Source of the DNA: Promethearchaeota archaeon
GTDB taxonomy: Archaea > Asgardarchaeota > Lokiarchaeia > Sigyniarchaeales > SOKP01
Length of the DNA: 10,597 bases
Direction: 5' to 3'
Assembly (NCBI GenBank): GCA_048941015.1
Contig: JBHLNZ010000095.1
Coordinates: 1 to 10,597 of the forward strand
A program made the position numbers and the translations under genes. Numbering within the stretch: the stretch's first letter is position 1; every line of letters begins with the position of its first letter. Under the pieces are notes generated by a model. It saw only the letters and a list, made by a program, of their open reading frames with translations, had not been told where the DNA came from and made no database searches. Positions 1 to 10,597 of the stretch are shown here, piece after piece.

Positions 1-19
1 AGTTAAACTGTTTGGAAAA

Positions 20-1105
20 TTGAGAAAAATCCATATGGTTGAAGAAATTAAACCTCAAAATAAGTTTATCAAATGGGTAATAATTTTCATAACATTATTC
101 TTGGTTTATATAGTCATTTTCCAAGTTTTGTTTCAAATTTATTTTGTTGAAGATTTAATAAACGTTATTATTCTTTTCGTCATTTTTTTTGTATTTGGTT
201 TTATAATATCTATGATGATTTTTGATAAACTATTCCCTGTTATTAAATTAAATAAAGATTCAATAAGAATAAGGAAGGAAAAGATAAATAAAGGTGTGAA
301 AAGTACTAAGAGTGCTAATTTAAGTGGATTTGCTTCTCATCCTTGGGTATCAACGGTTTGCTTGATATTACTTTATTTTATTTTTCTCTACTTATCAACT
401 TATGTTCCTTACCCCTTACGACGTGAAGATTATTATTTATTTGTATGGAGACAATATCACACACCTGAATTTATTACATTTACTTACATATTTCAATTAT
501 ATTTCTATATACTAATAAAAAATCTAATTCAAGCTATTTTATGGATCTTGATTATCCCAAGATTAATGAAATTGCCGTATGGTAATACCAAAATTTTTGA
601 ATATTTTGAGGATATTGGATTAGGATTTTTGAAACGTATGAGTAAAAGAATAATGTTAGGGATAATGGTGATTTTAGTAATTTTATCACTAAATTTCTTG
701 TTATTTTCCGAATCAGAATTTATTTTAATTCCAAGTTTAATAACGTTTGCTCTTTATTTTGGTTTTGTCTTTTGGGAAGAAGTACTTTTTCGTGGAGTTT
801 TATTAAAGATATTTCTAAGAAGATATTCATTTAAAATAGCTATAATATTAGATGCATTAATCTATACCTTTATAATTAATATTCCGTTTTTAACATCAAT
901 TTCCTATGGTATTAATTACACCTTGCAAGTCTTAATATATCTTATAGTTAGTTTTATAATAGGTTTATCATTTGCCTATATGTGTGCTAAAGCGGAAAGT
1001 CTTATTCCAAGCATTATTGCACAAGTTTTTTTAATTGCCTTTAGTTTTCAACTGTCCAACTATTGGATATTTATGCTATCTGAACCGTTATTATATTTTT
1101 TATAA
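20..1105 (+). CDS. CPBP (CAAX protease/Abi, Rce1-like) family multi-pass membrane protein, catalytically degenerate; start uncertain (TTG 20, ATG 35, or upstream of the window)
   Basis: Highly hydrophobic protein with CPBP motif 1 'FWEEVLFRG' (EE at 776-781) and a typical CPBP C-terminal layout (...SFIIGLSFAYMCAKAESLIPSIIAQ). The expected His residues are absent. The frame is open back to position 2. Confidence 0.75.
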   Translation: MRKIHMVEEIKPQNKFIKWVIIFITLFLVYIVIFQVLFQIYFVEDLINVIILFVIFFVFGFIISMMIFDKLFPVIKLNKDSIRIRKEKINKGVKSTKSANLSGFASHPWVSTVCLILLYFIFLYLSTYVPYPLRREDYYLFVWRQYHTPEFITFTYIFQLYFYILIKNLIQAILWILIIPRLMKLPYGNTKIFEYFEDIGLGFLKRMSKRIMLGIMVILVILSLNFLLFSESEFILIPSLITFALYFGFVFWEEVLFRGVLLKIFLRRYSFKIAIILDALIYTFIINIPFLTSISYGINYTLQVLIYLIVSFIIGLSFAYMCAKAESLIPSIIAQVFLIAFSFQLSNYWIFMLSEPLLYFL

Positions 1106-1123
1106 TTACATTACATAATATTC

Positions 1124-1140
1124 AAGAAAAAAAGAAAAAA
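1124..1140 (-). terminator. Oligo-T archaeal-type terminator for the MDR gene
   Basis: Plus strand aagaaaaaaagaaaaaa is a T-rich tract on the minus strand just after the stop at 1152, between convergent genes. Confidence 0.45.
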
Positions 1141-1151
1141 TTTTATTAAAA

Positions 1152-2165
1152 TTACACTATATCAACTAAAATCTTAATATCATCATGTAAACCCTTAGCT
1201 AAATTTTCTATTTCTTCCGGAACATCGTTAAGAGTTATTGTTTTTGTTACTAATGGCATTACTTCTACTTTATTTTGTTCTATCAATCTAATTGCCGTAC
1301 TAAAGGATTCTTGATCAACTAAATACATCCCTTTCATTGTAAGATTTTTAGTCATAAATTGCAGAAATCCTTTCATCTCGAAAGTTTCGGGATGCATCCC
1401 GATTATAATGATCGTTCCTCCCATTTTAACAAGTTGCATAGAGGTCATTATTGTTTCTGGAATTCCAACACAATCAAACACATAGTCTGGTCCAATTTTA
1501 TTTGTAAGCTTTATAATTTTGCTCCACCTTTTAGGATCAAATACTTCATCTGCTCCTAATTTTAAAGCAATTTTTTGTTTTGCTTCAATCGGTTCAATAA
1601 CATATATATAACTTGCTCCAGCTGCTTTGAGAGCTTGGATAGTCATTAAACCTATTGGACCTGCTCCAAAAACTGCAGCATTATCGCCAACCTTTAAACC
1701 TGACATTCTAACAGCTTGAACTCCATTAGATAAAGGCTCGACTAATGCAGCTTCTTCGAAGGAAACCGAATCTGGTAATTTGTGAATTCTATCTGCTCTA
1801 ACTTTTAAAAATTCAGCCAAAGCTCCATCATGAGTGACACCAATTGTATAAAAGATACACATATTTTCTAAGCCATGATTACAATAATAACAATCTAAGC
1901 AAGGAACATTTGGATTCGCAGTAACCCGGTCACCAACTTTTAATTTCTTCACTTTTTCACCAAGCTCAACGATTTCTCCCGAAAATTCATGTCCTAATAT
2001 AATTTGTTGCGATTCCATCGCTCCTGTTAAATAAGATCCAATGTCAGATCCACAAATTCCACATTTTTGGACTTTAATTAATACTTCATCAGGGCCAATT
2101 TCTGGGTTTGGTAAATCTTCTCTTATTATAACCTTTCGCACTTCTGAAAAATATGCTCCCTTCAT
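1152..2165 (-). CDS. Zinc-dependent medium-chain dehydrogenase/reductase (sorbitol/threonine/butanediol dehydrogenase-like), probably NAD(H)-dependent
   Basis: Catalytic Zn motifs CGICGSD and GHEFSG; structural Zn CLDCYYCNHGLENMC; 'EEAALVEPL'; Rossmann GAGPIG; acidic residue after the second strand (VIEP). SD-like AGGTGTGA at 2177..2170. Confidence 0.93.
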   Translation of the reverse strand: MKGAYFSEVRKVIIREDLPNPEIGPDEVLIKVQKCGICGSDIGSYLTGAMESQQIILGHEFSGEIVELGEKVKKLKVGDRVTANPNVPCLDCYYCNHGLENMCIFYTIGVTHDGALAEFLKVRADRIHKLPDSVSFEEAALVEPLSNGVQAVRMSGLKVGDNAAVFGAGPIGLMTIQALKAAGASYIYVIEPIEAKQKIALKLGADEVFDPKRWSKIIKLTNKIGPDYVFDCVGIPETIMTSMQLVKMGGTIIIIGMHPETFEMKGFLQFMTKNLTMKGMYLVDQESFSTAIRLIEQNKVEVMPLVTKTITLNDVPEEIENLAKGLHDDIKILVDIV

Positions 2166-2200
2166 AAAATCACACCTGTTTTGTAAAATTTAAAAAAAAA

Positions 2201-3922
2201 TTATAATATTCCCATACTACCCATCAGTTTAGTAGCATCAGGGATATCAAATTGAATTTTAACGTCCAATACTGCTGGTTTTCCAGAATTTTTAGCTCTA
2301 TCCAAAGCAGATTTTAATTCATTAGGATCAGTAATAACTTCACTATAGCAACCAAATCCCTCAGCACATTTTGCATAATCGAAAGGTGGAAGATCAACAT
2401 CAATATAGCGTCCGCCTTCAAAAAGTTTTTGTCCTGATTTGATCATGCCCCATGCGTTATTATTTCCAATAACATAAATCAAATTCTTCAATCCTAATCT
2501 TACAGCTGTTTCTAAATCTTGAATATTTATCATGAAACTCCCATCACCAGAAATAGTGACAACTTGGTTATCTGGCTTAGCTAATTTAGCTCCTATTCCA
2601 AAAGGAACTGATGTTCCAAGTTGACCCATGCCAGAAGTTTGAAGCGTAGAAAGTGGATGTCTATCTTTATAGAAATCAATTTGTTCTACTGCGAAGCATA
2701 CAATATCTCCTCCATCCAAAATTAAAATAGCATCATCATCAATCCATTCTAACACTTCTTTAATCATCCGTTTAGGGATAATAGGAATTTTATCTTTGGA
2801 AGATTTCTTAATAGACGTTTGAATAGTTTTTTGTCTAAGATCATGAAGTTCTTCCAACCAATCTCGTTTTTGAATCTTTTCTAAATTTTTTACCTCTTCA
2901 AGGATTTGTTTTAAAAATTGCTTACAATCACCAACAATTCCTAACGTAATGGGCTTCTGACGACCAATTATGGTTGGATCTATATCAACCTGTATCATTT
3001 TTTGTGAATTTTTCCAGAATGGCTCATCTCCATGTCCCATTGTGAAAGAAAATCGACAACCTAATGCTAAAATAACATCAGCTTCAGATGCTGCTTTTAA
3101 ACCAGGTCCAGCAATTGAACAACCTAATAAACATTTTGATTTATTAGACATTGTGCCAATCCCCATAATTGAGGTCATTACTGGTATTTGAAGATATTCG
3201 GCAAATTCATGCAATTCATGCCATGCTTCAGAACGACTAACTCCACCTCCTGATACAATTAATGGTTTTTTTGCTTCTAATAAAAGATTCAAGGCTTTTT
3301 TGATTGCTTCTTTACTAATTGCAGGTTTTTCAAAAGCTCGATACTGTTCTTTATCCCATATAGATAATTTATTTTCCTCAATTTCTTCTAAAAATGCATC
3401 TTCATAAATTTCCAATAATACTGGACGAGGGCGTCCTCCAGTTGCTTCTCGAAAACATTTTTGCACAGATGATGGAATATCTTCAGCTTTCCGGACACTT
3501 TTTTGATATTTTGTAATTGGTTTAAACATCGTTATTTGATCAAGCCCTGCTTGTAAAGAAAAAGAATCTTCCCATTTTGAATTCAATTGTGGTACGATTG
3601 CAATAACGGGAATATTATCTCCCCAAGCAGCATTAATACCTGGTACGAGATCAACTGCTCCAGGACCAGCAGTCCCAAAACATACACCTGGAGTATTAGT
3701 TATTCTTGCCCAAGCATCCGCTGCGTGTGCTGCCGCTTGTTCATGTCTGAATAATATTGTTTGAATACCTTGTTCCCTGCCCCATCGATATACTGCATCA
3801 TACATATTTAGAAATTGCCCTCCTGGTATACCAAACATATATTTAACATTTTCTTTTAGAAGACATTTAATTAAAACGTCTCCTCCATTAACTTTTTTAG
3901 TTTCTTCTGTCAATTTCGGCAC
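2201..3922 (-). CDS. Thiamine-diphosphate-dependent enzyme of the acetolactate synthase superfamily (ILVBL/2-hydroxyacyl-CoA lyase-like); GTG start
   Basis: FGIPGG, catalytic-Glu motif RHEQAAAHAAD, TAGPG, middle domain PLIVSGGGV and QVDID, DGGD, and ThDP/Mg motif GDGSF...GNNNAWG. Confidence 0.92.
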   Translation of the reverse strand: MPKLTEETKKVNGGDVLIKCLLKENVKYMFGIPGGQFLNMYDAVYRWGREQGIQTILFRHEQAAAHAADAWARITNTPGVCFGTAGPGAVDLVPGINAAWGDNIPVIAIVPQLNSKWEDSFSLQAGLDQITMFKPITKYQKSVRKAEDIPSSVQKCFREATGGRPRPVLLEIYEDAFLEEIEENKLSIWDKEQYRAFEKPAISKEAIKKALNLLLEAKKPLIVSGGGVSRSEAWHELHEFAEYLQIPVMTSIMGIGTMSNKSKCLLGCSIAGPGLKAASEADVILALGCRFSFTMGHGDEPFWKNSQKMIQVDIDPTIIGRQKPITLGIVGDCKQFLKQILEEVKNLEKIQKRDWLEELHDLRQKTIQTSIKKSSKDKIPIIPKRMIKEVLEWIDDDAILILDGGDIVCFAVEQIDFYKDRHPLSTLQTSGMGQLGTSVPFGIGAKLAKPDNQVVTISGDGSFMINIQDLETAVRLGLKNLIYVIGNNNAWGMIKSGQKLFEGGRYIDVDLPPFDYAKCAEGFGCYSEVITDPNELKSALDRAKNSGKPAVLDVKIQFDIPDATKLMGSMGIL

Positions 3923-3943
3923 TTTAAATTTTAAATTTATAAT

Positions 3944-3959
3944 TACTTAAAACTTTGTT
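3944..3959 (-). promoter_or_regulatory. Candidate archaeal BRE-TATA promoter for a leaderless ThDP enzyme mRNA
   Basis: Minus strand reads AACAAAG-TTTTAAGTA, ending 21 nt before the GTG at 3922, with no SD upstream. The AT-rich context makes chance matches likely. Confidence 0.35.
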
Positions 3960-3999
3960 AACAGAATTTAAAAAATTAATCCTATCATTTTTGTTCAAT

Positions 4000-5040
4000 T
4001 TAGTAGGTGAATTTTTCTATTGAACCAATATAAGTTTTTAAATCATTTGAAATTTCTCGAATATTATTATTGTCCAAAATTAACTCATGAAGAAAATTTA
4101 GTTTAGTTAACTTTTTAGGTATTTCTTTAATATTATTATGAGATAAATCTAAAACTTCGAGATTTATAAGAGAAAATACGATCTCTGGAACATTTTGGAA
4201 ATTATTCCAACTTAAATTTAAAGATTTAAGACTTTTTAATTGAGAAAAAGATATAGGTAATTCTTTAATATAATTATGACTTAGATCTAAACTTTTTAAT
4301 GCGCTTAGATGTCCAATTGACTCAGGAATTTTAAGATCATTACTTTTAGCTAAATTTAGATCGTTAATTAAATTTAAGTATATCTCTGGAAAAATTAATC
4401 TATTTAATGAATTAAAAATAGTAGGATTTTCTTTAAGCAGAAACCAATTGAAGAAATTGAAATTAAGCGAAATAATTTGTTCATTTTTTATCTCTAACCA
4501 ACTATCTCCAATTTCTTTATAGAAATCATATGTTTTGAGGTCAAGATCGTAACTTGGTCTTTTAGAGGCAAATATAGATTCTATATCCAATATGAATAGT
4601 GCTTCTTTATCAATAATTCCAATATTATTAGCAATTTCTCCTACTTTTTTAACAACAGATTTAATTAATTGATTCCAATTAGGCTTTTTATAATTTTCAG
4701 ATAACTTAATGATTGCATTTAAAACAAGGGGTGATTTATCATGTTCTAGAGCCCAGAGTATTGTATTAAGCCCTTGATCTATATAATTATGAAGAATAAT
4801 TTCAGCTGCTGCACTTCTAATTAGTGCATTTTCATCTGATACAATGCAATTTTCTAATAGTTTAAACAATTTATTACTTTTTGTATGAATTCTTTTAAAA
4901 GCTTTAATGCTTTGTGTTCTAAGGTTTGTATCATCACTTCCTTCGATAAGAGAGATTAATAAATCTATGGCTAAATTTTTATTTATCCTATTATTTTCTA
5001 GGTCTGAGCAAATGGCATTAGGAGTTAAATAAGAATTCAT
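4000..5040 (-). CDS. HEAT-like N-terminal region plus C-terminal leucine-rich repeat protein
   Basis: N-terminal helical repeats (LLISLIEGSDDTNLRTQSIKAF; LLENCIVSDENALIRSAAAEII) and four LxxLxLxxNxI/F units spaced 23 aa apart (LKSLDLSHNYI, LKSLNLSWNNF, LEVLDLSHNNI, LHELILDNNNI). Confidence 0.88.
   Translation of the reverse strand: MNSYLTPNAICSDLENNRINKNLAIDLLISLIEGSDDTNLRTQSIKAFKRIHTKSNKLFKLLENCIVSDENALIRSAAAEIILHNYIDQGLNTILWALEHDKSPLVLNAIIKLSENYKKPNWNQLIKSVVKKVGEIANNIGIIDKEALFILDIESIFASKRPSYDLDLKTYDFYKEIGDSWLEIKNEQIISLNFNFFNWFLLKENPTIFNSLNRLIFPEIYLNLINDLNLAKSNDLKIPESIGHLSALKSLDLSHNYIKELPISFSQLKSLKSLNLSWNNFQNVPEIVFSLINLEVLDLSHNNIKEIPKKLTKLNFLHELILDNNNIREISNDLKTYIGSIEKFTY
4042..4335 (-). repeat. 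Protein-level leucine-rich repeat array (about 4 x 23 aa)
   Basis: Consensus LxxLxxLxLSxNxIxxLP repeated across residues ~236-333 of the 4000..5040 ORF. Confidence 0.85.
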
Positions 5041-5333
5041 TCATTATAAGATAATTAAAAAGAAAATTAAAAATTTAGTTTTATTCGAGTATATTCATAT
5101 ATTAAATTCAAAACTTTTTTCATGTAAAGAATAAATAAAAATGATTAAAATCAATTGTATTCTTTAGAGGTATCCAAATAATTATTCTATCCTAATTAAG
5201 AACTAAATTGTGGAATTTTTTTCCCATCAGATAAATAAGATTTATATCATAAATAAAAAAGATTTATATAATAAGACGGCTAGTTGATACTAAACATTTA
5301 ATTAAACATAAAATGTAAATAGGTTGATAAAAA

Positions 5334-5762
5334 ATGAGTGAAATGAAGAAAAAAGACTCGAATGAATTATTGAACATTTTGATGATAATTATCGGTGCCC
5401 TCTTCGTCTTAATGGGTATACTTAATGTCTTAGCTTGGGCAGGGATTAGCGTAGGATTTGATCTATCCAATCCTGCTATTCAAGCAGCACTTACTATACT
5501 CGGACCTTCAGGCTTAGTTTCTATTGTTCTTGGATTTTGGTGTTTAGTCTCAGGTATTGGCATGTTTCGTGAACAGGAATATGCTATGGGAATGGGTTTA
5601 GTTGTATTAAGTGTTATGGCTGTTCAGACCTTATCGATAATGTTATCTTGGTTTGGTACGACTTGGTATACAAATTGGATTAACTATATTATTTTAGTTG
5701 CATTTTTTATTGGAGCAGTTGGATTCTTTTGGTTACTCTTTACTTACAAAAGATATGATTAG
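5334..5762 (+). CDS. Hypothetical small integral membrane protein (~4 TM helices)
   Basis: 142 aa with four hydrophobic Gly-rich segments; SD-like AGGTTGA at 5321-5327; followed by a T-tract. Confidence 0.8.
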   Translation: MSEMKKKDSNELLNILMIIIGALFVLMGILNVLAWAGISVGFDLSNPAIQAALTILGPSGLVSIVLGFWCLVSGIGMFREQEYAMGMGLVVLSVMAVQTLSIMLSWFGTTWYTNWINYIILVAFFIGAVGFFWLLFTYKRYD

Positions 5763-5797
5763 AATATCTTATTTTAATGAAACAATCTAATTTCAAA

Positions 5798-5820
5798 TTT
5801 TTTTTCTTTTTTCTTTTGTT
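5798..5820 (+). terminator. Oligo-T terminator after the membrane protein gene
   Basis: Long T-rich tract (runs of T broken by single C/G) about 35 nt after the stop. Confidence 0.5.
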
Positions 5821-5910
5821 ATTTTTAATTAATTCTTTTAGGAACTTGGTTTATATCATTAATCAAAGCTACTTCACAAAATAAAAGATTTTAATTACTT
5901 AATCGTCTTA

Positions 5911-5940
5911 TTTATAAATTGGACAATATTATCCTATTTA
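5911..5940 (+). promoter_or_regulatory. Candidate TATA box (TTTATAAA, 5911-5918) overlapped by an imperfect 26-bp inverted repeat (5915-5940)
   Basis: TAAAT-t-GGA-c-AATATT-a-TCC-t-ATTTA, 11 of 13 pairs complementary, ending 25 nt before the ATG at 5966. Confidence 0.4.
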
Positions 5941-5965
5941 AATAATAATAGAGAATGGTAAAATT

Positions 5966-7495
5966 ATGAGAACTTTTGAACAATATGTTGAAGATTTAAA
6001 AAAAATGAAACCAAACATCTACATTGGAGATGAAAAAGTCGGGAGAGATGATCCGAGACTTAAAGGAGGTATGGGAATCATCAAAGAGACGTTTGATAAA
6101 GCACATGACCCTGAATGGGAGGACTTATGTACAGCAACTAGTCATTTAACGGGTAAAAAAATCAATAGATTTACTCATATTCATCAAAGTGAAGAAGACT
6201 TATTAAAGAAGCAAAAAATGACACGTCAACTATGTCATCGTGTTGGAGGATGTATTCAACGCTGTATGGGCATCGATTCACTCAACGCATTAAGCGTTAT
6301 AACCTATGAAATGGACCAAGCACTAGGAACAGATCATTATGAGCGATTTAAGAAATATATGGAATTTTTCCAAGAAAATGATTTGGTTGCGAGTTGCGCA
6401 CAAACCGATGCTAAAGGAGATCGATTAAAAAGACCACATCAACAAGATGATCCCGATCAGTATCTTAGAGTTATTGAAACTAGAGAAGATGGTATAATCG
6501 TTAGGGGATGTAAAGTTAATATTACTAATACTCCATATGCAGATGAATTCATAGCGGTCCCTTGCCGATATATGGGACCAGAAGATAAAGATTATGCTGT
6601 TGCTTTTGCATTACCATCAGATTGGGATGGAGTTAAGTTATTAACAAGACCAGCATGGGTAAGAGAGAGTAAAATTGTAGATTCTCCCGCGTCTAAACTT
6701 GGTGATTGTGAAACTTTTATAATTTTTGATGATGTATTTGTGCCTAAAGAGAGAGTTTTTTTAAATGGGCACGGAGACCCTAGGCAAACTCCTTATGCAG
6801 GATTTCTTGCACTTATGTTTGCACATTATCATAGACACAGTTATACTGGATGCAAACCTGCGATGTCTGAGGTCCTTGCTAGCTCCGCAGCCTTAGTAGC
6901 AGAATATAATGGGATCGAGAAAGCAAGTCATGCTCAAGACAAAATTTCTCATCTCATAGGGACGGCAGAACTTGTTTTTGCCGCTGGTGAATCTAGCGCT
7001 AAACATTCGGAAAAAGCACCGTCTGGAACTCAAGTACCAGACGAGATATTAACCAATGCAGGAAGAAGATTAGCTGGAGAAATGATCTATGAGGAATATA
7101 AAATATTAGCTGATCTTTCAGGGGGAATCATAGCAACTTTACCATTTGAAGGATCATTCTTCAATGAAGAGGTAGGAGAACTTGCTATGAAATATTTGAA
7201 AAGAAATCCTCGAATTAAACCCGAAAATATGTATAAATGTTTTAGGGGTATAGAAACATTAGCTGTTTCAGATCTAGGAGGGCTTATGCAGGTAGCGGGC
7301 ATACATGGTGGTGGTTCTCCTCAAATGGAAACAATTACAATGATGATGCGATACGATACAGAAAGACTGAAAGACATCGCTAAGTACCTTTTCGGAATTA
7401 AGTCGAAATTAAAACCATATGATAGACCGACAGTTACCCCCCGAAAACAATTAGAAAAGTTTAGAAAAGCAATGCAGAGGAAAACAGCAGAATAA
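5966..7495 (+). CDS. 4-hydroxybutyryl-CoA dehydratase/vinylacetyl-CoA delta-isomerase (AbfD)-like FAD/[4Fe-4S] protein (HpaB superfamily); divergent active site
   Basis: Cluster ligands CX3C (CIQRC, 6251-6265) and HX6C (HRHSYTGC, 6830-6853); QTDAKGDR; IFDDVFVPKERVF; C-terminal HGGGSPQ. Confidence 0.88.
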   Translation: MRTFEQYVEDLKKMKPNIYIGDEKVGRDDPRLKGGMGIIKETFDKAHDPEWEDLCTATSHLTGKKINRFTHIHQSEEDLLKKQKMTRQLCHRVGGCIQRCMGIDSLNALSVITYEMDQALGTDHYERFKKYMEFFQENDLVASCAQTDAKGDRLKRPHQQDDPDQYLRVIETREDGIIVRGCKVNITNTPYADEFIAVPCRYMGPEDKDYAVAFALPSDWDGVKLLTRPAWVRESKIVDSPASKLGDCETFIIFDDVFVPKERVFLNGHGDPRQTPYAGFLALMFAHYHRHSYTGCKPAMSEVLASSAALVAEYNGIEKASHAQDKISHLIGTAELVFAAGESSAKHSEKAPSGTQVPDEILTNAGRRLAGEMIYEEYKILADLSGGIIATLPFEGSFFNEEVGELAMKYLKRNPRIKPENMYKCFRGIETLAVSDLGGLMQVAGIHGGGSPQMETITMMMRYDTERLKDIAKYLFGIKSKLKPYDRPTVTPRKQLEKFRKAMQRKTAE

Positions 7496-7497
7496 AA

Positions 7498-7511
7498 TAT
7501 TTTTTTTCTTT
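7498..7511 (+). terminator. Oligo-T terminator after the AbfD-like gene
   Basis: T8 tract followed by CTTT directly after the stop, in the short convergent gap before 7546. Confidence 0.45.
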
Positions 7512-7545
7512 ATTTTAAAATCAATAAAATTTGACTTTAGATTTT

Positions 7546-8508
7546 TTATAATAAACATAAAATGAATGATTGTGAATCTGAAATTGAATCTAAATTAAGT
7601 TTTTTATTTTCTTTTAGGAAATCAGAAATCGGGATTCCTTTTTCAAAAATTTCATTAAATTTATCAAAAAAGATTTGATATATGCTCTTATTTCTAGAAA
7701 TATAATATCCTATTAATTTTTTAGACGGATCAAAACTAGGTTGAATTAGAGCATCATCAGTTAAACTAAAATTGCTAAAATCTTCATCTGTAACATGTAA
7801 TTTTATGCTTCTTATATCTAAATCATATCCTTTCACATGTTCGGATAATAAAGTAAATTCTTCACTTTTCAAAATTTCTTTAATTAATTCTGAGTTAAAT
7901 ATAACTTCAATTTTTAGCTTTTTTAAATTATCTTTAATTTTTATCATACTGTTAGTCATTAGTTCTTTTAATTCCTGAGGAATATTAGATGCCCCAACCT
8001 TCTTTAAGACTGAAATCAAATCGTTCTCATATCTAATTCCCATTGCAATTTTACATTGATTTTCTGCTAAGAAAAATTGGTATGTTTCCTCAAGATTTTT
8101 AAGATTATATTTTATAAATTCTACATATTCTTGGGTAATTTGTTGATCTAATTCATAGTGTTTAATAAATTGATCCAGAGTAGTTTCTGCTTTTTGTTTT
8201 TTTTCTTGAAATTGCTGTGATAATTCTTCAATTCTATTATTGACAATTTTTTGCCATAATGGAATAACCGGGGTTGATAAATGTATTTTCATGGGTCTGT
8301 CGTAAATTTGAACAAGTTCTAACTCGTTTAAAACGGAACAAATTTTATAACCTCTTTTTAACGTAAGGTTAAACTTCGAGCTTACTTCTTTGAGGTTTTC
8401 TATTCTTTTATTTAATAATAAATAATGATAGATCTTTTCAATACCTTTTTCTATCACTCCAATAGTGTCAAATAAATTGCTTAGAGCTAAAAATTGATCA
8501 TCTTCCAT
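7546..8508 (-). CDS. TrmB-like transcriptional regulator (N-terminal winged HTH, coiled coil, C-terminal alpha/beta effector-type domain); start revised to ATG 8508 (320 aa)
   Basis: N-terminus 'EKIYHYLL..ENLKEVSSKFNLTLKRGYKICSVLNELELVQIYDRPMKIHLSTP' fits the TrmB wHTH spacing. It is followed by a coiled coil (NNRIEELSQQFQEKKQKAE) and a C-terminus resembling archaeal TrmB tails (FSLTDD...GYYISRNKSIYQIFFDKFNEIFEKGIPI). SD AGGTGA (8518..8513) lies 4 nt before ATG 8508. Family call is by eye. Confidence 0.62.
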   Translation of the reverse strand: MEDDQFLALSNLFDTIGVIEKGIEKIYHYLLLNKRIENLKEVSSKFNLTLKRGYKICSVLNELELVQIYDRPMKIHLSTPVIPLWQKIVNNRIEELSQQFQEKKQKAETTLDQFIKHYELDQQITQEYVEFIKYNLKNLEETYQFFLAENQCKIAMGIRYENDLISVLKKVGASNIPQELKELMTNSMIKIKDNLKKLKIEVIFNSELIKEILKSEEFTLLSEHVKGYDLDIRSIKLHVTDEDFSNFSLTDDALIQPSFDPSKKLIGYYISRNKSIYQIFFDKFNEIFEKGIPISDFLKENKKLNLDSISDSQSFILCLL

Positions 8509-8512
8509 CAAA

Positions 8513-9055
8513 TCACCTATCTTCAATTTTTTCTAAAGCTTTAACTAAAGTTAACTCAGTTAATACCTCAAATGTTTTATTTACATTTTGACCTGTCTTA
8601 CTAGATATTTCGGCAAAAGATGCCATATTATTTTTTTCTGCTATTTGGATCCCATATTCTCTTGGAACCTTACGCTGATTATCTGCAAGATCAATTTTCG
8701 AACCAACAAGCATAATTGGAATGAGCCCTCCTTTTTGGCGAACTATGCTTGTCCATTCATTAATGTTATCGAGAGTTTGAGGTCGTGTAATATCATAAAG
8801 GAGAAAAGCCGCATTTGCACCTAAACAATAAGTTGGCAAAAGAAATCGAAATCTTTCTTCCCCTCCAACATCCCAAATTTGTAATTTAACCTTTTTTCCT
8901 TGGAGTTCGACAGTTTTAACGTGGAAATCAACTCCAATAGTTAACCGCTCTGATGGATTGAAAAGATTATAGACATAACGCTTAGTGAAGGATGTTTTTC
9001 CTACACTTGCGTCACCTAACAATAAAAGCTTGAAAGTGTAATCATATGTTGGAAT
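8513..9055 (-). CDS. Rab-like small GTPase (Ras superfamily); probable start ATT 9055 (180 aa), ORF track start TTG 9022
   Basis: G1 GDASVGKT, G2/RabF1 TIGVDF, RabF2 KLQIW, G3 DVGG, RabF3-like RFRFLL, RabF4-like YCLGA, RabF5 LLYDIT, G4 SKID, G5 SSK. In-frame upstream codons add IPTYDYTFKLL, matching the Rab beta-1 strand. Confidence 0.93.
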   Translation of the reverse strand: MPTYDYTFKLLLLGDASVGKTSFTKRYVYNLFNPSERLTIGVDFHVKTVELQGKKVKLQIWDVGGEERFRFLLPTYCLGANAAFLLYDITRPQTLDNINEWTSIVRQKGGLIPIMLVGSKIDLADNQRKVPREYGIQIAEKNNMASFAEISSKTGQNVNKTFEVLTELTLVKALEKIEDR

Positions 9056-9062
9056 TTATAGA

Positions 9063-9067
9063 CACCT
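9063..9067 (-). promoter_or_regulatory. Shine-Dalgarno-like site for the Rab-like gene
   Basis: AGGTG located 7 nt upstream of ATT 9055; the same core precedes the MDR and TrmB-like genes. Confidence 0.55.
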
Positions 9068-9289
9068 TTATAAGAATTAATTTTTACCTCAAATTTAATT
9101 AAGCTACGTCATTATGCTAGGGTTTTATTATTTATATAATGTACCCAATTAAAACGATTTTTTGATTATTTCTTATATAAAAATAATTAAAATTGTCTTT
9201 TTTAACTGTTTACTTTTTATTAAAATTATTCATTGTTAGGAACAAGAATCTATATACCTACCAAACCGAGAGAGAAAGCTTTAATTTGT

Positions 9290-9841
9290 TTATTTTTCTT
9301 GAATAATTTCTTTTAAACTCTTATAAATTATAGGATTTAATTCAGTTTCAAGATGATTTTTTAATTCATTTCTAATTATAAAATTTTCTTTATGATTTGA
9401 TAAAAATTTAATAACACTCCATCGTACTGAATCATCTGGATCATCTAATAAAGGTAATAAAAATTTTATATACCTCTCATCGTTATTTTCGTTAATTTTC
9501 ATTACGGCACGGGCACGAACAATAAAATCGGGATTATAAAGTTGAGGTAATAAATGATAATCAATGTTATTATCTTTTACAAAGTTCAAAATAAATTGAA
9601 ATAAATCTTTTTTAAAATTATGAGTTTGATCTAATTCTGCAATAATTCTATTAATAGTATGTTCTGGTATTTTGTTTCCTAATTTCAAAAGACTTTCAAA
9701 AGATACGAAAAAATTTTCTGAAATATCATATTTTAAGTAATTTAAAAGCTTTTTAATTATTTTGTCGCTAACTTTTGAGACCTCTATGACATCCCAGTTA
9801 TCATCTTCCTTGTAATTTTTATTATCCCTTAAATAATTCAC
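9290..9841 (-). CDS. HEAT-repeat (PBS-lyase/HEAT_2-like) protein; GTG start
   Basis: Repeats LLPQLYNPDFIVRARAVMKI and LLPLLDDPDDSVRWSVIKFL, plus a degenerate LKNHLETELNPIIYKSLKEI. Confidence 0.82.
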   Translation of the reverse strand: MNYLRDNKNYKEDDNWDVIEVSKVSDKIIKKLLNYLKYDISENFFVSFESLLKLGNKIPEHTINRIIAELDQTHNFKKDLFQFILNFVKDNNIDYHLLPQLYNPDFIVRARAVMKINENNDERYIKFLLPLLDDPDDSVRWSVIKFLSNHKENFIIRNELKNHLETELNPIIYKSLKEIIQEK

Positions 9842-10265
9842 GACTTTATCGGTTGCATTTTATTCTTAACTTTAATAAAAATTTACGTAAACTTTTTTAA
9901 TATATTTGTTATTAAATTAGAAATAAATAACTCAATCTCAAATTTTTATAAAAAATGTCAACATAAAGCAAAAAAAAATTAAGCGGTTAATATAATATTA
10001 ACTTGTGGATTCTAATTAAATTATATTAGATCAAAAAAACAAGTGAATAAAACTTAAGATGAGAAGAACAAAATTTTAACCAGATTTAATGAATGTGTAA
10101 ATCTTTGACACTATTGTATAAAATATCTTAATACTATGCGCGGTTGAATTAAAACCCAATAATATTAAATTATGAATTACTGTCTTAGTATCTCAAAATA
10201 ATTTTTATTCCCTAAAGAATTATTCTTTTTATATTTTAATCTATTTATAAAAAGGTTAGATTTAA

Positions 10266-10597
10266 TTGAATGACTTATTCTCGGAAATTGATGACATTTT
10301 TCATTCAAAATCTCTAGCAATCTATGGTGTGAGTAGGAAAGGAGGTTTGGGAAATATTTTATTACAGGGATTCATTGATCAAGAATTTCCTAAAATTTTT
10401 ATCATTAATCCTAAAATAACTGAAGCTAATTTTAAAATAATGGGAATACCTATTTTCACAGATTTAAAATCCATTGGAGAGCCTGTAGATCTGGTTGTTT
10501 GCTCCACTCATCCTAAATTTGTTAAAGATATCATTATTGAATGTGGTGAAAACGGAGTAAAAGCAGTAATCATTTTTTCAGCTGGATTTGGTGAAAA
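10266..10597 (+). CDS. ADP-forming acetate/acyl-CoA ligase alpha subunit (CoA-binding domain), truncated by the window end; not in the ORF track
   Basis: Manual translation from TTG 10266 (in-frame TAA just before it, AAAGGT at 10251-10256): MNDLFSEIDDIFHSKSLAIYGVSRKGGLGNILLQGF...IFIINPK...PVDLVVCSTHPKFVKDIIIECGENGVKAVIIFSAGFGE. This matches the ACD pattern 'F.P.SVAVIGAS...VNP...VDLAV...ECG..GVK..II.SAGF.E'. Confidence 0.88.
   Translation, partial: MNDLFSEIDDIFHSKSLAIYGVSRKGGLGNILLQGFIDQEFPKIFIINPKITEANFKIMGIPIFTDLKSIGEPVDLVVCSTHPKFVKDIIIECGENGVKAVIIFSAGFGE

Follow-up and report, generated by a model that had tools for sequence, protein, structure and literature searches.

The gene pair and its junction

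The window, by which we mean the whole 10,597-nt stretch of DNA analysed, carries on its minus strand a gene for a Rab-like small GTPase followed directly by a gene for a 320-residue protein, here called the partner. The features discussed below are these.

8513..9055, minus strand: gene for a small GTPase of the Rab-like kind, predicted to be soluble, 180 aa (Pfam Ras 5.3e-45)
9063..9067, minus strand: Shine-Dalgarno-like AGGTG, 7 nt 5' of the GTPase ATT start
8506..8518, minus strand: coupling junction of GTPase stop and partner start (AGGTGA, TTTG, ATG)
8508..7546, minus strand: partner gene, 320 aa, a single open frame from the ATG at 8508
8269..8508, minus strand: partner residues 1-80, TrmB-type winged helix-turn-helix (AlphaFold model, VIA, conservation)
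8134..8268, minus strand: partner residues 81-125, helical hairpin and low-confidence linker (AlphaFold model)
7609..8133, minus strand: partner residues 126-300, PLD-like alpha/beta domain (VIA, Foldseek)
7546..7608, minus strand: partner residues 301-320 and stop codon, helical tail, poorly conserved
9290..9841, minus strand: gene for a HEAT-repeat protein, 183 aa (Pfam HEAT_2 2.2e-08)

The first-pass annotation had described the GTPase as Rab-like and soluble, and both descriptions hold. The protein scores 153 bits against Pfam Ras and also matches TIGR00231; its closest PDB entries by sequence are Rab10, Rab8 and Rab11 (~1e-38), and the best 60 PDB sequence matches, starting at 1.3e-38, belong without exception to Rab, Sec4 or Ypt. 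Motifs G1 to G5 of the Ras superfamily are all recognisable, with Ser for Asn in G4: G1 is GDASVGKT, the G2 Thr is T39, G4 is SKID rather than NKxD (mostly Ser at this position across orthologues) and G5 is SSK. The switch I TIGVDF and the interswitch KLQIWD are of Rab type. In G3, WDVGGEE, a Glu replaces the catalytic Gln; this residue, E66, aligns with the catalytic Gln of Rab10, and the Glu of WDxGGE is invariant in 49/49 orthologues, in place of the Gln of the eukaryotic Rab motif DTAGQE. The C-terminal Cys motif for Rab geranylgeranylation is found in 0/51 orthologues, the protein here ending in ...EKIEDR, and from its sequence the GTPase is predicted to be cytosolic and to lack a lipid anchor. 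Its frame begins at 9055 with ATT, immediately 3' of a TAA stop, and ATG, GTG and TTG are all absent from the frame upstream of the P-loop; the start codon is probably this ATT (9055..9053). Among orthologues the start-codon column holds ATG, ATT, ATA, GTG or TTG, and AAAGGTG is kept at the SD position in relatives.

The junction can be read directly from the sequence, just as the first-pass annotation had reported: the GTPase stop TGA (8515..8513) sits in AGGTGA (8518..8513), the same AGGTGA is the SD of the partner, and 4 nt (TTTG) separate the stop from the partner ATG at 8508..8506. At this position TAGGTGATTTRATGG is invariant in five relatives. We surveyed 75 distinct junctions from related genomes; in 72 the gap measures 1-19 nt, and 67 have an SD-like 4-mer 5' of the partner start. 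The SD contains the stop in either of two registers, as TGA in AGGTGA with the ATG 4 nt on (36/75) or as TAG in TAGGTGA with the ATG 8 nt on (~12/75). The arrangement of stop and SD is not due to chance. The sequences strongly suggest that GTPase and partner form a two-gene, translationally coupled operon encoding a functional pair. Scanning for promoters and terminators with bacterial models, which say little about an archaeon, returned 0 terminators.

Fold and conservation of the partner

The AlphaFold model of the partner (pLDDT 86.6) comprises a winged helix, a helical hairpin and a PLD-like domain. The hairpin helices span residues 81-97 and 101-117, and pLDDT falls below 50 at residues 123-126. 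Full-length structural matches are best to TrmBL2 and TrmB, with Foldseek E values of 1.6e-11 over ~295 columns for TrmBL2 (5bpd) and 3.2e-06 for TrmB (3qph), and VIA Z scores of 10.6 over 217 residues for TrmBL2 (5box) and 7.7 over 206 residues for TrmB (3qph). Taken separately, the winged helix matches ST1889 (VIA Z 10.8), AbfR2 (9.3) and TFE-alpha (7.9), and the PLD-like domain matches NucT (9.4), FAM83B (9.3), Nuc (9.0) and Zucchini (7.9). The partner thus has in one chain the winged helix, coiled-coil helix and PLD-like domain by which TrmB is recognised at the level of structure, and Foldseek and VIA bear out the first-pass annotation's description of a wHTH followed by a coiled coil and a TrmB-like tail. 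In the model the hairpin is predicted to correspond to the dimerisation coiled coil of TrmB-family proteins, and the PLD-like domain to occupy the position of the effector-sensing domain of TrmB. The match to the TrmB sugar-binding domain (2f5t, Z 7.3) covers partner residues 110-246 only; the second, C-terminal sugar-binding subdomain of TrmB is absent from the model, in which the PLD-like domain ends at about residue 300 and is followed by one short, unconserved helix.

Sequence profiles find little of this. Pfam returned nothing but noise for the partner up to E 10, with no assignment to Pfam TrmB (PF01978), and searches with NCBIfam, PDB phmmer and a PDB profile search of the partner family gave no significant match. 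Weak matches to PF01978 occur in 13/26 family members, the best at E 9.3e-05, and no member is shown to reach the 25.6-bit cut-off. The HKD motif of PLD enzymes, HxK(x)4D, is absent from the partner: the sole His of the equivalent strand, H238, precedes V-T and varies among family members. None of the known GEF or GAP folds sought (roadblock, longin, DENN, TBC) was detected.

Conservation measured over 51 partner sequences is highest in the winged helix, where 34% of columns reach 90% conservation or more. Ten residues are invariant in all 51, namely E20, K21, Y27, K51, R52, Y54, K55, R71, P72 and M73; K51, R52, Y54 and K55 lie on the recognition helix and R71, P72 and M73 on the wing. The PLD-like domain carries a conserved block, NFxLxxxxLIQPSFDP...G...I..F..K, and the tail (residues 301-320) has no column that is at least 90% conserved. 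The winged helix most likely binds DNA; winged helices can also make protein-protein contacts. An operator was sought in the 260 nt upstream of 26 representative loci, with 3000 genome pieces of matched composition as background, using palindromic half-sites of 4-5 nt with spacers of 0-11 nt, and 6-8-mers. No conserved palindrome or operator was found in these regions, the top words being AT-rich and TATA-like only (best p 4e-5, uncorrected over thousands of tests and not significant). A small upstream ORF considered at a conserved TTGAGG element was discarded, its reading frames being inconsistent among relatives.

Pairing, co-loss and a second module

The pairing is strict. It is present in 56/56 loci with enough upstream DNA and in 77/80 further loci, with no unpaired case given at least 600 nt of DNA upstream, which answers the synteny question raised by the first-pass annotation: the genes are together in all related loci examined, and they are lost together. 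Paired loci span two families of one Lokiarchaeial order, with partner identity falling to 29% (29-37% in family f2, where one paired locus, MCF2140688.1 / MCF2140689.1, lies in the closed genome of Ca. Harpocratesius repetitus), and the coupling junction persists amid changing neighbouring genes down to ~30% protein identity. Genomes that have the partner carry one copy of it, and it was not found among 28 further Asgard families sampled; no family member bore the name of the cultured MK-D1 or L. ossiferum. Both genes are missing from four genomes of family f1 that are 92-99% complete and that hold only the orthologue of a different GTPase paralogue. A fifth relative, G174, still carries a degenerate GTPase sequence in which P-loop and DxxG are destroyed, a stop codon interrupts the frame and G4 is missing, and downstream of this remnant the partner is absent. 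We regard these patterns across genomes as strong support for a functional link between the two proteins.

The same genome encodes about 50 paralogues of the GTPase, and at the nearest of them no partner-like neighbour was found. Pairing as a general theme among close paralogues was considered and rejected: the downstream genes encode an aldo-keto reductase or a metallo-beta-lactamase-fold protein, and do not resemble the partner in profile comparisons. A search of longer proteins (561-2000 aa) for a fusion of GTPase and partner gave no match, which is weak evidence. The gene for the HEAT-repeat protein lies upstream on the same strand in most loci, including those of the distant family f2 and of genus g4, and within 2.5 kb in 43/80 further loci; its product is a possible third component. 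Other genes in the window encode an HpaB-like protein, a TM protein, an LRR/HEAT protein, a TPP enzyme and an ADH, and neither a roadblock nor a kinase gene occupies a conserved position around the pair.

The same genome also has, on contig C137, a canonical TrmB gene with a gene for a Rab-like GTPase after it, and this order recurs in 40/44 loci from several Asgard families. It places the same two kinds of protein side by side as does the pair at 8513-9055, with the gene order reversed. Its regulator (283 aa) passes Pfam TrmB at 59 bits, unlike the 320-aa partner, and in this genome its two genes are separated by a 90-nt spacer and are uncoupled. We considered whether the pair is a recent duplicate of the canonical module and rejected this. 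Because the GTPases are only 31% identical, the regulators align weakly (hhalign E 0.007, over wHTH and coil), and gene order and spacer differ, the GTPase and its 320-aa partner are, as judged from sequence comparison, a separate family restricted to one order.

Proposed function and comparison with known systems

Several lines of evidence favour, as the best explanation of the locus, a GTPase-gated TrmB-fold transcription factor pair, a reading to which we give a probability of roughly 0.4: the folds of the two proteins, their strict pairing, the junction, co-loss and co-decay, the single copy, conservation of the DNA-reading face and the recurrence of the separate TrmB-then-GTPase arrangement (40/44 loci). 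GTPase and partner would be made in fixed proportion and would form a complex in which the GTPase replaces the small-molecule ligand of TrmB. Its GDP or GTP state could then be sensed at the hairpin or the PLD-like domain of the partner and would alter operator binding by the dimeric winged helix, and hence transcriptional output; the HEAT-repeat protein may be an upstream regulator or adaptor. That GTPase and partner interact physically, that the partner binds DNA and which way the signal runs are our inferences. Against this reading stand the lack of an operator in the 26 upstream regions and of a fused GTPase-partner form, the failure of the 320-aa partner to match Pfam TrmB, the protein-protein contacts that winged helices can make, the ligand independence of the chromatin protein TrmBL2 and the GEF activity of MfpC in the one prokaryotic analogue studied (PMC11343762). 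The more specific proposal that the Rab-like GTPase itself is the 'ligand' of the transcription factor, its nucleotide-dependent docking on the hairpin or PLD-like domain switching DNA binding, is tentative and on the doubtful side.

A serious rival, if a rather unlikely one, is that the partner is not a transcription factor at all and serves as a dedicated regulator of the GTPase (a GEF, a GAP, a GDI-like protein or a chaperone), its winged helix and/or PLD-like domain contacting the switch regions and the output lying elsewhere, for example in the HEAT or LRR neighbours. There is a precedent in MfpC, a protein with a typical HTH that is the GEF of MfpB (PMC11343762). Pairing at 1:1, translational coupling and co-loss are all expected of a GTPase and its cognate regulator, and the changes of Gln to Glu and Asn to Ser suggest unusual catalysis or exchange that perhaps needs a dedicated partner. 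The lack of an operator motif in the 26 upstream regions fits as well, as do FAM83 and MITD1 among the fold matches, which are PLD-fold pseudoenzymes that bind proteins or membranes. However, the recognition helix and wing, with which TrmB-type proteins read DNA, are where the basic and aromatic residues that never vary are found, the architecture of the whole chain is that of the DNA-binding TrmBL2 and TrmB, and the roadblock, longin, DENN and TBC folds went undetected.

TrmB-family regulators are often encoded beside their target genes, and the partner might be an ordinary local transcription factor of its own operon, and hence of GTPase level, that responds to a small molecule bound by the PLD-like domain and never contacts the GTPase. 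Co-transcription and co-loss suit a regulator with this operon as its sole target, as does the wHTH being the most conserved part of the partner, yet coupling by a stop within the SD, in two registers, implies synthesis in fixed ratio, an unusual feature where one gene regulates the other; the regulator gene lies downstream of its supposed target, the 26 regions upstream of the GTPase gene contain no conserved operator, the sugar-binding C-subdomain of TrmB is missing, and pairs of TrmB-type proteins with Rab-like GTPases recur independently in Asgard archaea. We consider this explanation unlikely. It is far less probable still that the partner is a general chromatin protein like TrmBL2, which acts independently of ligand, and that the adjacency is inherited gene order. 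TrmBL2 is indeed the top structural match and no specific operator appears in the 26 regions, but gene order alone leaves co-loss and co-decay unexplained, the junction is kept to ~30% identity amid varying surrounding genes, and the protein is dispensable in five close relatives, which is unexpected of a chromatin protein.

Small GTPases of eukaryotic type number in the dozens in Asgard archaea, and their genes generally do not share operons with regulators, so that genome layout does not match them to partners (PMC10933270). The orthogroup described here departs from this in having one fixed partner of recognisable architecture, co-inherited and co-lost with it, and two small soluble proteins make the assignment of GTPase to partner concrete and testable. 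If the GTPase does gate a DNA-binding protein, Rab-like proteins had a transcription-linked role outside trafficking before eukaryogenesis, and if it acts as the ligand, the closest archaeal relatives of eukaryotes possess a direct relay from small GTPase to transcription. Together with the wider TrmB-then-GTPase module, this would imply an original role in gene regulation, and not in membrane traffic, for part of the expanded set of Rab-like proteins in Asgard archaea. Were the partner a GEF or GAP instead, it would be a new regulator fold for Ras-superfamily proteins.

The partner shares its domain order with TrmBL2 and TrmB of Thermococcales (5bpd/5box/5bqt, 3qph, 2f5t) and differs from them in having no significant sequence similarity, in lacking the second sugar-binding subdomain of TrmB, in having its gene coupled behind that of a small GTPase and in its confinement to one Lokiarchaeial order. 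Soluble Ras-superfamily switches that bind transcription regulators according to nucleotide state are known from kappaB-Ras with IkappaB and from the Rag GTPases with TFEB, and kappaB-Ras, too, has no lipid anchor and has substituted catalytic residues. Their partners are not homologous to the TrmB-fold partner and no operon is involved, so the likeness is one of analogy only. Asgard Rab-like GTPases have a Rab-type G domain, and for Thor-Rab the absence of C-terminal prenylation cysteines is reported (PMC10933270); both traits recur in the GTPase here, which differs in the invariant Gln-to-Glu change in G3 and the mostly Ser G4. In MK-D1, small GTPase genes generally lie outside operons with regulators, which makes their partners hard to assign (PMC10933270), whereas in the orthogroup here the operon always brings the same partner.

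The first-pass annotation knew of no described system of this kind. That stands for the pair itself, since we found no published description of it or of a TrmB or TrmBL2 gene coupled behind a small GTPase; it does not stand for the wider class, as bacterial operons that join a GTPase to an HTH protein are known (PMC11343762, PMC4316618). In the actinobacterial conservon (MfpB-MfpC-MfpD-MfpE/Cvn; PMC11343762, PMC4316618) a Ras-superfamily GTPase and an HTH protein share one operon, as here, and the HTH protein, MfpC (DUF742), serves the Ras-like GTPase MfpB as its GEF (PMC11343762). There, as here, gene linkage implies direct functional coupling. The conservon is bacterial, its GTPase is MglA-like and its HTH protein is a DUF742 protein of ~120 aa, whereas our pair is archaeal, with a Rab-like GTPase and a TrmB-fold partner; the roadblock GAP and histidine kinase obligatory in the conservon are absent here, which places the pair outside that class. 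The MglA group 3 GTPases are bacterial and of MglA type, with a partner resembling a response regulator and no experimental work cited (PMC4316618). They likewise have a conserved neighbour that is a predicted winged-helix DNA-binding protein, in their case REC-wHTH, which the authors read as a link to transcription (PMC4316618).

Conservation of the gene pair and its junction

The first-pass annotation had proposed that a Rab-like GTPase gene is tightly coupled to the gene of a TrmB-like transcription factor, here called the partner:

9055-8513, minus strand: small GTPase gene, 180 aa, open reading frame from ATT 9055 to TGA 8515-8513
8508-7546, minus strand: partner gene, 320 aa, open reading frame from ATG 8508

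The sequence bears out this arrangement, as the GTPase stop TGA lies inside AGGTGA (8518-8513) and the partner ATG at 8508 begins four bases past the stop. It also held across homologues: a GTPase orthologue is found immediately upstream on the same strand in every partner locus with enough upstream DNA. All 56 loci of a first set are paired, among them those of the sister family with partners of only 29-37% identity; a second set, taken from named genome records, is paired in 77 of 80 loci, and no locus with 600 nt or more of DNA upstream was unpaired. The gap is 1-19 nt in 72 of 75 distinct junctions and an SD-like word is present in 67; the TGA inside AGGTGA followed by 4 nt recurs in 36, and a TAG inside TAGGTGA followed by 8 nt in ~12. 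Judged from sequence, the junction is conserved as a coupling device, and because a stop within the SD is kept in two different registers, this indicates that selection acts on coupled translation of GTPase and partner itself.

A word-indexed search returned 524 relatives of the partner from metagenome-derived Loki-type ('Promethearchaeota/Promethearchaeia') genomes, almost all with a length of exactly 320 aa; exhaustive searching of 1.84 billion cluster representatives gave only 50 matches, ~25 of them full length. In an evenly sampled survey of 301 Asgard genomes, the window's family has the partner gene in 60 of 68 genomes and the sister family from the same order in 7 of 7; with the window query, the gene turned up in none of 28 other Asgard families. 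The window's genome has a single copy, and the carriers include Ca. Harpocratesius repetitus, whose genome is closed.

Within the window's family, the partner is missing from five near-complete genomes, even with a family profile as the query. In four of these the best GTPase match is 76-83% identical to another paralogue, encoded on contig C109 in the window's genome, and only 56-65% identical to the paired GTPase, so the paired GTPase is missing as well. The fifth (G174, same genus, ~100% complete) retains a remnant of the paired GTPase (contig C107, L148:339-1022) with P-loop RDDANAGKA, DIGE at DxxG, an internal TAA and no G4 motif, and there is no partner gene downstream of it. The two genes are therefore kept together and lost together, and G174 provides a natural 'knock-out' genome for comparison. 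They are a real, strongly conserved unit, and we put the probability of a functional link between them at about 0.85.

Genes surrounding the pair differ between genomes. An HpaB/4-hydroxybutyryl-CoA-dehydratase-like (HpaB/AbfD-like) gene (5966-7495, plus strand), convergent and just downstream of the partner, is present at the pair in the window's genus and some others; elsewhere it is missing and the gene of a 142-aa membrane protein abuts the partner, so the HpaB/AbfD-like gene is an insertion into an older neighbourhood. That protein, with four helices and no family (5334-5762, plus strand), recurs beside the pair, on its downstream side, in two genera, as does an LRR and HEAT-repeat protein (4000-5040, minus strand); an LRR protein encoded separately from a nearby Ras-like GTPase loosely recalls Roco proteins. 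The sole other recurrent neighbour is a 183-aa HEAT-repeat gene, usually upstream on the same strand, in the distant family too.

An atypical Rab-like GTPase

Domain searches with the GTPase gave Pfam Ras (5.3e-45) and further matches to Roc and TIGR00231, and the closest solved structures by sequence are Rab10, Rab8, Rab11 and Sec4 (from 1.3e-38). The Rab-type motifs TIGVDF and KLQIWD are present, G4 reads SKID, and G3 reads WDVGGEE, placing Glu at the catalytic Gln position of Rab10. WDxGGE is invariant in 49 of 49 orthologues; the window GTPase has no C-terminal cysteine and a Cys tail is absent from all 49. Among ~50 small-GTPase frames in the window's genome ~14 carry WDxxGE, so the Gln-to-Glu change marks a subfamily and not the paired GTPase alone; several of them have no recognisable NKxD motif. 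Together, the WDxxGE frames make up a sizeable subfamily in which the motifs for catalysis and base recognition depart from the standard. The closest paralogues of the paired GTPase are followed by genes for unrelated enzymes.

No ATG, GTG or TTG precedes the P-loop in the paired GTPase gene, and a TAA (9058-9056) immediately precedes ATT 9055. This ATT (9053-9055, minus strand) lies three codon positions ahead of a conserved YDY, and orthologues have ATG, ATT, ATA, GTG or TTG in the same column, with AAGGTG in front every time. Since the varied codon always stands behind AAGGTG, ATT, and also ATA, appears to be used as a start codon. Elsewhere in this genome, another Rab-like GTPase gene (contig C137, L155:1570-1600) also opens with ATT, 8 nt past GGAGG, and has no canonical start ahead of its P-loop either.

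Fold and conserved surface of the partner

Pfam, NCBIfam and PDB sequence searches with the window partner found nothing significant, and likewise a profile of 33 relatives. An AlphaFold2 model made from the alignment of these relatives was confident (mean pLDDT 86.6) and predicts the following:

Residues 1-80: winged helix-turn-helix (wHTH)
Residues 81-117: helical hairpin
Residues 126-300: alpha/beta domain, then a short tail

Foldseek ranked TrmBL2 first (5bpd, E 1.6e-11, ~295 aligned columns) with TrmB behind it (3qph, 3.2e-06) and then the PLD-fold proteins NucT, Zucchini, FAM83B and MITD1. VIA-align gave Z 10.6 over 217 residues for TrmBL2, 10.8 for the wHTH protein ST1889, 9.4 for residues 126-294 against NucT and 7.3 for the TrmB sugar-binding domain, over its first subdomain only. 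The HKD motif is absent. Thus the first-pass description of a wHTH, a coiled coil and a TrmB-like tail stands at the level of fold, whereas assignment to the TrmB sequence family failed and the protein lacks TrmB's second sugar-binding subdomain. Scanned singly, 13 of 26 family members gave weak Pfam TrmB matches (best 9.3e-05), and 8 of 26 in the wide alignment weakly matched E2F_TDP, a model for the winged helix of eukaryotic E2F/DP proteins (best 2.3e-4). In a PDB profile search, E2F8 was listed at E 1.1. The E2F/DP resemblance is probably general wHTH similarity only.

Over 51 partners from both families, columns at least 90% conserved make up 34% of the wHTH, 17% of the PLD-like domain and 11% of the hairpin. 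The invariant residues are E20 and K21 (helix 2), Y27, the recognition-helix residues K51, R52, Y54 and K55, and R71, P72 and M73 (wing), a pattern that would be expected from a conserved nucleic-acid target but is no proof of DNA binding. Searching upstream of the GTPase gene for a shared operator turned up only TATA-like words. TTGAGGT at 9086-9092 (minus strand), ~30 nt ahead of the GTPase start, is kept as TTGAGG(T/A) in the same and neighbouring genera, between the TATA-like TTAATTAAAT and the SD of the GTPase gene, and is a candidate leader, TSS region or binding site. It was rejected as a small ORF, not being consistent as one.

Possible roles and relation to known systems

The same genome holds a second module:

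Contig C137, L155:1683-2534, minus strand: canonical TrmB regulator, 283 aa, Pfam 59 bits
Contig C137, L155:1026-1592, minus strand: Rab-like GTPase, 90 nt after the TrmB regulator

Its gene order is opposite to that of the window pair, with a 90-nt spacer, and a GTPase gene follows relatives of this regulator in 40 of 44 loci, spanning several other Asgard families and the window's order. The two GTPases are 31% identical and the two regulators align only weakly, over wHTH and coil, so neither module is a recent copy of the other. This independent recurrence strengthens the case that TrmB-type proteins and Rab-like GTPases work together in Asgard archaea.

How the window pair works is a more tentative matter. 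The state of the GTPase might gate DNA binding of the TrmB-fold factor, which we hold to be possible at somewhat below even odds. The main rival, rather unlikely in our estimate, makes the partner a dedicated GEF, GAP or chaperone of the GTPase; it is defined by the DUF742 HTH protein MfpC of the actinobacterial conservon, a demonstrated GEF of MfpB (PMC11343762), and by the REC-wHTH neighbour of MglA group 3 (PMC4316618). Plain local autoregulation with no protein contact seems less likely still, and a chromatin role with a meaningless linkage to the GTPase gene, set beside the joint retention and loss of the two genes, is very improbable.

Small GTPase genes of MK-D1 generally lie outside operons with regulators, making partner assignment difficult (Tran et al., PMC10933270), and full-text literature searches (Asgard/Lokiarchaeota, GTPase, TrmB, winged helix, operon) found no description of a GTPase/TrmB-fold pairing. 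Linkage of a small GTPase to an HTH protein has known prokaryotic precedents; the window pair, a specific pairing undescribed in papers as far as searched, belongs with the prokaryotic operons of small GTPases and HTH partners and with proteins of TrmB architecture.

Follow-up and report, generated by a model that had tools for sequence, protein, structure and literature searches.

The window, an entire contig of 10.6 kb (10,597 nucleotides) from a Promethearchaeota archaeon assembly of 3.59 Mb and 29% GC, carries on its minus strand a gene for a Rab-like small GTPase, whose full coding sequence (8513-9055; 180 codons plus a TGA stop at 8515-8513) was delimited using Pfam and PDB matches and 24 orthologue loci. 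Read on that strand, the start region is AAAGGTG TCTATAA ATT CCA ACA TAT GAT TAC ACT TTC AAG CTT TTA TTG TTA GGT GAC, and it includes the following elements, all of them in minus-strand orientation. First, a Shine-Dalgarno (SD)-like sequence, AAAGGTG (9063-9069; core AGGTG, 9067-9063), pairs with the 3' end of the 16S rRNA and is separated from an ATT codon by a spacer of 7 nt. Second, an in-frame TAA stop (9056-9058) occupies the end of this spacer, directly upstream of the ATT, and closes the frame on its 5' side. Third, the ATT itself (9053-9055) is the putative initiation codon, which would be read by the initiator Met-tRNA; orthologues point to it, and NCBI calls the same ATT in a 95%-identical assembly. 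Fourth, the eleven codons from this ATT onwards (9023-9055; I/M-PTYDYTFKLL) encode most of strand beta-1, and are missing from calls that start at an internal TTG (Leu12; 9020-9022), the false start picked by standard ORF and gene callers (the ORF list gives 8513-9022). Fifth, the P-loop (G1; GDASVGKT) corresponds to codons 14-21 (8993-9016), as judged from the sequence and the match to Rab structures.

No in-frame ATG, GTG or TTG is found between the TAA at 9058-9056 and TTG 9022, and the latter, two codons before the P-loop glycine, is the sole canonical codon upstream of the P-loop. Thus, the layout reported by the sequence-only reading, namely, a TAA followed by ATT, no canonical start before 9022 and AGGTG 7 nt upstream, holds in all its details. 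As the 3' end of the 16S rRNA of this genome is GGATCACCTCCT, AGGTG is a true complement of the anti-SD. ATT 9055 stands 14 nt from the aligned GGAGGTGA anchor, the most frequent distance for ATG, GTG and TTG starts in this genome. An out-of-frame ATG at 9045-9043, within TAT GAT, was also considered as a start and rejected, as its frame ends after nine codons and the ATG is lost in those orthologues that have TAC GAT.

The encoded protein has a small-GTPase G domain (PF00071, E 5e-45; TIGR00231) with the motifs GDASVGKT, DVGG, SKID and SSK. Its best PDB matches are all Rabs (E 1e-38 to 1e-36 over residues 3-176), namely, Rab10, Rab8A, Rab30, Sec4 and Rab11, with which it has in common the P-loop and the stretches TIGVDF, KLQIWD and LLYDIT. 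The Rab-specific RabF motifs include IGVDF, KLQIWD and YDIT, and the three corresponding stretches of the GTPase are both present and conserved. However, three features set it apart from eukaryotic Rabs, and all of them are shared by the 24 orthologue loci. First, the catalytic Gln is replaced by Glu in G3 (WDVGGEERF, residues 62-67), and there is no DTAGQE. Second, G4 reads G[SA]KIDL (residues 118-123), with Ser or Ala, that is SKID or AKID, for the Asn of NKxD. Third, the C-terminal Cys motif for geranylgeranylation is absent, since the protein ends in ...LEKIEDR and has no Cys in its last 90 residues. On these grounds the protein may depart from eukaryotic Rabs in GTP hydrolysis, base specificity and membrane attachment, and it is, by its best matches and RabF-type motifs, Rab-like rather than a Rab. 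A four-residue insertion near the C-terminus, LVKA (8537-8548, minus strand), is seen in none of the 24 orthologue loci, not even in L060, from an assembly with 95% identity.

Downstream of the GTPase, and in the same direction, lies a gene for a protein of 320 residues (7546-8508, minus strand), whose SD, AGGTGA, overlaps the GTPase stop; both genes are probably part of the same operon. The order HEAT-repeat gene, GTPase, 320-residue gene is kept across the genus. No match to the 320-residue protein was found in Pfam or NCBIfam, and its protein-atlas features strongly resemble those of TrmB-type winged-helix regulators, which we take as a lead only.

To evaluate how this start region has evolved, we used 24 same-genus orthologue loci with 83-96% identity, 21 of them from as many genomes (L031-L051; 83-89%) and three from public assemblies (L060-L062), where the public relatives carry the labels Lokiarchaeota or Promethearchaeota. 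Three codons ahead of the conserved Tyr, 15 of these loci have ATT, two ATA, five ATG and two GTG, and the SD anchor stands 13-14 nt from the start codon throughout; L038, which brings the loci with ATT to 16, has it one codon further upstream with the SD distance unchanged. AGGTG or GGGTG is found 6-7 nt upstream in all the orthologues with ATT, ATA or GTG and in two of the five with ATG, the remaining three ATG loci (L039, L042 and L045) having weaker SDs. The conservation of SD plus ATT, or else ATA or ATG, in the upstream DNA of orthologues, which had been proposed as a check, is thus borne out, with GTG as a further codon at the start position. The exact start codon is ambiguous in L044, L048 and L050, where an ATA lies immediately 5' of the ATT; and in L031 and L051 the GTG of the SD is in frame and could serve as start in place of ATA. 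A different arrangement was observed in L035, L040 and L043, whose spacer reads AGGTGTT ATG TAA TT and so contains an out-of-frame ATG-TAA start-stop, with the TAA overlapping the ATT by one base; only 2 nt past the SD core, this ATG is probably too close to be used.

Selection acts on the gene as a whole and on the stretch that depends on the ATT. Between ATT-bearing orthologues dN is about 0.1, dN/dS is 0.02-0.08 for the pairs with measurable dS, and synonymous sites are saturated in most pairs. Ahead of any canonical start, codons 2-13 of the ATT orthologues yield a pS of 0.71 against a pN of 0.10, and the N-terminal extension must therefore be translated and constrained. Together, the canonical starts that occupy the homologous position in some relatives, the fixed SD spacing and the purifying selection on the extension uphold the proposal that the ATT serves as initiation codon. 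The lack of a canonical start could also be taken to mean that the gene is a decaying pseudogene; however, the 24 orthologue loci have intact frames and conserve every G motif, and dN/dS is as low as stated above, which makes decay a highly improbable explanation.

The same data bear on translation from TTG 9022, as standard callers assume, which would yield a protein of 169 residues beginning with MLGD. This TTG is the first in-frame canonical codon and is the one used by many public predictions. However, position 1 of the Pfam Ras profile (PF00071) aligns with residue 9 of the ATT-started protein, and the alignment with Rab10 (5lpn) begins at its residue 3, across TYD..FKLLL.GD; therefore, a start at 9022 would delete strand beta-1, just as had been claimed from the sequence. 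Moreover, there is no SD ahead of the TTG, nor is this codon conserved, being CTG in L031, while several ATT orthologues, L044 and L048 among them, have no ATG, GTG or TTG at all ahead of the P-loop. Added to the purifying selection on the twelve upstream codons, these observations leave the TTG start with very little probability.

The sequence-only reading had offered an alternative of its own, in which one extra A, introduced by an assembly or sequencing error, hides a start at GTG 9065; to this we add the possibility that ribosomes shift from the short frame of GTG 9065 into the GTPase frame. GTG 9065 is located 10 nt upstream of the ATT and deletion of one A brings it in frame. However, an independent assembly (L060), which has 135 mismatches over 2.9 kb (94.95% nucleotide identity), is letter-identical along the SD-TAA-ATT stretch, and an assembly or sequencing error is therefore excluded. 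In addition, the same out-of-frame geometry of 10 nt recurs in at least six further species, and the GTG of the SD is out of frame in the orthologues with a 7-nt spacer; in L032 a TAA comes directly after the GTG of the SD; and two orthologues that start with GTG (L037 and L041) also have the GTG of the SD at this same offset. GTG 9065 is therefore part of the SD and not a hidden start, and no SD is present upstream of it. The alternative is thus refuted as far as the extra A is concerned, and taken together with the frameshift it is extremely unlikely.

What the evidence favours, very strongly, is that ATT 9055-9053 is the real start of an intact Rab-like GTPase gene under selection, and one case of a habit of the lineage. 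A maximum-likelihood tree of the orthologues, rooted with the closest paralogue, has GTG and ATG species at its base. From this topology, ATT was probably the ancestral state of a clade of 21 rows, with ATG regained later on two occasions and ATA acquired on one.

In order to place this start within its genome, we anchored every strong SD 5-mer once on GGAGGTGA, and retained open frames of at least 120 codons with an in-frame stop at most 25 codons upstream, no canonical start in between and none in the next 10 codons downstream; by design, the scan sees only genes with a strong 5-mer SD. At anchor distances of 12-15, where canonical starts peak (ATG 118, TTG 37 and GTG 18; 173 in total), 46 frames open with ATT (24), ATA (15) or ATC (7), the three codons, hereafter ATH, that NCBI table 11 includes among its initiators. 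Equally common AT-rich codons show no peak at this distance (AAA 4, AAT 0, TTA 2 and TTT 2). The remaining 42 codons gave a peak-to-flank count of 31:170, as compared with 46:23 for ATH and 173:92 for canonical codons (Fisher p = 5e-15). Of the strong-SD starts that the scan detected, roughly one in five is thus ATH. CTG (3:2) and ACG (3:0) likewise occur at an SD spacing typical of starts and may be further near-cognate starts, although their numbers are too small to judge.

The 46 ATH candidates include two Ras paralogues, NifU, an enoyl-CoA hydratase, a MinD/CbiA-type ATPase and a GPN-loop GTPase, and in these six the Pfam match reaches back to position 1-3 of its profile, with the first canonical codon following some 10-55 codons later. 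Transporters are also found among the genes with ATH starts, and the scan recovers, in addition, C8:8340, C23:1178 and C143:16050. Both Ras-family paralogues, L070 (C38:12924-13445, minus strand) and L073 (C137:8522-9079, minus strand), have ATT behind GAGGT or GGAGGAG, and their first canonical codons are codons 37 and 62, past the P-loop. With about 40-49 Ras-superfamily paralogues in the genome as estimated by tblastn, ATH starts in some 3-4 of about 40 are no more frequent in this family than elsewhere. Judged from these sequence patterns, ATT, ATA and ATC starts are a genome-wide habit, of which the GTPase is one instance among dozens.

Components of the initiation apparatus were also inspected. 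The single SUI1/aIF1 gene of the genome has no ATG, GTG or TTG ahead of its zinc knuckle, and its frame (L063; C101, first codon at 18839, minus strand) opens with ATA right after AAAGGTTGTGA, with an ATT three codons on; aIF1, the start-codon fidelity factor, thus appears to use a non-canonical start itself. A pattern search located an initiator-type anticodon arm, GGGCTCATAACCC, with a normal CAT anticodon, in a tRNA (C10:11613-11700, plus strand) that was not called by ARAGORN and whose sequence beyond this arm is suggestive of an unusually placed intron. Run on the genome with and without introns, ARAGORN yielded only 16-25 tRNAs, with a tRNA-Sec (TCA) among the calls and no Met or Ile tRNA, which were probably missed owing to unusual introns in Asgard tRNAs.

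The mechanism that is most likely, as we infer it, is near-cognate pairing of the ordinary initiator tRNA, positioned by the SD. First, AGGUG of the mRNA would pair with the 3' end of the 16S rRNA and so place the small ribosomal subunit. Second, this pairing would bring AUU, 7 nt downstream, into the P site. Third, the initiator Met-tRNA, with its CAU anticodon, would pair with AUU despite a mismatch at the third position, and the protein would begin Met-Pro-Thr-Tyr-Asp-Tyr. It is plausible that the yield from AUU is lower than that from AUG.

Such an arrangement resembles that of bacterial infC, which encodes IF3, and E. coli pcnB, where an AUU behind an SD is read by the normal initiator tRNA with a third-position mismatch, as would presumably be the case here. 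However, in bacteria such starts are few, belong to particular genes and are linked to autoregulation by IF3 (PMC4705826), whereas the host of our GTPase is an archaeon with aIF1/aIF2-type factors in which ATH codons account for the share of detected strong-SD starts given above. In the single archaeal system covered by the same review, aIF1 discriminates against AUU in vitro (PMC4705826), and for this reason frequent use of AUU would need a more permissive apparatus in the lineage. A closer parallel is provided by the Kariarchaeaceae tubulin AtubA (Sci Adv 2026, PMC13394414), also from an Asgard archaeon, for which a 'rare ATT start codon' was inferred by the same logic as for the GTPase, given that the deposited protein is without its first beta strand. 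However, this is a different gene in a different Asgard class, and the text available treats it as a one-off, without comparative or genome-wide analysis. In our literature search, AtubA was the sole mention encountered, and no systematic description of ATT or ATA starts in Asgard archaea was found. In Enterococcus faecalis ebpA an ATT is likewise located upstream of the annotated canonical start; that case is, however, bacterial and gene-specific, with attenuation of expression shown experimentally (PMC4447247).

These precedents raise the possibility, already put forward from the sequence, that selection maintains the ATT for the specific purpose of limiting or regulating how much GTPase is made, as in infC. 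The ATT starts of infC (PMC4705826) and EbpA (PMC4447247) attenuate expression in bacteria; the ATT of the GTPase persists across lineages with saturated synonymous sites; and a strong AGGTG or GGGTG accompanies it in every ATT orthologue, when compared with the weaker SDs of three ATG orthologues, as if initiation strength were balanced. This last contrast, between perfect SDs behind ATT and degraded ones behind ATG, hints at compensation. However, ATH starts are scattered over unrelated genes (transporters, NifU, enoyl-CoA hydratase, MinD-like and GPN-loop proteins), just a few of the Ras paralogues use them, and close orthologues swap ATT, ATA and ATG; besides, mutation bias at 29% GC would likewise favour ATT and ATA over ATG. 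We therefore regard selection for dose control as unlikely, and while limitation of the dose of this GTPase by its ATT is possible, it is neither needed nor specifically supported. The reading that we retain is that SD-assisted near-cognate (AUH) initiation is a habit of the lineage and that the ATT is not a device peculiar to the GTPase gene.

The start also has consequences for public annotation. Among about 117-120 best public homologue clusters, 32 begin with MLGD, MLLGD or LLLGD and have 164-169 residues, while in most of the others the P-loop Gly is preceded by 13 residues, the number that the ATT start gives. Four truncated entries were traced to DNA, and all four start at an internal TTG with AAGGTG and an ATT or ATA upstream. 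The prediction that homologues would be annotated as truncated 'MLGD...' proteins is confirmed. NCBI annotation, in turn, starts the gene at the ATT in L060 (position 870) and in L062 (position 1501), and in L061 at the ATA (position 1501) that adjoins the ATT. The ATT call is thus already in GenBank, the truncation comes from Prodigal-style pipelines, and the single gene is by itself ordinary.

As gene callers disallow ATT, roughly one in four public homologue clusters is without strand beta-1, and this absence distorts alignments, structure predictions and expression constructs for the very proteins that are used in arguing the origin of eukaryotic membrane traffic. More broadly, the swaps of start codon along the tree, the saturated dS combined with a constrained N-terminus, and the SD-spacing signal are clean evidence, from comparison, for the acceptance of AUU, AUA and AUC starts by a Loki-type archaeon when a strong SD precedes them. 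Given that aIF1 rejects AUU in the archaeal in-vitro work, stringency towards the start codon may have been relaxed or brought under regulation in the lineage. It is tempting to speculate further, although we hold it to be tentative and rather doubtful, that AUH initiation is a systematic, heritable trait of this Lokiarchaeia-type lineage, affecting some 15-20% of strong-SD genes, including that of aIF1, and that it is embedded in a stringency feedback like those of IF3 and eIF1, in which the yield of the GTPase would track aIF1 activity. If true, such a feedback would exist in those archaea that are most closely related to eukaryotes, and the Rab-like GTPase would be one of its clients.
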